Made by a program: the position numbers and the translations under genes. This document shows, in pieces, positions 1 through 64,000 of a stretch of DNA of 64,000 bases (within the stretch, counting starts at the first letter, position 1; each line of letters opens with the position of its first letter). The stretch spans positions 65,307 through 129,306 of the forward strand of contig JAUSGT010000003.1 of the NCBI GenBank assembly GCA_030648835.1. Reading direction: 5' to 3'. Below the pieces are notes generated by a model that saw nothing but the letters and a program-made list of their open reading frames with translations, did no database searches and was not told the DNA's origin. Origin of the DNA: Candidatus Moraniibacteriota bacterium. GTDB lineage: Bacteria > Patescibacteriota > Minisyncoccia > Moranbacterales > UBA1568.

Positions 1-2
1 AT

Positions 3-1217
3 GAGTATCTCATCGGGAGCGGTTTTATCATCCACCCGGATGGCTATATCGTGACCAACGCGCATGTTGTTTCGGAGGAGACAGTCAAGCAACGGTTGGC
101 TTCCGAAAGCGCTCTGGCGGCGCTGTATGCCAGCGCGCTTCTTTTGAGTGATGAGGAGATGCAAAGTTTTCTTGAGACCGAGACGGATAAGAGTTTCAGT
201 AAAGAGGTACTGAACTATGTCATGAGGCAGAGTATTTTCCAGTTACAGAGCAATGTGGCCGTGCTTCGGCATAACTCCGAAAAGAAAACTTTGCCGGAAT
301 TGCTTCTTGAAGGGTTCCCGGCGACCATAGTTTACGAGAACGACAACTTTTTGGAAGATGAGAAAGATGTTGCGTTTCTCAAGATAAGAGAGTCTTCTCT
401 CCCGGCGCTCTCTCTCGGGAATAGCGAAGGGATTGTCGTGGGGACAAAAGCGTTTGTTTTTGGTTTCCCGGCAACAGCACAATTGCGGCAGAACAGTTCG
501 GAGGAAGCGACGTTTACCGGTGGGTTGGTGAGCGCGATCAAGCAGTCCGCGAACAAGAATTTCAAACTTTTTCAAACCGATGCCAAGGTGTCGGAAGGGT
601 CGAGTGGTGGCCCGTTTTTTGATGAGCATGGCGTCGTCGTCGGACTGGTCACTTTTCAGACAGACGAACTCAATCGCACTTCGGGAGATAATTTCGCTTT
701 TGCCCTGCCGATCGAAGTTGTCAAAGCGGCGGCGCTCGCGGCCAAGATTTCTCCCACCGAAGGAAAGTATAGCGAGTATTTCAAGAAAGGATTTTCGGAT
801 TTTTCAGAAAAACGTTGCAGTAAGGCAGAGGAGAATTTTCGTTTGGCGTTGGGGAAAAGCAACAAAGCGTTCATTTCGGAAAAATATCTGGCGTTGTATT
901 TCAAGCAATGTGACGTATTGCAGAAAACAGGGTTAGCTCTCAATACTCGTTTTGATGAATGGAGAGACAGTATACACGCCCTGGGCAATCCACTTTTTTA
1001 TTTTGGCGTAGGATCGATCCTTCTTTTTTCTGTTTTTGGTGGGGCCTTGTTTTTGATTTTGCGTCAGGTACGGCGCGAAGAGCGAGAAATCAAAGCGCTT
1101 GAAACCAGGCTCTACGTTGATGAAGTCCACATCATGGAATATGATGGTGTGGTGCAAGCAAAGACAGATCAATCACACGCAAAGAGCACATCTCAAAAAG
1201 AGAAAAAGGTTATTTGA
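3..1217 (+). CDS. trypsin-like serine protease (S1 family, HtrA/DegP-like catalytic domain, no PDZ seen); 5' end lies outside window; C-terminal hydrophobic anchor
   Basis: Translation in frame 3 from base 3 gives ...GSGFIIHPDGYIVTNAHVV (His box). Later GSSGGPFFDEHGVVVGLV (Ser box). Hydrophobic stretch FYFGVGSILLFSVFGGALFLIL near the C-terminus. Confidence 0.85.
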   Translation, partial: EYLIGSGFIIHPDGYIVTNAHVVSEETVKQRLASESALAALYASALLLSDEEMQSFLETETDKSFSKEVLNYVMRQSIFQLQSNVAVLRHNSEKKTLPELLLEGFPATIVYENDNFLEDEKDVAFLKIRESSLPALSLGNSEGIVVGTKAFVFGFPATAQLRQNSSEEATFTGGLVSAIKQSANKNFKLFQTDAKVSEGSSGGPFFDEHGVVVGLVTFQTDELNRTSGDNFAFALPIEVVKAAALAAKISPTEGKYSEYFKKGFSDFSEKRCSKAEENFRLALGKSNKAFISEKYLALYFKQCDVLQKTGLALNTRFDEWRDSIHALGNPLFYFGVGSILLFSVFGGALFLILRQVRREEREIKALETRLYVDEVHIMEYDGVVQAKTDQSHAKSTSQKEKKVI

Positions 1218-1256
1218 GAACCCGTTTGAGGATCTTTTTCGTTATGAAAACTATCT

Positions 1257-3026
1257 ATGATCAGCATTCTTGACATTCTGCGGAGCAGAGAATTTCATTT
1301 GCCGTTTCTCATTGTTATCTGCATTCTATTGGCTTCCCTTTTGCAGGAGAATGGGGTATATGGACTGGCGATACTTTTGGGTATGGGACAGCTATTTGTC
1401 GAGTCATATCAGCGGATCAGGCTTCGCAAGTGGAATTTGGATTATTTGGCGTTTATTGCTTTGGGGACGGCGTTTGTCCTCAGTTCCTTTTTGGCGGGAG
1501 CGGTGGTGGCTCTTATGGTTACTGTCAGTGCCGCTCTGGAAAAGTATGGCGTGATACGCGCCGAGAAAACACTGCGGGGACTTTTTGAAAATATTCCCAA
1601 AACGGCGCTTATTGTGACCGGGGCGGGAACACATGAGGTAATGCTTCCGGCAATTCAAAAAGGGGATGTGCTCCTGGTTCGGCCAAATGAAATGCTGGCA
1701 TTTGACGGGTATCTCATGTCGGATCGAGCGCTCTTGAGCGAAGCCAATCTGACGGGAGAAATGGAACCTGTGGCATATGTGGAAACGGCCGTGCTCAAAA
1801 GCGGCGCGGTGAATGTCGGTGAGACATTCAGGCTTCGCGTCTTGGGCGACTTCGAACACTCCAGTTACCGAAAGATTTTATCCTTGGTTGAAGAAGGGAA
1901 GTTGCATCCCTCTCCTATCGTCCGTCTCGCGGAGCGCTACAATATTTTTTTTACTTTTTTCTCGCTGGCTCTGGCTTTGGGCGCATATCTCTTTTTTGGT
2001 GATTGGCAGCGTTTTCTTGCTGTTCTCGTCATTGCGACACCGTGCCCACTTCTTATTGCCGCGCCGATCAGTTTCATTGGCGGGTTGAACAAGGCCGCCC
2101 GCAAAAATATCATTATCAAGAGCCCGTTTATTTTGGAACTTCTTGCCAAAACGAAACTATTTTTTTTCGATAAGACCGGGACATTGACACTGGGGCGGCC
2201 GCGTTTGAAAAAGGTAGAGCTTTTCGACCGATCTCTCTCAAAAGAGAAAGCGCTCTCTATCGCCGCCGCTCTCGAATGGCATTCGTTCCATCCGATTGCC
2301 AAAGCTTTGGTACAGGAACATTGTTCTTCCGAAGGGGAACTGTTGACCGCCCAAGATGTGGAAGAAAAAATTGGTGAAGGAATTTTTGGGACGGTGGGAG
2401 GCAAACGTTATGGCATCATACAGGCGAAACAAAACAGAGAGAGTGGCATCGCGGTCGACCTTATTGTCGATGGGGATGCTATCGCGCGCTTTCTCTTCGA
2501 CGATGAATTGAAGCAAGACGTCGGACGCGTATTCGCCTACCTTCGTGGGCGTCAGTACACTTTGGGGATTCTGACAGGGGATAGGAAAAGCAATGCGGAG
2601 CGTCTTTTTGGACAGTTTCAGTTGCCGATTTACGCCGAGTGTCGACCGGAGAAGAAGACAGAGCTCATACAGCGTTATCAGCGTGAAGGAAAGCTTGTCG
2701 GGATGGTCGGCGACGGAATGAATGACGCGCCGGCGTTGGCTCTTGCGGATATCGGTATTGTATTTTCCGGTACGGAAAACAGCGCGTCTATCGAGGCGGC
2801 GGATGTGGCAATTTTCGGGCATGACGCGTGGCTCATTCATGACGCGATCCATATCGGTCGGCGCTCTTACCATGTGGCGTTGCAAAGTATCCTGATCGGT
2901 ATAGGACTTTCCATTGTTGGGATGTTGTTTGCCTTTTTTGGTTTTATCTCACCGCTGTATGGCGCAATTTTTCAAGAAATTATTGATGTTGTGGTGATAT
3001 TAAACGCTCTCCGTTCGACGTATTAG
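1257..3026 (+). CDS. P-type cation-transporting ATPase, P1B-like. The TPCP motif in the membrane helix and absence of an N-terminal metal-binding domain are reminiscent of the P1B-5 subgroup
   Basis: DKTGTLT phosphorylation motif, TGEM actuator motif, GDGMNDAPAL hinge motif, ATPCPLL in TM; 589 aa. Confidence 0.85.
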   Translation: MISILDILRSREFHLPFLIVICILLASLLQENGVYGLAILLGMGQLFVESYQRIRLRKWNLDYLAFIALGTAFVLSSFLAGAVVALMVTVSAALEKYGVIRAEKTLRGLFENIPKTALIVTGAGTHEVMLPAIQKGDVLLVRPNEMLAFDGYLMSDRALLSEANLTGEMEPVAYVETAVLKSGAVNVGETFRLRVLGDFEHSSYRKILSLVEEGKLHPSPIVRLAERYNIFFTFFSLALALGAYLFFGDWQRFLAVLVIATPCPLLIAAPISFIGGLNKAARKNIIIKSPFILELLAKTKLFFFDKTGTLTLGRPRLKKVELFDRSLSKEKALSIAAALEWHSFHPIAKALVQEHCSSEGELLTAQDVEEKIGEGIFGTVGGKRYGIIQAKQNRESGIAVDLIVDGDAIARFLFDDELKQDVGRVFAYLRGRQYTLGILTGDRKSNAERLFGQFQLPIYAECRPEKKTELIQRYQREGKLVGMVGDGMNDAPALALADIGIVFSGTENSASIEAADVAIFGHDAWLIHDAIHIGRRSYHVALQSILIGIGLSIVGMLFAFFGFISPLYGAIFQEIIDVVVILNALRSTY

Positions 3027-3080
3027 GATTGTAAAGAATCTTTCATTCTTTTTTAAAAGGATAGATATAGATGTATATTA

Positions 3081-3108
3081 AAAAAAGCTCGTTTTAACGA
3101 GCTTTTTA
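3081..3108. terminator. bidirectional Rho-independent terminator between convergent ATPase and ABC permease genes
   Basis: aaaaaAGCTCGTTttaaAACGAGCTtttt: perfect 8-bp stem flanked by an A-run and a T-run. Confidence 0.7.
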
Positions 3109-3132
3109 AATTCTTGATTTTTTATCCCTATT

Positions 3133-4329
3133 CTACTTGTAGCGTAAGGCGTCCAGAGTATCGATGTGAGAAGCTTTGCGGGCCGGGAAAACACCGGTTA
3201 AGAAGCCGATAAACGCGCCGAATACGATGACGGTGAAAACGAACCAGAACGGACTGAAGAAAAGACTGACCGATTCTCCACCGAAGCGATTGGCCACAAG
3301 ATTGATGAGGACATTCAATATTTTCCCTTCCAGATATCCCAAGATAACACCGCCGAGAGCTCCCAAGAACCCCATCAGGGTGGACTCCATAATGAACATC
3401 ATTGAGATGTTTGTGCGTGAAGCGCCGATGGCTTTCATAATGCCGATCTCTTCGGTGCGTTCGAGAAGGGCGATAGTCATCGTGTTGAACATGCCGATAG
3501 CGGAAACGATGAGGGCGATCATACCGAATATCATGAGCACAATCTGGATGACACGGAATACCTTATTTGCCTGGCTAATGGTTTCGGAGATGGAGGAGAC
3601 GCCGAATCCTTGACTCTCGATTTCTGCGCGTACCGAGTTGAGTACGTCGGTTGAAAAACATTTCACTTTCAATTCGGTGTAGCTTTCGAAAGAAAAGCCA
3701 GTGAGTGAATCAAGCGAGAGGTACGCGATATTTTCCTCACCCGGGATAATGCCAACAATCGTGTAAGTGTTTTTTGGTTCGAAGGAAGCATTTTTGTTTG
3801 TTTGACCGGAGGCATCTGTTTGGAAAAGAGTCAGTGAGACGGTCTTGCCGAGCATCTCTTCGGGGGGGACGTTGAAAACTTTGGTAATGGCCGAAGTGAT
3901 AACAATATTTTGACTTTCGGTTTCGGTAAAAAGCCGTCCAAAATCGGGTTTCAATCCCTCGTTTTTGAGCAAGGAAACGGTAGAGCTGACAGTACCGATA
4001 TCGAGGGTAATATTGTCAAACTTTCCTTGTCCGGCCAGTTCCAATACCGGGATGACATCGGCGACATTTGGGATGGTTCTCAGTTTTTCAATAGTTGTGT
4101 TGTCGAGTTTTTCCTTGTTGCCCGTTTCTCCAAGCGTCACATCCAATGTCACAAGGGTATCCGCGGTGGTAATTTTCTGAAGCAGTGTCCGTTGCAATCC
4201 ATACCCGAAAGAGACGAGAAAAATAATTGCGGCGATGCCGACACTCATACCGAGAATAGTCAAGAGCGTCCGCATCGTGCGAGCTTTGAACATTCGGAGC
4301 GACAGTTTGAGGAGATCGAAAAAGCGCAT
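3133..4329 (-). CDS. ABC transporter permease, FtsX/MacB family (N-terminal TM, large extracytoplasmic domain, C-terminal 3-TM FtsX domain)
   Basis: Topology and FtsX-like C-terminal block MKAIGASRTNISMMF...; lies directly downstream of an ABC ATPase gene. Confidence 0.8.
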   Translation of the reverse strand: MRFFDLLKLSLRMFKARTMRTLLTILGMSVGIAAIIFLVSFGYGLQRTLLQKITTADTLVTLDVTLGETGNKEKLDNTTIEKLRTIPNVADVIPVLELAGQGKFDNITLDIGTVSSTVSLLKNEGLKPDFGRLFTETESQNIVITSAITKVFNVPPEEMLGKTVSLTLFQTDASGQTNKNASFEPKNTYTIVGIIPGEENIAYLSLDSLTGFSFESYTELKVKCFSTDVLNSVRAEIESQGFGVSSISETISQANKVFRVIQIVLMIFGMIALIVSAIGMFNTMTIALLERTEEIGIMKAIGASRTNISMMFIMESTLMGFLGALGGVILGYLEGKILNVLINLVANRFGGESVSLFFSPFWFVFTVIVFGAFIGFLTGVFPARKASHIDTLDALRYK

Positions 4330-4334
4330 ACAAT

Positions 4335-5681
4335 TTAGGAGTATTTGAGGAGCATAAGAACTTCTATCTCTCTTACTATTTTCTCGGCAGTGGTCTTGTG
4401 GATGCCGACACCATCAGCGGAAACTCGGGTATCGAGGCGTTTCTCAAGCTCGATTTGCCCAATTTGGCTTTCGAGGCGGAGCTTGAGCGTCGCTTGGAAA
4501 CGCAGCTTTTGGGTTTCGGTAAGTTTCAGATGAAAGAGGGTGGTGAGGTATTCGGTGAGTGAAAGAGCGCTTTGTTCCGGAGAATCTTTCAGCCCATTTA
4601 CTTGTTCGATGATGGCTTGCGTGCGTTCGGCAAACGAACGGGCGCGTACCTTATTCCAGCCGGCGCCTCCCTCGTCAAGATCCAAGTCGAGGTGTTCGGC
4701 AAAGGTTTGCATGTCGATATTTTTGAAGAGGAGCTCTTTCATGAAAGCTTCCGCTATGCTTACTTGTTCATCGCTCAGTTCCGAGAGGAGGTGATTGAGG
4801 AGCTGTTTCGCCTTGAATGGAACCAAGAGCACGTCGACTTGTTGGGGGAGGAGGCTCTTGAATGATGACATGAGCATTTTCAACTCGCTGCTTTCCGGAG
4901 ACCTATCGATGGGACCGTACTCCTGCTTGTTCGCAAGTTCTTCCGGCGGGCGTTTTTCTTTGAACACTTCTTCTTTGGTGATGCGACCGTCTTTCATATG
5001 GATGACGCGATCGGCATAAACAAGATGTTCCGGGTTGTGCGTCACGAGAATGATCGTTTTTTTATCGATATCATTGAGTTCTTTCAAGATCTTGAGCACA
5101 TTTTCGGCGCTTTCGCTATCGAGGTTTCCTACCGGCTCATCCGCGAGAATAATTTCCGGGTTGTTGACGAGAGAGCGCGCGATGGCAACGCGTTGTTTTT
5201 GCCCGCCGGAAAGCTGGCTGGGGAATTTATCGGCTTGTTCGACGATACCAAAACGGCGGAGGAGCCTCACTCCTTCTTTTTTGCGATCGCTTGGTTTTTC
5301 ACCGCGGAATACTTTTGGAAGACAGACGTTCTCGAGAATATCCAGCGAAGAAATGAGATAGAAGGCCTGAAAAATCATACCGATACCGGTTTGATGGAGC
5401 CTCAGCTCCTCTTCTTCGGTCATTTTGGAAATGGCCTTGTTTCGGATGTAGACATCACCATACGTGGGGGACTGTAGCCCGGAAATGGAGTATAAAAGCG
5501 TCGATTTTCCGCAGCCGGACGGACCATAAATGATAACGTATTCCTCCGGGTAGATCGAGAGGTTGGTTTCTTCGAGGGCGCGCATCTCATTGGACTTTCC
5601 TTGGTTGTAGATGACGCGCAGTTTATCGACGACGATAATTGGTTTATTCATGTTTTTCGGTTGCCATTTTACCCATATCAT
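4335..5681 (-). CDS. ABC transporter ATP-binding protein (MacB/LolD/FtsE-like NBD) with ~220-aa C-terminal helical extension of unknown function; start may be the internal Met (MNKPIIVVD, ~5651)
   Basis: Walker [10 protein letters not shown], signature [15 protein letters not shown], Walker B ILADEP; NBD ends ~residue 230 and the ORF continues to 448 aa. Confidence 0.85.
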
Positions 5682-5773
5682 AGCATATTTTTCTATCGGG
5701 ACTAAGCCTGCCGAGAGCGTTGCTTGACAGTAGCGATATGCGCTACAATAGAATACGGGAGAAAAACCATTTT

Positions 5774-5857
5774 ATGAAACAACCATTGATCTTCATTGCT
5801 CTCGGCATCGTTGAAATCATCATTTTGACGCTTCTGGGATTATTCTTTTATCGCTGA
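5774..5857 (+). CDS. putative 27-aa hydrophobic small protein/leader peptide (MKQPLIFIALGIVEIIILTLLGLFFYR). Its stop TGA overlaps the ATG of the next gene (TGATG)
   Basis: GGGAGA 8 nt upstream of the ATG; single predicted TM helix; translational coupling to the 5857 ORF. Below the 60-aa cutoff of the ORF track. Confidence 0.35.
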   Translation: MKQPLIFIALGIVEIIILTLLGLFFYR

Positions 5858-6606
5858 TGATGCAAAAATTTTTTCAAAAAATCGATCCGTTCGTTATTTT
5901 CTGCTTTGACGTACATGATCTGGCCAGTGAATATATCGCGAAAAATTTTCTTTTGATAAAGCGAAGTATTCTTATTGTGGCTTATCTAAGCTTGTTTGGG
6001 GTTTTCTTCCCGGATTTACGGAAAGGGTTTGGTTCTTTGGCGGAGTATATGCTTCTTCTCATCCTTTTTCTCAGCCCATTGTCAAAAATTTTTCAGGCGC
6101 GCTTACTGCTCCAAATGATGGGATTGCGTCGAGAGTTCGGCATCTTGATGGGCTGTCTGGCCATCGTTCACGGAGTGACCTACTTTCTTGATCCGGTCAC
6201 ATTTTCTCTCAATATAGAGCCATATTTGAATACACGCTTTTTCTCCATGCCGCCGCTTTTTTACTTTGGCATTCTTTCGCTCATTCTTGTTCTGCCGCTT
6301 CTCCTCACCTCGAATAATTTCAGTCTGCGTTTTTTGGGTGGAGAAAAATGGAAAGCGCTGCATCGGCTTGTGTATGTGATTCTCTTCACCGCGCTTTTGC
6401 ATATTTTCTTTGTCCAGAGTGTGGGAAGGGGCTACAATGCAGTGGAGTTGATTCAACCCGCCGGTATTATTTTTGGCTATGTGTTGCTCAAAGTGCTGGC
6501 GTGGAAAAATTTTATTGCGCCTCTTCGTGATATAATTGTATCCGTAGGTGAGCGGTATGGAAAATATGTCCTTGCGAAGAGGGGAGAGGGCATCCCCAGC
6601 TCTTAA
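5857..6606 (+). CDS. polytopic membrane protein, ferric-reductase-like/MsrQ(YedZ)-like transmembrane domain (tentative)
   Basis: About 6 TM helices with conserved His in TM segments (HGVTYFLD, LHRLVYVILFTALLHIFF) typical of b-heme-binding FRD/MsrQ-type domains; assignment by pattern only. Confidence 0.4.
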   Translation: MMQKFFQKIDPFVIFCFDVHDLASEYIAKNFLLIKRSILIVAYLSLFGVFFPDLRKGFGSLAEYMLLLILFLSPLSKIFQARLLLQMMGLRREFGILMGCLAIVHGVTYFLDPVTFSLNIEPYLNTRFFSMPPLFYFGILSLILVLPLLLTSNNFSLRFLGGEKWKALHRLVYVILFTALLHIFFVQSVGRGYNAVELIQPAGIIFGYVLLKVLAWKNFIAPLRDIIVSVGERYGKYVLAKRGEGIPSS

Positions 6607-6620
6607 TCACGTATCCATTT

Positions 6621-7874
6621 TTGAGTATGAAATTTTTCCGTTTTGTCGCAAGCGTTTTGGTTTTGAGCGGAAGTTTCTTTGTTTTGTCGCTGACCGCTGT
6701 CGCGGTGGGACCAGCCGATACGAATAGCGAGAAAGTGCTGGTTGAGATGTTCGAACGGCAGGACTGCGCTCATTGCCAGGCAGAGAGAGCCTATTTGGAA
6801 GGATTTTCGACGCGCCGCGGCGATGTTGAGGTGCGTTTTATAGATATTGACACTCCTGAAGGAAAGCAGCTTTTTAGCCAATTTACGGAAAAACAGAAGC
6901 TTTCCAAGGCGACTCCCATTACGGTTATCGGCAGCGCGGTGCTTCAGGGCTTTGATTCAGGAGAAACGACGGGCCAGCGTATCGAAAGTTTAATTAACGA
7001 AAATAAAGGGCAGCCGCCGGTTGGCGTGGAGGGGATTTTGGCGGGGAAAGTGGGTGAGATTGAGAAAACGGGTGGAGCGGTCTGCGATAGTACGACGGGC
7101 ATCTGTACTTTGCCGGCGCCGGAACCGGTTTTTGTAAAAATACCGTTTACGGGAAAAACAGTCGATGTGATGCAATATTCTCTGCCGGTGCTGGCGAGCG
7201 TGCTTGGGTTGGTCGATGGGTTCAATCCATGCGCGATGTGGGTCTTGGTGACTTTCCTTATCGTGCTTATACAGATGGGGTCACGCCGGCGGATGTGGGT
7301 AGTGGCTGGGCTCTTCATCATTGCGGAGACTCTGATGTATTATCTGATTCTCAATGTCTGGTTCACGGCTTGGGACTTTGTCGGACTGGATCGTTTTGTT
7401 ACGCCGATCGTGGGAGCAGTGGCTGTCGGAGGGGGGCTGTTTTTTCTTTATGAGTGGTATCATTCCGACGGCACGTGCGAAATTGTTAACCCCGAAGGTC
7501 GGGCGAAAATTTCCAGTCGTATCAAGAGGTTGGCCAGCGAGCCGTTCACGTGGCTGACCGCGGTCGGGGTAATCGCTTTGGCATTTTCGGTGAATGTTAT
7601 CGAATTTGCCTGTTCCATCGGGATCCCGCAGGCTTTTACCAAGATTATCGAGATGAATGATCTGAATTTTTGGCAGACCCAGGGGTATATGTTTGATTAT
7701 ATTTTCTTCTACATGGTAGATGACTTTCTGGTTTTTGGGTTGGCTCTCTGGGGATTTGAAAAGCTTCATCTGACTCAAGTCTATGCCCGCTGGTCCAATC
7801 TCATCGGTGGTATTTTGATGCTCATCTTAGGCTATCTTCTCATTTTTTATCCGGCACTACTCCGGTTTGTGTAG
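6621..7874 (+). CDS. membrane thiol-disulfide oxidoreductase: N-terminal glutaredoxin/thioredoxin-fold CxxC domain fused to a polytopic DsbD/CcdA-like membrane domain (tentative)
   Basis: Signal/TM, then CAHCQ ... TPITVIG (cis-Pro motif); C-terminal half has multiple TM helices with Cys in GFNPCAMW and IEFACSIG. Confidence 0.45.
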   Translation: MSMKFFRFVASVLVLSGSFFVLSLTAVAVGPADTNSEKVLVEMFERQDCAHCQAERAYLEGFSTRRGDVEVRFIDIDTPEGKQLFSQFTEKQKLSKATPITVIGSAVLQGFDSGETTGQRIESLINENKGQPPVGVEGILAGKVGEIEKTGGAVCDSTTGICTLPAPEPVFVKIPFTGKTVDVMQYSLPVLASVLGLVDGFNPCAMWVLVTFLIVLIQMGSRRRMWVVAGLFIIAETLMYYLILNVWFTAWDFVGLDRFVTPIVGAVAVGGGLFFLYEWYHSDGTCEIVNPEGRAKISSRIKRLASEPFTWLTAVGVIALAFSVNVIEFACSIGIPQAFTKIIEMNDLNFWQTQGYMFDYIFFYMVDDFLVFGLALWGFEKLHLTQVYARWSNLIGGILMLILGYLLIFYPALLRFV

Positions 7875-7897
7875 CGATTGAGCGTTGAGGTGGTATC

Positions 7898-7906
7898 TGG
7901 TATACT
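7898..7906 (+). promoter_or_regulatory. extended -10 element TGGTATACT upstream of dsbA-like gene
   Basis: TGn-TATACT; the same TGGTATAMT form recurs upstream of xseA and dus. Confidence 0.4.
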
Positions 7907-7928
7907 AAACAAGTTAAATACTAATTCA

Positions 7929-7980
7929 CCCTGTGAAATCCCGCTTTGCGGGTGCCCGCTGAGCGAGCAATTTCACGGGG
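7929..7980 (+). promoter_or_regulatory. structured 5'-UTR element (nested hairpins) upstream of dsbA-like gene
   Basis: CCCTGTGAAAT ... ATTTCACGGGG outer stem enclosing CCCGCtttGCGGG and CCCGCTGAGCG; lies between the -10 box and the start codon at 7993. Confidence 0.4.
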
Positions 7981-7992
7981 TAAAGAAATACT

Positions 7993-8781
7993 ATGGAAGG
8001 TAATACGGAAAATAGCACAGTGTCTCAAGAGAAAGAAGAAACATTCGGCAAGGACGCTCTTTTGGTGGCTGGAGCCGTGCTTCTTACCGGTTTGATTATT
8101 GCGGGATCTATTGTTTCGGTTACTCAGAAGCTTGCACCCACCACGACTGTCCAATCCGCGGCAAAAGACGCCGCTCTTCAGGCGCCAACTGTGCCAACGG
8201 ATACAACCGCTGTTATTTCACTTGATGATGACCCGATTCTTGGTGACAAAAACAAGGCAAAAATAGCTATCGTGGAATTCAGCGATTACGAATGTCCCTT
8301 CTGCAAGCAGTTTCATGCCAATACGTTCGATACGCTGGTGAAGGATTTTGTGGATACGGGGAAAGCGTTGATTTCTTTCCGTGATTTTCCGCTTTCTTTC
8401 CACGATCCGAATGCCACCATGGAAGCGGCAACGGCCGAATGCGTGCGGAAAGAAAAGGGAGACAAAGCATACTTCGCTTTTGGCAAACTTCTCTATCAGA
8501 ATACTCAAGCCAACGGGAAAGGTTTGGTTGAGGGAAAACTCAATCAGTTGATTGGTCAGGTGGGTGCGAATGTCAAAACTGTGACCGCTTGTGCGGCAAC
8601 CGATGCTGTGAAACAAGAGATTGCCAAAGATATCGCGGATGGAGGAAAGGCCGGCGTCACGGGTACCCCGAGCTTCGTTATTGGTGTTCTCAACGCGGAT
8701 GGCACGGTTACCGGTGAGAGAATCGTTGGCGCCGCGCCGATCGATAATTTTAAGACGGTTATTGATAAATATCTCAAATAG
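7993..8781 (+). CDS. DsbA-family thiol:disulfide oxidoreductase (thioredoxin fold), membrane-anchored
   Basis: N-terminal TM; CPFC active site in DYECPFCKQFH; DsbA-like length and helical insertion. Confidence 0.85.
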   Translation: MEGNTENSTVSQEKEETFGKDALLVAGAVLLTGLIIAGSIVSVTQKLAPTTTVQSAAKDAALQAPTVPTDTTAVISLDDDPILGDKNKAKIAIVEFSDYECPFCKQFHANTFDTLVKDFVDTGKALISFRDFPLSFHDPNATMEAATAECVRKEKGDKAYFAFGKLLYQNTQANGKGLVEGKLNQLIGQVGANVKTVTACAATDAVKQEIAKDIADGGKAGVTGTPSFVIGVLNADGTVTGERIVGAAPIDNFKTVIDKYLK

Positions 8782-8816
8782 TCGAAAAGAAGAGATAACA
8801 CGAAGGATTTCCGGAG

Positions 8817-8850
8817 AAAACTCTGTCGAGAGGCAGAGTTCTTCTTTTTT
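8817..8850 (+). terminator. Rho-independent terminator after dsbA-like gene
   Basis: AACTCTGtcgagaggCAGAGTT followed by CTTCTTTTTT. Confidence 0.75.
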
Positions 8851-8858
8851 GGTATAAT
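8850..8858 (+). promoter_or_regulatory. extended -10 box TGGTATAAT for xseA
   Basis: TGGTATAAT 36 nt upstream of the xseA start. Confidence 0.45.
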
Positions 8859-8893
8859 GAGTTAGATATTAGGTATTAGATATTTCTTATAGT

Positions 8894-10519
8894 ATGTCTC
8901 TATTGAACCAGCTGCGACAGTGGCGGAATAACCAGGCGCGCATCGAGGGCGTAGATACTTTTCGTGTGCTTCCGAATGCCGCTTTGGAGGCGTTGACAGG
9001 AACTTTGCCGAAAAATAAGGAAGAAATGCTTGCCATCAAAGGTATCAAAGAAGCCAAATATCGGAAGTATGGAGTGACTTTGTTGAGTATCATCAAAGAA
9101 CACTCTCACTCTTCTGTCATTCCCGTCCTCCAGTCGGCGGATAAACATCCGGCGGGAATCCAGAAAGAAAAATCCTGGATCCCCGATCAAGTCGGGGATG
9201 ACAAAAATAATTTGGAAGTTCAACTGCCAAATTCTTTGGATGATGAAAAAAAACAAGAAGAAGATCAGACGCTTTCCGTCAGTCAGTTCCTCGATGGCTT
9301 GAACGTAGAGCTCTCAGGGATGGCTTCACGAGTACAGGGTGAAGTATCGAGCGTGGATATCCGTCAGCGAGTGATATATTTCACCATCAAAGACAGTCAG
9401 GACGAAAGTACCCTCAATTGTCTCATCTTTCGTTACCAGTATGATGTTTCCGGGGTAGAGATTGCCCAGGGGGACGAGGTTATTGTGGAAGGCGTTCCGG
9501 AAATTTACAAACCGAGTGGGCGCTTGAGTCTGAAAGTCGGCGTCATCGAACTGTTTGGTGAGGGGGCGCTCAAGAAAGCCTATGAAGCGCTGAAAGCAAG
9601 GTTGGAACAAGCAGGGATGTTTGCCTCGGAACGCAAACGCCCGCTTCCGGAATTTCCCGAGCGTATTGCGCTTATTACTTCAGAGCAGGGCGCGGCTATC
9701 GGAGACTTTACGATGAATTTGGGGAGGCAGGGTTTCAAAGTGGATTTTTATCCGGTCAGCGTCGAAGGGAAAAAAGCGGTGTTTGAAATTATCAAAGCCA
9801 TACGGTATTTTGATCAACACTTCAAAAAATATGATGTGTTGGTAATCGTGCGCGGCGGCGGAAGTTTGGAAAGTCTGCAAGCGTTCAACAATGAAGCTCT
9901 CGTTCGCGAAATAGCCCAGTCGAAGATCCCGACTCTGCTTGGGGTCGGTCACGAAAAAGATGTCACACTGGCCGCGCTCGTCGCCGATATGATGGTGTCG
10001 ACCCCCACGGCGACCGCCAAACAACTGCGTTTGCATTTTGACGAGGCCAGACAACTCCTACGTCACTTCGAAGTCCAGTTGCCGACGTTGTTTCGAGAGA
10101 TGCTGGCGGATGTCGGGAATGTACTGGCGAGAGAGAGCGAGGCGTTACTTGGATATCTGCATGATTTTCGTGAAATAGTAGCGACATTGCGGCAGGATTT
10201 GACCGAGAGACTGTTCCTTATTCGAGCGGCGATAGAGCAGAAAGTCGAGTTGCTCAGGCAAGGAAAGAAAAGTTTGGAAAATGGATTTGGAGCTATTTTG
10301 GAACGGGTCACGGAGCGTATCTTGCACGTGGGCGAACGTTTGGAACAGTATGATCCGAAACAAGTATTGAAGTTGGGGTATAGTCTGGTGCGGAAGGGGA
10401 CAAGGGTGGTAAAGAATATTTCGGATATGCGGATTGGTGATATACTGGACATACAACTGAGTCATGGAAAAATGAATGCGAAGGTGGAAGAGATTTTCGA
10501 CGCTCCCGTGTCGTCCTGA
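8894..10519 (+). CDS. xseA: exodeoxyribonuclease VII large subunit with N-terminal HhH/HRDC-like extension
   Basis: OB-fold VQGEVSSVDIRQRVIYFTIKD, catalytic core IALITSEQGAAIGDF, RGGGSLESLQAFNNE; N-terminal ~60 aa VDTFRVLPNAALEALTGTLPKNKEEMLAIKGI resembles a helix-hairpin-helix module. Confidence 0.9.
   Translation: MSLLNQLRQWRNNQARIEGVDTFRVLPNAALEALTGTLPKNKEEMLAIKGIKEAKYRKYGVTLLSIIKEHSHSSVIPVLQSADKHPAGIQKEKSWIPDQVGDDKNNLEVQLPNSLDDEKKQEEDQTLSVSQFLDGLNVELSGMASRVQGEVSSVDIRQRVIYFTIKDSQDESTLNCLIFRYQYDVSGVEIAQGDEVIVEGVPEIYKPSGRLSLKVGVIELFGEGALKKAYEALKARLEQAGMFASERKRPLPEFPERIALITSEQGAAIGDFTMNLGRQGFKVDFYPVSVEGKKAVFEIIKAIRYFDQHFKKYDVLVIVRGGGSLESLQAFNNEALVREIAQSKIPTLLGVGHEKDVTLAALVADMMVSTPTATAKQLRLHFDEARQLLRHFEVQLPTLFREMLADVGNVLARESEALLGYLHDFREIVATLRQDLTERLFLIRAAIEQKVELLRQGKKSLENGFGAILERVTERILHVGERLEQYDPKQVLKLGYSLVRKGTRVVKNISDMRIGDILDIQLSHGKMNAKVEEIFDAPVSS
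9116..9202 (+). repeat. palindromic insertion element (RPE-like), in-frame within xseA linker
   Basis: GTCATTCCCGTCCTCCAGTCGGCGGATAAACATCCGGCGGGAATCCAGAAAGAAAAATCCTGGATCCCCGATCAAGTCGGGGATGAC; termini are inverted repeats and each half has an internal hairpin; encodes SVIPVLQSADKHPAGIQKEKSWIPDQVGDD. Confidence 0.8.
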
Positions 10520-10660
10520 ACGCAGTGAAGCCTGCCTGCCGGCGGACAGGGATCCCGCTGTACGAGAGGGAAACCCTCTATCTACGAGATTCTTCGTTTC
10601 GCTCAGAATGACAGGTGCTATGAAATGCGTAATTTTTATAATTAAACAGTAATAATTCTT

Positions 10661-10861
10661 ATGCCAAAAGTAAATCTGAGCGATTCTTTGAAAAAAGTGC
10701 AGGAAATCATTCACTGGTTCGATAATCAAGAAGAAGTGGATGTGGAAAAAGGATTGGAAAAAATCAAAGAGGGGACAGTTCTCATCAAAGAGAGCCGGAC
10801 GCGTTTGAAAGAAATCGAAAATGAGTTCGAGGTGGTGAAAAAAGAATTGGAAAAAGAATGA
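10661..10861 (+). CDS. xseB: exodeoxyribonuclease VII small subunit
   Basis: 66 aa; VQEIIHWFDNQEEVDVEKGLEKIKEGTVLIKESRTRLKEIENEFEVV is typical XseB. Confidence 0.85.
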   Translation: MPKVNLSDSLKKVQEIIHWFDNQEEVDVEKGLEKIKEGTVLIKESRTRLKEIENEFEVVKKELEKE

Positions 10862-10990
10862 TTTATGAGTATAGATTTTTGATTTTAGAATCTGTCGCTA
10901 TTCATGAATCTTAAATCCTCTTTCAAATGTGTTGAAGTTTCTAAAAAGAAAATAATGGTTATTTGCCCGATTTTACCGGCACTGCGCTCG

Positions 10991-11014
10991 GAAACGAAAG
11001 TTTACTTTCGTTTC
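10991..11014. promoter_or_regulatory. 24-bp perfect palindrome (candidate operator) upstream of korAB, embedded in a promoter-like motif shared with the 26436 gene
   Basis: GAAACGAAAGTTTACTTTCGTTTC; flanked by CCCGATTTTAC ... CTCACTTCGTTTGGTAATAAA, which recurs at 26346-26385. Confidence 0.5.
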
Positions 11015-11069
11015 GCTCACTTCGTTTGGTAATAAAGAAAAAAGTGTAAAAATAAATAAGGAGGAGGGT

Positions 11070-12776
11070 ATGAAACGTTTTTCAGGAGATATTTCTCTCG
11101 TTTTGGGAGGGGCGGCCGGTATGGGGGTGCAGACCGTCGAAGCTCTTTTGGTCCAAGTACTCAAGCGCGAAGGCTACCATGTTTTTGCGAGCAAAGAGTA
11201 TATGTCGCGCATCCGCGGCGGGAGTAATTCGACGGAAATCAGGCTCACCGACAAGAAAAGGAGTGCGTTTGTCAAACGCATTGATTTTCTCTTTGCGATG
11301 GACAAAGATGTGATACCACATCTCAAGGGGCGGATCTCGAAAGAGACTATCGTTTTAGGCGAACGGGAGAAAGTGTGTGGGGCAGCCCCGGAGTGTCATG
11401 CCATCGATATCCCTTTTACCCGTTTTGCTAACGAACTCGGCAATCCTCTTTACACGAGTACGGTAGCGGTTGGAGTGGCTCTGGGCATTTTGCGCGCCGA
11501 TGAAGGGGTTTTTGAAAACTACTTACGGGAACATTTTGCTCGCAAAGGTGAGGAAGTGGTAAAGAAAAATATTGAAGCGGCAGAGAAAGGCTATGCGTTC
11601 GGCAAACATATCGCATATCATGAAGGGATTGAAGTTCGTCTTACCAAGAGCAAGGCGGTAGAAAGTGAAATTTTGCTCGATGGGACGGAAGCCCTCGGTC
11701 TCGGTGTGTTGGCGGCAGGTTGCAATTATATTTCTTCCTATCCGATGTCACCGGGGACGGGACTACTCACTTTTTTGGCTGAGCACAGTAAAGATTTTGG
11801 CGTGGTCGTCGATCAGGCGGAAGATGAAATCGCCGCCATCAATCAGGGATTGGGGGCATGGTACGCCGGAGCGCGAGCCATTGTTACCACGTCAGGTGGT
11901 GGCTTCGATCTGATGGTGGAGGGAGTCAGTCTCTCAGGGATTATTGAAACACCCATTGTTGTGCACGTGGGTCAGCGTCCCGGACCGGCGACGGGATTGC
12001 CTACTCGCACCGAACAGGCCGACCTCAATCTGGTTTTGTATGCCGGACACGGAGAATTTCCCCGCGCTATTTTTACTCCAGGTACGGGAGAGGAAGCTTT
12101 TCTCATCGCACAGCAAGCATTCTATATCGCTGACAAGTATCAGGTCCCCGTTTTTATTCTGACGGACCAGTATTTTTTGGATTCGGTCCGGAGTTTCAAA
12201 GAAAATGGTTTGCAGAAAATACAGTCAGAGAATTTCATTATTGAAACCAAAGCAGGTTATAAGCGCTATGCCATCACTGCTGATGGAGTTTCTCCGCGCG
12301 GGGTACCGGGGTATGGCGATGGACTGGTCGGTATCGATAGCGATGAACACGATGAGGACGCCCATATCACGGAGAGTGCAAAGATGCGTGTTCTCATGCA
12401 TGAAAAGCGTTGGCGTAAAATGGAGGGCGTTCGTGATGAGGCGTTTCTTCCGACAGAAATCGGGGATGTAGCGCGCGCGGATATTATTATTGTTTCTTGG
12501 GGATCGAACCGAGGCGTCATAGAAGAGGCTCTCGAGATGGTAAAGCGGGATGATGTGGCTGGACTGCATTTCCATCAAGTCTATCCGTTGCCGAAAAAAG
12601 TGAAAAAACTTCTGATGAAGAAAAAGATTGTTGTTTTGGAAAATAATTTTTCCGGGCAATTCACCAATCTTCTGAAACTCGAATACGGAGTCAAAATTAC
12701 GGATACCATTCTCAAGTATGACGGTGACCCATTTTCGGTAGAGGAAGTGGTTGAAAAACTAAAAGCTATAAGCTAA
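11070..12776 (+). CDS. korA: 2-oxoacid:ferredoxin oxidoreductase subunit alpha (fused gamma-alpha domains), KorA/PorA-like
   Basis: N-terminal gamma-like domain (GGAAGMGVQT) followed by the alpha domain; partner beta-subunit gene immediately downstream. Confidence 0.85.
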   Translation: MKRFSGDISLVLGGAAGMGVQTVEALLVQVLKREGYHVFASKEYMSRIRGGSNSTEIRLTDKKRSAFVKRIDFLFAMDKDVIPHLKGRISKETIVLGEREKVCGAAPECHAIDIPFTRFANELGNPLYTSTVAVGVALGILRADEGVFENYLREHFARKGEEVVKKNIEAAEKGYAFGKHIAYHEGIEVRLTKSKAVESEILLDGTEALGLGVLAAGCNYISSYPMSPGTGLLTFLAEHSKDFGVVVDQAEDEIAAINQGLGAWYAGARAIVTTSGGGFDLMVEGVSLSGIIETPIVVHVGQRPGPATGLPTRTEQADLNLVLYAGHGEFPRAIFTPGTGEEAFLIAQQAFYIADKYQVPVFILTDQYFLDSVRSFKENGLQKIQSENFIIETKAGYKRYAITADGVSPRGVPGYGDGLVGIDSDEHDEDAHITESAKMRVLMHEKRWRKMEGVRDEAFLPTEIGDVARADIIIVSWGSNRGVIEEALEMVKRDDVAGLHFHQVYPLPKKVKKLLMKKKIVVLENNFSGQFTNLLKLEYGVKITDTILKYDGDPFSVEEVVEKLKAIS

Positions 12777-12789
12777 CGGCTAAAAGCTG

Positions 12790-13653
12790 ATGAGTATGAT
12801 TGATAAAAAATTATATGATATGCCGCAGGGGACGGATATGGCTTGGTGTCCGGGGTGTGGTAATTTTCCTATTCTCAATATTGTGAAAATGGCATTTGCA
12901 GAACTCGATATCAAGCCACAGGACGCGGTTATTTGTTCCGGTATCGGTCAGGCCGCCAAGACACCGCACTATTTGCGTGTGAACTACTTCAATGGTCTGC
13001 ATGGCAGGGCATTGCCTCCGGCCATCGCCATCAAAGTAACTAATCCCAAGTTGACGGTCATCGCCGAGAGCGGTGATGGGGATACCTATGGTGAGGGGGG
13101 CAATCATTTCATGCATACCATACGACGTAATCCCGATATCACAAACATCGTGCATGACAATATGATTTATGGTTTGACCAAGGGTCAGGCGTCGCCGACG
13201 TCCGAAAAGGGTATGAAAAATCCCATTCAGAAAGAAGGGGTCATTGTGGAGCAGTTCAACCCGCTGGCGGTGGCGTTGTCACTTGACGCGACATTCGTGG
13301 CGCGGGCCTTTACCGGAGATATTCTTCAGACGAAAGATATCATCAAGGCCGCTATTCTCCATAAGGGCTATGCTCTGGTGGACGTGTTCCAGCCGTGCGT
13401 CGTATACAACAAACAAAATACCTATCAATGGTTTAAGGAAAAAGGCTATTATGTGGATGGGAGCCACGATAAGACAGACAAAATGAAGGCAATGGAATTG
13501 GCGTTTGATCTCGAGCGTTTGGCACTCGGTATCATCTATCAGCGCGAAGGCAAGCCGACATACGAAACGCTGGTACGGGAGGGGAGTGAGCCGCTGTATG
13601 AAAAATCTTTTGATAAGGCAGCGCTCGAAAACCTCATCGATACATATAAGTAA
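12790..13653 (+). CDS. korB: 2-oxoacid:ferredoxin oxidoreductase subunit beta (TPP-binding)
   Basis: CPGCGNF, TPP motif IAESGDGDTYGEGGNH. Confidence 0.9.
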   Translation: MSMIDKKLYDMPQGTDMAWCPGCGNFPILNIVKMAFAELDIKPQDAVICSGIGQAAKTPHYLRVNYFNGLHGRALPPAIAIKVTNPKLTVIAESGDGDTYGEGGNHFMHTIRRNPDITNIVHDNMIYGLTKGQASPTSEKGMKNPIQKEGVIVEQFNPLAVALSLDATFVARAFTGDILQTKDIIKAAILHKGYALVDVFQPCVVYNKQNTYQWFKEKGYYVDGSHDKTDKMKAMELAFDLERLALGIIYQREGKPTYETLVREGSEPLYEKSFDKAALENLIDTYK

Positions 13654-13680
13654 AAACCACTCGGAATGAGTGGTTTTTTT
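13653..13680. terminator. bidirectional Rho-independent terminator between korB and convergent suf operon
   Basis: AAAACCACTCggaatGAGTGGTTTTTTT. Confidence 0.8.
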
Positions 13681-13999
13681 AATCAAGGCCGAGTTGAATC
13701 TTAGCTTCCTCGGTCATTTTGTCGATGGTCCAAGGCGGGTCAAAGGTGAGATCAATTTTTACTTCATTGATTTCCGGAATTTCCATCACGCGATCCTCAA
13801 TTTCTTTCTGAATCTGCGCGAAGAGAGGGCAGCCAATCGTGGTCAAGGTCATCGTGATGACGCACACGCCTTCTTTGTTCGTGACGATTTCGTAGATGAG
13901 CCCCAGGTCCAAGATAGACACGCCCAGCTCAGGGTCGAGGACGAGTTTGAGCTTATCTTTGATTTGCTGTTCTAGATTTCCCCCTATTTTCTTTGGCAT
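13679..13999 (-). CDS. DUF59/MIP18-family Fe-S assembly protein (SufT-like); start taken at internal Met MPKKIGG
   Basis: Conserved VLDPELGVSILDLGLIY...TTIGCP motif of DUF59; terminal gene of the suf cluster. Confidence 0.75.
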   Translation of the reverse strand: MPKKIGGNLEQQIKDKLKLVLDPELGVSILDLGLIYEIVTNKEGVCVITMTLTTIGCPLFAQIQKEIEDRVMEIPEINEVKIDLTFDPPWTIDKMTEEAKIQLGLD

Positions 14000-14096
14000 A
14001 TTTTGGAAAGTATATATAAAAAGTAGCAAGGAGTAGGTAGCAAGAAGTAAGGAAAAACCCAGTCCTTGCTGCATTCTGCTTGCTACTCACTGCTTC

Positions 14097-14369
14097 TTAC
14101 TCGGGGAAGATAACTTTCCCCGTTTCATCTTTGATAATGATGGCGGCTACCGGACAGGCTCGGGCAGCGTTCAAGATCGTCTCTTGGTCGTCCTGGTCGA
14201 CCGTGGCGAGGATGGCGGCTTTGCCATCGTCATTCAAACCAAAGGTATTGGGAGCCATAGCGGTACAGGGTGCGGCGCCAATACAGGCGATGTTATCGAC
14301 TTCTACCGTCCAGCCATTCTTCAGTTTTATCGGGCCATGTGGTTTGGCATCGTCTTTCCATTGGGGCAT
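14097..14369 (-). CDS. single-cluster 4Fe-4S ferredoxin
   Basis: Cys residues in CIGAAPC...ACPVAAI; 90 aa. Confidence 0.7.
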   Translation of the reverse strand: MPQWKDDAKPHGPIKLKNGWTVEVDNIACIGAAPCTAMAPNTFGLNDDGKAAILATVDQDDQETILNAARACPVAAIIIKDETGKVIFPE

Positions 14370-14386
14370 AGAGTTTTTGTTACGAT

Positions 14387-14752
14387 TTACCTTTTATGAC
14401 GTAGAGCGCTCTTAAGTGTTTCAAGCGAGAGAAGACCGCATTTCAGCCGATTGGGAGAAAGCCCCATATTCAAAAGCTCGAGAACATCTTTTGGTTCCAT
14501 GGAGAGCGCTTCTTTGATAGGCTTTTTCTTCACTGCTTCAGTAAGGAGTGAAGCGGAAGCCTGGGAAATAGCGCATCCGGAACCGGAAAACTTTACATCC
14601 TTTATGATATCATTTTTGACGATTATGTCCATTTGCAGGGTGTCTCCGCAGAGCGGGTTGCTCCCCGCGGCACGGTGAGTCGCTTTTTTTAGCGTCCCGT
14701 GGTTACGCGGATTGCGATAGTGGTCGAGGATGAGATCTTGATAGAGAGACAT
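14387..14752 (-). CDS. sufU: Fe-S cluster assembly scaffold SufU/IscU-like (NifU N-terminal domain)
   Basis: NPLCGD, GSGCAIS, and C-terminal Cys motifs. Confidence 0.85.
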   Translation of the reverse strand: MSLYQDLILDHYRNPRNHGTLKKATHRAAGSNPLCGDTLQMDIIVKNDIIKDVKFSGSGCAISQASASLLTEAVKKKPIKEALSMEPKDVLELLNMGLSPNRLKCGLLSLETLKSALRHKR

Positions 14753-14760
14753 AGATGAAA

Positions 14761-14870
14761 TTTCTAATTACCAATATCTAATTTCTAATGAAGTACCTAA
14801 TGTCATAATTTTGAAATTTGTCATTGAGATTTTTGTTAGAAATTAGTAATTAGGTATTAGACATTATCTC
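14761..14870. repeat. AT-rich heptamer-periodic repeat block (NTAATNN units, roughly palindromic overall) between sufS and sufU
   Basis: tttctaattaccaatatctaatttctaatg ... cattagaaattagtaattaggtattagacatt. Confidence 0.8.
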
Positions 14871-16133
14871 GCTTATTTCTTCTAGCCTAGCAACTAATTT
14901 ATCTATATCCTTCTCATCATTATAGATTGAGAGGCTTACCCGTGTCGTGGCGTTGAGATGGAACTTCCGGTGCAGCGGAGCGGCACAGTGTTCACCGGCG
15001 CGGACGCAGATGTTTCGTTCGCCCAAGAGCTGTGCGATATCGTGAGGATGAATGTCCTTGAGCGAGAATGCGACAATTCCTCCGCGCTCACTCGCTTCCC
15101 CCGGACCGATAATCCGAATATGTTTGCCAAAGGTCTCTCGCAAACGTTTCAAGGTATATGCTGTCAAAGCCGTTTCATGGACACGAATATTCTCACGGCC
15201 GATATTTTCGATATATTTTATAGCCGCTCCGAGCGCGATCACGCCTCCGATGTTTTGTGTCCCGGCTTCGAAACAGTATGGGCTTTCTCTATAGAGCGTT
15301 TTTTTTGCACAGGCATCGAGCACCATACCTCCGCCAAATATAACCGGGCGGAGTGTTTCGAGCAGGGTTTTCTTCCCATAGAGAATGCCGACCCCGGTTG
15401 TGCCGAACATCTTGTGAGCGGAGAATGCGACAAAATCCGCATTCCACTTGGAAACGTCCATGGGAGCATGGCCTATGGCTTGAGCGGCATCTATGAGAAT
15501 GATAGTTTTCGGATTGATGCTTTTGATCATGGCTACGATTTCGGAAACCGGACTGATGGTTCCCAGTACGTTTGAAACGGCGGAAAAAGCCACCACCCGG
15601 GTGTGGTCATCGATAGAATTTCGGAGTGCCTCAAGATCAATCAGTCCGTCTTCTGTGATAGGGACAACCCGGAAGGTGGCATCTTTCGCGCGGGCGAGCT
15701 CTTTCCATGGAAGGAAATTGGAATGGTGTTCCAACTCCGTCGTGACGATATTTGCTTTTGTCATCCCGGACTTGATCCGGGATCTAGATTCTGGCTCGTC
15801 GGCCGGAATGGCAGAGAAAAGAGATTTTTCAATGAGTTGAGCAACAAGATTGATGGAAGCGGTCGTCCCGGCGGTAAAAACGATTTCTTGGGGGCCTTTG
15901 GCGCCAATGAAGGCAGAAACTTGTTTGCGGACAGCCTCAAATTTTTCCGTAGCTGTTTCCGCCAGCGGATACAGACCACGTCCGACGTTGGAGGAGTACT
16001 GTTCCAGATATTCTTTTTCGGCATCGATCACCGCTTGTGGTTTGAGGGTTGTTGCGGCCGAGTCCAAGTACACCAGATCCGGATGATGGGTGAAAATAGG
16101 AAAATCAAGTTTTATAATTTTTGAGCTGAGCAT
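14850..16133 (-). CDS. sufS: cysteine desulfurase SufS (class V aminotransferase)
   Basis: PLP-Lys block SAHKMFGTTGVGILYGK, catalytic Cys region RAGEHCAAP; carries an in-frame palindromic insert (EPESRSRIKSGMTK). Confidence 0.9.
   Translation of the reverse strand: MLSSKIIKLDFPIFTHHPDLVYLDSAATTLKPQAVIDAEKEYLEQYSSNVGRGLYPLAETATEKFEAVRKQVSAFIGAKGPQEIVFTAGTTASINLVAQLIEKSLFSAIPADEPESRSRIKSGMTKANIVTTELEHHSNFLPWKELARAKDATFRVVPITEDGLIDLEALRNSIDDHTRVVAFSAVSNVLGTISPVSEIVAMIKSINPKTIILIDAAQAIGHAPMDVSKWNADFVAFSAHKMFGTTGVGILYGKKTLLETLRPVIFGGGMVLDACAKKTLYRESPYCFEAGTQNIGGVIALGAAIKYIENIGRENIRVHETALTAYTLKRLRETFGKHIRIIGPGEASERGGIVAFSLKDIHPHDIAQLLGERNICVRAGEHCAAPLHRKFHLNATTRVSLSIYNDEKDIDKLVARLEEISEIMSNT
15760..15814. 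repeat. palindromic insertion element (RPE-like) in-frame within sufS
   Basis: GTCATCCCGGACTTGATCCGGGATCTAGATTCTGGCTCGTCGGCCGGAATGGCAG; its reverse complement aligns with the mutY copy (CCGGAATCTAGATCCCGG core). Confidence 0.8.
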
Positions 16134-16144
16134 AGTCTTGTAAA

Positions 16145-16178
16145 AATTTCTAATTTCTAATACCTAATTCCTAATATC
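16145..16178. repeat. heptamer repeat array at sufD/sufS junction
   Basis: aatttctaatttctaatacctaattcctaatatc. Confidence 0.75.
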
Positions 16179-16744
16179 TTTTTTATCTCTACTATATCAA
16201 CTCCCAATTTCTCCATCTTCTGAAGAGCATCGTTGAAAAAACCATCAATAAGAAGTTTTGTCGCTTGTGTTTTAGAAAGCCCGCGCGACTCTGCGAAAAA
16301 GAGAGACTCCTGACTTATGGGGCCGGCAGTGGCGGCGTGTCGGCAGCGCACATCATTGGCCAGAATTTCCAGCGTCGGTTTCAGAGAGACTTTGGTATTG
16401 GGGGAGAGAAGAATAGCACGGCTTTCTTGTGAAGCATCGCCTTGTATTGCTTGTTTGTTCATAAAGATAGATCCTTCGTAGGCGACTTCGGATTCATCGG
16501 AGAGAACGCTCTTGATGAGCGCGTGAGAAGTAGTTTTTGGCGCGAGGTGTTTTTGAAAAATTTTGAGCGTTGCCTTGTCGGTATTACGCCCAATAAAGAA
16601 AGAGAAAATATGAGCCTCCGCTCCGTGCCCCGCGAGTTCAATCGTGATAACTCCTGTACGATTGAGCATGAAGAACACACGCTTCTCGTTTGTTTTGAGA
16701 CGATAGAGTGGAGTTGCATCTTGTGAGATATCTTTATATTGCAT
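16157..16744 (-). CDS. sufD: short SufD-like Fe-S assembly protein (SufB/SufD C-terminal beta-helix core only)
   Basis: SufBD-family motifs (HGAEAHIFSF..., CRHAATAGPI...); 195 aa. Confidence 0.75.
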   Translation of the reverse strand: MQYKDISQDATPLYRLKTNEKRVFFMLNRTGVITIELAGHGAEAHIFSFFIGRNTDKATLKIFQKHLAPKTTSHALIKSVLSDESEVAYEGSIFMNKQAIQGDASQESRAILLSPNTKVSLKPTLEILANDVRCRHAATAGPISQESLFFAESRGLSKTQATKLLIDGFFNDALQKMEKLGVDIVEIKKILGIRY

Positions 16745-16749
16745 AAGCT

Positions 16750-18156
16750 TTATCCTACGCTTCCTTCCATTTCCATATTAATGAGTCGATTGAGTTCGAT
16801 GGAATATTCGAGAGGAATCTCTTTGACAATCGGATCGATGAAGCCGTTTACCAGGAGCCCCTCCGCGTCTTCTTTCTTGATACCGCGCGAAGTGAGATAG
16901 AAAAGTTTTTCCGCTCCGATTTTTTCCACTGTGGCCTCATGTTCGACGACAGCGCTCGGTTCCTGGATATTCATCGTGGGGTAGGTATCCGAACGGGAAA
17001 GGTCGTCGAGGAGAAGCGCATCGCAGACAACAGAGGCCTTGGCGTTTTTGGCTCCACGCCCAATGTGAATGAGTCCACGATAGGAAGTGCGTCCGCCGTC
17101 TTTGGAGACGGATTTGGAAATGACACGCGAGGTGGTATCCGGTGCGAGATGCACCATTTTGGCGCCGGCATCCTGGTGTTGCCCTTGACCGGCATAGGCG
17201 ATAGAGAGCACTTCTCCGTGAGCCCCGCGCCCCGTCAAGTAGACCGCCGGGTATTTCATAGTGATGCCGGAACCGATGTTGCAGTCCACCCACTCCATTA
17301 TGGCGTTTTCACCGGCCTGGGCTCTCTTGGTGACAAGGTTATAGATATTCTTGCTCCAGTTTTGAACGGTAGTATAGCGAACGCGGGCGTTTTTTTTCAC
17401 GAATATTTCTACGACAGCGGAATGCAACGAATTGGTGGTATAGATCGGCGCAGTGCAGCCCTCGATGTAGTGGACGTAGCTTCCTTCTTCAGCAATGATG
17501 AGCGTTCGTTCGAACTGACCAAAAGCTTCAGCATTGATGCGGAAATAGGCTTGGAGGGGAAGCTTCACGTGGACACCTTTGGGGATGTAGACGAACGAGC
17601 CGCCGGACCAGACGGCCGAGTTGAGAGCGGCGAATTTGTTATCGTGAGGCGGAATAAGCGTACTCATATATTCTTTGACAAGCACGGGATATTTTTTGAC
17701 AGCCGTGTCCATATCGCAGAAAATGACTCCCAGCTTGTTGAGCTCACGGTTAAAACTTTCGTAGACGACCTCGGACTCATACTGGGCCGAGACCCCGGCC
17801 AGGAATTTTTTTTCCGCTTCCGGTACGCCGATGCGGTCATAGGTTTCTTTAATCTCTTTTGGCAGATCATCCCAAGAGCGAGCCTGCTTGTCGGTAGCTT
17901 TGAGGTAATAGGTGATGGCTTCAAAATCGATTGGGGAAAGATCGGCGCCCCAACTTGGCAGAGGCTTTTTTTTGAATGTCTCATACGCGCGCAGGCGAAA
18001 ATCACGCATCCATTTTTGTTCGTTCTTGATAGTGGAGATCTCGGTTACGATCTTGGCAGTGAGACCGAGACCGGTTCTTCGGACGGAGCGCTCTGGCATG
18101 GCAAATCCATACTTATAATCACCGATGTCAACGGTTTTTTTCTTTACATTTTTCAT
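16750..18156 (-). CDS. sufB: Fe-S cluster assembly protein SufB
   Basis: 468 aa, full-length SufB-like; 4-nt overlap with the sufC stop. Confidence 0.9.
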   Translation of the reverse strand: MKNVKKKTVDIGDYKYGFAMPERSVRRTGLGLTAKIVTEISTIKNEQKWMRDFRLRAYETFKKKPLPSWGADLSPIDFEAITYYLKATDKQARSWDDLPKEIKETYDRIGVPEAEKKFLAGVSAQYESEVVYESFNRELNKLGVIFCDMDTAVKKYPVLVKEYMSTLIPPHDNKFAALNSAVWSGGSFVYIPKGVHVKLPLQAYFRINAEAFGQFERTLIIAEEGSYVHYIEGCTAPIYTTNSLHSAVVEIFVKKNARVRYTTVQNWSKNIYNLVTKRAQAGENAIMEWVDCNIGSGITMKYPAVYLTGRGAHGEVLSIAYAGQGQHQDAGAKMVHLAPDTTSRVISKSVSKDGGRTSYRGLIHIGRGAKNAKASVVCDALLLDDLSRSDTYPTMNIQEPSAVVEHEATVEKIGAEKLFYLTSRGIKKEDAEGLLVNGFIDPIVKEIPLEYSIELNRLINMEMEGSVG

Positions 18157-18869
18157 GAGATTTTTTCAAAGCCTTCTCTCTCGATCTTCTTCGCCAGAGC
18201 GCCCTTGCCTGTTTTGACGAGGCGCCCTACCTTCATAATGAGGACTTCTTGTGGTTTGATATAGCGCAAAAGGCGCGTGGAGTGGGTAATGAACACAAGC
18301 GTGGTTTTTTTGGAGAGGTGTTTTTTTAAAAACCGGGAAATCGTTTTCAGAGCGTCCACATCAACGCCGGTGTCGATTTCATCGAACAGAGCGAACTGTG
18401 GTTTTAGGAGAACTGCCTGGAGAGCCTCAAGCTTTTTCTTTTCTCCACCGGAGAATCCGTCATTCAAGGATCGCTTCAGAAGCTCTTCTTTGATGTGAAG
18501 TTCTTTGGCATAGGCTTTCACTCGGCCGTGAAGTGTCACGGGATCAATCTGTTTTTCCAACGCCAGGCGCAGGAGTTCGAAGACGGTCACACCGGGGAGT
18601 GTCATGGGTGTTTGGAAGGAGAGAAATATTCCAAGCTTGGCGCGTTTATCAGGCGAGAGGTTTTTGATATTCTTACCACTGACGAGAATTTTTGATACGC
18701 GCGAGTACGTGATCTGGGGGTGCCCCATGATGGCGGCTGCCAGGGTGGATTTTCCGGATCCATTCGGACCCATAAGGGCGTAGGTTTTTCCTACGTGAAA
18801 ATCAAATGAGATATTGTCTAGAATTTTCTTGTCTTCGATAGAGACGGAAAGGTTTTTGATGTGTAGCAT
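18153..18869 (-). CDS. sufC: Fe-S cluster assembly ATPase SufC; start at internal Met (MLHIKNL) of the longer track ORF
   Basis: Walker A GPNGSGKST, ABC signature FSGGEKKKLEAL, Walker B ALFDEIDTG. Confidence 0.9.
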   Translation of the reverse strand: MLHIKNLSVSIEDKKILDNISFDFHVGKTYALMGPNGSGKSTLAAAIMGHPQITYSRVSKILVSGKNIKNLSPDKRAKLGIFLSFQTPMTLPGVTVFELLRLALEKQIDPVTLHGRVKAYAKELHIKEELLKRSLNDGFSGGEKKKLEALQAVLLKPQFALFDEIDTGVDVDALKTISRFLKKHLSKKTTLVFITHSTRLLRYIKPQEVLIMKVGRLVKTGKGALAKKIEREGFEKIS

Positions 18870-18879
18870 AGTATGGGCT

Positions 18880-19290
18880 TTAGGAAGTAGTATTCTTTGG
18901 AACCAAACTGCCGAGTGATATATTTGAAAGAGTTTCTTTGACTTTATTTTCCAGGGTGCGCCATACTTCATTGGTTTGGCAATGACTGACCTGGAGGCAG
19001 GGGAGAGCCCCCTTGACGGGTGCGGAGAAAGTTTTGATGGGACCGTCGAGCTCACAGAGGATATCCCAGACGCTGATTTCTTTGGCGGGACGGGCCAGGA
19101 CATATCCACCGGTCATACCTTTATGTGCCATAACCAAGTTGGCTCGGCGTAAGGATTGAAGAATCTTCTCGAGATAATCTTCGGGGATATGTTCTGCGTT
19201 TGCAATAGTATGAGTAGACAGCGGTTTGTCACTCTGTGCGAGAGCGAGCACCGCCCGAAGCCCATAATAAGCCTTTTTTGAGATTTTCAT
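18880..19290 (-). CDS. Rrf2-family transcriptional regulator (IscR/SufR-like), first gene of suf operon
   Basis: N-terminal wHTH YGLRAVLALA...; C-terminal Cys ligands (CELDGP...C..SHC). Confidence 0.8.
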   Translation of the reverse strand: MKISKKAYYGLRAVLALAQSDKPLSTHTIANAEHIPEDYLEKILQSLRRANLVMAHKGMTGGYVLARPAKEISVWDILCELDGPIKTFSAPVKGALPCLQVSHCQTNEVWRTLENKVKETLSNISLGSLVPKNTTS

Positions 19291-19325
19291 AAATGTGGAC
19301 TAATATTGTCTGATTTTAGAATAAG

Positions 19326-20408
19326 TTGCTCTCTTTGTCAAATGTCATACGATTTACACCCGGCGTGGTGGTATACTATATGCGCTTTATGAATGATATA
19401 AACAAACCCTTTCTTGGGTTCTGGGAAAAATTGGAGAAGCCATTTTTCGTTCTGGCGCCGCTGGCCAACGTCACGGACGCTGTTTTTCGGCGTGTTATAA
19501 ATAAATATTCCAAGCCGGATGTGATGTGGACAGAGTTTGTTTCGGCGGACGGATTGTGTCACCCGGACGGGAAAACCGCTCTTCTACGAGATCTTTCATA
19601 TACCGAAGGAGAACGGCCGATTGTGGCGCAGCTTTTTACCGCGCATCCAAAAAAAATGTTTGAAGCGGCGAAATTGGTAGCGGAATTGGGTTTCGATGGT
19701 ATCGATATCAATATGGGGTGTCCGGACAAGAACGTGATGAAGCAGGGTGCCGGAGCAAATCTGATGAAAGATCCAAAACTGGCGCAAGAGCTTATCATTG
19801 CTGCGCGCGAGGGTACAATTGCTTGTGGGAGAGAACTCCCTATCTCGGTGAAGACACGTCTCGGTTTCAATGAAGATAATTTGGAAGTTTGGTTGTTAGC
19901 ACTGCTCCAAATGCGACCGGCCGTTATTACGGTACATGCCCGGACGAAGAAAGAAATGTCCAAGGTGCCGGCTCGCTGGGGATCCGTGAAGCGCGCGGTA
20001 GAAATTGCAGCGTGGAGCGGTACGCTCATCATCGGCAATGGCGATGTAAAAGATCTAGAGGACGCGGGGAACAAGATCCGGGAAACCGGAGCCGATGGCG
20101 CAATGCTTGGGCGGGCAATCTTTGGTAACCCGTGGCTATTTGATAGAAATAAAATCGCGGTCACGGTAGAAGAAAAATTGTGTGCAACTGTTTTTCATAC
20201 GCAACTGTTTGAAGAGGTGTGGAAAGATACCAAAAGTTTCGAGCTGATGAAGAAACATTACCAGGCTTACGTCAATCATTTCCCGCAAGCCAAAGAACTG
20301 CGCGCGAAACTGATGGCGTGCCATAGCGCGCAGGATGTAGAAAAAACGATAGAAGAATTTTTGAAAAGCTATCCTGATATTGCAGTTCAGTCTGTAGTAG
20401 TCGCTTGA
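19326..20408 (+). CDS. dus: tRNA-dihydrouridine synthase (true start probably 19380 or 19389)
   Basis: DINMGCP motif, FMN-binding TIM-barrel blocks, C-terminal helical domain. Confidence 0.85.
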   Translation: MLSLSNVIRFTPGVVVYYMRFMNDINKPFLGFWEKLEKPFFVLAPLANVTDAVFRRVINKYSKPDVMWTEFVSADGLCHPDGKTALLRDLSYTEGERPIVAQLFTAHPKKMFEAAKLVAELGFDGIDINMGCPDKNVMKQGAGANLMKDPKLAQELIIAAREGTIACGRELPISVKTRLGFNEDNLEVWLLALLQMRPAVITVHARTKKEMSKVPARWGSVKRAVEIAAWSGTLIIGNGDVKDLEDAGNKIRETGADGAMLGRAIFGNPWLFDRNKIAVTVEEKLCATVFHTQLFEEVWKDTKSFELMKKHYQAYVNHFPQAKELRAKLMACHSAQDVEKTIEEFLKSYPDIAVQSVVVA

Positions 20409-20417
20409 TAAAAAAAT

Positions 20418-20452
20418 TGCCCCCGACGCGTAATGCTATACGCCGGGGGTCT
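20418..20452. terminator. GC-rich hairpin between convergent dus and pyrC
   Basis: GCCCCCGACGCGtaatgctataCGCCGGGGGTC (imperfect stem) preceded by an A-run. Confidence 0.5.
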
Positions 20453-20501
20453 CTGGTTGCACTAAGTTGGGCCTGAAAAGGTGGTGAACAGCGGTCTTGT
20501 A

Positions 20502-21647
20502 CTATGCCGCTTCCCGAAGCTCCAAGTACTCCAGACGCTCAACACGCCATGGGAGCGTTTCGCCGGCGCAGAGGGGCACCACGGTATGTTCGCCGAACGC
20601 GTATTCGGCCGGTACGAGGAGCGGCTTGCGTTCGAGCACAATCTTTGCCGTGTTGCGTGGCAGACCGTAGTGATCAGGACCAAAATGGGATGCGAACCCT
20701 TCAAATTTGTCGAGCGCATCGGCGTCTTCAAACACCTTGGTATAAAGCGACAGGGCGAAAGGTGCTGAGAAACACCCAGCACAACCACAAGTATTTTCTT
20801 TGGTATGCCTGGCATGTGGTGCCGAGTCAGTACCGAGAAAGAACTTGGGATTACCTGAGGTGACGGCTTTAACGAGCTCTTCTCGGTCACAGCGTTTCTT
20901 GAGGATAGGCTTGCAATAGAGATGTGGCTGGATAGAATTTCCCAGCATATCGTTGCGGTCATACATGAGATGTTGTGGAGTGAGGGTAGCCGCTACGGTT
21001 GGCGGCGCTTCGAGAACGACGGCCAGAGCATGAGCCGATGTCAGATGCTCAATCACCATTTTGAGTCCGGAAAATTTCCTGAATGCCCATGGGAGTTCTG
21101 TATCCGCAAAACGTTGTTCGCGGTAAAAGACGTCGGTGTTGGGGTCAGCTACCTCTCCATGGATTTCCAATACCAGACCGTGTTTTTCCATGGCCGCAAG
21201 CACGTGTGGTATCTTCGAGAGACTTGTGAGACCGGCTTCGGAGTTGGTGGTCTGCCCTGCCGGGTAATACTTTGCCCCGATGACAAATCCACTTTTAGCC
21301 GCCTCCTCAATTTCCTGAACAGTTGTTGCTTCTGTCAGGTAAAGTGTCATGAGCGGAAAGCGCTCAGCCACATCAAGGGGGGAGCCATGCTCGATGAGCG
21401 ATTTTACGATGCGGAGGCGATACCCGCGTGCTTGTGCCACAGTCGTTACGGCAGGTTTCAAGTTAGGCATGATTATCGCCCGTCCGAAGACCTTGGCCGA
21501 GAGATAAGCTATGTCATGCATAGCTTCGCCATCGCGCAAATGAAGATGCCAATCGTCTGGCTGTGTCAATTCTAACCGTTCAAGTGGCTTCTTGGCGAAG
21601 CCTCTGACGGGTCTATTCGGGTTTAGCGTAGTTACCTGCATTGACAT
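20502..21647 (-). CDS. pyrC: dihydroorotase, type II (E. coli PyrC-like); GC-rich relative to surroundings
   Basis: DDWHLHLRDG near the N-terminus, AIIMPNLKP, FFLGTDSAPH; alignable to E. coli PyrC along its whole length. Confidence 0.85.
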   Translation of the reverse strand: MSMQVTTLNPNRPVRGFAKKPLERLELTQPDDWHLHLRDGEAMHDIAYLSAKVFGRAIIMPNLKPAVTTVAQARGYRLRIVKSLIEHGSPLDVAERFPLMTLYLTEATTVQEIEEAAKSGFVIGAKYYPAGQTTNSEAGLTSLSKIPHVLAAMEKHGLVLEIHGEVADPNTDVFYREQRFADTELPWAFRKFSGLKMVIEHLTSAHALAVVLEAPPTVAATLTPQHLMYDRNDMLGNSIQPHLYCKPILKKRCDREELVKAVTSGNPKFFLGTDSAPHARHTKENTCGCAGCFSAPFALSLYTKVFEDADALDKFEGFASHFGPDHYGLPRNTAKIVLERKPLLVPAEYAFGEHTVVPLCAGETLPWRVERLEYLELREAA

Positions 21648-21693
21648 GAATCTTCTCCTTCAGTATTTGTGGCCGAACTATGGCCTGGGATTT

Positions 21694-22572
21694 TCAGATA
21701 GGATGTTGTTCGATAATGTCCACGAATTGAGCAAGGGCGTCACCGAAAACGCGAGCGTCTTCAGTGAAATACCAGGCGCTGCCGAATTGTACTTCATTAG
21801 CACCAACTTTCATGAATTCCCACATATCGCGGCCGTTTTTAGCGCCACCGACGCCGATGATGTGATGGTCTGGGAGCATTTTACGCAGCTGCACAATTTG
21901 TCCGAGGACAATTGGTTTGAAGCCACTTCCGCCGTAGCCGCCGAGGTGTTCGCCAAAATCAATGGCTGGGCGAAAATCTTCACGGAACATATAGGCGTTG
22001 CCCGCGGTGTTGCAAGCGACGACGGCTATGTCGTAAGGACGGATCGCGTCAGTCACTTCTGTCGGTACAACTGGTAAGTAAGGCGAAAGTTTGAGACGTA
22101 GTTTGCACGCTTTACCGGCGATGCCGACGAATGTGTGGATGGCGCGTTTCAAATCTTCCGGATAGTAGGAAAGCGGGATCTTTTGCGCGTTGCCGACGAA
22201 GACATGATTACAACCGGCATTGAGTTCAGCTATGGGAACACGCAGTTTCACGCATTCTTCCGCCAGTTTTACCATGTCACCAGGATCAATCGGTGGAACG
22301 CTCAGCGCGAGTGTCTTTCCGCAAGCTTCTGCTTGTGCAATCATTTCCGGTAAGTGCTCCCGGTACCACTCGATCCCGCCATTGGGAAGTCCCAATGAAT
22401 TTACGCTGCCATTATCATCTTGGTACTCGTTGTTTCCGGGATTGGTATCACGTTGCTTTACTGACATAGGCCCGACCGTGATGATATCTGCGGCCGATTT
22501 CAGGAGTTTTTCGAAGAGACTCCGCCGATTACATGTGCCAGCGGCGTTGCCGACTTTCGGAATGTCGTTCAT
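21694..22572 (-). CDS. dihydroorotate dehydrogenase family protein (class 1-like, or dihydropyrimidine dehydrogenase PreA-like)
   Basis: N-terminal GNAAG, GLPNGG, catalytic-loop Cys in ELNAGCNHV, C-terminal GVGG...G. Confidence 0.7.
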   Translation of the reverse strand: MNDIPKVGNAAGTCNRRSLFEKLLKSAADIITVGPMSVKQRDTNPGNNEYQDDNGSVNSLGLPNGGIEWYREHLPEMIAQAEACGKTLALSVPPIDPGDMVKLAEECVKLRVPIAELNAGCNHVFVGNAQKIPLSYYPEDLKRAIHTFVGIAGKACKLRLKLSPYLPVVPTEVTDAIRPYDIAVVACNTAGNAYMFREDFRPAIDFGEHLGGYGGSGFKPIVLGQIVQLRKMLPDHHIIGVGGAKNGRDMWEFMKVGANEVQFGSAWYFTEDARVFGDALAQFVDIIEQHPI

Positions 22573-22703
22573 GGTCTGGTTTTCCTTTCAAAATTCGTTG
22601 ATCAAGTTGTTCAAGGACTGCAAAACCGATGTTTCGGCTTTGGTTCATGATAGGGGAACGAGAGTGGAGAGTCAAGAAGACGTAGCTTGAATTAGCCATT
22701 CTC

Positions 22704-22711
22704 TGTATAAT
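22704..22711 (+). promoter_or_regulatory. extended -10 TGTATAAT upstream of MFS transporter gene
   Basis: TGTATAAT 35 nt upstream of the ATG at 22747. Confidence 0.4.
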
Positions 22712-22746
22712 GAAGAACGTACCAAATAAGTGAAATAAAGCAGTTT

Positions 22747-24027
22747 ATGTCAAAAGTGAAACTCTGGTATCTCTACGACTTCGCCAATTCATTTGCTTCT
22801 TCGGTGGTGATTTTTTATTTTCCGCTTTTATTATTACGAGGCGGTGCCAGCGATACATGGATCGGATTGGCAACGGCCATATCGACCGTCATTTTACTCA
22901 TATTTTACCCTGGTCTCGGACGTAGAGCAGATGAGAGCCAGAAGAGAAGAATGAAGTATATGATATTTTCGTCCGTTTCTATGTTGCTGGCGTTGTATGC
23001 TATGGGCATCATAACGAATGTTTATGCCGAACACTACACTTTTTTTCTCTTGTTTCTGTTGTGTTTGCTTTACATTGTTTTTCAGGTTTCCTTTCAAGGA
23101 TCGTATGTATTCTATACGGCTTTCATGCAAAACTTTAGAGACACCGGCCATAACAAGGACCGAGTCTCTAGCCTCGGCATGGGACTGGGACAGTTGGGTA
23201 ATGCCGTGAGTATCGGTATTATGGGAGCATTCGTGGTAAACAGTTCGCTTATGCTATTTGGGGTGAATGGCAATAGCTTAGCACTCATTCTTGGGGCGAC
23301 GATATTTATCGTTTTAGCCATCCCCTTTCTCATACAGAAGGTGGGAGACGCGGATGTGAGCAGAGTAAAAGAGGCAGAAAAAAGATTCACGTTCGGTGAA
23401 TTTATTAAGAAAGTTTTTAAAAACAAAAAACTATTTTTCTATTTGCTCGGCTATATGTTCGTGGCGGATTCTATCGCGACGCTTCAGATATATATGACGC
23501 TGTACCTCAAAAATGTTTTTGGTTTCACGGAAAGAATGTCGAGTCTTGGTGGTGTTATCAGTCTCTCGATGCTGTTTGTGACATGTATGCTCGTCGGGGG
23601 CTGGGCGCACAAAATTATTGGCAAGAATAGGATGCTCACTCTCGGTGGTACTGTCTATATTTGTGCCTTTATTCTTTTCGGTTTGGCTCCGAATGTTCCG
23701 TTGTATGGCTATTTGAGCCTTTCCTTCGCCGGTATCGCTTACGGTCTCTTTTTCCCATTGGCTCGCTCGTTGTATTCGGATATCGTACCCAAAGAATCTC
23801 AAGCGGAATATTTTAGCTCGTTTGTTATTTTTGAAAGAGCGGCTACTGTCATCGGCCCTGTTGTCTGGGTCACTGTGTTCGAGCTACTCGGTGCCTATCC
23901 GGTAGAATACCGTTATCGGGCGAATGTGATGGCGCTGGCGTTGACGGCTATGCTGGGGCTGTATTTTATCAAAAAGTCTTTTACAATGAAGAATCAGACA
24001 GAAATTCTTCACATACTGAAAACGTGA
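22747..24027 (+). CDS. MFS transporter (12 TM)
   Basis: Hydropathy; conserved MFS loop GRRADESQKRR between TM2 and TM3. Confidence 0.75.
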   Translation: MSKVKLWYLYDFANSFASSVVIFYFPLLLLRGGASDTWIGLATAISTVILLIFYPGLGRRADESQKRRMKYMIFSSVSMLLALYAMGIITNVYAEHYTFFLLFLLCLLYIVFQVSFQGSYVFYTAFMQNFRDTGHNKDRVSSLGMGLGQLGNAVSIGIMGAFVVNSSLMLFGVNGNSLALILGATIFIVLAIPFLIQKVGDADVSRVKEAEKRFTFGEFIKKVFKNKKLFFYLLGYMFVADSIATLQIYMTLYLKNVFGFTERMSSLGGVISLSMLFVTCMLVGGWAHKIIGKNRMLTLGGTVYICAFILFGLAPNVPLYGYLSLSFAGIAYGLFFPLARSLYSDIVPKESQAEYFSSFVIFERAATVIGPVVWVTVFELLGAYPVEYRYRANVMALALTAMLGLYFIKKSFTMKNQTEILHILKT

Positions 24028-24030
24028 GAG

Positions 24031-24074
24031 GGGTACTTTTGTCGCAATCGCGGAAAAAGTACCCTTCTGTTTTG
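24031..24074 (+). terminator. Rho-independent terminator after MFS gene
   Basis: GGGTACTTTTgtcgcaatcgcggaAAAAGTACCC followed by TTCTGTTTTG. Confidence 0.75.
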
Positions 24075-24104
24075 CGGGCCTCAATAATTTTAGACTTTTA
24101 AGCT

Positions 24105-25208
24105 ATGAAAATTGCCGTATTGGTATCAGGAGGAGTGGATAGTTCGGTGGCTTTGCGTCTTTTGAAAGATGAGGGGCATGAACTGACTGCTTTTTATCTC
24201 AAAATCTGGCTGGAGGATGAATTGGCTTTCTTAGGAGAGTGTCCTTGGGAGGATGACTTGTCGTACGTGCGCGCCGTCTGCGAACAAGCCGGTGTGCCGC
24301 TGCAAATTGTGCCGTTTCAGAAAGAATACTGGGAGCGGGTGGTGGCGTACACGATTGATGAGGTGAAGGCCGGACGCACTCCCAATCCGGATATGCTCTG
24401 CAACGCGCGCATTAAATTTGGCGCGTTCTATGATGTCTTTGGAAAGAACTTTGACAAAGTAGCCACGGGACATTATGCGAATGTAGTCGACGGCTACCCT
24501 GAACCCGATTCAGGGTCTGGATTCCGGGTCAAGCCCGGAACGACAAGTCGGTTCTTTTTAAAGAAGACTCCGGATACTATCAAGGACCAGACATATTTTC
24601 TTTCGCAACTCTCGCAGGAGCAACTTTCCAAAGCTTTATTTCCAATCGGCGGATATACAAAAAAAGAAGTGCGTGCATTGGCAGAGAAATTCCAACTCCC
24701 CAATGCCAAACGCAAGGATAGCCAGGGCATCTGTTTTTTGGGGAAGATCCCTTTTGATAAGTTTCTGGAATATCATTTGGGAAAACGTCCGGGAAAGCTT
24801 ATTGAATATGAAACCAAAAAAGTGTTGGGCGAGCATAGCGGCTTCTGGTACTTTACGGTGGGGCAGCGGCGTGGCATCAAGCTATCTGGTGGGCCATGGT
24901 ATGTGGTGAAGAAGGATGCCGAAACGAATGAAATTTTCATCTCGCACGGAGAGCATCACGAAGAATTGGCACGTGGCTCATTCATAGTCGGAGGGCTGAA
25001 TTGGATTTCTGGCGCGCCTTCAAAGAAAACTGAATTTCAGATCAAAGTGCGACATGGCGCTAAAATGTATCCCGCAGTAATCAAGTCTTTAGGAGAAAAT
25101 CAGATAAAAGTCTCATTAAAAAAAGAGACTGACCAGGGCATTGCCGCGGGTCAGTTTGCCGTCTTCTACGACGGTGAAATTTGTCTTGGCGGGGGAACTA
25201 TAGAATAG
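24105..25208 (+). CDS. mnmA: tRNA-specific 2-thiouridylase
   Basis: PP-loop VLVSGGVDSSV, catalytic Cys regions; contains a degenerate in-frame palindromic insert (YPEPDSGSGFRVKPGTTS). Confidence 0.9.
   Translation: MKIAVLVSGGVDSSVALRLLKDEGHELTAFYLKIWLEDELAFLGECPWEDDLSYVRAVCEQAGVPLQIVPFQKEYWERVVAYTIDEVKAGRTPNPDMLCNARIKFGAFYDVFGKNFDKVATGHYANVVDGYPEPDSGSGFRVKPGTTSRFFLKKTPDTIKDQTYFLSQLSQEQLSKALFPIGGYTKKEVRALAEKFQLPNAKRKDSQGICFLGKIPFDKFLEYHLGKRPGKLIEYETKKVLGEHSGFWYFTVGQRRGIKLSGGPWYVVKKDAETNEIFISHGEHHEELARGSFIVGGLNWISGAPSKKTEFQIKVRHGAKMYPAVIKSLGENQIKVSLKKETDQGIAAGQFAVFYDGEICLGGGTIE
24496..24546 (+). repeat. degenerate copy of the palindromic insertion element inside mnmA
   Basis: TACCCTGAACCCGATTCAGGGTCTGGATTCCGGGTCAAGCCCGGAACGACA; the 3' half matches the tatD/xseA copies (CTGGATYCCGGGTCAAGCCCGG). 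Confidence 0.6.
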
Positions 25209-25252
25209 CTTTTAGTTTCTGGCTTTTAGAAAAAAATTAAAACTCTCAGAAG

Positions 25253-26344
25253 ATGTCTATGACTATCAGAAAAGATAAAATAGCTTTTTTTGAAAAGTCG
25301 CTTTTTGATTTCTTCCGCAAAGCGGGGCGGGAGCATTTGCCGTGGCGCAAAAAGAAAATCACGGCCTATGAAGTGTGGGTAGCGGAAGTGATGCTCCAGC
25401 AGACGCAGGTTTCGCGTGTTATCGGTTATTATGAGCGCTTTTTGAAGCAGTTCCCAATCGTTCAGAAACTAGCGCGAGTTTCGTGGGAGGAATTTCTGCC
25501 ATATTACGAGGGGCTGGGTTATTACACGCGTGGCCGCAATATGCTTGAAACGGCGAAAAAAGTGGTGAAGGATTACGGTGGAAAGTTTCCACGGGATAAA
25601 AAACTTTTGGAGACATTGCCAGGTGTCGGTCCCTATACGGCAGCAGCTATCATGAGCTTTGCCTACGGTGATGATCATCTGGCTTGGGATACGAACCTGA
25701 GGCGGGTGATCGGGCGATTTTTTTTCGGAACGAAGAATTTTGCTTCTGTCATTCCGGCCTACGAGCCGGAATCTAGATCCCGGGTTCCTCCGAAGGTGGG
25801 CAGGCAATCCGGGATGACATTAAAAAAGTTAGAGGAACAATTTTCTCTCCCCGCGAAAACACTGAACGCGGCGCTTATGGATTTTGGGAGCGCCTTGTGT
25901 GTCGGTCGGCCCAAGTGCGAGGCCTGCGCTCTGCGGAATCGGTGCGTGTACTATCGAGAGAAGGGGAGACAGGAAACAGTCAGCAGTCAACAGTCAACCC
26001 GCCTGCCGGCGAGGCAGGCAAAAAACAAAGGAGAAGATAAGAAACAAGATTGGAAAAACGCGCAGGTATATGTTTTTTTGCATGAGAATCATCGGAAATA
26101 TTTTTCATCCAGCAAAAGGCAGTTTAGGCCGTTTGTTTTACCTTCTGGTTATAATACACGCTCCGGCATCAAGAAATATTTTCAGGAGAAATATCAATTG
26201 ACACTTTCTGTCCGGCCACCTTATAAGAAAGAGAGTATCAAAGGAAAACAAATATTTTTTGTGAATGCGCAGATTCTTCTCGGGGAGCCGGTTTTTCGGG
26301 TGTTTCCGAAAAAACCCGGAAAAGAGTATAATAACGGGTATTAA
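25253..26344 (+). CDS. mutY: A/G-specific adenine DNA glycosylase MutY-like (HhH-GPD plus 4Fe-4S loop) with C-terminal extension
   Basis: VWVAEVMLQQTQVSRVIGYYERF, HhH GVGPYTAAAIMSFAY, Cys cluster CVGRPKCEACALRNRC; an in-frame palindromic insert encodes EPESRSRVPPKVGRQSGMT. Confidence 0.85.
   Translation: MSMTIRKDKIAFFEKSLFDFFRKAGREHLPWRKKKITAYEVWVAEVMLQQTQVSRVIGYYERFLKQFPIVQKLARVSWEEFLPYYEGLGYYTRGRNMLETAKKVVKDYGGKFPRDKKLLETLPGVGPYTAAAIMSFAYGDDHLAWDTNLRRVIGRFFFGTKNFASVIPAYEPESRSRVPPKVGRQSGMTLKKLEEQFSLPAKTLNAALMDFGSALCVGRPKCEACALRNRCVYYREKGRQETVSSQQSTRLPARQAKNKGEDKKQDWKNAQVYVFLHENHRKYFSSSKRQFRPFVLPSGYNTRSGIKKYFQEKYQLTLSVRPPYKKESIKGKQIFFVNAQILLGEPVFRVFPKKPGKEYNNGY
25748..25818 (+). repeat. palindromic insertion element (RPE-like) in-frame within mutY
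   Basis: GTCATTCCGGCCTACGAGCCGGAATCTAGATCCCGGGTTCCTCCGAAGGTGGGCAGGCAATCCGGGATGAC. Confidence 0.8.
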
Positions 26345-26435
26345 ACCCGATTTTACTAGTACTACACTCACTTCGTTTGGTAATAAAAACCAGGACATTT
26401 TTTGTTCCGAGGGGCATAAATAATAATATAATTGT

Positions 26436-26870
26436 ATGGGAAAGTTTTTAGGGCTATTGGTGGTTCTCGTCGTTCTTGGAGGGGGGTTTCTCATTTTTGG
26501 CAAGGGTGGGCAGAAGGTTGAGGCGCCGGTTATTTCCACACCGACTGCAGAGGTGGGTACACCAGCCGCGCCGGTTGGTACATCAGCCGGGGAGACAAAG
26601 GAAGTGGTTGTGAAGGCGAGCAGCTGGGCGTTTGATCCGGCGGAAATCCGTGTCAAAGAAGGGACAAAGGTAAAAATTACCCTGCAAGGGGTTTCCGGTA
26701 CGCACGCGTTTTCTATCCCCGAATTGGGAGTGAACAGCCAGACGGTGAGCGTGGGGGAAACGGCGACGGTGGAATTTGTAGCCAGTAAGAAAGGAGAATT
26801 CTCCTTTAAATGTTCCGTTTTCTGCGGTGAGGGGCACAGCGGTATGACGGGGAAGCTTATTGTTGAATAA
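26436..26870 (+). CDS. membrane-anchored CuA-type cupredoxin domain protein (cytochrome oxidase subunit II-like copper centre, stand-alone)
   Basis: N-terminal TM; TH(A)FSIPELGV then CSVFCGEGHSGM, matching the CuA ligand pattern H...C-x3-C-G-x2-H-x2-M. Confidence 0.75.
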   Translation: MGKFLGLLVVLVVLGGGFLIFGKGGQKVEAPVISTPTAEVGTPAAPVGTSAGETKEVVVKASSWAFDPAEIRVKEGTKVKITLQGVSGTHAFSIPELGVNSQTVSVGETATVEFVASKKGEFSFKCSVFCGEGHSGMTGKLIVE

Positions 26871-26967
26871 ACGTGGCATTCTTTGCAAAAGCTGTCCTAA
26901 CCTGGTTGGGGCGGCTTTTTTGCACTGGTAAAAAGTCCCAAGAGTGCTATACTGAAGAAAAATATTT

Positions 26968-28026
26968 ATGCAATTGCGCTCATTCAATGTCTATTTCTTT
27001 TTTCTCCTCCTTTTTGGGGTGGGGATAGTGGTGTTTTTTGTTTTTGAGCCGTTCTTGACGGCTGTCGTGGCGGCTGCTATTTTATCGGCTCTTTTCAAAC
27101 ACCCTTACAATACCCTTGAGAAATGGACGAGGGGGAGCAGGGGCTGGAGCGCATTCCTTACCTGTCTTCTGGTGATTTTCATCGTTGTGACGCCGGTTTT
27201 TCTGGTACTGAGTCTCGCTATAGGTGAGGCCAACAATCTGTACCACACTTTGAGCGAGGAATCGGCTCTGGAAAGAATTATCAACAAAAATGTCGAAATA
27301 GCTCACACTGTTCCGTATCTGAATATTTTCTTCGATACGGAGACACTCAATGAAGGGCGGATCTTAAGTGATATCAAAGAGTTCAGCCAGAACGCTCTCG
27401 GTTTGCTCCAGGCCGCGTATCAGGGGATTACCAGTTTTATTTTCTGGGTATTTGTGATGTTCTTTTCACTTTTTTATTTCTTGATCGATGGCAAACGGAT
27501 GCTGGGGCGGCTTATGGGGTTGAGCCCCTTGAGAGATGAACATGACAGACTTCTCATCAAAAAATTTGTTTCCATCAGTCGAGCCACACTCAAGGGGACG
27601 ATTGTCATTTGCATCATCCAGGGTCTTTTGGGAGGGTTTACGTTTTGGGTGGCCGGCATTCCATCGCCGGTTATTTGGGGGCTGGTGATGACGCTCTCTT
27701 CGATTATTCCCATGGTCGGATCGGGACTGGTCTGGCTTCCGGCCGGTATCATTATGCTTTTGCTTGGGAATATTTGGCAGGGAGTTTTCATCCTTGCGGT
27801 GGGGATGGGAATTATTTCGGTGATAGACAATGTCCTTCGCCCAAAATTGGTTGGCAAAGACACGCAGATGCATCCGCTGCTTGTCCTTTTCGCGACTCTG
27901 GGCGGGATATCACTTTTCGGGTTGACGGGTTTTATTATCGGACCAATTGTTGTCTCTCTCTTCTTGGCTTTGGGTGAGATTTACAGCATCGAGTTCCGTG
28001 ATCAGCTCAAAGAATACAACCAATAG
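26968..28026 (+). CDS. AI-2E family transporter (PerM/UPF0118)
   Basis: 8-TM topology; conserved C-terminal block ILAVGMGIISVIDNVLRPKLVGK. Confidence 0.8.
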   Translation: MQLRSFNVYFFFLLLFGVGIVVFFVFEPFLTAVVAAAILSALFKHPYNTLEKWTRGSRGWSAFLTCLLVIFIVVTPVFLVLSLAIGEANNLYHTLSEESALERIINKNVEIAHTVPYLNIFFDTETLNEGRILSDIKEFSQNALGLLQAAYQGITSFIFWVFVMFFSLFYFLIDGKRMLGRLMGLSPLRDEHDRLLIKKFVSISRATLKGTIVICIIQGLLGGFTFWVAGIPSPVIWGLVMTLSSIIPMVGSGLVWLPAGIIMLLLGNIWQGVFILAVGMGIISVIDNVLRPKLVGKDTQMHPLLVLFATLGGISLFGLTGFIIGPIVVSLFLALGEIYSIEFRDQLKEYNQ

Positions 28027-28088
28027 CGAGCTTGTAAGGGGTAGTTTCTTAGCTTTTTAGAAAAATCCTTGTTTAGAATCTACAAGCT

Positions 28089-28946
28089 ATGAATGGGTGG
28101 CAACATCTTCCGGAAACTATAGATCCGATCGCCGGCACGATCGGATTTTTTTCGGTGCATTGGTATGCGGTGTGGTTTCTCATCGGATTTTTTGTGATGT
28201 TTTTTTTCGCGCTTCATCTGACACAGAGAGGTGTTGTGGCGTATCCTCGGGACGCAGTTTTCGATATGTTGGCAGTCCTTTTTTTCGGCGCGCTCATCGG
28301 TGGGCGTATCGGATATGTGCTTTTGTATCATCCGGATGTTTTTCTCGAGAATCCAATTATGATTTTCTCCCCCTATGATTTCGGGCGCGGGGTATGGACG
28401 GGGCTTTCCGGTATGAGCTATTACGGAGGATTGATCGGGGTAACTGTAGCTTTGGTTTGGTTTAGCGCCAGGAAGAAGCTTTCTTTTTGGAAGATGGCTG
28501 ACTTTGCGGCTCTTTTGGCTCCGGTAGCCATATTTTTTGGACGATTGGGGAATTTTTTCAATGTGGAACTCCCGGGGAGAATAACCGCAGTTCCGTGGGG
28601 GATGGTGTTTCCGGGGACTCTGCCGAGAGGAGTCTTGCGTCACCCATCCACTCTGTACGAAGCTTTTTTTGAGGGGGTGGTTCTTCTCGGCATACTGTTG
28701 TTTCTACGACGCCAGGCGCGTTTTGATGGAGCCCTAGCCTGTTTTTTCTTGGCGCTGTATGCCGGCGTTCGTTTTGGCAGTGAATATTTCCGCGAACCGG
28801 ATCCGCAATTGGGGCTTTTTTTCAATCCGCCAACCGGAGGATTTACTCTCGGGCAGATACTCTCTTTTGCGATGTTGTGCATAACAGTGGTGATTTTCGT
28901 GTGGCTCAAACGAAAAAATCGTGTTAAAATAGTACACAACGCCTAA
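28089..28946 (+). CDS. lgt: prolipoprotein diacylglyceryl transferase
   Basis: Lgt signature FGRLGNFFNVELPGR (G-x-R-x-GNF-x-N-x-E); polytopic membrane protein. Confidence 0.9.
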   Translation: MNGWQHLPETIDPIAGTIGFFSVHWYAVWFLIGFFVMFFFALHLTQRGVVAYPRDAVFDMLAVLFFGALIGGRIGYVLLYHPDVFLENPIMIFSPYDFGRGVWTGLSGMSYYGGLIGVTVALVWFSARKKLSFWKMADFAALLAPVAIFFGRLGNFFNVELPGRITAVPWGMVFPGTLPRGVLRHPSTLYEAFFEGVVLLGILLFLRRQARFDGALACFFLALYAGVRFGSEYFREPDPQLGLFFNPPTGGFTLGQILSFAMLCITVVIFVWLKRKNRVKIVHNA

Positions 28947-28965
28947 ACTATTCTTCATTTTTTCT

Positions 28966-29376
28966 ATGTTCGATAAAAAAATAATCACTGTTCTCGTCGG
29001 GGCGCTGGTGCTTGTGACGGGCTTCGTCTATTGGGGCCTCTCGGATGGGGGGCAGACGGTGGTTGATGATGAGACGGCGATTGTTTACTATTGGGGCGAT
29101 GGCTGTCCGCATTGCAAGATAGTCAGTGATTTTCTCGAGGCGAATGATATCGCCAGCAAAGTTTCCTTTGAAAAGAAAGAAGTCTGGAGCAATAAAACGA
29201 ATGCTAGTGAAATGGGGCGCCGGGCAAAGGCATGTGGTGTCAAGCCGGAGGGGATGGGGGTGCCGTTTGTTTATGGTGGGGATGGAAAATGCTATATTGG
29301 TGAAGTGGATGCCGTCAATTTTTTCAAGGTAAAGAGCGGTATGAGTACGGACACTTCTTCTGAAACACAAAGGTAA
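28966..29376 (+). CDS. secreted/anchored glutaredoxin-like (thioredoxin-fold) protein
   Basis: N-terminal TM; WGDGCPHCK active site; VPFVYGG cis-Pro motif as in glutaredoxins. Confidence 0.65.
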   Translation: MFDKKIITVLVGALVLVTGFVYWGLSDGGQTVVDDETAIVYYWGDGCPHCKIVSDFLEANDIASKVSFEKKEVWSNKTNASEMGRRAKACGVKPEGMGVPFVYGGDGKCYIGEVDAVNFFKVKSGMSTDTSSETQR

Positions 29377-29381
29377 TTTTC

Positions 29382-30353
29382 ATGGAACTTTCTTCTTCTT
29401 ACTCAAACGGGCCTCTGTATAGTCCGCAAAAGCGGGCGCTGGATATTGCCGTATCCAAGAAAACCGTTTTGGTTTTGAAGCCACCACGGAATACCCACAT
29501 GCTGCCGGGATGTTTGCCTGAAGTTTCCAAAAAGCGGGGGCTTGACGGAGCGCAGAAGGAAAAGCAGACGCTTCTCATGCAATTACAAGAGCGTTCATTA
29601 GAAGACGTTCTCTGGCGCTTTTTCCGTAAAGGGGAACTTTACTATCGATTGGTGAAACGTATTTTTTTTCGGCTTATTCCGGACATCACCCCTCACAAAA
29701 TGCTCTACGGCTCCTTGGTGGGCGGGGTGGCGTTTGGGATGGTCTCCATGGCCTTTATGGAACACTTTTTCGGGCCAGGCGTTTTCGCCCGTTCCTCGGA
29801 TTCGGCGCAGGAAGTGACAATTTCGCCAACCGGAGTAGCGGCGGTGTCTCAAACGGACGCAGATATAAAACAAACCGGTTACAATAGCGATACGGACATC
29901 TTTTTTGAATATTTCAATGAAGCTTCGGATGTACAATACAAGGAAACAGTCAAAAATATGGTCAAGGGGTATCCGATTGAAGGAATGCTCCCCTATATTT
30001 TTGAGCAAGACCGACTGACATCCGCTTTTTTGATTGGCATTGCCAAGAAGGAAAGCAACTGGGGCAAGCGTATCCCGGTCTTGGATGGGCAGGACTGTTT
30101 CAACTACTGGGGTTATCGGGGGGTGAGGAGGCTCATGGGGACAGGTGGGCACACTTGTTTCAATAGCAGCAAGGATGCCGTGGAAACGGTTGCCAAGCGT
30201 CTCAATACGCTTATCCATTCGGAAAAATTGAATACTCCGGAGAAAATGATTGTTTGGAAATGCGGATTCAGCTGTAGCGGGCATAGTCGTGAAAGTGTGA
30301 AAAAATGGATCAGCGACGTGGATATGTATTTCAAACAGCTGAGCGACGAATAG
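29382..30353 (+). CDS. membrane-anchored divergent GH73-like (glucosaminidase-type) peptidoglycan hydrolase homologue with Cys-rich C-terminus, paralogue 1
   Basis: TM helix; IAKKESNWGK (E-S-x-W-G of GH73/FlgJ-type), FNYWGYRG, VWKCGFSCSGHS; C-terminal ~170 aa clearly paralogous to the next gene. Confidence 0.5.
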   Translation: MELSSSYSNGPLYSPQKRALDIAVSKKTVLVLKPPRNTHMLPGCLPEVSKKRGLDGAQKEKQTLLMQLQERSLEDVLWRFFRKGELYYRLVKRIFFRLIPDITPHKMLYGSLVGGVAFGMVSMAFMEHFFGPGVFARSSDSAQEVTISPTGVAAVSQTDADIKQTGYNSDTDIFFEYFNEASDVQYKETVKNMVKGYPIEGMLPYIFEQDRLTSAFLIGIAKKESNWGKRIPVLDGQDCFNYWGYRGVRRLMGTGGHTCFNSSKDAVETVAKRLNTLIHSEKLNTPEKMIVWKCGFSCSGHSRESVKKWISDVDMYFKQLSDE

Positions 30354-30428
30354 GAAAAGAGAAAACGTGGGAAATCCCTTGTATAAGGGATTTTTTTGTA
30401 TTTATGGGGATAAAATGATTGACGGAAG

Positions 30429-31271
30429 GTGAAAAACTTGGTATTATTAGGCTTGCGTTTCAAAAGAGTTTTTGCTGTTTTAAGCCATTTCTTTGAGAAG
30501 GCAAAAGTTAGTGTGTCTATGAAAAATTTCTGCCAAAAATTGTTTTTTGCCAAAAGCGGCCTGTATTCTTGTTTGGCCTTTTTTTCTTTTGGATTGATGA
30601 GCGTTTTGCCCACAGCGTCTCAGATGATTCCCGATATTTCTCTTTCGGAAGCCAAATCTGTGGGCATGGTCACGACAGAAGAAGCAAACGAAAACGCTGC
30701 CGAACTTTGCCGCCTGCAGTCGGATGTGGCGTTGTTTACGGCTTTGCAGGAGCAAAAGAATGATATCCTTCAAACTGATACTTTGTGTGATAAAAAAACT
30801 CAAACCATGGTTAAGGCGGTAGGAAAAGGGGATGTCCACTTTGATAAGGCCTTGGGTGATACGATTCGAGAAATGACTATTGGTTACCCGATGGAAAAGA
30901 TGGCGCCGATTATCGCCAGATACGATCGGGAAGTTGCGGCGCTCATAGTAGGCATCGCCAAAAAAGAGAGCGATTGGGGAAAGCACAGCCCAAGCGATCA
31001 AAGTGGAGCGGATTGTTTCAATTATTGGGGGTACAAGGGGGCGGGAAGCCGTGGTGTGGCGATGGGGCATGGCTGTTTTGGTAGCCCTGAAGAAGCGGTG
31101 GTAACTGTCGGTGATCGTCTTCGAAAACTCGTTTCCTTGCGTCAGACAAGCGAACCGAAAAATATGGTTGTTTGGAAATGCGGCTCCAGTTGCAAGGGTC
31201 ACAGCCAAGAGAGCGTGAAAAAATGGGTTGCTGACGTTTCTCTTTATTATCAGCGTATAGTGGCGGAATAA
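30429..31271 (+). CDS. membrane-anchored divergent GH73-like protein, paralogue 2
   Basis: IAKKESDWGK, FNYWGYKG, VWKCGSSCKGHS; N-terminal TM. Confidence 0.5.
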   Translation: MKNLVLLGLRFKRVFAVLSHFFEKAKVSVSMKNFCQKLFFAKSGLYSCLAFFSFGLMSVLPTASQMIPDISLSEAKSVGMVTTEEANENAAELCRLQSDVALFTALQEQKNDILQTDTLCDKKTQTMVKAVGKGDVHFDKALGDTIREMTIGYPMEKMAPIIARYDREVAALIVGIAKKESDWGKHSPSDQSGADCFNYWGYKGAGSRGVAMGHGCFGSPEEAVVTVGDRLRKLVSLRQTSEPKNMVVWKCGSSCKGHSQESVKKWVADVSLYYQRIVAE

Positions 31272-31290
31272 TTTCTTTTCGTAATCCCAA

Positions 31291-31328
31291 TCTCTCGATA
31301 GCTATCTCTCGAGAGACTTTTGTTTTTG
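31291..31328 (+). terminator. Rho-independent terminator after GH73-like paralogue 2
   Basis: TCTCTCGATAGCTATCTCTCGAGAGA near-palindrome followed by CTTTTGTTTTTG. Confidence 0.65.
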
Positions 31329-31396
31329 ATTCGTGGTTTTTCAGGTATAATGGTTCTATACCGTAGCGGGGGCAAACTCTTGAGTAAAAACTATTT

Positions 31397-32332
31397 ATGT
31401 CGTGGATTGGAGTAGCACTTTTCGGGTATTTTTTCAATGCCGTGACGGCGATTTTCGATAAGTATCTGCTTGCCGAGCGTATCAAGACGCCGGCGGTGTA
31501 TGCTTTTTTTGTTTCTTTGTTCAGTTTGTTCGTTCTCATATTTATTCCTTTCGGATTTCGGTTTTTCAATTGGCAGACAACGGGGATCTTCCTTTTTTCG
31601 GGGGCTTTGTTTCTTTATGGGTTGGTGGCTCTGTATACTGCCGTGAAAGAAAGTGAAATTTCCCGCATAACGCCCTTGGTTGGAACAGTAGTTTCTCTTG
31701 TTGCTATCGGAGTGGGATTTTTTCCAGGAACTTTTTCAGAAACCGCTTTTTCTTTGTCTCATATAGTGGTGCTTGTTTTATTGATCGGCGGTGGATTGCT
31801 TATTTCTTTCGATTTGCCACTGCGAAAACAGGAGCATATCTCTTCTTCTGTCGTTATTGCGGGTGTGGCTATGGGGGTATCGCTGCTTCTTTTGAAATAC
31901 GGATACGCTGATGCGAATTTTGTCAGCGGTTTGATATGGTCGCGGATAGGAATGTTTTTGGCCGGGCTCTCTCTTTTTTTGGTACCAACGTACCGTGGGC
32001 AGATTCTGAATGAAGTGAGCGCATTTTCCGGAATTTCCCGTTCGGTAGTCCATACGGGAGCGATCTTTGTGATGAATAAGCTCTGTGCCGGAGGAGCGAG
32101 CCTCCTCATTATTTATGCGACCTATCTCGGCCCGGTTTCTTTCGTACAGGCGCTTTCCGGGATGCAGTATGTTTTTCTCCTTCTTTTGGCTTTGCCGCTT
32201 TCTTTGCGTTATCCTCAAGTGTTCGGTGAAAGGCTGTTCTTCTGGGATTGGTTTCAGAAGGCTTGCGCAATCATAATTATCGGGCTTGGTTTGTGGCTCT
32301 CTGCCACGAGTGGAATAAAACTACTTGTCTAA
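31397..32332 (+). CDS. 10-TM membrane protein, possibly DMT/EamA-like superfamily
   Basis: Hydropathy only; two 5-TM halves. Confidence 0.4.
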   Translation: MSWIGVALFGYFFNAVTAIFDKYLLAERIKTPAVYAFFVSLFSLFVLIFIPFGFRFFNWQTTGIFLFSGALFLYGLVALYTAVKESEISRITPLVGTVVSLVAIGVGFFPGTFSETAFSLSHIVVLVLLIGGGLLISFDLPLRKQEHISSSVVIAGVAMGVSLLLLKYGYADANFVSGLIWSRIGMFLAGLSLFLVPTYRGQILNEVSAFSGISRSVVHTGAIFVMNKLCAGGASLLIIYATYLGPVSFVQALSGMQYVFLLLLALPLSLRYPQVFGERLFFWDWFQKACAIIIIGLGLWLSATSGIKLLV

Positions 32333-32334
32333 AT

Positions 32335-32381
32335 TCTTAATACCTAATACATAATACATAATACCTAATACCTAATACCTT
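32335..32381. repeat. heptamer repeat array (TACCTAA / TACATAA units) immediately upstream of start codon
   Basis: ttcttaatacctaatacataatacataatacctaatacctaatacc. Confidence 0.85.
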
Positions 32382-32391
32382 TTTTCATTCT

Positions 32392-33402
32392 ATGCGTCAT
32401 TTGTTGAAAATAATCGGGAGAGTTGTATTGATTATTGTCACATGCACAGCCCTCTTGTTCGGGTATTTCAATCTTCCGGGGCCGGCTCCGCGTGAGGATG
32501 TGCAGTTGGGGATGACGTTTTCGTCACGCTATGCGACAGACCTCGGACTCGATTGGAAACAGACGTATTTGGCGCTTCTTGATGAGATCGGAGTCAAGAA
32601 ATTGCGTCTACCGGTGTATTGGGATCTCGCGGAACCGAAACAGGGCGAGTATGTTTGGGATGATCTTGACTGGCAGCTTAAGGAAGCAGAGAAATATCAG
32701 GTAGAGGTTATTCTCACTATCGGCCAGAAAGTGCCGCGTTGGCCCGAGTGTCATATTCCGGAGTGGGTGGGCGCCGATAGCGAGAAACGACAGACTGCCC
32801 TCTTGTATTTTATGGGTAGGGTGGTGGAGCGTTATAAAAGCAATCAGACTGTAACAATGTGGCAAGTCGAGAACGAACCTTTTTTGGCTTTTGGGATATG
32901 CCCACCACTCGATAAAAATTTTTTGAAGCAAGAAGTAGCTTTCGTAAAAACACTGGATCCAATTCGTAAAGTACTCCTGACGGATAGCGGGGAACTTTCA
33001 TTTTGGTATGGCGCGGCCAGTCTGGGGGATGTTTTCGGTACGACGATGTATCGGCGTATTTGGAGTCCAAAAGTCGGGGGGTATTTTACCTATCCGATTG
33101 GGCCGAATTTTTTCCGGGTCAAAGCGTTCCTCATCAATATCCTCGCGCATCAGTACAACATTATGGTTATCGAATTGCAGGCGGAACCATGGGCATCCGG
33201 CTGGATAGTCGATATTCCGCTTGAAGAGCAGTTTCGTACAATGGATGAGACCAAACTGCGGGAAAATGTAAAATACGCCAAGCAAGTCGGATTTGGGGAA
33301 GTGTATCTATGGGGTGGAGAATGGTGGTATTGGCTCAAAGAAAAAAAGAATTACCCGGCTCTTTGGGAAACGGGAAAGGAACTTTTTCGTGAACAGCGGT
33401 AA
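32392..33402 (+). CDS. membrane-anchored glycoside hydrolase, clan GH-A (GH5-like TIM barrel)
   Basis: N-terminal TM; catalytic acid/base motif WQVENEPF; second Glu in IELQAEPW. Confidence 0.6.
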   Translation: MRHLLKIIGRVVLIIVTCTALLFGYFNLPGPAPREDVQLGMTFSSRYATDLGLDWKQTYLALLDEIGVKKLRLPVYWDLAEPKQGEYVWDDLDWQLKEAEKYQVEVILTIGQKVPRWPECHIPEWVGADSEKRQTALLYFMGRVVERYKSNQTVTMWQVENEPFLAFGICPPLDKNFLKQEVAFVKTLDPIRKVLLTDSGELSFWYGAASLGDVFGTTMYRRIWSPKVGGYFTYPIGPNFFRVKAFLINILAHQYNIMVIELQAEPWASGWIVDIPLEEQFRTMDETKLRENVKYAKQVGFGEVYLWGGEWWYWLKEKKNYPALWETGKELFREQR

Positions 33403-33546
33403 CGTGGGAGTTTAAAAATTATTCTGTAGAAAAGATTTCAAAAGTTTTTAGATGAACCGCGCCAAAGCAATTTTGCCGACATGGTTCCCTAAAAAACATT
33501 TTGAAACCTTTTCTACATTAGCTTTTATATTTTTCATTGATTTCAT

Positions 33547-34044
33547 ATGAAAAGGTTGGTTCTCATCATTCACAATGTTCGCAGTGCCCATAATGTCGGA
33601 TCTTTGTTTCGAACAGCAGACGGGGTTGGGGTACAAGAGGTTTTTCTTACCGGCTATACCCCGGCGCCTCCAAAGAGAGACGCGTTATATCTTACCGATG
33701 CGGAAAAATCTTTCAAGAAAACTGCTTTGGGGGCCGAGAAGTATGTGGTGTGGCAAAAGCAGTCCCCTCTCGGGAAAATTATCACGATGCTCAAAAAACA
33801 AGGCTATAAGATCGTGGCGCTCGAGCAGGCTACGAGAAGTATTGATTATCAAAAGTATGTTCCAGAAGCTCGTGTGGCGCTTATCGTCGGGAATGAAGTT
33901 CACGGCGTAGATGCGAAAATCCTGAAACAATGTGACACAATTATCGAAATCCCGATGTACGGAGAAAAAAATTCGCTCAATGTGTCGGTGGCCGGGGGCA
34001 TTGCTCTCTATCAAATAAAGGGTACAATGAAGAAAAGGGAGTGA
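33547..34044 (+). CDS. SpoU/TrmH-family RNA 2'-O-methyltransferase (SPOUT)
   Basis: HNVGSLFRTADGVGV, IVGNEVHGV, IPMYGEKNSLNVSVAGGIALY. Confidence 0.85.
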   Translation: MKRLVLIIHNVRSAHNVGSLFRTADGVGVQEVFLTGYTPAPPKRDALYLTDAEKSFKKTALGAEKYVVWQKQSPLGKIITMLKKQGYKIVALEQATRSIDYQKYVPEARVALIVGNEVHGVDAKILKQCDTIIEIPMYGEKNSLNVSVAGGIALYQIKGTMKKRE

Positions 34045-34072
34045 ATCCTTAACAGAAAATACACACAAAATT

Positions 34073-35542
34073 ATGTTTCGACGGATCACTTTACCTCTTA
34101 TCATTTTGGCGATTTTTGGAATTTTCATAGCGAGATGGCAAGGAGCTGCTCTTTTTGCGAATCTTGTGTGGGCAGAAGATACTTCTCTTTTCCCCAAGAC
34201 AACATCCTCCCTGTCATTGCCCATCAGCACGCGATCAACAAGGGTTGAAACAGAGACAACCTCCGGGCAATCTGTTCCAGATGTAACGAATACGACGGTT
34301 GCGACACCAACATTCACTATTCCGACCTCGACTACCGCTATGCGATCGACAAACAGCACAACAAGCACAACTTCCGGGCAGACTCCTTCCAGTATTGTGT
34401 CACCAACAACTATTCCAACTACCAATACACAATCGATAAGCAGCGGGACAGGCACAACTTCCGGGCAGACTACTTCCAATACGGTGTCACCAGTAACTGC
34501 CCCGATTACCGCTACGCGAGCGACAAACAGCGGAGCGGGAACATCGTATGTCGCTCCGGTATCAGGCGCGGTGCAAGTGACAACAACAACTCCAAATGCT
34601 GAGCGTGTGGAATACTATGGTCAAAATCAACAGGGGAACACCGAAACATATTTAGGCGCGGCGGAAAATACGTCCTCTGGGACGTGGAGTCTGGATATCA
34701 ATGCGGCGAATCAGTTGCCGAACGGTGTTTATGATGTCTCCGCGAGAGCTGAACAGAGAGACGGAACGGTGGTAGAGAGCCGGCCCGCTCAATTGTATGT
34801 GGCAACTCCCGAAAATCCGATTTCACAAGAGGAAAAAGAGGTGTTTAAGAATTCAGAGAGAGATACGGATGGTGATGGTATTTCCGATAAGGAAGAAATA
34901 CGACTTGGGCTCAATCCAAAATCGGCCGATACCGACAAAGACGGTTTTATTGATGGTGACGAAATCAAAAACGGGTTTGACCCACTGAAGTTTTCGAGCG
35001 GTGATAAGAGTGACAAGATAGTTTTTGAATCGCCAAAAGAGCTTGTAACAAGTACTGGTGGGGGTGAGCCAATCAAGGAGAAAGAGAGTGACAAACGTTT
35101 CAGAGTAGATATGATAGAGCTGGTTGAAGCAGGCAGTGACGGGAAAAAGGCGACAAGATTTTCAGGGAAGGCTTTGCCAAATATGTTTATTACACTTTAT
35201 ATTTACAGCGATCCGATCATTGTGACGGTAAAAACGGACGAGGATGGCAACTGGACGTATGATTTGGACAAGGAATTGCCGGATGGCGATCATGAAATCT
35301 ACGTAGCCGTGACGGATAATGTTGGAAAGATTTCCGCGCAAAGTGAGGCCATCCCTTTCGTAAAGACCGCTCAAGCTGTCGCGATAAAACCGGCGGCTGC
35401 CGCTTCGGCAGAGGCTTTGCAGAACGCTTCGCCACTCGAGCGTTCACGGACAGAGTTTATCATCATAGCCATCATTATAGCCATGAGTTTCTTGGGGATA
35501 GCACTGGTAGTGATCGGCCGCAAGTCATCCATAATTCAATAA
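34073..35542 (+). CDS. cell-surface protein: signal/TM, Thr/Ser-rich ~40-aa repeats, Ig-like domains, thrombospondin type-3-like Ca-binding repeats, C-terminal TM anchor
   Basis: Repeats TTSGQ(S/T)...; DTDGDGISDKEE...DTDKDGFIDGDE; two beta-sandwich-like segments; terminal FIIIAIIIAMSFLGIALVVIG. Confidence 0.7.
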   Translation: MFRRITLPLIILAIFGIFIARWQGAALFANLVWAEDTSLFPKTTSSLSLPISTRSTRVETETTSGQSVPDVTNTTVATPTFTIPTSTTAMRSTNSTTSTTSGQTPSSIVSPTTIPTTNTQSISSGTGTTSGQTTSNTVSPVTAPITATRATNSGAGTSYVAPVSGAVQVTTTTPNAERVEYYGQNQQGNTETYLGAAENTSSGTWSLDINAANQLPNGVYDVSARAEQRDGTVVESRPAQLYVATPENPISQEEKEVFKNSERDTDGDGISDKEEIRLGLNPKSADTDKDGFIDGDEIKNGFDPLKFSSGDKSDKIVFESPKELVTSTGGGEPIKEKESDKRFRVDMIELVEAGSDGKKATRFSGKALPNMFITLYIYSDPIIVTVKTDEDGNWTYDLDKELPDGDHEIYVAVTDNVGKISAQSEAIPFVKTAQAVAIKPAAAASAEALQNASPLERSRTEFIIIAIIIAMSFLGIALVVIGRKSSIIQ

Positions 35543-36916
35543 ATGGCGTTCATGTTGAAAGGATCATTTAAAAAAGGTTTGGATTTTACAAAACGGAACC
35601 CGACAATTCTCTACTCGTTGTTTTTGATCGTTGCCGTGACCGGAACCTTGTTTTTTAACAGTTACTATTCCCTCCAAAAATTTCAGGTGACATCCGACGC
35701 GCTTTTGAAAAGCAAAGCGGTACTGGCGGAAAATATCTTTCGTATTTTGGGGAGCGATATTCTGAAGGACCCCACCCTGTTGCAGAACAAGCTTGATCGG
35801 ATACAAGAAGAGAACAGCGATGTGACGAATGTGGCGGTTTTTACGCGTCCAACCGATGAAGCCCCTTTCTCTGTCGTCGCGTCGACTGATCATGAAATTA
35901 TTGGGACGGTTGTGGAAGAGACGTCACTGCCGTATCTTATCGCATGGCAGGACGCGCGGATCGTTCCGGCATTTCTCACCAATGAGAATGGCAAGCGTTA
36001 CTGGAATGTCATTAAGAAAGTGACCGATACGGATGGTCGCGGATTGGGGCTGGTACTTTTTCAACTCTCACTTGAAGAACACGATGCTTTCGTGCGAAAA
36101 GCGATTTTGCAGGTGTATGGTGTCGCTATTCTTTCACTCATCCTCGTATTGCTTCTTCTTATGAATCATATGCGCTTCTTCCGTTACGCTTTGCGCGTTA
36201 CAAAATTGGAAGAAGTGGATCGGATGAAAGATGACTTCATTTCCATGGCGAGCCACGAGCTGAAGACGCCACTCACGGTGTTGCGCGGGTACATCGATCT
36301 TTTGCGGGATTCCATCGTGAAGCCCAGCGCCCCGGAAACGGAAAAACAGACGACTGAATATTTGGGGAATATGGATACTTCTCTTCTGCGCCTAAACAAT
36401 CTTGTGGAAGATATTTTGAATGTTTCTCGTCTCGAACAAAACCGTCTGCCCATCGGGTTGCAATCTGTCGATATAGGTATTGTGCTAGGTGATTTGGCGA
36501 AAGAATTTTCACTGCTTGCCAAAAATAAAGGACTCGTATTCCAGTACGAACCAGAAGTAATGCCGCCGGTTACCGCTGATCCGGAGCGTATGAAACAGAT
36601 ACTCATCAATCTTTTGGGTAATGCCGTAAAGTACACGGCAGCGGGGAAAGTGGAGCTTTCCGCCAAGGAAGTGGAGGACACCGTTGTCGTGACGGTAGCC
36701 GATACGGGGTTCGGTATTTCTTCTCAATCTCTCGAACACTTGTTTTCGAAATTCTATCGCGTGAAAACCGACCAAACGGCCACAATTTCCGGCAGCGGCC
36801 TCGGTCTCTGGATTTCCCGAGAAATTGCGCGTAAGATGGGGGGGGACCTGACGGTTGAAAGCATCGAGGGTGTCGGATCACACTTCCGTTTGCGTTTGAA
36901 GAAACACTCGAAGTAA
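35543..36916 (+). CDS. sensor histidine kinase (2 TM + periplasmic sensor, HisKA, HATPase_c); no response regulator nearby
   Basis: H-box SHELKTPL, N-box LLGNAVKYT, G-boxes DTGFGI / GSGLGL; start ATG immediately follows the stop of the surface protein (TAAATG). Confidence 0.85.
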   Translation: MAFMLKGSFKKGLDFTKRNPTILYSLFLIVAVTGTLFFNSYYSLQKFQVTSDALLKSKAVLAENIFRILGSDILKDPTLLQNKLDRIQEENSDVTNVAVFTRPTDEAPFSVVASTDHEIIGTVVEETSLPYLIAWQDARIVPAFLTNENGKRYWNVIKKVTDTDGRGLGLVLFQLSLEEHDAFVRKAILQVYGVAILSLILVLLLLMNHMRFFRYALRVTKLEEVDRMKDDFISMASHELKTPLTVLRGYIDLLRDSIVKPSAPETEKQTTEYLGNMDTSLLRLNNLVEDILNVSRLEQNRLPIGLQSVDIGIVLGDLAKEFSLLAKNKGLVFQYEPEVMPPVTADPERMKQILINLLGNAVKYTAAGKVELSAKEVEDTVVVTVADTGFGISSQSLEHLFSKFYRVKTDQTATISGSGLGLWISREIARKMGGDLTVESIEGVGSHFRLRLKKHSK

Positions 36917-37061
36917 TAGATGGTTGTACATGGTATGCCCGGTAGTAGAACTTTGAAAGTAATAGAAATGAGGTTATATCTTTTGGAAAGTACAAATAGA
37001 GTAAAAGATGCTTTTAGATTACGGTAATTTTAAATAGTTATTCAAAGTTTCACTACCGGGT

Positions 37062-37787
37062 ATGAATAACAAGAAAAACAAGATAGCGATTTTTGACATC
37101 GATGGAACGATTTTCCGTAAAAATCTCCATTTCGAGCTGATCAACGAATTGACGTGGATGAAAATTTTTCCCGCTAAAGCACGCAACACGTTGACGGAAA
37201 TTTATACGAACTGGTTGGAACACGAGGGGACGTACGATGACTATCGCCAGGCTCTTGTGAGCCTTTATTCCGAGCACATCAAGGGCTGTTCGCAGGATGA
37301 AGTGCTCAAAGCCAGTCGGGTCATGGTTCCTTTTCATGCCAAGCGCACCTATATTTTTGCGGAAAAACTTATCAAGAAATTGCGTGTCGATGGATATCAC
37401 TTGATTGCGGTTTCCGGTTCACCTGTCGAGGTGGTTGAGGAATATAATCGGAATTATCTCAAATTTGACTACGCGTTTGGGAGTGTCTACGCCATGGATG
37501 ACGAAAAGCGCTATACGGGCAAAGCGGAGTTCGAACCTTCCAAAAACAAGGGGCATGTGGTAGAACAATATATGTATGAGCATAAACTCACCTTTGAAGG
37601 TTCCTATGGTGTGGGTGATACGGAATCAGATATCAGCTTTCTCAAACTTGTGGAAAACCCGATTGCTTTCAATCCCAATCAGAATTTGAAAGCGGTGGCA
37701 GAAAAAGAACAGTGGAAAATAGTCGTGGAGAAAAAGGATGTCGTTTATGAAATAGAGCCAGGATGCTCTCATAGTCCAAACATATGA
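37062..37787 (+). CDS. HAD-superfamily hydrolase (phosphoserine phosphatase-like subfamily IB)
   Basis: Motif I IAIFDIDGTI, motif II SGS, C-terminal GDTESD. Confidence 0.75.
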   Translation: MNNKKNKIAIFDIDGTIFRKNLHFELINELTWMKIFPAKARNTLTEIYTNWLEHEGTYDDYRQALVSLYSEHIKGCSQDEVLKASRVMVPFHAKRTYIFAEKLIKKLRVDGYHLIAVSGSPVEVVEEYNRNYLKFDYAFGSVYAMDDEKRYTGKAEFEPSKNKGHVVEQYMYEHKLTFEGSYGVGDTESDISFLKLVENPIAFNPNQNLKAVAEKEQWKIVVEKKDVVYEIEPGCSHSPNI

Positions 37788-37900
37788 ATATCAATAAAGA
37801 CCTCGATAAGTTCATGCTCGCGACGTTGTGGCTATGGTTGCCATTCCATGCTTTCTTTGCTCTTATCAAGGAGCTTATGGAACGTTTTGATAAAAAATAA
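37784..37900 (+). CDS. putative 38-aa hydrophobic small protein, ATGA-overlap coupled to the HAD gene
   Basis: MNINKDLDKFMLATLWLWLPFHAFFALIKELMERFDKK; start overlaps the HAD stop; ends 6 nt before the VanZ start. Confidence 0.3.
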   Translation: MNINKDLDKFMLATLWLWLPFHAFFALIKELMERFDKK

Positions 37901-37906
37901 CCTGGT

Positions 37907-38332
37907 ATGGCGACTCTCACCAGGCTTTCTCCTATTTTCTTACGAGGATTACCGCTTTTGATGTGGATGGGAGTAATTTTCTTTTTTTCTTCTCTCCCCG
38001 GGAGCGAACATCCTTACCAAGTAACGCTTTCATACTATGTGGAACGCAAGGGAGCGCATGTTGTTGAATATGCGGTACTTATGTTTCTCTCGCTGCGTTT
38101 TTTACTGGTCACTTTCCCTCGAGAAACATTTAAAAAGATTTTTCTTCTGGCGGTGGTTTTCTCGATCGCGTATGGAGCAACAGATGAACTACATCAATTT
38201 TTTGTGCTCTATCGGGGGGCCAAGGTAAGTGATGTTTTGGTGGATGGTTTTGGTGTTCTTCTGATGGGGGCGTTTATCTGGTTCATTATGGGGATGCGGC
38301 GTAAAAAGGGAATGACAGTGGATCGCAGGTGA
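37907..38332 (+). CDS. VanZ-like family membrane protein
   Basis: 4-TM VanZ-like pattern (GVIFFFSSLPGS..., RKGAHVVEYAVLMFL). Confidence 0.6.
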   Translation: MATLTRLSPIFLRGLPLLMWMGVIFFFSSLPGSEHPYQVTLSYYVERKGAHVVEYAVLMFLSLRFLLVTFPRETFKKIFLLAVVFSIAYGATDELHQFFVLYRGAKVSDVLVDGFGVLLMGAFIWFIMGMRRKKGMTVDRR

Positions 38333-38409
38333 AGTTCATTTGGGAATAGACTTTTTGTAGAATAAAAAAACTCCTGTCTTTGTGACAGGAGTTTTTATGT
38401 GAGAGAAGT

Positions 38410-38754
38410 TTACTTCACTGATTCGACAAATTTTTTGAAAATGTCAGGATTTTCAACTGCGAGCTCCGAAAGCACTTTGCGGTCGAGGGCGATGTTTTTG
38501 GTCTTCGCGATGGCGATGAACTGGCGATACATTATGCCATGTAAGCGGAGGGCTGTGTTGAGGCGGGTAATCCAGAGACTGCGAAAACTGCGCTTTTTGG
38601 AGCGGCGGTCACGCCGAGCGTACTTTCCGGCTTTGATGACAGCTTCTTTGGCTTTGGTGAAGAGGTTCTTGCGTCCCCAACGGAAACCTTTGGCAGCTTT
38701 CAAAACATTCTTGTGGCGTTTCTTGGTCATGACGCCTCTTTTGATCCTGGTCAT
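38410..38754 (-). CDS. rplT: 50S ribosomal protein L20
   Basis: MTRIKRGVMTKKRHKNVLKAAKGFRWGRKN... Confidence 0.95.
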   Translation of the reverse strand: MTRIKRGVMTKKRHKNVLKAAKGFRWGRKNLFTKAKEAVIKAGKYARRDRRSKKRSFRSLWITRLNTALRLHGIMYRQFIAIAKTKNIALDRKVLSELAVENPDIFKKFVESVK

Positions 38755-38755
38755 A

Positions 38756-38845
38756 TGGAGAAAAACGAATTATGAATTAGGAATTGTGAATCTTGAGCGG
38801 AAAGAAATTTTTTGATTCCTTATTCCTGATTCTTGATTCATCTGG
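38756..38845. repeat. heptamer repeat block (TAATTCN / GAATCTT units) between rpmI and rplT
   Basis: attatgaattaggaattgtgaatcttgagcgg...ttgattccttattcctgattcttgattcatctgg. Confidence 0.75.
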
Positions 38846-39046
38846 TTAAAACGAATAGGGGAGGGAATTCTTGATGTTCTTGGCGACTGCCGGGTAGACG
38901 CTGTTGTCTTGGCGCTTGGCTCGCGACTGTTTGCCGCTGTCGCGGGAATTGTGATGATTCTGGCCGGTGGCGCGAGTCTTCAATTTTCCGCTGCCGGTAA
39001 TTTTCACTTTTTTGCTGACTGATTTTCTGGTTTTGAGTTTTGGCAT
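38846..39046 (-). CDS. rpmI: 50S ribosomal protein L35 (start at MPKLKTRK)
   Basis: MPKLKTRKSVSKKVKITGSGKLK... Confidence 0.9.
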   Translation of the reverse strand: MPKLKTRKSVSKKVKITGSGKLKTRATGQNHHNSRDSGKQSRAKRQDNSVYPAVAKNIKNSLPYSF

Positions 39047-39125
39047 AACTTTGAAAATTTCCAATTCCTAATGTCTTATCAGGATTCTTATTAGAAATTA
39101 GATATTAGGTATTAGATATTTTGTC
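39047..39125. repeat. heptamer repeat block between infC and rpmI
   Basis: aaaatttccaattcctaatgtcttatcaggattcttattagaaattagatattaggtattagatatttt. Confidence 0.8.
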
Positions 39126-39131
39126 AACTTA

Positions 39132-39680
39132 TTATTCCGTTACGATGAGAGCGGTAAACCCCATCGGACCACGTTTCACTTCTTCTTCGAAACGGTGTGG
39201 GATGGCGATACTTTTGAGGAATCCGGTGAGATTTCCTTTGGCTTTCTCATACATCGCTTTTTCCCGACCGCGGAGCACTATTTCGACACGCACCTTATTT
39301 CCTTTGGTGAGGAATTTTTCCGCTTGCGTTTTTTTAAAAAGAAGATCATGTGTGTCGGTGCGGAAGCCGATGCGGATGCCTTTGGTCTCGACTTTTTTCT
39401 GTTTTGATTTGGCTTGCTGCTCCTGCTTGGCTTGACGATACTGGAGTTTGCCGAAATCGGTCACTTTGCACACCGGAGGGACTGCCAGGGGAGACACTTC
39501 GACGAGGTCCGCTTCTTGTTCCCGTGCCAATTGTAGCGCGGCCGCAATATCCATGGTGCCATGATTGATACCGGCGATATCGATAACCACTACCTGCGGG
39601 GCAAGAATCAGTTCATTCACGCGCGAACGAATCTTCAACTGCATTTTCGGTTTCGGTCGATTGTGACGTCTTCGTCTCAC
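39132..39680 (-). CDS. infC: translation initiation factor IF-3 (start uncertain; non-AUG start possible)
   Basis: N-domain RSRVNELILAPQVVVID, C-domain KTQAEKFL...; classic infC-rpmI-rplT order. Confidence 0.9.
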   Translation of the reverse strand: MRRRRHNRPKPKMQLKIRSRVNELILAPQVVVIDIAGINHGTMDIAAALQLAREQEADLVEVSPLAVPPVCKVTDFGKLQYRQAKQEQQAKSKQKKVETKGIRIGFRTDTHDLLFKKTQAEKFLTKGNKVRVEIVLRGREKAMYEKAKGNLTGFLKSIAIPHRFEEEVKRGPMGFTALIVTE

Positions 39681-39702
39681 TTTATTTTTTTCAAAAATTG
39701 TG

Positions 39703-40102
39703 TGGAGTTGATGGGAATTGCACCCATGTCCAGAAACATTTTCCCAAAATATTCTACAAGCTTAGAGTGCTTTGTGTAATGAAAGAAGTAAAAAGCAGAC
39801 AAAATCTCCATTCATTTTTTTCTTTCGCAATACGGCTGAGAAGAAGAAAGAAAAAGAAACTCTTCGGCCGTCTCGATTATATGACACCAGAGATTCCTTA
39901 CCGAGAATCGGGATTCTGATGGCTCCGCGCTAAAATTTAGGCGAGAGCAAGAGCGAAAGTTGGTGCGAACGCTTGCGCGATCGCATTCTTTGCTTTTGTG
40001 ATGAAGTTTGCATTTATCATCGTGAGAACGATTTTTACGATCATGTTCTCAAGATCGGCTTGCCTATTTTGAAAGTACGCCCTGTCGAGTCTAAACAACC
40101 CC
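39703..40102 (-). ncRNA. ssrA: tmRNA (ssrA), predicted; tag reading frame ANFITKAKNAIAQAFAPTFALALA-stop
   Basis: 5' end GGGGUUGUUUAGACUCGACAGGG matches the tmRNA 5' consensus GGGGnUGAUUnnGGnUUCGACGGG. 3' end GGACAUGGGUGCAAUUCCCAUCAACUCCA gives a T-arm plus an acceptor strand pairing with the 5' GGGGUUG (CCA not encoded). Internal ORF GCA AAC ... GCU CUU GCU CUC GCC UAA ends ALALA. Sits immediately downstream of smpB on the same strand. Confidence 0.7.
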
Positions 40103-40169
40103 GCACTACTTGCTTCGCAAGAAGTGCGGGGCAGGCCCTTTTTCTTGCAAACAAGGATTGCGCAATTGT

Positions 40170-40613
40170 CTACGATCTCATTGCCCGATTTATCCTTCTT
40201 TTGGCGTCGCGTTTACCAATATCTGAGCGCTTGTCGTAGGACTTTTTTCCTTTTCCAACAGCAAACTCCAACTTGACAAGTTGTTTCCTAGTATACAGGC
40301 GGATAGGCACGAGTGTCAAGCCTTCGGTGCGGTATTTCCCGATAAGAGAGCGAATTTCCCGTTTACGGAGGAGGAGTTTACGGGGGCGACCGGGTTCGTG
40401 TGTCGTATCACGATGGGCATGGGCATAACGGGGGATGAGAGCGTTCGTCAGGTACAATTCGTCCCCTTTGACCGTCACGAAGCTGCCTTTGAGGCTGGCG
40501 TGGCCTGTTTTGACCGACTTTACCTCCGATCCGGTCAACACCAAACCAGCCTCGAAGTGTCCTTCGAGGGCATAGTCGAACCCGGCTCGTTTGTTGGTGG
40601 CGATGACTGTCAT
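40170..40613 (-). CDS. smpB: SsrA-binding protein
   Basis: GFDYALEGHFEAGLVLTGSEVKS...GLTLVPIRLY; 147 aa. Confidence 0.9.
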   Translation of the reverse strand: MTVIATNKRAGFDYALEGHFEAGLVLTGSEVKSVKTGHASLKGSFVTVKGDELYLTNALIPRYAHAHRDTTHEPGRPRKLLLRKREIRSLIGKYRTEGLTLVPIRLYTRKQLVKLEFAVGKGKKSYDKRSDIGKRDAKRRINRAMRS

Positions 40614-40750
40614 AAGCGTGTACCTGTACTGTAGCGAAAGAAGGTGCTTATGGCAATGACAAATTTCTATTGAGTGATAAAAAAACAGCTCGTCTTGTGG
40701 ATGTGAGGTCTACAAGTTGAGCTGGGTATCCGGCGTAGCGGAAGTATTTT

Positions 40751-41995
40751 TCAGCGGTTGATATTGTCTGTGCGGTCCGGCCCGGTACCGACTTGGGTGA
40801 TGGGGACGCCGATACGCTGTTCGATGAATCGCACGTAGTTCTGGGCGGCTTGAGGCAGGTCTTCGAATTTATGAGTTCCTCGAATTTCCTGTTCCCACCC
40901 CTGTACGGTCACGTAGCTTGGAGTAACGGTTTCCAAACAGTTGATGACACCGGATGCCTTTGCGCAGAATCCGTCAGCGAAATATTCCGTGCACACCTGG
41001 ATTTCCGATAGCGTGTCGAGGATATCGAGTTTGGTAAGCCAAGCTTCCGTGAGGCCGTTCACTTTGACGGCGTATTTGATGGCAGGCAGATCGAGCCAGC
41101 CGCAGCGCCGATCGCGTCCGGTCGTGGCGCCGCGTTCATCACCGCGTTTTTGCAACAAAGCTCCGGTTTCATCGAGCAGTTCCGTGGGGAATGGACCATT
41201 GCCGACTCGTGTCGTATAAGCTTTGATGATGCCGATGACACGGGTGATGGCTCGGGCCGGGATGCCGAGACCGGTACACGCTCCGCCGATCGTGGTGTTG
41301 GATGAAGTGACAAACGGGTAGGTGCCGTGGTCGATATCGAGCAAGGTTCCTTGAGCGCCTTCCGCCAGGACGAGCTTGTTGTCAGCGAGCGCCGAGTGAA
41401 TGAGATCCACCGTGTCGCTTACAAATGGCCGGAGATCCTCGCAGGCCGAGAAGAATTCCGCGAGAACCAAAGCATCCTCTTTTTCATCGATACTTTTGAG
41501 GTAGTCATCAACGCGCAGTCGCGTCTTTTGTTTGAAGAGGGGTGAAAGTATGTCGCCCGCGCGAAAGCCCAAACGGCTTATTTTGTCGGTGTAGGCCGGG
41601 CCAATTCCGCGCCCCGTCGTCCCGATAGCATGTGATTTTTCCATCCTGGCATCGCGATCACGGTGGAGCGGCAAGATGAGGTGGGCATTGCGCGCAATGT
41701 GGAGACGTCCGCGAATGTTTTGGACGCCTTGTTTATCGAGGGCGGCAATCTCTTGGCAGAGCGTGATCGGGTTGATCACCATACCGCCTCCGAGTATGCA
41801 GAGCGGTCTCGGTTGCAGAATGCCGGAGGGGACTTGATGGAGGACCGTTTTCTGACCATCGATAATGATGGTATGGCCGGCATTCGGTCCGCCTTGGAAG
41901 CGGGCGACAATGTCGGCATTTTCAGCCAGAAAATCGGCGCCTTTACCTTTTCCTTCATCGCCCCATTGAGTACCTAAAATCACGGTGACTGGCAT
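40751..41995 (-). CDS. purA: adenylosuccinate synthetase (start at MPVTVILGTQWGDEGKGK)
   Basis: GTQWGDEGKGK P-loop, GPNAGHT, TTGRGIGPAY. Confidence 0.9.
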   Translation of the reverse strand: MPVTVILGTQWGDEGKGKGADFLAENADIVARFQGGPNAGHTIIIDGQKTVLHQVPSGILQPRPLCILGGGMVINPITLCQEIAALDKQGVQNIRGRLHIARNAHLILPLHRDRDARMEKSHAIGTTGRGIGPAYTDKISRLGFRAGDILSPLFKQKTRLRVDDYLKSIDEKEDALVLAEFFSACEDLRPFVSDTVDLIHSALADNKLVLAEGAQGTLLDIDHGTYPFVTSSNTTIGGACTGLGIPARAITRVIGIIKAYTTRVGNGPFPTELLDETGALLQKRGDERGATTGRDRRCGWLDLPAIKYAVKVNGLTEAWLTKLDILDTLSEIQVCTEYFADGFCAKASGVINCLETVTPSYVTVQGWEQEIRGTHKFEDLPQAAQNYVRFIEQRIGVPITQVGTGPDRTDNINR

Positions 41996-42169
41996 GTTGT
42001 GCTCCTTCGTTATCAGGAAAACGCCGTTAAAAAATTGGGAAAAAACCTTTCGTATCATACTCTCATCGCTTATTCTGTCAATTTCATTTCATATATAATT
42101 GAGACAAAAAAAGAACGGCGCCAAGAGTAGCACGCCGCCTTGTTTCGCAAAGCTTTGCGATAAAATTTG

Positions 42170-43684
42170 TCAGCTCGTTGTGACACGTACGGCCATTTGT
42201 TGTTGACCGGCTCCCGAAAAGCGGAGCCATGTGTACGGGTCATCACCACGCTTATGCAGCTCGGTGATGTTTTTCACTCCGAGGTGGCCGAAGCCTCCGC
42301 GCATGAGCTCATCGTCCTTGTCCCACCAGTCGAGCAACGGTCCGCGATTACGTACCCAACCATCCACACCTTCCGGTGCCGACTTGGTAATGCCATAGCG
42401 ATCCGAACTCCGATCGTTGATAGCGCCGACACTGGCCATCCCACGGTAGCGATTTTCCATGAAACCGTTGATCTCTCTTCTGAGGTTTTTGATCTCAGGC
42501 GATCCGGACTCGTTTGCTGCCGCCAGCCACTCTCCGGCCATGACTGTATGGGCGCCGGCGAGCAACGCGCGCACTGCAAACCCAGGACCGGAAATGCCTC
42601 CATCGGCGATAATATCCGGAGCATGAAGCCCTTTGGCCTTGAGGTATTTCTGAGCAAAGCGCAGTTCACGAATCAGCGTCCACATGGGAACGCCTACACC
42701 GGTTACTTGGCTCGTCGTGCATATGGAACCCGAACCGATACCGGCTTTGACGGCATGCACACCGGTTTCGGCCAAGCGCACATAACTGTCTACGCTTGCG
42801 ACGTTGCCGGCGATGACTGCTCCACGATCGGCGACAAGTTTCACTACACGTTTGGCTTGTTTGATGACGGGGGAACAATTTCCATGCGAGCTGTCGATGA
42901 CATAGATCGCTACGCCAAGTTGGAGTCCGCGCTTTACGCGCAAGATATCCCTGTTATGAACGCCGATGGCCATGCCGACGAGAGGCTTGCCGTTATGCCA
43001 AGCAGGATTTGCATGGCGTACGTCTTTGACAAAATACATGCCGTGGAAAATACCATTTTTATCCATTACCGGCAAGACACGGCAGTTCTTTTCGTTTAAT
43101 AGCCGATGTCGGATAGTCTCAAAGGGGGTTTCTGGAGACACCGTTTTCAAGTGCTTCAGTGGTTTCATCCACTTTGCAACAGAGTGTTCCTCTTTCCCTT
43201 CCCATGAGATGTCACGGGCGAATATCATCCCCACCAATTTTTTCCCTTCAAGAACGGGATATGTCGAGTGGTGGGTGCGTTTGTATGTTTCCTCCACTTT
43301 ACGAATCCGATCATTCATCCGCAGGCATATCGGCTTGGCTTTCAGAAACGGTTTCGTATTGACGGCTTCCTTGGCCCAGGCCAGCTGTGTTTTTGCAAGA
43401 CGATGACGAAATATAACCGCAGCGCCACCGATTTTTGACATAGCTTGAGCCATTGGTGTGCCGGACACCGTGTCCATAGCGGCTGCCAAAACAGGCGTGT
43501 TCATGGTAACCGGACCAATACGCGTTTCGAGAGACGCCGCTTTTGGGTCAGTCTCGGTGTAGAATTCACGGTAGGAAGCTTCATACAACGTGTACCCCGG
43601 CGTGATGTTGACGGCAGCGTTTTCATCGAGATTCGGGTACAGTGCCGCATAAATCATTTGTGCCACAGGGTGCATGGGGTGCAT
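42170..43684 (-). CDS. guaB: IMP dehydrogenase (with CBS pair)
   Basis: Catalytic loop GIGSGSICTT, AAAMDTVSG, CBS region; 504 aa. Confidence 0.85.
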   Translation of the reverse strand: MHPMHPVAQMIYAALYPNLDENAAVNITPGYTLYEASYREFYTETDPKAASLETRIGPVTMNTPVLAAAMDTVSGTPMAQAMSKIGGAAVIFRHRLAKTQLAWAKEAVNTKPFLKAKPICLRMNDRIRKVEETYKRTHHSTYPVLEGKKLVGMIFARDISWEGKEEHSVAKWMKPLKHLKTVSPETPFETIRHRLLNEKNCRVLPVMDKNGIFHGMYFVKDVRHANPAWHNGKPLVGMAIGVHNRDILRVKRGLQLGVAIYVIDSSHGNCSPVIKQAKRVVKLVADRGAVIAGNVASVDSYVRLAETGVHAVKAGIGSGSICTTSQVTGVGVPMWTLIRELRFAQKYLKAKGLHAPDIIADGGISGPGFAVRALLAGAHTVMAGEWLAAANESGSPEIKNLRREINGFMENRYRGMASVGAINDRSSDRYGITKSAPEGVDGWVRNRGPLLDWWDKDDELMRGGFGHLGVKNITELHKRGDDPYTWLRFSGAGQQQMAVRVTTS

Positions 43685-43825
43685 GGATTTGCTCCTTGGT
43701 GAGGGTTGATCGAGATGCCAAATGTTAAAATAACTATACAGACGATGATACAGGATAGAGGGTGCGGAGTCAACTTTGAACTCTTCCCTTTTTGGCTTTT
43801 ATACGCTACGATAAGGAGTATGAAA

Positions 43826-45451
43826 ATGATTTTGGAACGGGAAATTCGGACTGTTTTGGAAGCGTTGCAAAAAGCGGGAGCTCTGCCTCCTTTTCCGTTG
43901 CCGGAAATTCTGGTGGAGCGGCCCAAAGAAGATCAATTCGGGGAGTACAGTTCGAATGTGGCTCTCATGCTTGCCAAACAGGCGAAGAAAAATCCGATGG
44001 AATTGGCGCAGATAATAGAATCTGGAATCTTGAATCTGGAATCTGGAAACAAGAATGAAATTATAGAGAAGATTGAGGTGGCAAGTCCCGGGTATATTAA
44101 TTTTTATCTTTCCCAGAAAGCTTTGGGGGCCGTTGTGGAAGAAGTGCTGGTAAAAAAGGATCGGTACGGGGCCGGTGAAATTGGCAAAGGAGTGAAAGTA
44201 AATAATGAATTCATTTCTGCCAACCCGACCGGGCCGCTGCATCTTGGCAACGGACGGGGTGGATTCTATGCCGACGTATTGTCACGCGTACTGCGTAAAG
44301 TTGGTTATGATGTGGTTAACGAATACTATGTGAATGATGCCGGGGAGCAGATTCTCAAATTGGGGCACAGCGTTCTCAAGGATAGTGAAGTGGTGTATGA
44401 GGGGAATTATGTTGATGCGTTGCATCAACGAATCATGAATCATGAATCAGGGATCACGGAAGAAAGTGATTCTAAAGAAGCAGGAGCATGGGCAGCGCAG
44501 GAGATTTTGGAAAACATGATCAAAAAAACAGTCGAGCAAGCGATGCATATTTCGTTTGATGTTTGGACTTCCGAACGGAAGCTTTTCGAGGATGGCTTGG
44601 TTGATGAAGCAATCGAAAAACTGAAATCTGCAGGAATGACTTTCGAAAATGAAGGGGCCCTTTGGCTGAAAACTTCCGAACAGGGCGATGACAAGGATCG
44701 TGTGCTTATCAAAGCAGACGGCAAAAAAACATATTTGGCATCCGATGCGGGTCATATCCTGAGTTATCTCAAGAGCAAGGTTGATACTATTTTAGAAACT
44801 TTTGGTGCCGATCATCATGGGTATACGAAACGTTTTGAAATTGTTGCTCGGGCGCTTGGTTTCACGGGTGAGATTCATTTTACGTTGGTGCAGCTGGTCA
44901 AGGTAGTGAAAGACGGCGAGGAAGTCCGCATGAGCAAGCGGGCGGGGAATGTCATCACCATCGACGAGCTGATTGAGAAAGTAGGACACGATGTGGCGCG
45001 CTTCTTTTTCCTTCTGTACGCGCCGGAAACCCAAATGAACTTTGATCTTGGGTTGGCCGAAGAACATTCGGAGAAGAACCCGGTTTTTTACGTCCAGTAT
45101 GCTCACGCGCGGCTTGCCAGTATTTTGCGAAAAGCTGAGGAGGAGGGTTTCACAAAAAATGGCGGTGATCTCAATCTTCTCGTCCATCCGAAAGAGCGGG
45201 GACTGATTCGCGAGCTTATGTTCTTTCCGGAACTGATTGAAACGATTGCCCGAGATTTCTCCGTGCACAGACTGCCGCAGTATGCCATCCGTTTGGCCGA
45301 TAAACTCCATTCTTTTTATGCTGACTGTCGCGTGCTGGATGAAGAGGATAAGCCGCTCACATACGCCCGTTTGGAGCTTATCTCGGCGGTGAAAATCGTT
45401 TTGGCAGAGACGCTCCACGTGATGGGAATCACGGCACCGGAAAAAATGTAA
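43826..45451 (+). CDS. argS: arginyl-tRNA synthetase (start at second ATG, 7 nt after AAGGAG)
   Basis: Class I HIGH-like PTGPLHLGNGRG; ArgS-specific C-terminal anticodon-binding domain; in-frame heptamer-repeat insertion LESGILNLESGNKN. Confidence 0.9.
   Translation: MILEREIRTVLEALQKAGALPPFPLPEILVERPKEDQFGEYSSNVALMLAKQAKKNPMELAQIIESGILNLESGNKNEIIEKIEVASPGYINFYLSQKALGAVVEEVLVKKDRYGAGEIGKGVKVNNEFISANPTGPLHLGNGRGGFYADVLSRVLRKVGYDVVNEYYVNDAGEQILKLGHSVLKDSEVVYEGNYVDALHQRIMNHESGITEESDSKEAGAWAAQEILENMIKKTVEQAMHISFDVWTSERKLFEDGLVDEAIEKLKSAGMTFENEGALWLKTSEQGDDKDRVLIKADGKKTYLASDAGHILSYLKSKVDTILETFGADHHGYTKRFEIVARALGFTGEIHFTLVQLVKVVKDGEEVRMSKRAGNVITIDELIEKVGHDVARFFFLLYAPETQMNFDLGLAEEHSEKNPVFYVQYAHARLASILRKAEEEGFTKNGGDLNLLVHPKERGLIRELMFFPELIETIARDFSVHRLPQYAIRLADKLHSFYADCRVLDEEDKPLTYARLELISAVKIVLAETLHVMGITAPEKM
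44020..44053 (+). repeat. GAATCTG heptamer tandem repeat (x4) in-frame inside argS
   Basis: gaatctggaatcttgaatctggaatctggaaac. Confidence 0.8.
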
Positions 45452-45470
45452 TCCCGTTGAAACGGGATTA
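45449..45470 (+). terminator. hairpin immediately after argS stop
   Basis: TAATCCCGTTgaaAACGGGATTA, perfect 10-bp stem; no strong T-run, so function uncertain. Confidence 0.45.
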
Positions 45471-45697
45471 CCCTGAGCGGAGCATCGCTAAAGGCGAGCG
45501 GAGTCGAATGGTCTTTATTATCGAATGATCAGATATAAAAAATGCTCAAGAGATACAAACAAAGAAAGAAGTACAAAAGGGCGCTCAACTTTGATGAGAA
45601 AGCCCTTCATTTTATGGTCAAGGTTTTTGGTTCGGCAGCTCTCTTTTTTATTGCCGCCATCGGTATGGATGCGTATCATATATTTCATTAAACCAGT

Positions 45698-46270
45698 ATG
45701 TCTTTTCGTATCACTTTCTACCTCGTTCGCCATGGCGAATCGGAAAACAACGTGAGCAATATCGCCAACTCTCTGCCGGAAGAGATACAATATCACCTTA
45801 CCAAAAAGGGGCGAGAACAGGTCGAGGAAACGGCCATGCTGTTGGCGAAGAATGGGGCGACCGCGATTTTTGCCTCACCGCTTCTCCGGACCCGTGAAAC
45901 GGCAGAAATTATTTCCGAAAAAACCGGTTTGCCGATCGTATTTGATGAGCGCTTATGCGAACTGGGCAATGGTATATTCAACAATCGTCCAATACGGGAA
46001 TTTTTGGAGAAATACCCCGATCCGCATATGCGTGTCAGTCCTGATCCGGCAGATGGCGTAGAAAGTTTGATAGACATGCGTGGACGGCTCGAAAGCTTTC
46101 TCCGCGATGTGGAGAAGCGTTATCCGGAGGGGAAAATAATAGTTGTTTCTCATGGTGATCCGTTGGAGCAATTTCATGGTATCCTTACCAATGAAAGCCC
46201 CGGTCAGTCGGCTTCCGGTTGGATGCCCGAAAACGCTTCGCATATGGAAGTAAAGTGGGAAGCGAAATGA
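45698..46270 (+). CDS. histidine phosphatase family protein (phosphoglycerate mutase-like)
   Basis: LVRHGESENN catalytic motif, second His in VSHGDPL. Confidence 0.8.
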   Translation: MSFRITFYLVRHGESENNVSNIANSLPEEIQYHLTKKGREQVEETAMLLAKNGATAIFASPLLRTRETAEIISEKTGLPIVFDERLCELGNGIFNNRPIREFLEKYPDPHMRVSPDPADGVESLIDMRGRLESFLRDVEKRYPEGKIIVVSHGDPLEQFHGILTNESPGQSASGWMPENASHMEVKWEAK

Positions 46271-46283
46271 GAGGGGGGCAGAC

Positions 46284-46760
46284 TTGCTAAATAGTGAGAC
46301 AAATAAAATGCTGTATTCGGAATATCTTGTTCGGTCGGCGGAAGATGTTTGTCATTTTTGTAACCCGCGTGATCGGAAGTTTATCGAAAACGAGGGAGCT
46401 TTTCTCACGTATGGCATTGCCCCCTATCATAAACATCATTTATTGGTTATACCGAAGAGGCACGTGCAGTCTTTTATGGAACTTGCCCGAGATGAAGCAG
46501 AACAGATATGGGATATCATCCGCAAGGCGAGCGCTATCTTGCTTGAACTGGGATACGAAAGCTATACTGTGGTCGTTCGGGAAGGGAAGAATGATGCCAA
46601 GAGTATGAAACATCTGCACTATCATATTATTCCGGAAGAGCACATCGGCGATTTGGATCACGAGGGGAATAAACGCGTTGTGATGAGCGAAAAAGAAATC
46701 CAAGCCGTTTCCCAAGACATTCAAAAAGCGATGCAAAAGCTAACGTTTACCGGGTTGTAA
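46284..46760 (+). CDS. HIT-family protein
   Basis: Histidine triad HLHYHIIP. Confidence 0.8.
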   Translation: MLNSETNKMLYSEYLVRSAEDVCHFCNPRDRKFIENEGAFLTYGIAPYHKHHLLVIPKRHVQSFMELARDEAEQIWDIIRKASAILLELGYESYTVVVREGKNDAKSMKHLHYHIIPEEHIGDLDHEGNKRVVMSEKEIQAVSQDIQKAMQKLTFTGL

Positions 46761-46768
46761 GCGAATAT

Positions 46769-49654
46769 ATGTTTAAAAAAGTGGACGCCAATGTAAATTT
46801 TCCGAAGATGGAAGAAGCCATCCTTCAGTTTTGGGATGCCGAAAAAATATTTGAAAAATCGATACGTCAGCGAGAAGGCAAGGCAGGCTATAGCTTCTAT
46901 GATGGACCGCCGTTTGCGACGGGGACACCGCATTACGGGCATATCGTGGCGAGCGCCATCAAAGACACCGTACCGCGCTACTTCACGATGAAAGGTTTTC
47001 AAGTCGAACGCAAATGGGGTTGGGATTGTCATGGCCTGCCGATCGAAAATATCGCGGAAAAGGAATTGGGCATCACGCACAAGAAAGAAATTGTGGCGTT
47101 GGGCGTAGAGAAGTTCAACGAGATCTGCCGCTCCAAAGTCCTGGAATACGTAGCGGAATGGAAAAAAGTGATCCGCCGTTTCGGCCGCTTTGCCGATATG
47201 GAGAACGCTTACAAGACGATGGACCTCGACTATATGGAATCCATCTGGTGGGTGTTCAAAGAATTGTGGGACAAAGGACTCATCTATGAAAGTTACCGGA
47301 CGATGCATATCTGCCCGCGCTGTGAGACGACCTTGTCGCAATCGGAAGTAGCGGAAGGCTATAAAGATGTGAAAGACTTGGCCGTTACGGCAAAGTTCGA
47401 GCTGGTTGACGAGCCGGGAACTTTTGTTTTGGCTTGGACAACAACACCGTGGACGCTTCCGGGGAATGTAGCACTGGCTGTAGGCAAGAGTATCAGGTAT
47501 CAAGTAGTACGTATTAAGGGAGAAAAAGAAAAGTACATTGTGGCAGAAGATAGGGCAGAGGGCCTGTTTAAAGACAGGGAATATGAAATTATTGAAGAAT
47601 TCAAAGGAGAAGAACTCGTGGGTAAATCCTACAAGCCGTTGTTTGATTATTATACTCAAGATAAAAAACTGGAAAACCGTGAAAATGGCTGGAAGATTTA
47701 TCACGCGGATTTCGTAACGACGGAAGTGGGGACAGGGATCGCCCATGAAGCGCCGGCCTTCGGTGAAGAAGATATGGAGTTGGGGAAAAAAGAAAAATTA
47801 CCTTTCGTTCAGCACGTGAAGATGGATGGGACGATGAAAGATGAAGTAACAGACTTTGCGGGAATGTCGGTGAAGCCCAAAGAAAATCCGCAGGCTATGG
47901 ATGTGGAAATTATAAAATATCTAGCTCATACAGGGCTGCTTTTTGTCAAAGAGAAATATGAGCACAGCTATCCGCATTGCTGGCGTTGCGATACGCCGCT
48001 TCTCAACTACGCGACCTCTTCATGGTTCGTCAGTGTGACGAAAGTGAAGGGGCGGGCTTTGGAATTAGCGGAAAGTATCCATTGGTCACCGGAACATATT
48101 AAAGTTGGGCGTTTCGGCAAGTGGTTGGAAGGGGCGCGTGACTGGTCTATCAGTCGGCAGCGTTATTGGGCCTCTGTTATGCCACTTTGGAAATGTGATT
48201 GCGGAGAGATGAAAGTGTTTGGTTCGGTAGCAGAACTTGAAAAGGCGAGCGGGAAAAAAGTTGCGGATCTTCACAAGCATATCGTTGATGAAATCACATT
48301 CCCCTGTGAAAAGTGTGGGGAAATGATGAAGCGTATCCCAGACGTTTTGGACACGTGGTTCGATAGCGGTTCGATGCCATACGCGCAGGCCCACTATCCG
48401 TTTGCGGACAAGGAAAAATTCGAGAAGAGTTTTCCGGCGCAGTTCATTGCTGAGGGCATCGATCAAACGCGGGCCTGGTTTTACTATCTTCATATCATTG
48501 CCACGAGCATCAAAGACAAGGGTGCCTTTCAGAATGTCGTTGTCAACGGTATCGTGCTTGCTGAAGATGGCAAGAAAATGTCGAAAAAATTGCAGAACTA
48601 TCCGGATCCGATGACCATACTGGATAAATACGGCGCGGATGTGTTGCGTTTTTATCTTCTTTCTTCACCGGTGGTGGCTGCGGAGAATCTCAATTTTTCC
48701 GAGCGTGATCTGAACGACGTCAGTCGCAATGTTTTCCGCATGTTGTGGAATTCGTACTCGTTTTTTACCACATATGCTTCCATAGATAATTGGGAACCCA
48801 AGAAAGGCGCGAAACCTTCGGAAAGTATTTTGGATAAATGGATTCTTTCGGAATTACAGCTTCTGATTCAGGAAGTGGAAAGCGCCATGGAAAAATACGA
48901 ACTTTCCAAAGCGACGCGCCTGTTCACACCGTTTATCGACAACCTTTCCAATTGGTACATCCGCCGCAGCCGCAAGCGCTTCTGGAAAAGTGAAGACGAC
49001 AACGACAAAGAAAATGCTTATCAGACTCTGTATGATGTCTTGGTGACGCTTGTAAAAGTGATGGCGCCCTTCACGCCTTTTCTCTCTGAGGAAATATTTA
49101 AAAATTTGGCTGAGGAAGAATCCGTACATTTAGCAGATTGGCCAATCGTAAAGAAAGAACTGATTGATGAGAAGTTGAATGAAGAAATGAGAACTGCGCG
49201 TGACCTCGTGACAGAAGGATTGAAACTTCGTTCCGATGCAAAAATCAAGGTGAGACAGCCACTAGGTGTATCAGGTATCAGGTATCAGGTATCAGGCGAG
49301 ATGCAGGAAATTCTCAAAGAAGAATTGAATGTGAAAAATATTGTCGTTGATGAAAAACAAATTGGAAATATCACTCTCAATACTGAAATTACTGAAGAAC
49401 TCAAACTCGAAGGGGCAGCGCGGGAAATCATTCGAGCTATCCAGGAAGGGCGCAAGAAAGCCAAATTTAATGTTGAAGACAGAGTTATTCTTGGCTATCA
49501 GGGCAAAGAAAATGTTTTTGCGAAATTTGAAAATGAGATTGCCAAAGAAGTGCTCGCGACATCTGTACAAAGAGGCAACCTTGCCGATGCCGAATACAAT
49601 GAAACTGTTGAACTGGATGGCGAACAGTTCAGTTTTTCGTTGAAAAGAGTGTAA
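46769..49654 (+). CDS. ileS: isoleucyl-tRNA synthetase
   Basis: PPFATGTPHYGHI (HIGH), GWDCHGLPIE, WTTTPWTLPGN, KMSKKLQNYP (KMSKS); in-frame GTATCAG heptamer insert near the C-terminus. Confidence 0.9.
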   Translation: MFKKVDANVNFPKMEEAILQFWDAEKIFEKSIRQREGKAGYSFYDGPPFATGTPHYGHIVASAIKDTVPRYFTMKGFQVERKWGWDCHGLPIENIAEKELGITHKKEIVALGVEKFNEICRSKVLEYVAEWKKVIRRFGRFADMENAYKTMDLDYMESIWWVFKELWDKGLIYESYRTMHICPRCETTLSQSEVAEGYKDVKDLAVTAKFELVDEPGTFVLAWTTTPWTLPGNVALAVGKSIRYQVVRIKGEKEKYIVAEDRAEGLFKDREYEIIEEFKGEELVGKSYKPLFDYYTQDKKLENRENGWKIYHADFVTTEVGTGIAHEAPAFGEEDMELGKKEKLPFVQHVKMDGTMKDEVTDFAGMSVKPKENPQAMDVEIIKYLAHTGLLFVKEKYEHSYPHCWRCDTPLLNYATSSWFVSVTKVKGRALELAESIHWSPEHIKVGRFGKWLEGARDWSISRQRYWASVMPLWKCDCGEMKVFGSVAELEKASGKKVADLHKHIVDEITFPCEKCGEMMKRIPDVLDTWFDSGSMPYAQAHYPFADKEKFEKSFPAQFIAEGIDQTRAWFYYLHIIATSIKDKGAFQNVVVNGIVLAEDGKKMSKKLQNYPDPMTILDKYGADVLRFYLLSSPVVAAENLNFSERDLNDVSRNVFRMLWNSYSFFTTYASIDNWEPKKGAKPSESILDKWILSELQLLIQEVESAMEKYELSKATRLFTPFIDNLSNWYIRRSRKRFWKSEDDNDKENAYQTLYDVLVTLVKVMAPFTPFLSEEIFKNLAEEESVHLADWPIVKKELIDEKLNEEMRTARDLVTEGLKLRSDAKIKVRQPLGVSGIRYQVSGEMQEILKEELNVKNIVVDEKQIGNITLNTEITEELKLEGAAREIIRAIQEGRKKAKFNVEDRVILGYQGKENVFAKFENEIAKEVLATSVQRGNLADAEYNETVELDGEQFSFSLKRV
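49267..49296 (+). repeat. GTATCAG heptamer tandem repeat (x4) in-frame inside ileS (encodes GVSGIRYQVSG)
   Basis: gtatcaggtatcaggtatcaggtatcagg. Confidence 0.85.
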
Positions 49655-49831
49655 GTTGAAACACTTGTGGCAAGAATCTTCCAGAGAGGCTTGAAATTTT
49701 TTCGATCCATCGTTACGATGGCACCGTGCTCGAAAAAATTTCAGAAGTGAGTGAACCGCTGGGTGAATGAGTGTCTCTCGGGAAGATTGCTTGCCATCAA
49801 ATGTTTTTGAATTACATTTTTACTTTACAAC

Positions 49832-50551
49832 ATGGAACTGCGTTACAACGCCATCGTGCTGAAGAAAAAAGAGGTGGGAGAAACCGACCGTTTGTATATG
49901 CTATATACATTGGAGCAGGGCAAGATCCAGCTGGTGGCCAAGGGAGTGCGCAAGTCGGAAGCCAAGCTGGCAGGTCAGTTGGAAACGCTTATGCAGGGGC
50001 TCGTTATCGTGGTGAAGGGGAGAGGCACGGGGAAAATAGCCGGAGCGGTGGCGGAAAAGAATTTTCCCCATCTGCGTACCGACGTGGATGTCTTGAAGCG
50101 GGTGCTCGAAACAGTCAATATTTTCAACCGGTTGGTGGATTTCGACGAGCCGGATAAAGAACTCTTTCAGTTGCTTTCGATGTATCTGACACTGGCCAAT
50201 GATTTGGCGAAAGAGAAAAAAGAGAAAGTGCTTCTCCTCACGGAAGGATTCCTTTTCCAGCTCTTCGCGCACCTCGGATATAGGATCGAAACCGGTGTTT
50301 GCGCCGTATCGGGGGAAAAATTGCATTCCGGTGAGCAGCATTTTTTTAGCCCGAGTGCGGGAGGGATGCTTATGGGGGAACATTCGTACGATACCAAAAA
50401 CGCTTTTCCTGTGAGCGAAAACACGATCAAGTTGCTCCGCCTCTTTCTCGGTAATCGTTTGGAATCTTTGTCTCGTGTCCAGGTGGACTCCAGAGAATTG
50501 CGTGAAGTGGAGCAGGTCGCCACGCGGTTTTATCAGTGGATAGAGAGGTAA
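49832..50551 (+). CDS. recO: DNA repair protein RecO
   Basis: N-terminal OB-fold pattern AIVLKKKEVGETDRLYMLYT..., C-terminal Cys/His region; 239 aa. Confidence 0.75.
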   Translation: MELRYNAIVLKKKEVGETDRLYMLYTLEQGKIQLVAKGVRKSEAKLAGQLETLMQGLVIVVKGRGTGKIAGAVAEKNFPHLRTDVDVLKRVLETVNIFNRLVDFDEPDKELFQLLSMYLTLANDLAKEKKEKVLLLTEGFLFQLFAHLGYRIETGVCAVSGEKLHSGEQHFFSPSAGGMLMGEHSYDTKNAFPVSENTIKLLRLFLGNRLESLSRVQVDSRELREVEQVATRFYQWIER

Positions 50552-50552
50552 A

Positions 50553-50720
50553 GAATATCTAATTCCTAATATCTAATACCAAATCAATAACCAAATACAA
50601 AAAATATCAAAATAGATAATAAAGAATCGGTATCGCGATCGCTTTGCGCGGTTTGGTATTGAGGCATTAAGCATTCATTAGATATTAGAAATTAGGTATT
50701 AGATATTGGACGGCTAGCGT
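50553..50720. repeat. heptamer repeat blocks flanking a short unique spacer (recO/DUF11 intergenic)
   Basis: aagaatatctaattcctaatatctaataccaaatcaataaccaaatac ... cattagatattagaaattaggtattagatattgg (inverted relative orientation). Confidence 0.8.
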
Positions 50721-50787
50721 TGTGAATAAAGCTCACATTTGATAAGATAGACATATTGGAAAATCAACACACAGCATCTCTAAACTT

Positions 50788-52728
50788 ATGGCTCTTGAAG
50801 AATTGAACGAAAAATTGCACGGGCGCGATATTCATCTTGATCGAGCTCGGCCCCATACGGCTTTTGACCCCGGACAGATAGTGGTTGATCCACATGTTTC
50901 GGCCCAGTTCAAAAAAACGGAAGAGTGGCAGGCACCGGTGGCGGAAGAATCACTATCGACAGCAGAGCTGGCGGTAGTGGCCACTCGGGAACATCGGTGG
51001 CGGAAGTGGGTGGCTATCGGATTCGGGGGTATTGCTCTTCTCGCGTTTGCTTTGGGAATCGTTTACAAGATACACGCGATGCTTTTTGACGAAACGCGTG
51101 TTGTAATATCCATCACCGGGCCGAAAGATGTCGCCAGCGTCGAAGAAACTACTTTTACTGTCGCATATTCCAATAAAAATTGGGCCGGACTTGCCAATGC
51201 CACACTGGTTTTTTCCTATCCGGATTCATTTCATTTACAGGCCGGGAATTCAGCGCAGATAAAGGGTTCCTTGGCGGAAATTCCTCTTGGGGAAATCAAG
51301 GCGAATACGGAGGGAAAGATCCTTGTCACGGGAAAATTTTATGGATCCAAAGGTGACCTGGTACCCCTCAAGGCAACCCTGCGTTATTCGCCGAAGAATG
51401 TCGCTACTGTTTTTGAAAAGACCGCGCAATTTGTCGTCAATGTAGGGTCTTCTCCACTCTCGTTTGAGATTACGGCGCCACTTGAGCTGGCTACGGGTCA
51501 GGATGTGGTATACGTCGTTGATTACGCCAATAAAAGTGATGTATCATTTCCCAATCTGCGGGTGAAAATGGAATACCCCGATGGGTTCCAATTTGTCAGT
51601 TCGGAGCCGAAACCTTCCGAGGGGCAGTCTGTCTGGTATGTAGGTAACTTTGACGCGCAGGCCAACGGAAAAATTACTATCCGTGGCGTGCTTTCCGGCG
51701 CGCGCGAAGAGCACAAGAGCGTGCAAGGGATGATCGGGTTTTTTCAGGGTGAAGGAAAGTTTGTCGCGTACGCGGAAAATGAGCGGCAGACACGGATTAT
51801 CGCGTCTCCGCTTTCCATTTCCCAAACAGTCAACGGGTTGACGGATATCGCTGTCAATCAAGGAAACACTTTGCGGTATGTGATTCGCTTCAGAAACGAC
51901 GGCGATGTTGGCGTACGCGATGCCATTGTCACCGTAGATATCGATCCAACCATGCTCGATATGAGTCGGTTAACACCGGGAAACGGCGCTTATGACGCGG
52001 CGCGCAAAGTTATTATTTGGAAAGCCTCGGGTGTTTCAAGTCTCGGGAAACTTGAACCGGGGGCGGAAGGCGAAGTATCCTTCTCTGTTCCTGTGGCGGA
52101 AAAAATTGTTGTAACCGGTGAAAAAAATATTTCCGTCAAAACCGTTGCCAGGATTGATAGTCTTGATATACCGACGCCGATAGGATCGAATAAGATTATT
52201 AGCAGCAATACGCTCTATGTGAAACTGAAATCCGCTGTGGGTATAAGCACGGCAGTTTTGTATACCGATACCCTTTTCCCCAATAGTGGTCCGGTCCCGC
52301 CGAAAGTCGGAGAGTTAACGAGTTACACAATACACTTGAGTGTAACCAATTCTCTGAATGACCTCAGACAAACACGCATTTCGGCTATTCTCCCAACCGG
52401 CGTTCATTACAGTGGAAAGTATGCCAAGACAGAAGAAACGGTCACTTTCAATGAACGTAGTAATGAGCTTGTCTGGGAATTGGGGACATTTGCTGCGACA
52501 GAGGGGAAGCCGCGTGAAATTGTTTTTCAGGTGTCTGTTACCCCGAGTCCGGACCAGGTCGGAGAAAGACTGGTTCTGGTGAGTAATATGGTTTTTACTG
52601 CTCAAGACACATTTACCAATCAGGAGATTCGTATCGAAAAGGATAAACAGGATAATTTTCTCAGTGGCGACACCGTATACAACTCTTCTTTTAATGGGAA
52701 TGTGAGTGTAGTGCAAAGAGCCGATTAA
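50788..52728 (+). CDS. membrane-anchored surface protein with ~4 DUF11-type (conserved repeat) beta-sandwich domains
   Basis: Single TM at ~residues 70-95; repeated pattern L-Y-I-x-NxG-x-A-x-V-x-V-D-x-P-x-G ... W-x-G (e.g. TLRYVIRFRNDGDVGVRDAIVTVDIDP). Confidence 0.6.
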   Translation: MALEELNEKLHGRDIHLDRARPHTAFDPGQIVVDPHVSAQFKKTEEWQAPVAEESLSTAELAVVATREHRWRKWVAIGFGGIALLAFALGIVYKIHAMLFDETRVVISITGPKDVASVEETTFTVAYSNKNWAGLANATLVFSYPDSFHLQAGNSAQIKGSLAEIPLGEIKANTEGKILVTGKFYGSKGDLVPLKATLRYSPKNVATVFEKTAQFVVNVGSSPLSFEITAPLELATGQDVVYVVDYANKSDVSFPNLRVKMEYPDGFQFVSSEPKPSEGQSVWYVGNFDAQANGKITIRGVLSGAREEHKSVQGMIGFFQGEGKFVAYAENERQTRIIASPLSISQTVNGLTDIAVNQGNTLRYVIRFRNDGDVGVRDAIVTVDIDPTMLDMSRLTPGNGAYDAARKVIIWKASGVSSLGKLEPGAEGEVSFSVPVAEKIVVTGEKNISVKTVARIDSLDIPTPIGSNKIISSNTLYVKLKSAVGISTAVLYTDTLFPNSGPVPPKVGELTSYTIHLSVTNSLNDLRQTRISAILPTGVHYSGKYAKTEETVTFNERSNELVWELGTFAATEGKPREIVFQVSVTPSPDQVGERLVLVSNMVFTAQDTFTNQEIRIEKDKQDNFLSGDTVYNSSFNGNVSVVQRAD

Positions 52729-52732
52729 ACAG

Positions 52733-53911
52733 ATGTGCGATGGGAAAAATATGTTGGTATGGCAACAACAAAAAAATAGCGGTGGGCGACGCGTCGGAAT
52801 GCTCACTACGAAATCCGGAGTGTTGCAAACTCCGTTTTTTATGCCAGACGCGACGCGCGCGACGGTGCGGGGAGTGACTTCGGATGAATTGAAAATGAGC
52901 GGCACCATGGCGCTCGTTGTGAATACGTACCATCTGATGCTTCAGCCGGGGGAAAGCCTTGTGAGGCGCGCCGGCGGTGTACATACGTTTATGCATTGGG
53001 ACAGGCCGATTCTCTCCGACTCGGGAGGTTATCAGGTATACTCGCTTATTCACAAGAATCCACAGATGGGGCGGATCACGGAGGAAGGCGCGGAATTCCG
53101 TTCGGTTCTTGATGGAACCAAACATTTGCTCACGCCGGAGCGGGCCATCCAAATCCAGTTCGATCTCGATGTCGATATGATGGTGGTTCTCGACGATCCG
53201 CGGCCCAATAGCGCTCCGGAAACAGAAGTAAGAGAGGCGGTAAAGCGGACTTTGCGTTGGGCACAGCGCTCCAAAACAGAGTATGAAAAACAAGTTGCCC
53301 TTCGCGGGTTAACGGGGGAAATACGTCCGCTGCTCTTTGGAGTGGTGCAGGGTGGCATGTTTCGGGAAGAACGCAAACGCTGTGTGGAAGGATTGGTCGA
53401 AATCAATTTCGATGGCTATGGTTTTGGAGGGCGGCACATCGATATGGAGGGAAATTTTTTGGAAGATATCCTCTTGTATACCGCTTCGCTCATTCCGGAG
53501 GACAGCCTGCGTTTTGCGCTCGGTGTCGGAACGCCGGAGGATATCGCTCGGTGTCATGCGCTCGGTTGGGATATGTTCGACTGCGTGATACCGACGCGCG
53601 AAGGGAGACATGGCCGTTTGTTCGTTTGGAAAAGTGAAGTCATTCCGAGCGTGAGCGAGGAATCTCGAGATTCTTCAGCTGCGCCTCAGAATGACAGAAA
53701 TTTTTACACGACAATAAATATCTCAAATGCGCAGTATGAAGAAGATTTTTCTCCGGTCGATCCGACATGCGATTGCGAACTGTGTACGAAATACACGCGC
53801 GCCTATCTGAAACATCTTTTCAAGGTTGGTGAACCATTGGCTGCGCGGCTTGCCTCGCTGCATAATCTTCGCTTCTACGCGAAGCTGATGGATCTCCTAC
53901 AAAAAGGATAA
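52733..53911 (+). CDS. tgt: queuine tRNA-ribosyltransferase (start possibly 52751)
   Basis: TPFFMPDATRATVRGV, LSDSGGYQVYS, zinc site CDCELCTKYTRAYLKHL; contains a ~45-aa low-complexity insertion. Confidence 0.9.
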   Translation: MCDGKNMLVWQQQKNSGGRRVGMLTTKSGVLQTPFFMPDATRATVRGVTSDELKMSGTMALVVNTYHLMLQPGESLVRRAGGVHTFMHWDRPILSDSGGYQVYSLIHKNPQMGRITEEGAEFRSVLDGTKHLLTPERAIQIQFDLDVDMMVVLDDPRPNSAPETEVREAVKRTLRWAQRSKTEYEKQVALRGLTGEIRPLLFGVVQGGMFREERKRCVEGLVEINFDGYGFGGRHIDMEGNFLEDILLYTASLIPEDSLRFALGVGTPEDIARCHALGWDMFDCVIPTREGRHGRLFVWKSEVIPSVSEESRDSSAAPQNDRNFYTTINISNAQYEEDFSPVDPTCDCELCTKYTRAYLKHLFKVGEPLAARLASLHNLRFYAKLMDLLQKG

Positions 53912-54215
53912 AAGCGCTCTCATTTTTGAGTAGCGCTTCAGAGCGTTGGGAATTGCCTCCTGTGGGTGGGGAACCGGTAGGGCGGATAAACCCTTCAAAC
54001 AGTTTTAGCAGTCGGATATTTTCCGGGTGCGGATAATAGTGTACGAACTCCCGTTGCAAGTCGATGCACTTTTGTAATAAACGCTTTCCCTCCGCATCGA
54101 GCATGACGTATCCGGCACCAATCTGGTCGTGGTGGGCGAATGCTTTCCACAAAGCGCCGATACGCCGGATGTATTTGGTAACACGTTTTCTGCGGATGCT
54201 CTTTTCCGTTTTCAT
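53820..54215 (-). CDS. hypothetical basic protein (start at MKTEKS; ATGA-coupled to upstream small membrane protein); 3' end overlaps tgt convergently
   Basis: ORF only; the translational-coupling geometry is supportive, the 90-nt convergent overlap is suspicious. Confidence 0.25.
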   Translation of the reverse strand: MKTEKSIRRKRVTKYIRRIGALWKAFAHHDQIGAGYVMLDAEGKRLLQKCIDLQREFVHYYPHPENIRLLKLFEGFIRPTGSPPTGGNSQRSEALLKNESAFILFVGDPSASRRSEDYAARQAAQPMVHQP

Positions 54216-54409
54216 TCGACCTCCGGAGGGGTAGGTTGTCTTTCTTGCGGGAAGAGTAAGGGCCACACTAGTACAGCCGTGAATACATACGCGGACAGGA
54301 TGATGGCAGGGAGGTCTTGCATCGCAATTTTTACAAAACCGAGAAGATGAGCAAGCAAGAGCCCCGAAAGACAGACAAGACCGAGACCGCCAATAATTGT
54401 TTTGATCAT
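54212..54409 (-). CDS. hypothetical 65-aa 2-TM membrane protein (start at MIKTIIGG)
   Basis: AGAGGA located 5 nt upstream of ATG; two hydrophobic helices. Confidence 0.4.
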   Translation of the reverse strand: MIKTIIGGLGLVCLSGLLLAHLLGFVKIAMQDLPAIILSAYVFTAVLVWPLLFPQERQPTPPEVE

Positions 54410-54520
54410 GAGTTCCTCTGTCGGTAGGTGTGGGTTGAAAAAACAGGGGTTTCCCTGTACTATGAACTTGTTAAAGAATGATGCAAATGTACAGAAAATA
54501 AGCCTTTTTGTCAAAAAAGT

Positions 54521-55861
54521 ATGGCAGAAGAAAAAAACGATTTAATGGAGAAAATTGTGTCGCTGTGCAAGCGCCGGGGTTTTGTATTTTCGGGGAGTGA
54601 TATTTATGGCGGTCTGGCTAATTCTTGGGACTTTGGGCCGTATGGCGCCCAGCTCAAGAAAAATATCAAAGATCATTGGTGGAAATTCTTTGTAGAAAGT
54701 CGTGATGATATGGTAGGTCTGGATGCTGCTGTTATTATGAATCCCAAAGTGTGGGAAGCCAGCGGTCATACAGGAAATTTTTCCGATCCACTTACTGAGT
54801 GCGGTAGTTGTCATACACGTTTTCGGGCCGATCAGATTGATATGAGTCAGCCCTGTACGCATTGTGGCAAGGGAAAGTTGGTAGAGCCGAAAAATTTCAA
54901 CCTCATGCTGAAGACATTCCTCGGACCGACAGAAGAGACGGCTGATGTGGCTTATCTCCGACCTGAAACGGCACAGGCCATGTTTATAGATTTTGTGACG
55001 GTGCAACAAACCAGTCGCAAAAGGTTGCCTTTCGGGATAGCGCAGATGGGCAAGGCTTTTCGTAATGAAATCACACCCGGCAATTTTATTTTCCGGACGC
55101 GTGAATTTGATCTTATGGAATTTGAGTATTTTTTCAATCCCAAGAAAAGTAATTGGGAAGATCTTTTCGAAAATTGGAAACAAGCCATAGAAGAATGGAT
55201 GAAAGCGGTGGGTATTGATATGGAGCGGGTGAAAGCGGTGGAAATCCCCGATGGTGAGCGAGCACACTACTCCAAGCGCACGATTGATTTTGAGTTTTTG
55301 TATCCGTTTGGTCAGAAAGAACTTTTTGGTCTGGCGTATCGGACGGATTATGATCTCGCTCAGCACGAAAAAGCCAGTGGCCAGGAACTCCGTTATCTGG
55401 ATCCGGAAACCAACGAGAAAGTTCTCCCACATGTCATTGAACCGGCATTTGGCGCCGATCGAGCGATGCTGGCTATCCTCCTTTCTTCCTACGTGGAAGA
55501 AAAAGGCGACGAAGAGATTCGAGTAGTGCTGAAACTGCCGAAGAAACTCGCGCCGGTGAAGGTGGCGGTGTTTCCACTTATGAAAAACAAACCGGAACTG
55601 GTGGCCAAGGCCAAGGAAATATTTGACACTCTCAAAGGAGATTTCACTTGCGAATTTGATGATAATGGCAATGTGGGCAAGCGCTACCGTCGCCAGGACG
55701 AGATCGGTACGCCGTACTGTGTGACGGTGGACTTTGATACGATCGGAGCAGGGGAAGACAAATCGCTCGAAGGCACCGTCACTGTTCGTGACCGCGATAC
55801 GATGCAGCAGGAACGCGTCCCAATAGAGCGTCTCAAAGGGTTCTTTGCGGAAAAGTTTTAG
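54521..55861 (+). CDS. glyQS: glycyl-tRNA synthetase (alpha2 dimeric type)
   Basis: GFVFSGSDIYGGLANSWDFGPYGAQLKKNIKDHWW; class II motifs; 446 aa. Confidence 0.9.
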   Translation: MAEEKNDLMEKIVSLCKRRGFVFSGSDIYGGLANSWDFGPYGAQLKKNIKDHWWKFFVESRDDMVGLDAAVIMNPKVWEASGHTGNFSDPLTECGSCHTRFRADQIDMSQPCTHCGKGKLVEPKNFNLMLKTFLGPTEETADVAYLRPETAQAMFIDFVTVQQTSRKRLPFGIAQMGKAFRNEITPGNFIFRTREFDLMEFEYFFNPKKSNWEDLFENWKQAIEEWMKAVGIDMERVKAVEIPDGERAHYSKRTIDFEFLYPFGQKELFGLAYRTDYDLAQHEKASGQELRYLDPETNEKVLPHVIEPAFGADRAMLAILLSSYVEEKGDEEIRVVLKLPKKLAPVKVAVFPLMKNKPELVAKAKEIFDTLKGDFTCEFDDNGNVGKRYRRQDEIGTPYCVTVDFDTIGAGEDKSLEGTVTVRDRDTMQQERVPIERLKGFFAEKF

Positions 55862-55876
55862 CTTGATTCGTAATTC

Positions 55877-57166
55877 TTGACTCTCTTTGAAATGAAATAT
55901 CAGAAATACACGCTTTCGAACGGCCTTCGGATAGTACTCTCGCCGATGCGGGATACGGAAACGGCGACAGTTATCGTGATGACTGGCGTGGGGTCGCGCT
56001 ATGAGACGGAAAAGGAAAATGGCTTGGCGCATTTTCTCGAGCACATGTTTTTCAAGGGTACCAAGAAGCGGCCCGATACCCATACGATCAGCAAAGAGCT
56101 GGATGCTATCGGTGCGGAATACAACGCCTATACCGCCAAGGATCACACGGCGTATTATGCCAAGGTGGAGGCGCATCACTGGGACACAGCGCTCGATGTG
56201 GTGAGCGATCTGTTCCTTAACGCCAAGTTGGAACAAGAAGAGATCGATCGTGAGCGCGGTACCATCCTTCAGGAAATCAATATGTACGAGGATATGCCGG
56301 CGCGGCGTGTCGGGGAGCACTTTGAAAGAATGCTCTATGGAACCCACCCACTCGGGCGGGAAATTCTTGGGCCGAAAGAAAACATCAAATCTTTCACACG
56401 CAAAGACTTCATCAAATATTTGAATCGCGGGTATACGGCAGAGAACGTTGTGATTGGCGTGGCTGGGAAAATCAGTCCGAGAAAAGTAAAGAGGGAAATC
56501 GAAAAACATTTTGCCCATATCCGTGTAGGCTCGAGACCGGCGTTCAAAAAAATCAAGGAACAGCAAAGTGCTCCGGTAATCTCCCTCCATCACAAGAAAA
56601 CGGATCAGACACACCTCATCGTGGGAGTGCGGGCCTATGATATGTTTCATAAAGATCGGTTTGCCCTCGCGGTACTGTCTGTCGTTCTTGGCGGCGGGAT
56701 GTCATCTAGATTGTGGATAGAAGTCCGCGAGCGGCGTGGGCTGGCCTACAATGTTTCGACCGGCGTGGATACCTACCATGATGCCGGTTATCTCGCGACG
56801 CAGTGCGGTGTCGAACACGCGAATGTGGAAAAGACGGTAGCCGTGATTCTCGAGCAGTACAGAAAGATCAGAGCGGAGCTTGTTTCCGATGAAGAACTGC
56901 GGAAAGCCAAAGAGTATATGAAGGGGCACTTCGCCCTCGGTATGGAAGGTTCGGACGATGTGGTCGGCTATCTCGTTACCCAAGAAGTCTTGCGTCACGA
57001 GGTGATGCTCCCCAAGGAGCGTATCAAGATGATTGATCGTGTCACGGCTTATGATATCCGGCGTGTCGCCAGAGATATTTTCCAGAATAAGAAACTGAAT
57101 TTGGCGGTTATCGGACCGCACACGTCGGAAGCGAAACTTTCGAGAGTATTGAGGTTGGGATTCTGA
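55877..57166 (+). CDS. M16-family zinc metallopeptidase (insulinase-like)
   Basis: HFLEHMFFKGT (HxxEH inverted zincin motif); downstream Glu. Confidence 0.85.
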   Translation: MTLFEMKYQKYTLSNGLRIVLSPMRDTETATVIVMTGVGSRYETEKENGLAHFLEHMFFKGTKKRPDTHTISKELDAIGAEYNAYTAKDHTAYYAKVEAHHWDTALDVVSDLFLNAKLEQEEIDRERGTILQEINMYEDMPARRVGEHFERMLYGTHPLGREILGPKENIKSFTRKDFIKYLNRGYTAENVVIGVAGKISPRKVKREIEKHFAHIRVGSRPAFKKIKEQQSAPVISLHHKKTDQTHLIVGVRAYDMFHKDRFALAVLSVVLGGGMSSRLWIEVRERRGLAYNVSTGVDTYHDAGYLATQCGVEHANVEKTVAVILEQYRKIRAELVSDEELRKAKEYMKGHFALGMEGSDDVVGYLVTQEVLRHEVMLPKERIKMIDRVTAYDIRRVARDIFQNKKLNLAVIGPHTSEAKLSRVLRLGF

Positions 57167-57206
57167 ATCTTGGCATGATGGAAGAAAGGGTGTAAGCTAT
57201 GAAGTC

Positions 57207-57236
57207 TTAATACCTGATACATAATACGTAATACTT
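57207..57236. repeat. heptamer repeat array directly upstream of AI-2E gene start
   Basis: taatacctgatacataatacgtaatac. Confidence 0.8.
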
Positions 57237-57244
57237 CCCGCACT

Positions 57245-58267
57245 ATGTCAGACGAACGCGTCGCTATCGGAACAAATATCGCTGTGCGGCTGGCTTTGGT
57301 TGTTTTGGCGGCATACTTCCTTTACTTTGTCCGAGATGTGGTTTTGGTTGTGTTGTTCGCGATCTTGACCGCGGCAGCGCTTTCACCTGCCATCAATAAA
57401 TTGCGGGAGTGGCATCTTTCTCGGGCGGCCGCCGTCATTATCGTGTATGCGGTTTTGTTTTTGGGCGGCGTGGCGCTGCTCGTGATATTGCTCCCGTTGT
57501 TTTTTTCGGAAGTGAAAGAATTCCTCGAGAACTGGCCGGAATATGTCAAACGTTTGGATTCATTTCTTTCCAATCTTCAGGTATATCTGAGCACACTCGG
57601 AATCGATTTTCAGAAAGATCAGTTTTTTCAGGACATCGAAGGGAATGTCGCCGGATGGCTTTCTCACATTTTCTCCACGACGCTTGGGTTGTTTCAGAGT
57701 TTTATCCATCTGATAGGATTCTTTTTCCTTGCGCTGTATCTTTCCTTGGAGGAAAGGGGAATTGAGAAATTCTTTCTCCTGTTGACGCCAAAAGAGTATC
57801 ACACGCAGGCGTTCTCGATCGCCTCTCGGATGCAGGGCAAGGTCAGTCAGTGGCTGGTAGGCCAGGCGCTTCTTATGCTCATCGCGTTTGTTATGTACTA
57901 TATCGGACTGACTGTGCTCCACGTCCCGTATGCCCTGGCGATCGCCTTTTTCGGCGGGATAATGGAGATTTTACCGTATATCGGGCCGGTGATCGCGGCT
58001 ATCCCGGCCATTATGATCGGATTTTTGGTTTCCCCCGTGCTTGGCGCTTCGGCTTTGATTTTTTACATCATCGCCCATCAGGTAGAAGCGCATATTATCG
58101 CTCCGCAAGTTATGAAACATTCAGCGGGACTCAATCCGGTTGCCCTCATTATCGCTATTTTGATCGGCGCGGAGCTGGCCGGTCCGCTCGGTATCATTCT
58201 GTCCGTACCGATCACGATGATGCTCTCCGTTTTTGTGGATGATATTTTGGAGAAGAGACAGGAATAA
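57245..58267 (+). CDS. AI-2E family transporter (second paralogue)
   Basis: IIAPQVMKHSAGLNPVALIIAILIGAELAGPLGIILSVPI conserved C-terminal block; 8 TM. Confidence 0.8.
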   Translation: MSDERVAIGTNIAVRLALVVLAAYFLYFVRDVVLVVLFAILTAAALSPAINKLREWHLSRAAAVIIVYAVLFLGGVALLVILLPLFFSEVKEFLENWPEYVKRLDSFLSNLQVYLSTLGIDFQKDQFFQDIEGNVAGWLSHIFSTTLGLFQSFIHLIGFFFLALYLSLEERGIEKFFLLLTPKEYHTQAFSIASRMQGKVSQWLVGQALLMLIAFVMYYIGLTVLHVPYALAIAFFGGIMEILPYIGPVIAAIPAIMIGFLVSPVLGASALIFYIIAHQVEAHIIAPQVMKHSAGLNPVALIIAILIGAELAGPLGIILSVPITMMLSVFVDDILEKRQE

Positions 58268-58275
58268 AAAAAGTA

Positions 58276-58365
58276 TAATGTAGCAGGTATCACGTATTAT
58301 GTATAATGTGGATACTGAAGTTTTCATATCTCATACCTGATACATAATACCTGATACGAGATACA
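58276..58365. repeat. heptamer repeat block with inverted halves upstream of rsmI
   Basis: gtagcaggtatcacgtattatgtataatgtgg...catacctgatacataatacctgatacgagatac. Confidence 0.8.
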
Positions 58366-58368
58366 ACT

Positions 58369-59037
58369 ATGGCTGGGATTCTCTACATTGTCGCTACTCC
58401 GATCGGAAACCTCTCCGACATCACGCTCCGCGCTCTTGAAACACTGAAAACAGTGGACGCGATTTTATGCGAGGACACACGAGTGACAGGAAAGCTTCTG
58501 TCACATTATGAAATCAAAAAGTCGCTTCTCTCGTGTCATGAGCACACGGATGAACGCAAGCTTGGGCAGATCATCGAACGATTGCGAAAAGGCGAGAACC
58601 TGGCTTTCGTATCCGATGCCGGAACGCCGGGGCTTTCCGACCCGGGCAATCGTTTGGTGGAGTTGGCGCTCGCGGCAGAAATTTCCGTGGTACCGCTCCC
58701 GGGGGTCTCGGCGCTCGCTACCATTGTTTCGGTGGCCGGTATCAGTATGCAAGAGTTTCTTTTCAGAGGATTTCCGCCGCATAAAAAAGGCCGAGAAACT
58801 TTTTTCAAGGCTGTGGCGGCAAGCGAGGTGCCGGTCGTGTATTATGAATCTCCCCATCGTGTGATGAAGAATTTGGAACTTTTACAAAAATTCGCACCGG
58901 ATGTAAAGATAATTATCGGGCGAGAGCTGACGAAAATGTTTGAAGAAGTTGTGCGGGGGAGTATTGAGGAAGGGCTCCGGTACTTTGCAGAGCATCCGGA
59001 GAAAGTGAAGGGGGAGTTTACTATCATTGTCTATTGA
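58369..59037 (+). CDS. rsmI: 16S rRNA (cytidine1402-2'-O)-methyltransferase
   Basis: GILYIVATPIGNLSDITLRALETLKTVDAILCEDTR. Confidence 0.9.
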   Translation: MAGILYIVATPIGNLSDITLRALETLKTVDAILCEDTRVTGKLLSHYEIKKSLLSCHEHTDERKLGQIIERLRKGENLAFVSDAGTPGLSDPGNRLVELALAAEISVVPLPGVSALATIVSVAGISMQEFLFRGFPPHKKGRETFFKAVAASEVPVVYYESPHRVMKNLELLQKFAPDVKIIIGRELTKMFEEVVRGSIEEGLRYFAEHPEKVKGEFTIIVY

Positions 59038-59079
59038 TGAGGTATAATGATGAGAAGAGAGTTGAGGCTTAAAAAGTTT

Positions 59080-59116
59080 TGAAGCCCGACAGTCGTGATA
59101 GACATATCGGGCTTCG
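59080..59116. terminator. bidirectional terminator hairpin (serves the minus-strand small ORF; T-run on minus strand)
   Basis: GAAGCCCGAcagtcgtgatagacatatCGGGCTTC; the minus strand continues AAAACTTTTT. Confidence 0.65.
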
Positions 59117-59143
59117 GTTGGAGAGAGATGAGGTTACTGGGGA

Positions 59144-59413
59144 TTACTGGTTACTGGCGACGTCCACGTTGCTTACGTGGGTGGCGATCCAGTTGAACCA
59201 GGCGCCGTTGGCGAAAGTGCAGTCACCACCGGTGTCACAGTCGGCTGACAGGTTGGTATAAACCAATCCGCCTATCAAGAGTACGACACCGAAACGGGCC
59301 AGCATTTTGAGCAGAAACTTCCTTCTTTTCTCTTTCTGCTCTTGCCGGCGTACGGTGCGCTCTATTATGGCGAGCTGAGACCTATTATAGGCATTCATTA
59401 TGACTTTTCTCCT
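59144..59413 (-). CDS. hypothetical small secreted/membrane protein with Cys-rich tail (ADCDTGGDCTFANGAWFNW)
   Basis: ORF with its own downstream terminator; one TM; its 3' end contains a TTACTGG x3 heptamer repeat (59134-59157). Confidence 0.4.
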   Translation of the reverse strand, partial: RRKVIMNAYNRSQLAIIERTVRRQEQKEKRRKFLLKMLARFGVVLLIGGLVYTNLSADCDTGGDCTFANGAWFNWIATHVSNVDVASNQ

Positions 59414-59514
59414 TTGGTTGGCGTTCAGTGATAAAATCACTCAGCAAAAATTGTTTATGAACTATTACAATTGTCCATTATACACTAAAAAACTGTTTGC
59501 GTCAAGTATATTAT

Positions 59515-60945
59515 ATGAGTAATGCCTCAAACAAGCCATTTTTTATCACTACACCGGTCTATTATGTGAATGGTAAGCCTCACATCGGACATGCCTATAC
59601 GACAATAGCTGCCGATGTGGTTGCCCGTTTTCAAAAAGGAAGTGGCAGAGAGATCTTTTTCTCTGTGGGAACCGATGAACACGGCGCGAAAATTGCCGCC
59701 AAGGCAAAAGAGAGCGAGAAAGACCCACAAGTTTTTGTTGATGAAATAAGCGAAGAATTCAAGAAACTTTGGGGGAAACTTCATATTCAGTACTCGAGTT
59801 TTATTCGAACAACAAATCCGAAGCATATTGCCGCTGTGCAAAAAGTTTTGCAAACTCTCTCTGACACAGGAGCTATTTACAAGGGTTTCTATGAAGGCCT
59901 CTATTGCGTTGGTTGTGAACAGTTTAAAACGGCAGATGATCTCGTGGATGGCAAGTGTCCGGATCACAATAGCGTGCCGGAGCTCATGAAGGAAGAAAGT
60001 TACCTTATGAAGATGACTGAGCTTCAACCTGAACTGACAAAAAAAATTAAAAACGATGAACTGGCGGTACGACCAGAACGTTATAAAAAAGAAATACTTT
60101 CTTTTTTGGAAGGCGAGAAACTTGAGGACATTTCTATTTCAAGAAAAAATGTTTCCTGGGGGATCCCGCTTCCGTTTGATAAGACGCATACGACATACGT
60201 CTGGGTAGATGCCTTTTTGAATTATTTGACTGTCTTCGGGTGGGACGGTGATGAAAAGAATGTTCCCAAGGAATGGCCGGCTGATGTTCAATTCATCGGG
60301 AAAGACATTCTTCGGGTACACGCTACGATTTGGCCGGTGATACTTATGCATCTTGGAATCCCGGTTCAGAAGACTCTCTTTACCCATGGGCATATTCTTT
60401 CCGGAGGGAAAAAAATGAGCAAGACTCTCGGTAATGTCATCGCCATTGATGATCTTTTGGAGCGTTTTGGTGTGGATGGGACGCGTTATCTTCTTCTTTC
60501 GGCCGGTCCGTTCGGGGAGGATGTTGATGTTACCGTAGAGCGGCTTACGGAAAAGTATAATGCCGACCTGGCGAATGGTTTAGGGAATTTGGTTTCGCGG
60601 GTGGTGAAGCTCGCCTCAAACTTACAATCAACAACTTACCGCCAACAACAGGGGGGGGAGGAATACCCTGAAGATTTAAAAAAACTTCTGAGTGGATACA
60701 AACTTTCCGAGGCGCTCCAGTATATTTGGAAAAAAGTGGCTGAGGCGAACAGATATATCGATGAAACGAAGCCGTGGGAATTGGTGACAACGAATCAGGC
60801 CGAGTTTGAAACAGTTATGCAAAAGCTTCTGGGCGATATTGCTTTTATAGCGTCTTGGATAGAACCATTCATGCCGGAAACAGCGGAGAAAATAAAGCAG
60901 GCGTTACAAGAAAGGAAAACAGTACCGCTTTTTGAACGAATCTGA
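59515..60945 (+). CDS. metG: methionyl-tRNA synthetase (short form; ATG at 59515 preferred over the TTG of the track ORF)
   Basis: PVYYVNGKPHIGHAYT (HIGH), KMSKTLGNV (KMSKS); Cys knuckles CVGCEQF...CPDHN. Confidence 0.9.
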   Translation: MSNASNKPFFITTPVYYVNGKPHIGHAYTTIAADVVARFQKGSGREIFFSVGTDEHGAKIAAKAKESEKDPQVFVDEISEEFKKLWGKLHIQYSSFIRTTNPKHIAAVQKVLQTLSDTGAIYKGFYEGLYCVGCEQFKTADDLVDGKCPDHNSVPELMKEESYLMKMTELQPELTKKIKNDELAVRPERYKKEILSFLEGEKLEDISISRKNVSWGIPLPFDKTHTTYVWVDAFLNYLTVFGWDGDEKNVPKEWPADVQFIGKDILRVHATIWPVILMHLGIPVQKTLFTHGHILSGGKKMSKTLGNVIAIDDLLERFGVDGTRYLLLSAGPFGEDVDVTVERLTEKYNADLANGLGNLVSRVVKLASNLQSTTYRQQQGGEEYPEDLKKLLSGYKLSEALQYIWKKVAEANRYIDETKPWELVTTNQAEFETVMQKLLGDIAFIASWIEPFMPETAEKIKQALQERKTVPLFERI

Positions 60946-60950
60946 TTTTT

Positions 60951-61040
60951 GTATCAGGTAGCATGTATCAGGTATTAGGCGATGTCTTGTTAGATTCTGC
61001 AAAAATACATGATACATAATACACGATACATTATACCTCT
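60951..61040. repeat. heptamer repeat block with inverted halves upstream of tatD
   Basis: gtatcaggtagcatgtatcaggtattagg...catgatacataatacacgatacattatacc. Confidence 0.8.
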
Positions 61041-61043
61041 GGT

Positions 61044-61958
61044 ATGCTTGATATTCACGCCCATTTGTTTTGGAAATCGTATGATACGGATCGTGACGTT
61101 GTGATTGAACGCGCTCGGGCAGCGGGGGTGACGAAGATGATCTGCGTTGGCACCGAGCCGGAGGATAATCCTCTCGCTATAAAAATGGCCGAAAAATATG
61201 AGGGCGTTTTTGCTGCGGTAGGGATACACCCACACTTTTTCAATAAGAATATTTTTTTGTGTCATTCCCGCGAAGGCGGGAATCCAGGAAACAAAGAAAA
61301 TTCTGGATCCCGGGTCAAGCCCGGGATGACAGTCCTTGAGGGTTTGGTAAATGATTTAAAAAAACTGGCGAAACATGCGAGAGTTGTAGCTATCGGGGAG
61401 TGTGGCTTGGATTACTATTCGCATGACAAGACAAAAGTCATCACGGATGAGCAGAAAGCGTTACAAAAAGAGGGGTTTCTTGCGCAAATTGAGATTGCCC
61501 AAGAGCTTGGTTTGCCACTTATTGTGCATACCCGCCCATCTGTTGGGAGCATGGATGCCTACGCAGATGTCTTAAAAATTTTGCGTGATACAAAATACAT
61601 GATACATAATACGGTTTTGCATTGTTATCAGGGTGATACGGAAATAACCAAAAAATTTCTTGAACTCGAAAACGTTTATTTCTCCTTTGCTGGCAACATC
61701 ACTTATCCGGTGAAAGGGTCGTTTGTGGGAACGAAAAATGATGCGACTGAAACCGTGAAACTGGTGCTGCTGGAGAGGCTGTTTGTCGAGACGGACTGCC
61801 CATTTCTTGCACCGCAGAGCAAGCGTGGTCAACGTAATGAACCGGCATTTGTTATGGAAACGGCCGAGAAAATTGCTTCTCTCAAGGGGGTATCTGTTGG
61901 GGAGCTCAATCAAAGAGTGATTGAAAACAGCGAGCGAGTGTTTCGGGAAAATTGCTAG
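61044..61958 (+). CDS. tatD: TatD-family metal-dependent deoxyribonuclease carrying two in-frame repeat insertions
   Basis: MLDIHAHL, ...GECGLDY..., final DxP/ETD motifs; inserts are CHSREGGNPGNKENSGSRVKPGMT (palindromic element) and RDTKYMIHNT (heptamer repeat). Confidence 0.85.
   Translation: MLDIHAHLFWKSYDTDRDVVIERARAAGVTKMICVGTEPEDNPLAIKMAEKYEGVFAAVGIHPHFFNKNIFLCHSREGGNPGNKENSGSRVKPGMTVLEGLVNDLKKLAKHARVVAIGECGLDYYSHDKTKVITDEQKALQKEGFLAQIEIAQELGLPLIVHTRPSVGSMDAYADVLKILRDTKYMIHNTVLHCYQGDTEITKKFLELENVYFSFAGNITYPVKGSFVGTKNDATETVKLVLLERLFVETDCPFLAPQSKRGQRNEPAFVMETAEKIASLKGVSVGELNQRVIENSERVFRENC
61261..61330 (+). repeat. palindromic insertion element (RPE-like) in-frame within tatD
   Basis: GTCATTCCCGCGAAGGCGGGAATCCAGGAAACAAAGAAAATTCTGGATCCCGGGTCAAGCCCGGGATGAC. 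Confidence 0.85.
61586..61613 (+). repeat. heptamer repeat in-frame inside tatD
   Basis: gatacaaaatacatgatacataatacg, the same family as the intergenic arrays at 57207, 58330 and 61000. Confidence 0.75.
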
Positions 61959-62014
61959 ATTATATGGACTGGGCTATATTTGAGGTATTGAGGCGTAACA
62001 AATGATGCAAGAGT

Positions 62015-62386
62015 ATGGATTTTGATTCACCAGAGGCTGTAGCGACATCAGCGGCAGAACAGCAGGCGCAGGAAGAAGCGGCGCAAAAAGCAGCAGCTCG
62101 GAGAGAGCGGGGGGAGGCTAAGGGGGCTGATGGCGGTATGTATGAAAGCGTGGAAGATGAAGAGGTAGCTTCCGCGGAAAAAGCACGCGAGGAGAAAGTG
62201 GCGCGCAACAAAGAGATCGCAGCGAGTCTAGCCAAGCTTGAAACACAGAGAAAAAAAGCCGAAGAGGTTTCTGCCAAACTTGCCGTGGATGATCCGATGG
62301 TGCGTGTTTATAAAGAGATACTGGTGTCGATGCAGAAAGAGAAGGACGAATTGCTCGCGGAGTTTGATGGAGAGCCGAAGCAGTAA
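62015..62386 (+). CDS. hypothetical acidic Ala/Glu/Lys-rich coiled-coil protein
   Basis: ORF only; low-complexity; locally GC-rich. Confidence 0.35.
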   Translation: MDFDSPEAVATSAAEQQAQEEAAQKAAARRERGEAKGADGGMYESVEDEEVASAEKAREEKVARNKEIAASLAKLETQRKKAEEVSAKLAVDDPMVRVYKEILVSMQKEKDELLAEFDGEPKQ

Positions 62387-62491
62387 ATCCTTTTTGGTTG
62401 ACGTATAGGCATTTCGCTGATACAATAGAAGCGCTTTTGTGTTTACTCAAGCGCTTTTTCTTATATAATTTCTTTGTTGTAAGTCAGTCAC

Positions 62492-63244
62492 ATGGAAATA
62501 TCCATCGCCGCAGAAAAACTTTTCAGCATCGGGGGGCTCCCGGTGACCAATGCTTTTCTCATTGGTTTTTTGGTAAGTGTTTTTTTGATTCTTCTCACGC
62601 AAATTGTTGTGAAGAAGATGGCGCTCATCCCTCGCGGAGCTCAAAATGTTCTTGAAGTTATTTTTGAAGGGTTGCTTTCATTCATTGAAAGTGTTCTCGG
62701 AGACAAAGCTCAGGCGCGAAGATTTTTTCCGCTCATCACGACTATTTTTCTTTTCATCCTCGTTTCCAATTGGATCGGACTTCTGCCCGGCGCGGGGACT
62801 ATCGGTCTCACGCATCTGAAGGATGGACAGGCTACCATTGTTCCCTTTTTGCGCAGTACATCGGCAGATCTCAATTTTACCATCGCGCTTTCGATTATCG
62901 TTGTCCTGACCATCCAAGTGAGCGGCATTATGGCTTTGGGCATCGTGAAATACGGGAAGAAGTTTTTTGTCAGTCCTTTTCATAAACCGTATGGTTTGGG
63001 TACCATTATGGGGCTTTTGGAATTGGTGAGTGAGTTTGCCAAACTGCTTTCTTTTTCCTTCCGTCTTTTTGGGAACATTTTTGCCGGAGAGATTCTTCTC
63101 ATCGTGATGCTTCATCTGGTACCGTATTTCATCCCTTTGCCGTTCCTGTTTCTCGAGGTGTTTGTGGGGTTCATTCAGGCAGCGGTCTTTGCCATGCTGA
63201 CCTTGGTATTCCTCAAGATGGCGATGATGGAAGGGGCTCACTGA
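62492..63244 (+). CDS. atpB: F0F1 ATP synthase subunit a
   Basis: FRLFGNIFAGEILL (conserved Arg-containing helix), 5-6 TM. Confidence 0.9.
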   Translation: MEISIAAEKLFSIGGLPVTNAFLIGFLVSVFLILLTQIVVKKMALIPRGAQNVLEVIFEGLLSFIESVLGDKAQARRFFPLITTIFLFILVSNWIGLLPGAGTIGLTHLKDGQATIVPFLRSTSADLNFTIALSIIVVLTIQVSGIMALGIVKYGKKFFVSPFHKPYGLGTIMGLLELVSEFAKLLSFSFRLFGNIFAGEILLIVMLHLVPYFIPLPFLFLEVFVGFIQAAVFAMLTLVFLKMAMMEGAH

Positions 63245-63374
63245 TTCCACTTTGGTGGAATCACCATGAGCCTGTCGAAGGGTAAATCCTTCGGTTTCGC
63301 TCCGGATGGACAGATATGGAAAATAGCTATATAATGACTCAATTGTTAATATTATAAATAATTTAATTAAGTAA

Positions 63375-63608
<234 letters not shown>

Positions 63609-63610
63609 AA

Positions 63611-63713
63611 AATTCACTCACAACTTACAACCTACAACTCACGACGAAGAAGGCATTTTCATATATTGGATGACATAGTTGTCAGTCGTTGGTAGTCAGT
63701 CGTAAGTCCGTAA
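63611..63713. repeat. heptamer-periodic repeats between atpE and atpF
   Basis: cacaacttacaacctacaactcacgacg ... gtcagtcgttggtagtcagtcgtaagtccgtaac. Confidence 0.7.
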
Positions 63714-63715
63714 CT

Positions 63716-64000
63716 ATGGAAGCTTTAGCGAATTTGGGTGTTAATTGGAAACTTTTTTTGGCGCAAGCAGTGAATTTTTTGATCCTGCTTTTTATTCTGC
63801 GTCGTTTTGCGTATCGCCCGATGCTCGACTTTCTGGAGAAGCGCAGTGAGCGTATCGAAAAGGGGCTGCAAGATGCTGAAGCGGCCACCAAGAAACTTTC
63901 TGAGATGGAAGAAAAGGAGAAGAAAGTGCTCACGGCGGCGCGGAGCGAAGCCAAAACCCTCATAGAAGCTGCCGAAACAGCCGCCAAGAAACGCGATGCC
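63716..64000 (+). CDS. atpF: F0F1 ATP synthase subunit b (3' end outside window; not in ORF track because unterminated)
   Basis: Manual translation MEALANLGVNWKLFLAQAVNFLILLFILRRFAYRPMLDFLEKRSERIEKGLQDAEAATKK...: N-terminal TM helix plus long charged helix. Confidence 0.8.
   Translation, partial: MEALANLGVNWKLFLAQAVNFLILLFILRRFAYRPMLDFLEKRSERIEKGLQDAEAATKKLSEMEEKEKKVLTAARSEAKTLIEAAETAAKKRDA

Follow-up and report, generated by a model that had tools for sequence, protein, structure and literature searches.

Two core proteins of Moranbacteria share a cysteine-rich domain most likely related to GH73 cell-wall glycosidases

Two tandem genes of a Candidatus Moraniibacteriota bacterium encode paralogous proteins (here A and B) whose shared C-terminal domain most likely represents a pared-down relative, stapled by cysteines, of the GH73 cell-wall glycosidases. 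With a probability of roughly 0.65, A and B are lysozyme-superfamily enzymes that are anchored in the membrane, face outward and cut the glycan strands of their own peptidoglycan, and form a strongly diverged, reduced offshoot of the GH73 endo-beta-N-acetylglucosaminidases of the FlgJ/Auto type. The A/B family has been unannotated to date and, so read, is a divergent form of a known kind of enzyme. Genomes of Patescibacteria (CPR) are largely unannotated, and the growth and splitting of the wall in these tiny, probably episymbiotic cells are poorly known. A predicted function, the cutting of glycan strands by a GH73-like fold in reduced form, can now be proposed from sequence and models for two core 'hypothetical' proteins of Moranbacteria, which together make up over 4,000 database entries (3,031 homologues of A and 1,309 of B, the latter all labelled 'hypothetical' and carrying no Pfam domain).

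Within the window (the whole stretch of 64,000 nucleotides that was analysed), the four open reading frames of the preliminary description, that is, lgt, a CPHC protein and the two paralogues, were all recovered in place on the + strand. The lgt gene (prolipoprotein diacylglyceryl transferase; 28089..28946) matches Pfam LGT (PF01790) over profile positions 1-240 of 240 (E=2.3e-60), and is followed by the gene of a glutaredoxin-like (Grx-like) protein of 136 aa (28966..29376), which carries a CPHC motif and weakly matches Glutaredoxin and Thioredoxin models, and then by A (323 aa; 29382..30353). The short intergenic gaps (19 bp between lgt and the Grx-like gene, 5 bp between the latter and A) suggest co-transcription, and the three genes are probably co-transcribed. 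Directly 3′ of A, a consensus scan detected a terminator-like hairpin (30369..30396, +; 12 pairs plus a T-run) and, beyond it, the best sigma-70-like promoter match of the region (30419..30447, +; TTGACG-17-TATTAT with an extended TG, 10/12), both being pattern matches only. Both signals lie upstream of ATG 30519, at which the NCBI record and the orthologues of B start, and the promoter-like site overlaps GTG 30429, the first codon of the mechanical ORF of B (30429-31271; 280 aa). Thus the 280-aa ORF reported earlier does exist, but the true start of B is most likely ATG 30519, yielding a protein of 250 aa (30519..31271, +), and B appears from the sequence to be a separate transcript. Across Moranbacteria, gene order is collinear over a ~10-kb block running from mnmA to spoU, with lgt syntenic in every related locus that reaches that far. 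Two genes downstream, a predicted secreted TIM-barrel glycosidase is encoded.

As previously proposed, A and B are tandem paralogues that share a C-terminal domain while their N-terminal parts are unrelated: only the C-terminal 142 aa align, with an identity of 48% that is far past chance (E=2e-48; BLASTP), and the motifs ESxWG, NYWGY[RK]G and VWKCG[FS]SC[SK]GHS[RQ]ESVKKW are all found in both. In A, whose orthologous group of 3,031 proteins is conserved over the full length, a basic and poorly conserved N-terminus of ~105 aa (predicted to be cytoplasmic) precedes a single conserved transmembrane helix (~residues 107-127), which a short linker connects to the C-terminal domain. B begins with a signal anchor or signal peptide (~residues 15-33), followed by a linker of ~80 aa, in which a helix is predicted and two further cysteines (C64 and C90) are near-invariant. 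Each protein thus has one N-terminal hydrophobic anchor with a charge bias of N-in/C-out, and the conserved C-terminal domain is therefore predicted to be extracytoplasmic. The putative catalytic, GH73-like domain spans residues ~186-323 of A (29937..30353, +), as delimited by hhalign to FlgJ and by residue conservation, and residues ~113-250 of B (30855..31271, +), where fold searches and weak NCBIfam FlgJ matches point to it.

By sequence, the assignment to GH73 is weak, as the preliminary description had cautioned, and the domain is missed by Pfam and NCBIfam at their curated thresholds. No Pfam match was obtained for A or B, and among 38 family members Glucosaminidase (PF01832) matched one, at E=0.22; weak matches of NCBIfam FlgJ models to the domain of B (E=0.003-0.037) scored 13.9-16.9 bits, where the cut-offs are 193-606. 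A profile of the shared domain found no match among PDB sequences, and an exhaustive HMMER search of 1.84 billion representatives returned only 310 clusters at E<=1e-3, a compact family, without reaching canonical GH73. In profile-profile comparison by hhalign, the family profile aligned with FlgJ at a probability of 68-79% (E=1.6e-5 to 4.9e-5) over 36-109 columns, of which ~37 residues around the conserved Glu are of high confidence and the C-terminal half is of low confidence. The controls were clean, as 30 shuffled FlgJ sequences reached at most 3.9% (lowest E 0.011) and MltG, EmtA, hen egg-white lysozyme (HEWL) and T4 lysozyme at most 0.3%.

The GH73 fold is lysozyme-like, with an alpha-helical lobe set against a beta-lobe (PMC4752226). 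Such a fold is present in the AF2 model of B, the domain of which is predicted mostly at pLDDT >90, and was not reproduced with the A model (pLDDT 71). In the Foldseek search of the PDB, ranks 1-7 for the B model were all GH73 (probability 0.85-1.0), including FlgJ of Sphingomonas (3vwo, 2zyc and 3k3t) and Salmonella (5dn4 and 5dn5) and Ecd09610 of C. difficile (8yxk; TM 0.61, rmsd 3.7 Å); the E-values are modest (2e-3 to 4e-2), and exceed 1 after rank 7. In BFVD, the named top matches of B were a phage glucosaminidase, a FlgJ-muramidase, cystovirus P5 and GH19 proteins. For the A domain no significant fold match was found, the best being a lytic transglycosylase at E=2, with GH73 structures at ranks 6 and 27 only, likewise non-significant. 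The Foldseek comparison suggested earlier thus leads to GH73 for B but not for A. A lack of any glycosidase-fold match and a conserved Glu out of register with the catalytic one had been named as findings that would speak against the assignment; both were checked, and the fold is matched and the Glu sits on the FlgJ general acid.

This Glu (E224 of A, codon 30051-30053, +; E150 of B, codon 30966-30968, +), the putative general acid, is the family's one invariant carboxylate, and in hhalign it aligns with the Glu of FlgJ AALESGWG that is mutated in PDB 3k3t (E185A, reading AALATGWG). On the GH73 central helix, the general acid is E184 of StFlgJ (PMC4752226) and E185 of SpFlgJ. Across 150 diverse family representatives, the invariant positions are E, S, G, N, W-K-C-G, C and W, with no second invariant Asp or Glu among them. 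Compared with GH73 (FlgJ C-terminal domain, Listeria Auto, T. maritima TM0633 and C. difficile Ecd09610; Pfam PF01832), the family retains the x-x-E-[ST]-x-W-G of the central helix with the Glu in register (A-K-K-E-S-x-W-G), the G-x-x-x-[YF]-N-x-[FW]-G of the next strand (N-Y-W-G here) and the F/Y-x-S-x-E-E-A helix, and its likely substrate is the glycan strands of peptidoglycan, in which GH73 enzymes cut the GlcNAc-beta-1,4-MurNAc bond. It differs in having four invariant cysteines, in its location always C-terminal to an N-terminal membrane anchor and in its near confinement to Moranbacteria. Moreover, the WKCGxSC motif appears to stand where GH73 has its GYATD region, the Tyr of which lies near the active site and is catalytically important; W-K-C-G-S-S-C-x-G-H is placed opposite A-G-Y-A-T-D-P-x-Y with low per-column confidence, and no Tyr is conserved there.

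A further departure, seen in hhalign, is the deletion of ~18 residues at the mobile beta-hairpin that bears the second catalytic Glu of GH73, so that the counterpart of E223 of StFlgJ is absent from the family. This second carboxylate (E223 of StFlgJ, E156 of Auto) is needed in several GH73 members but is not universal, and for enzymes that do without the hairpin acid substrate-assisted catalysis is possible (PMC4752226). Since the A/B family has a single carboxylate, catalysis would proceed by substrate-assisted hydrolysis or by an intramolecular attack of the lytic-transglycosylase type. The family is thus a natural experiment on the GH73 mechanism, as to whether the hairpin carboxylate is needed, with the hairpin deleted and the general acid strictly kept.

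That A and B are themselves lytic transglycosylases (LTs), in which one Glu serves as acid and then as base while the C6-OH of MurNAc attacks intramolecularly to leave 1,6-anhydroMurNAc ends, seems unlikely; they would then functionally resemble membrane-bound LTs. The family 1 LTs such as E. coli Slt70 belong to the same superfamily and likewise rely on one catalytic Glu, located in an E-S motif where a helix ends, and the single invariant carboxylate left by the loss of the hairpin acid fits them. The catalytic helix aligns weakly with the E-S helix of Slt70 (IARQESAWNP; 21 columns, 20.7%, E=1.1e-3), and the A model finds its best fold match, though a non-significant one, in Cj0843, an LT of C. 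jejuni. However, the FlgJ match is far stronger and longer (36-109 versus 21 columns) and runs through the GH73-type G-x-x-x-Y-N-x-F-G strand, the downstream LT motifs, such as the GLMQ-type motif that follows E-S in family 1, are missing, and neither MltG nor EmtA is matched in hhalign. Foldseek matches of the A and B models to LTs are not significant (E>=2), while all fold matches of significant probability for the confident B model are GH73. Very improbable is the reading that the domain acts on another glycan (host wall, chitin-like or surface-layer) or is a non-catalytic glycan-binding module. Moranbacteria are presumed episymbionts, GH19 chitinases occur among the weak fold matches and the TIM-barrel glycosidase is encoded nearby, all of which would suit it; yet the best fold and profile matches are the peptidoglycan-specific GH73 (those to GH19 have E>1), short linkers tether A and B to their own membrane and the invariant Glu argues for catalysis. 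Furthermore, A and B are syntenic core genes in a housekeeping neighbourhood, with B found in 48 of the 50 loci that extend past its position, and the host-glycan remodelling once suggested finds no support. The family is lineage-restricted, essentially to Moranbacteria, as the preliminary description had surmised. In the preferred reading as GH73-like enzymes, A and B, held in the cell membrane with the catalytic domain outside, would cut the glycan strands of their own peptidoglycan; because their genes are near-universal, single-copy and located in a conserved housekeeping block, they may serve wall growth or cell separation as housekeeping autolysins. The ~105-aa basic cytoplasmic tail of A might offer a handle for regulation from inside.

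The four invariant cysteines, C239 (DCFNYWG), C259 (H-x-C-F), C294 and C298 in A and C166, C186, C221 and C225 in B, are kept in 149-150 of the 150 representatives, and such a cluster is indeed foreign to GH73. It had been described as a Cys4-His tail, of which the cysteines stand; only C294 and C298 of A lie in the tail, C239 and C259 being in the core, and the His residues of A (His257 and His301) vary across the family: one of the two sites carries Y in 54/150 representatives, the other D, T, Q or P in 30/150. As the His is not conserved family-wide, 'Cys4-His' as a unit is unsupported. The cysteines would pair into two disulfides, pinning down the shortened beta-lobe together with the C-terminal helices, or alternatively make up a Cys4 metal site; model confidence falls to 56-67 around CxxxC. 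A structural Zn site in place of disulfides is the less probable alternative. Its appeal lies in the absolute invariance of the four cysteines, in the persistence of A and B in genomes without the neighbouring oxidoreductase and in the anoxic groundwater that many Patescibacteria inhabit, where disulfide formation is less favoured. The domains, however, are outside the membrane, the spacing C-x19-C ... C-x3-C is atypical of a Zn-knuckle, the His residues once counted as ligands are not conserved, and the conserved cysteines are even in number (four in A, six in B and four in the Grx-like protein), as is typical of disulfide-bonded exported proteins. If the cluster is only structural, its recognition is a useful but ordinary gain in annotation; if regulatory, it would add a novel means of keeping an autolysin in check.

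The Grx-like protein matches Pfam Glutaredoxin (PF00462; E=3.7e-4) at 21.1 bits, below the gathering cut-off of 22.9, and Thioredoxin at E=3.4e-3, also below the gathering score; an NCBIfam YruB-type glutaredoxin-like model matches at E=5.6e-5, and several orthologues have a precomputed PF00462 match and are named glutaredoxin by their sources. It has a CPHC site, a second invariant Cys pair (C90 and C109) and a GVP cis-Pro loop, all four cysteines being invariant across 54 orthologues. One hydrophobic segment (residues 6-24), flanked by positive charges on its N-terminal side and by acidic residues on the other, predicts from sequence an N-in/C-out domain outside the membrane, a location atypical of glutaredoxins. 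The active site of E. coli DsbA is likewise CPHC, and further resemblances to DsbA are the predicted extracytoplasmic location and the cis-Pro loop. The soluble part, however, is of minimal glutaredoxin size (~100 aa) and so leaves no room for the helical insertion of DsbA, the best family matches are glutaredoxin-like, the second Cys pair is a further difference, and no DsbB or VKOR partner was found among the window genes scanned. Judged by the size of the soluble part and the window genes scanned, a DsbA-type disulfide oxidase is not indicated, CPHC alone being in agreement.

The preliminary description had viewed lgt, the Grx-like gene, A and B as one functional envelope module, with redox control or disulfide formation suggested by the adjacent glutaredoxin. 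In its strict form, with the CPHC protein forming or reducing the Cys4 and thereby switching A and B, a dedicated module is improbable. The closely spaced lgt-grx-A genes, the predicted placement of the Grx-like and the Cys-rich domains all outside the membrane, the invariance of the four cysteines and the retention of CPHC in 50 of ~54 orthologues at this locus speak for it. Against it, 23 of 77 loci have no Grx-like gene between lgt and A, a pattern that is not limited to divergent lineages, and in these loci the four cysteines of A and B are all retained; the Grx-like family is small (121 proteins versus 3,031 and 1,309); B is apparently transcribed separately; and because the entire mnmA-spoU block is collinear, the adjacency of the four genes is uninformative. 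Still more improbable is the far-reaching proposal that A and B found a new glycan-cleaving (sub)family at the CAZy level, in which the cluster W-K-C-G-x-S-C / D-C / H-x-C replaces the hairpin acid as a redox or metal switch that gates the autolysin and is set by the co-transcribed CPHC oxidoreductase; were it true, thiol chemistry would control wall hydrolysis in a way peculiar to these ultra-small bacteria. The Grx-like protein is probably a general thiol:disulfide oxidoreductase of the outer face and not a dedicated partner of A and B, which it may oxidise among other exported proteins. Its distant homologues reside, with no A/B-like genes in these clusters, in DsbD_2-cupredoxin/HMA/CPxC-membrane-protein clusters beside a copper ATPase and a CsoR-type repressor. 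Such neighbours, with DsbD_2 a membrane protein of the reductive pathway, are more reminiscent of Scs-type copper-stress redox systems.

The four genes named in the preliminary description were borne out with minor corrections and lie in order on the + strand of this chromosomal segment of a Candidatus Moranbacteria (Patescibacteria/CPR) MAG: lgt (28089-28946; Pfam LGT, E=2.3e-60), the gene for a 136-aa membrane-anchored glutaredoxin-like protein (Grx-like, gene grx; 28966-29376; 100% identity to NCBI Q7S04_04690), paralogue A (29382-30353; 323 aa) and paralogue B, for which the mechanical ORF spans 30429-31271. NCBI Q7S04_04700 matches B at 100% identity; in this record, as in the orthologues, translation starts at ATG 30519, yielding 250 aa. 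The paralogy of A and B likewise held, as all the motifs quoted for them were found and their alignment is confined to the C-terminal 142 aa (48% identity, E=2e-48). The intergenic gaps are 19 bp (lgt-grx), 5 bp (grx-A) and 165 bp (A-B), and 3′ of A a terminator-like hairpin of 12 pairs (30369-30396) is followed by the region's best promoter-like site (30419-30447), each being a consensus pattern match only. The gaps and these pattern matches suggest two transcription units, with lgt-grx-A transcribed together and B separately.

The shared C-terminal domain had been described as GH73-like, a reading that is supported for the fold and for the register of the catalytic Glu, yet not for the hairpin acid or for recognition by curated models. 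For A and B, Pfam returned no match at useful thresholds (Glucosaminidase in one of 38 members, E=0.22), and neither did PHROGs or NCBIfam, the FlgJ models of the latter matching below threshold around the Glu motif of B (E=0.003-0.037); PDB sequences, searched with single sequences and with profile HMMs, yielded spurious matches only (for example, RFC and VP35). However, the domain is confidently modelled in the AF2 model of B (pLDDT mostly >90), and Foldseek ranks 1-7 in PDB were all GH73 glucosaminidase domains, from Sphingomonas FlgJ, Salmonella FlgJ and C. difficile Ecd09610 (probability 0.85-1.0; TM 0.61 and rmsd 3.7 A against 8yxk), with all lower ranks at E>1. When B was searched against viral models, the named top matches were a phage glucosaminidase, a FlgJ-muramidase, cystovirus P5 and GH19 proteins. 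The domain-only AF2 model of A reached a pLDDT of 71, below the confidence reached for the domain in the full-length model of B, and its fold search gave nothing significant (best E=2, to a lytic transglycosylase; GH73 at ranks 6 and 27).

Profile comparison by hhalign matched E. coli FlgJ to the family profile at 68-75% probability (E 2.7e-5 to 4.9e-5), and three FlgJ sequences to the 150-member family profile at 79% (E=1.6e-5; 109 columns). Among the controls, 30 shuffled FlgJ sequences reached at most 3.9% (lowest E 0.011), and MltG, EmtA, hen lysozyme and T4 lysozyme at most 0.3%, while Slt70 matched weakly (20.7%, 21 columns) in a region restricted to its catalytic E-S helix. The Glu of the family motif A-K-K-E-S-x-W-G (E224 in A, E150 in B) pairs in these alignments with that of A-A-L-E-S-G-W-G in FlgJ, namely E184, the invariant general acid of GH73 (PMC4752226); PDB 3k3t carries E185A at this Glu, its chain sequence reading AALATGWG. 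Fold, profile comparison and controls, regarded as three independent lines, converge and point to GH73.

The active site nevertheless differs from that of FlgJ. Across 150 diverse representatives aligned to the domain profile, the strictly invariant positions were P, E-S, G, P, the N of N-Y-W-G, G, C, W-K-C-G, C and W, so that the motif Glu is the sole invariant carboxylate, the Asp of D-C-F-N-Y-W-G being conserved in <90%. Relative to FlgJ, the family lacks ~18 residues in the hhalign alignment exactly at the mobile beta-hairpin TEITTTEYENGEAKKV, which in FlgJ bears the second catalytic Glu, E223 (PMC4752226), and its W-K-C-G-S-S-C-x-G-H stands opposite A-G-Y-A-T-D-P-x-Y of FlgJ in columns of low confidence. 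Since in some GH73 enzymes the hairpin offers no suitable acid and catalysis may be substrate-assisted (PMC4752226), loss of the hairpin is compatible with a GH73-like function; equally compatible is the chemistry of a lytic transglycosylase, as the loss leaves a site with a single carboxylate. For the GH73 mechanism the family offers a natural test, without being a new kind of system.

The Grx-like protein, A and B each contain exactly one hydrophobic segment, with a positive N-flank and an acidic C-flank, and this charge bias predicts an extracytoplasmic position for the thioredoxin-fold domain and for the conserved C-terminal domains of A and B. In A the highly conserved TM helix is preceded by a basic, poorly conserved cytoplasmic N-terminus of ~105 aa; in B a short anchor or signal peptide is followed by an ~80-aa linker with a predicted helix. 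B was considered as a lipoprotein substrate of the adjoining Lgt and rejected, the Cys of its 'GLYSC' being upstream of the hydrophobic segment and not conserved in the family.

Four Cys of the shared domain (C239, C259, C294 and C298 in A) are present in 149-150 of the 150 representatives. The proposed Cys4-His cluster did not survive in its His component: of two His, one is Tyr in 54 of 150 and the other Asp, Thr, Gln or Pro in 30 of 150. We favour two disulfides on sequence grounds, because the domains are predicted to be extracytoplasmic, the conserved Cys are even in number in the three exported proteins (4, 6 and 4) and the His residues vary; a Cys4 metal site is a live alternative. As all four Cys are invariant, covariation cannot assign the pairs. 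The AF2 model of B contains beta-bridges at residues 165 and 184-185, adjoining C166 and C186, which hints at, without demonstrating, a cross-strand pairing of C166 with C186 at the base of the shortened hairpin. Two additional near-invariant Cys occur in the B family and not in A, within the linker between anchor and catalytic domain: C64 (30708-30710) and C90 (30786-30788), in the context E-R-C-R-W-Q-x-D ... P-C-E. One of them sits on a predicted long helix, and together they may make up a third disulfide or part of a stalk.

Homologues retrieved numbered 1,309 for B and 3,031 for A, all 'hypothetical' and without a Pfam domain, and those named come from Moranbacteria or unclassified Patescibacteria. 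A HMMER search of 1.84 billion cluster representatives with the shared-domain profile (E<=1e-3) found 310 clusters, 236 of them at <=1e-30, in which the domain is invariably C-terminal in proteins of 139-465 aa; this exhaustive search contained no intermediate sequences bridging to canonical GH73. Thus, the family is compact and sharply bounded, with no sequence-level merging into canonical GH73. Relatives are encoded in 327 stretches (one genome per GTDB species), the best 80 of which come from MAGs that are either Moranbacteria or collinear with Moranbacteria MAGs, and searches of the accessible literature found no description of the family. Judged from sequence and models, the description that fits A and B best is a new variant of the GH73/lysozyme-like peptidoglycan glycosidases, restricted to its lineage, reduced and Cys-stapled, an assignment that would annotate two core 'hypothetical' protein families of CPR.

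Gene order was compared by tblastn of window genes on 82 related loci, which revealed a collinear block of ~10 kb, mnmA-mutY-AI2E-lgt-(grx)-A-B-membrane protein-TIM-barrel glycosidase-spoU. As the whole block is collinear, the adjacency of lgt, grx, A and B reflects lineage-wide conserved gene order, and synteny was rejected as evidence for a module. In 23 of 77 loci the stretch from lgt to A has no Grx-like gene; for most of these 23, the gap that tblastn leaves between the two genes is far below the room needed for a 135-aa ORF, and the absence is not limited to divergent lineages. Together with the different gene context of distant Grx homologues, these observations leave the suggested redox module unsupported. 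B was found in 48 of the 50 loci reaching past its position; two related loci (pattern '... grx A memb311 GH_TIM spoU') retain the flanking genes, with B undetected between A and the downstream membrane protein, and may represent rare loss of B or divergence past the tblastn threshold. Many TPA MAGs labelled 'uncultured Bdellovibrionales bacterium' (L011-L013, L016, L018-L021 and ~30 more loci) also carry the Moranbacteria-specific A/B genes in this collinear mnmA-spoU block, and the label is almost certainly wrong.

The Grx-like family is small (121 proteins). Orthologues at the locus keep CPHC (50 cases), a second invariant Cys pair (C90/C109) and a GVP cis-Pro loop, whereas remote members (38-48% identity) occupy a different conserved gene context. 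The most fitting reading of the protein is an outward-facing thiol:disulfide oxidoreductase of general function, which may act on A and B without being dedicated to them. Around the remote homologues in other Patescibacteria, a five-gene cluster unannotated as a system recurs (L084:3717-6399; L087:373-3189; L085:5001-6486; L088:41-1826), encoding a DsbD_2-cupredoxin fusion, an HMA copper chaperone, the Grx-like protein with its CPHC motif, a multi-TM protein bearing a signal peptide and an N-terminal CP[VI]C, and a soluble protein of ~178 aa ending in DCCRE. In L084 it adjoins a copper P-type ATPase, a cupredoxin and a CsoR-type repressor, and the cluster looks like an uncharacterised extracytoplasmic copper/thiol-redox module. 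Its two genes downstream of the Grx homologue were considered as A/B relatives and found to be unrelated, and the DsbD_2 and HMA partners are absent from the window and the Moranbacteria loci. Cupredoxin domains, found also alongside the remote homologues, occur in the window in a 144-aa membrane-anchored protein (26436-26870, +; Cupredoxin_1, E=1.4e-11) encoded between mutY-like and AI-2E transporter genes; only 5 of the 82 related loci yielded it, which marks it as a variable insertion where gene order is otherwise rigid.

The remaining window is housekeeping (SUF Fe-S assembly, pyrimidine and purine biosynthesis, several aminoacyl-tRNA synthetases, TGT, RecO and a histidine kinase), and no DsbB, VKOR, DsbD or mobile-element genes were among the window genes scanned. 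Such surroundings suit genes that are core and inherited vertically, rather than an accessory locus or one serving host attack, so the earlier option of host-glycan remodelling lacks support; from their sequence setting, A and B are probably housekeeping autolysins. Directly 3′ of B, a 311-aa multi-pass membrane protein (31397-32332, +), syntenic across Moranbacteria, has no Pfam or NCBIfam match even at E<=1-10. The 336-aa product of 32392-33402 (+) has an N-terminal hydrophobic segment and weak TIM-barrel matches (Glyco_hydro_42, E=3.6e-8; GH5/GH2 weaker), and may be a second outward-facing glycan-active enzyme of the syntenic block. Further downstream, the Thr/Ser-rich 489-aa product of 34073-35542 (+) combines a bacterial TSP3 repeat and a Big_13 Ig-like domain with a hydrophobic anchor at its C-terminus, features of a likely surface protein; a histidine kinase gene (35543-36916) follows.
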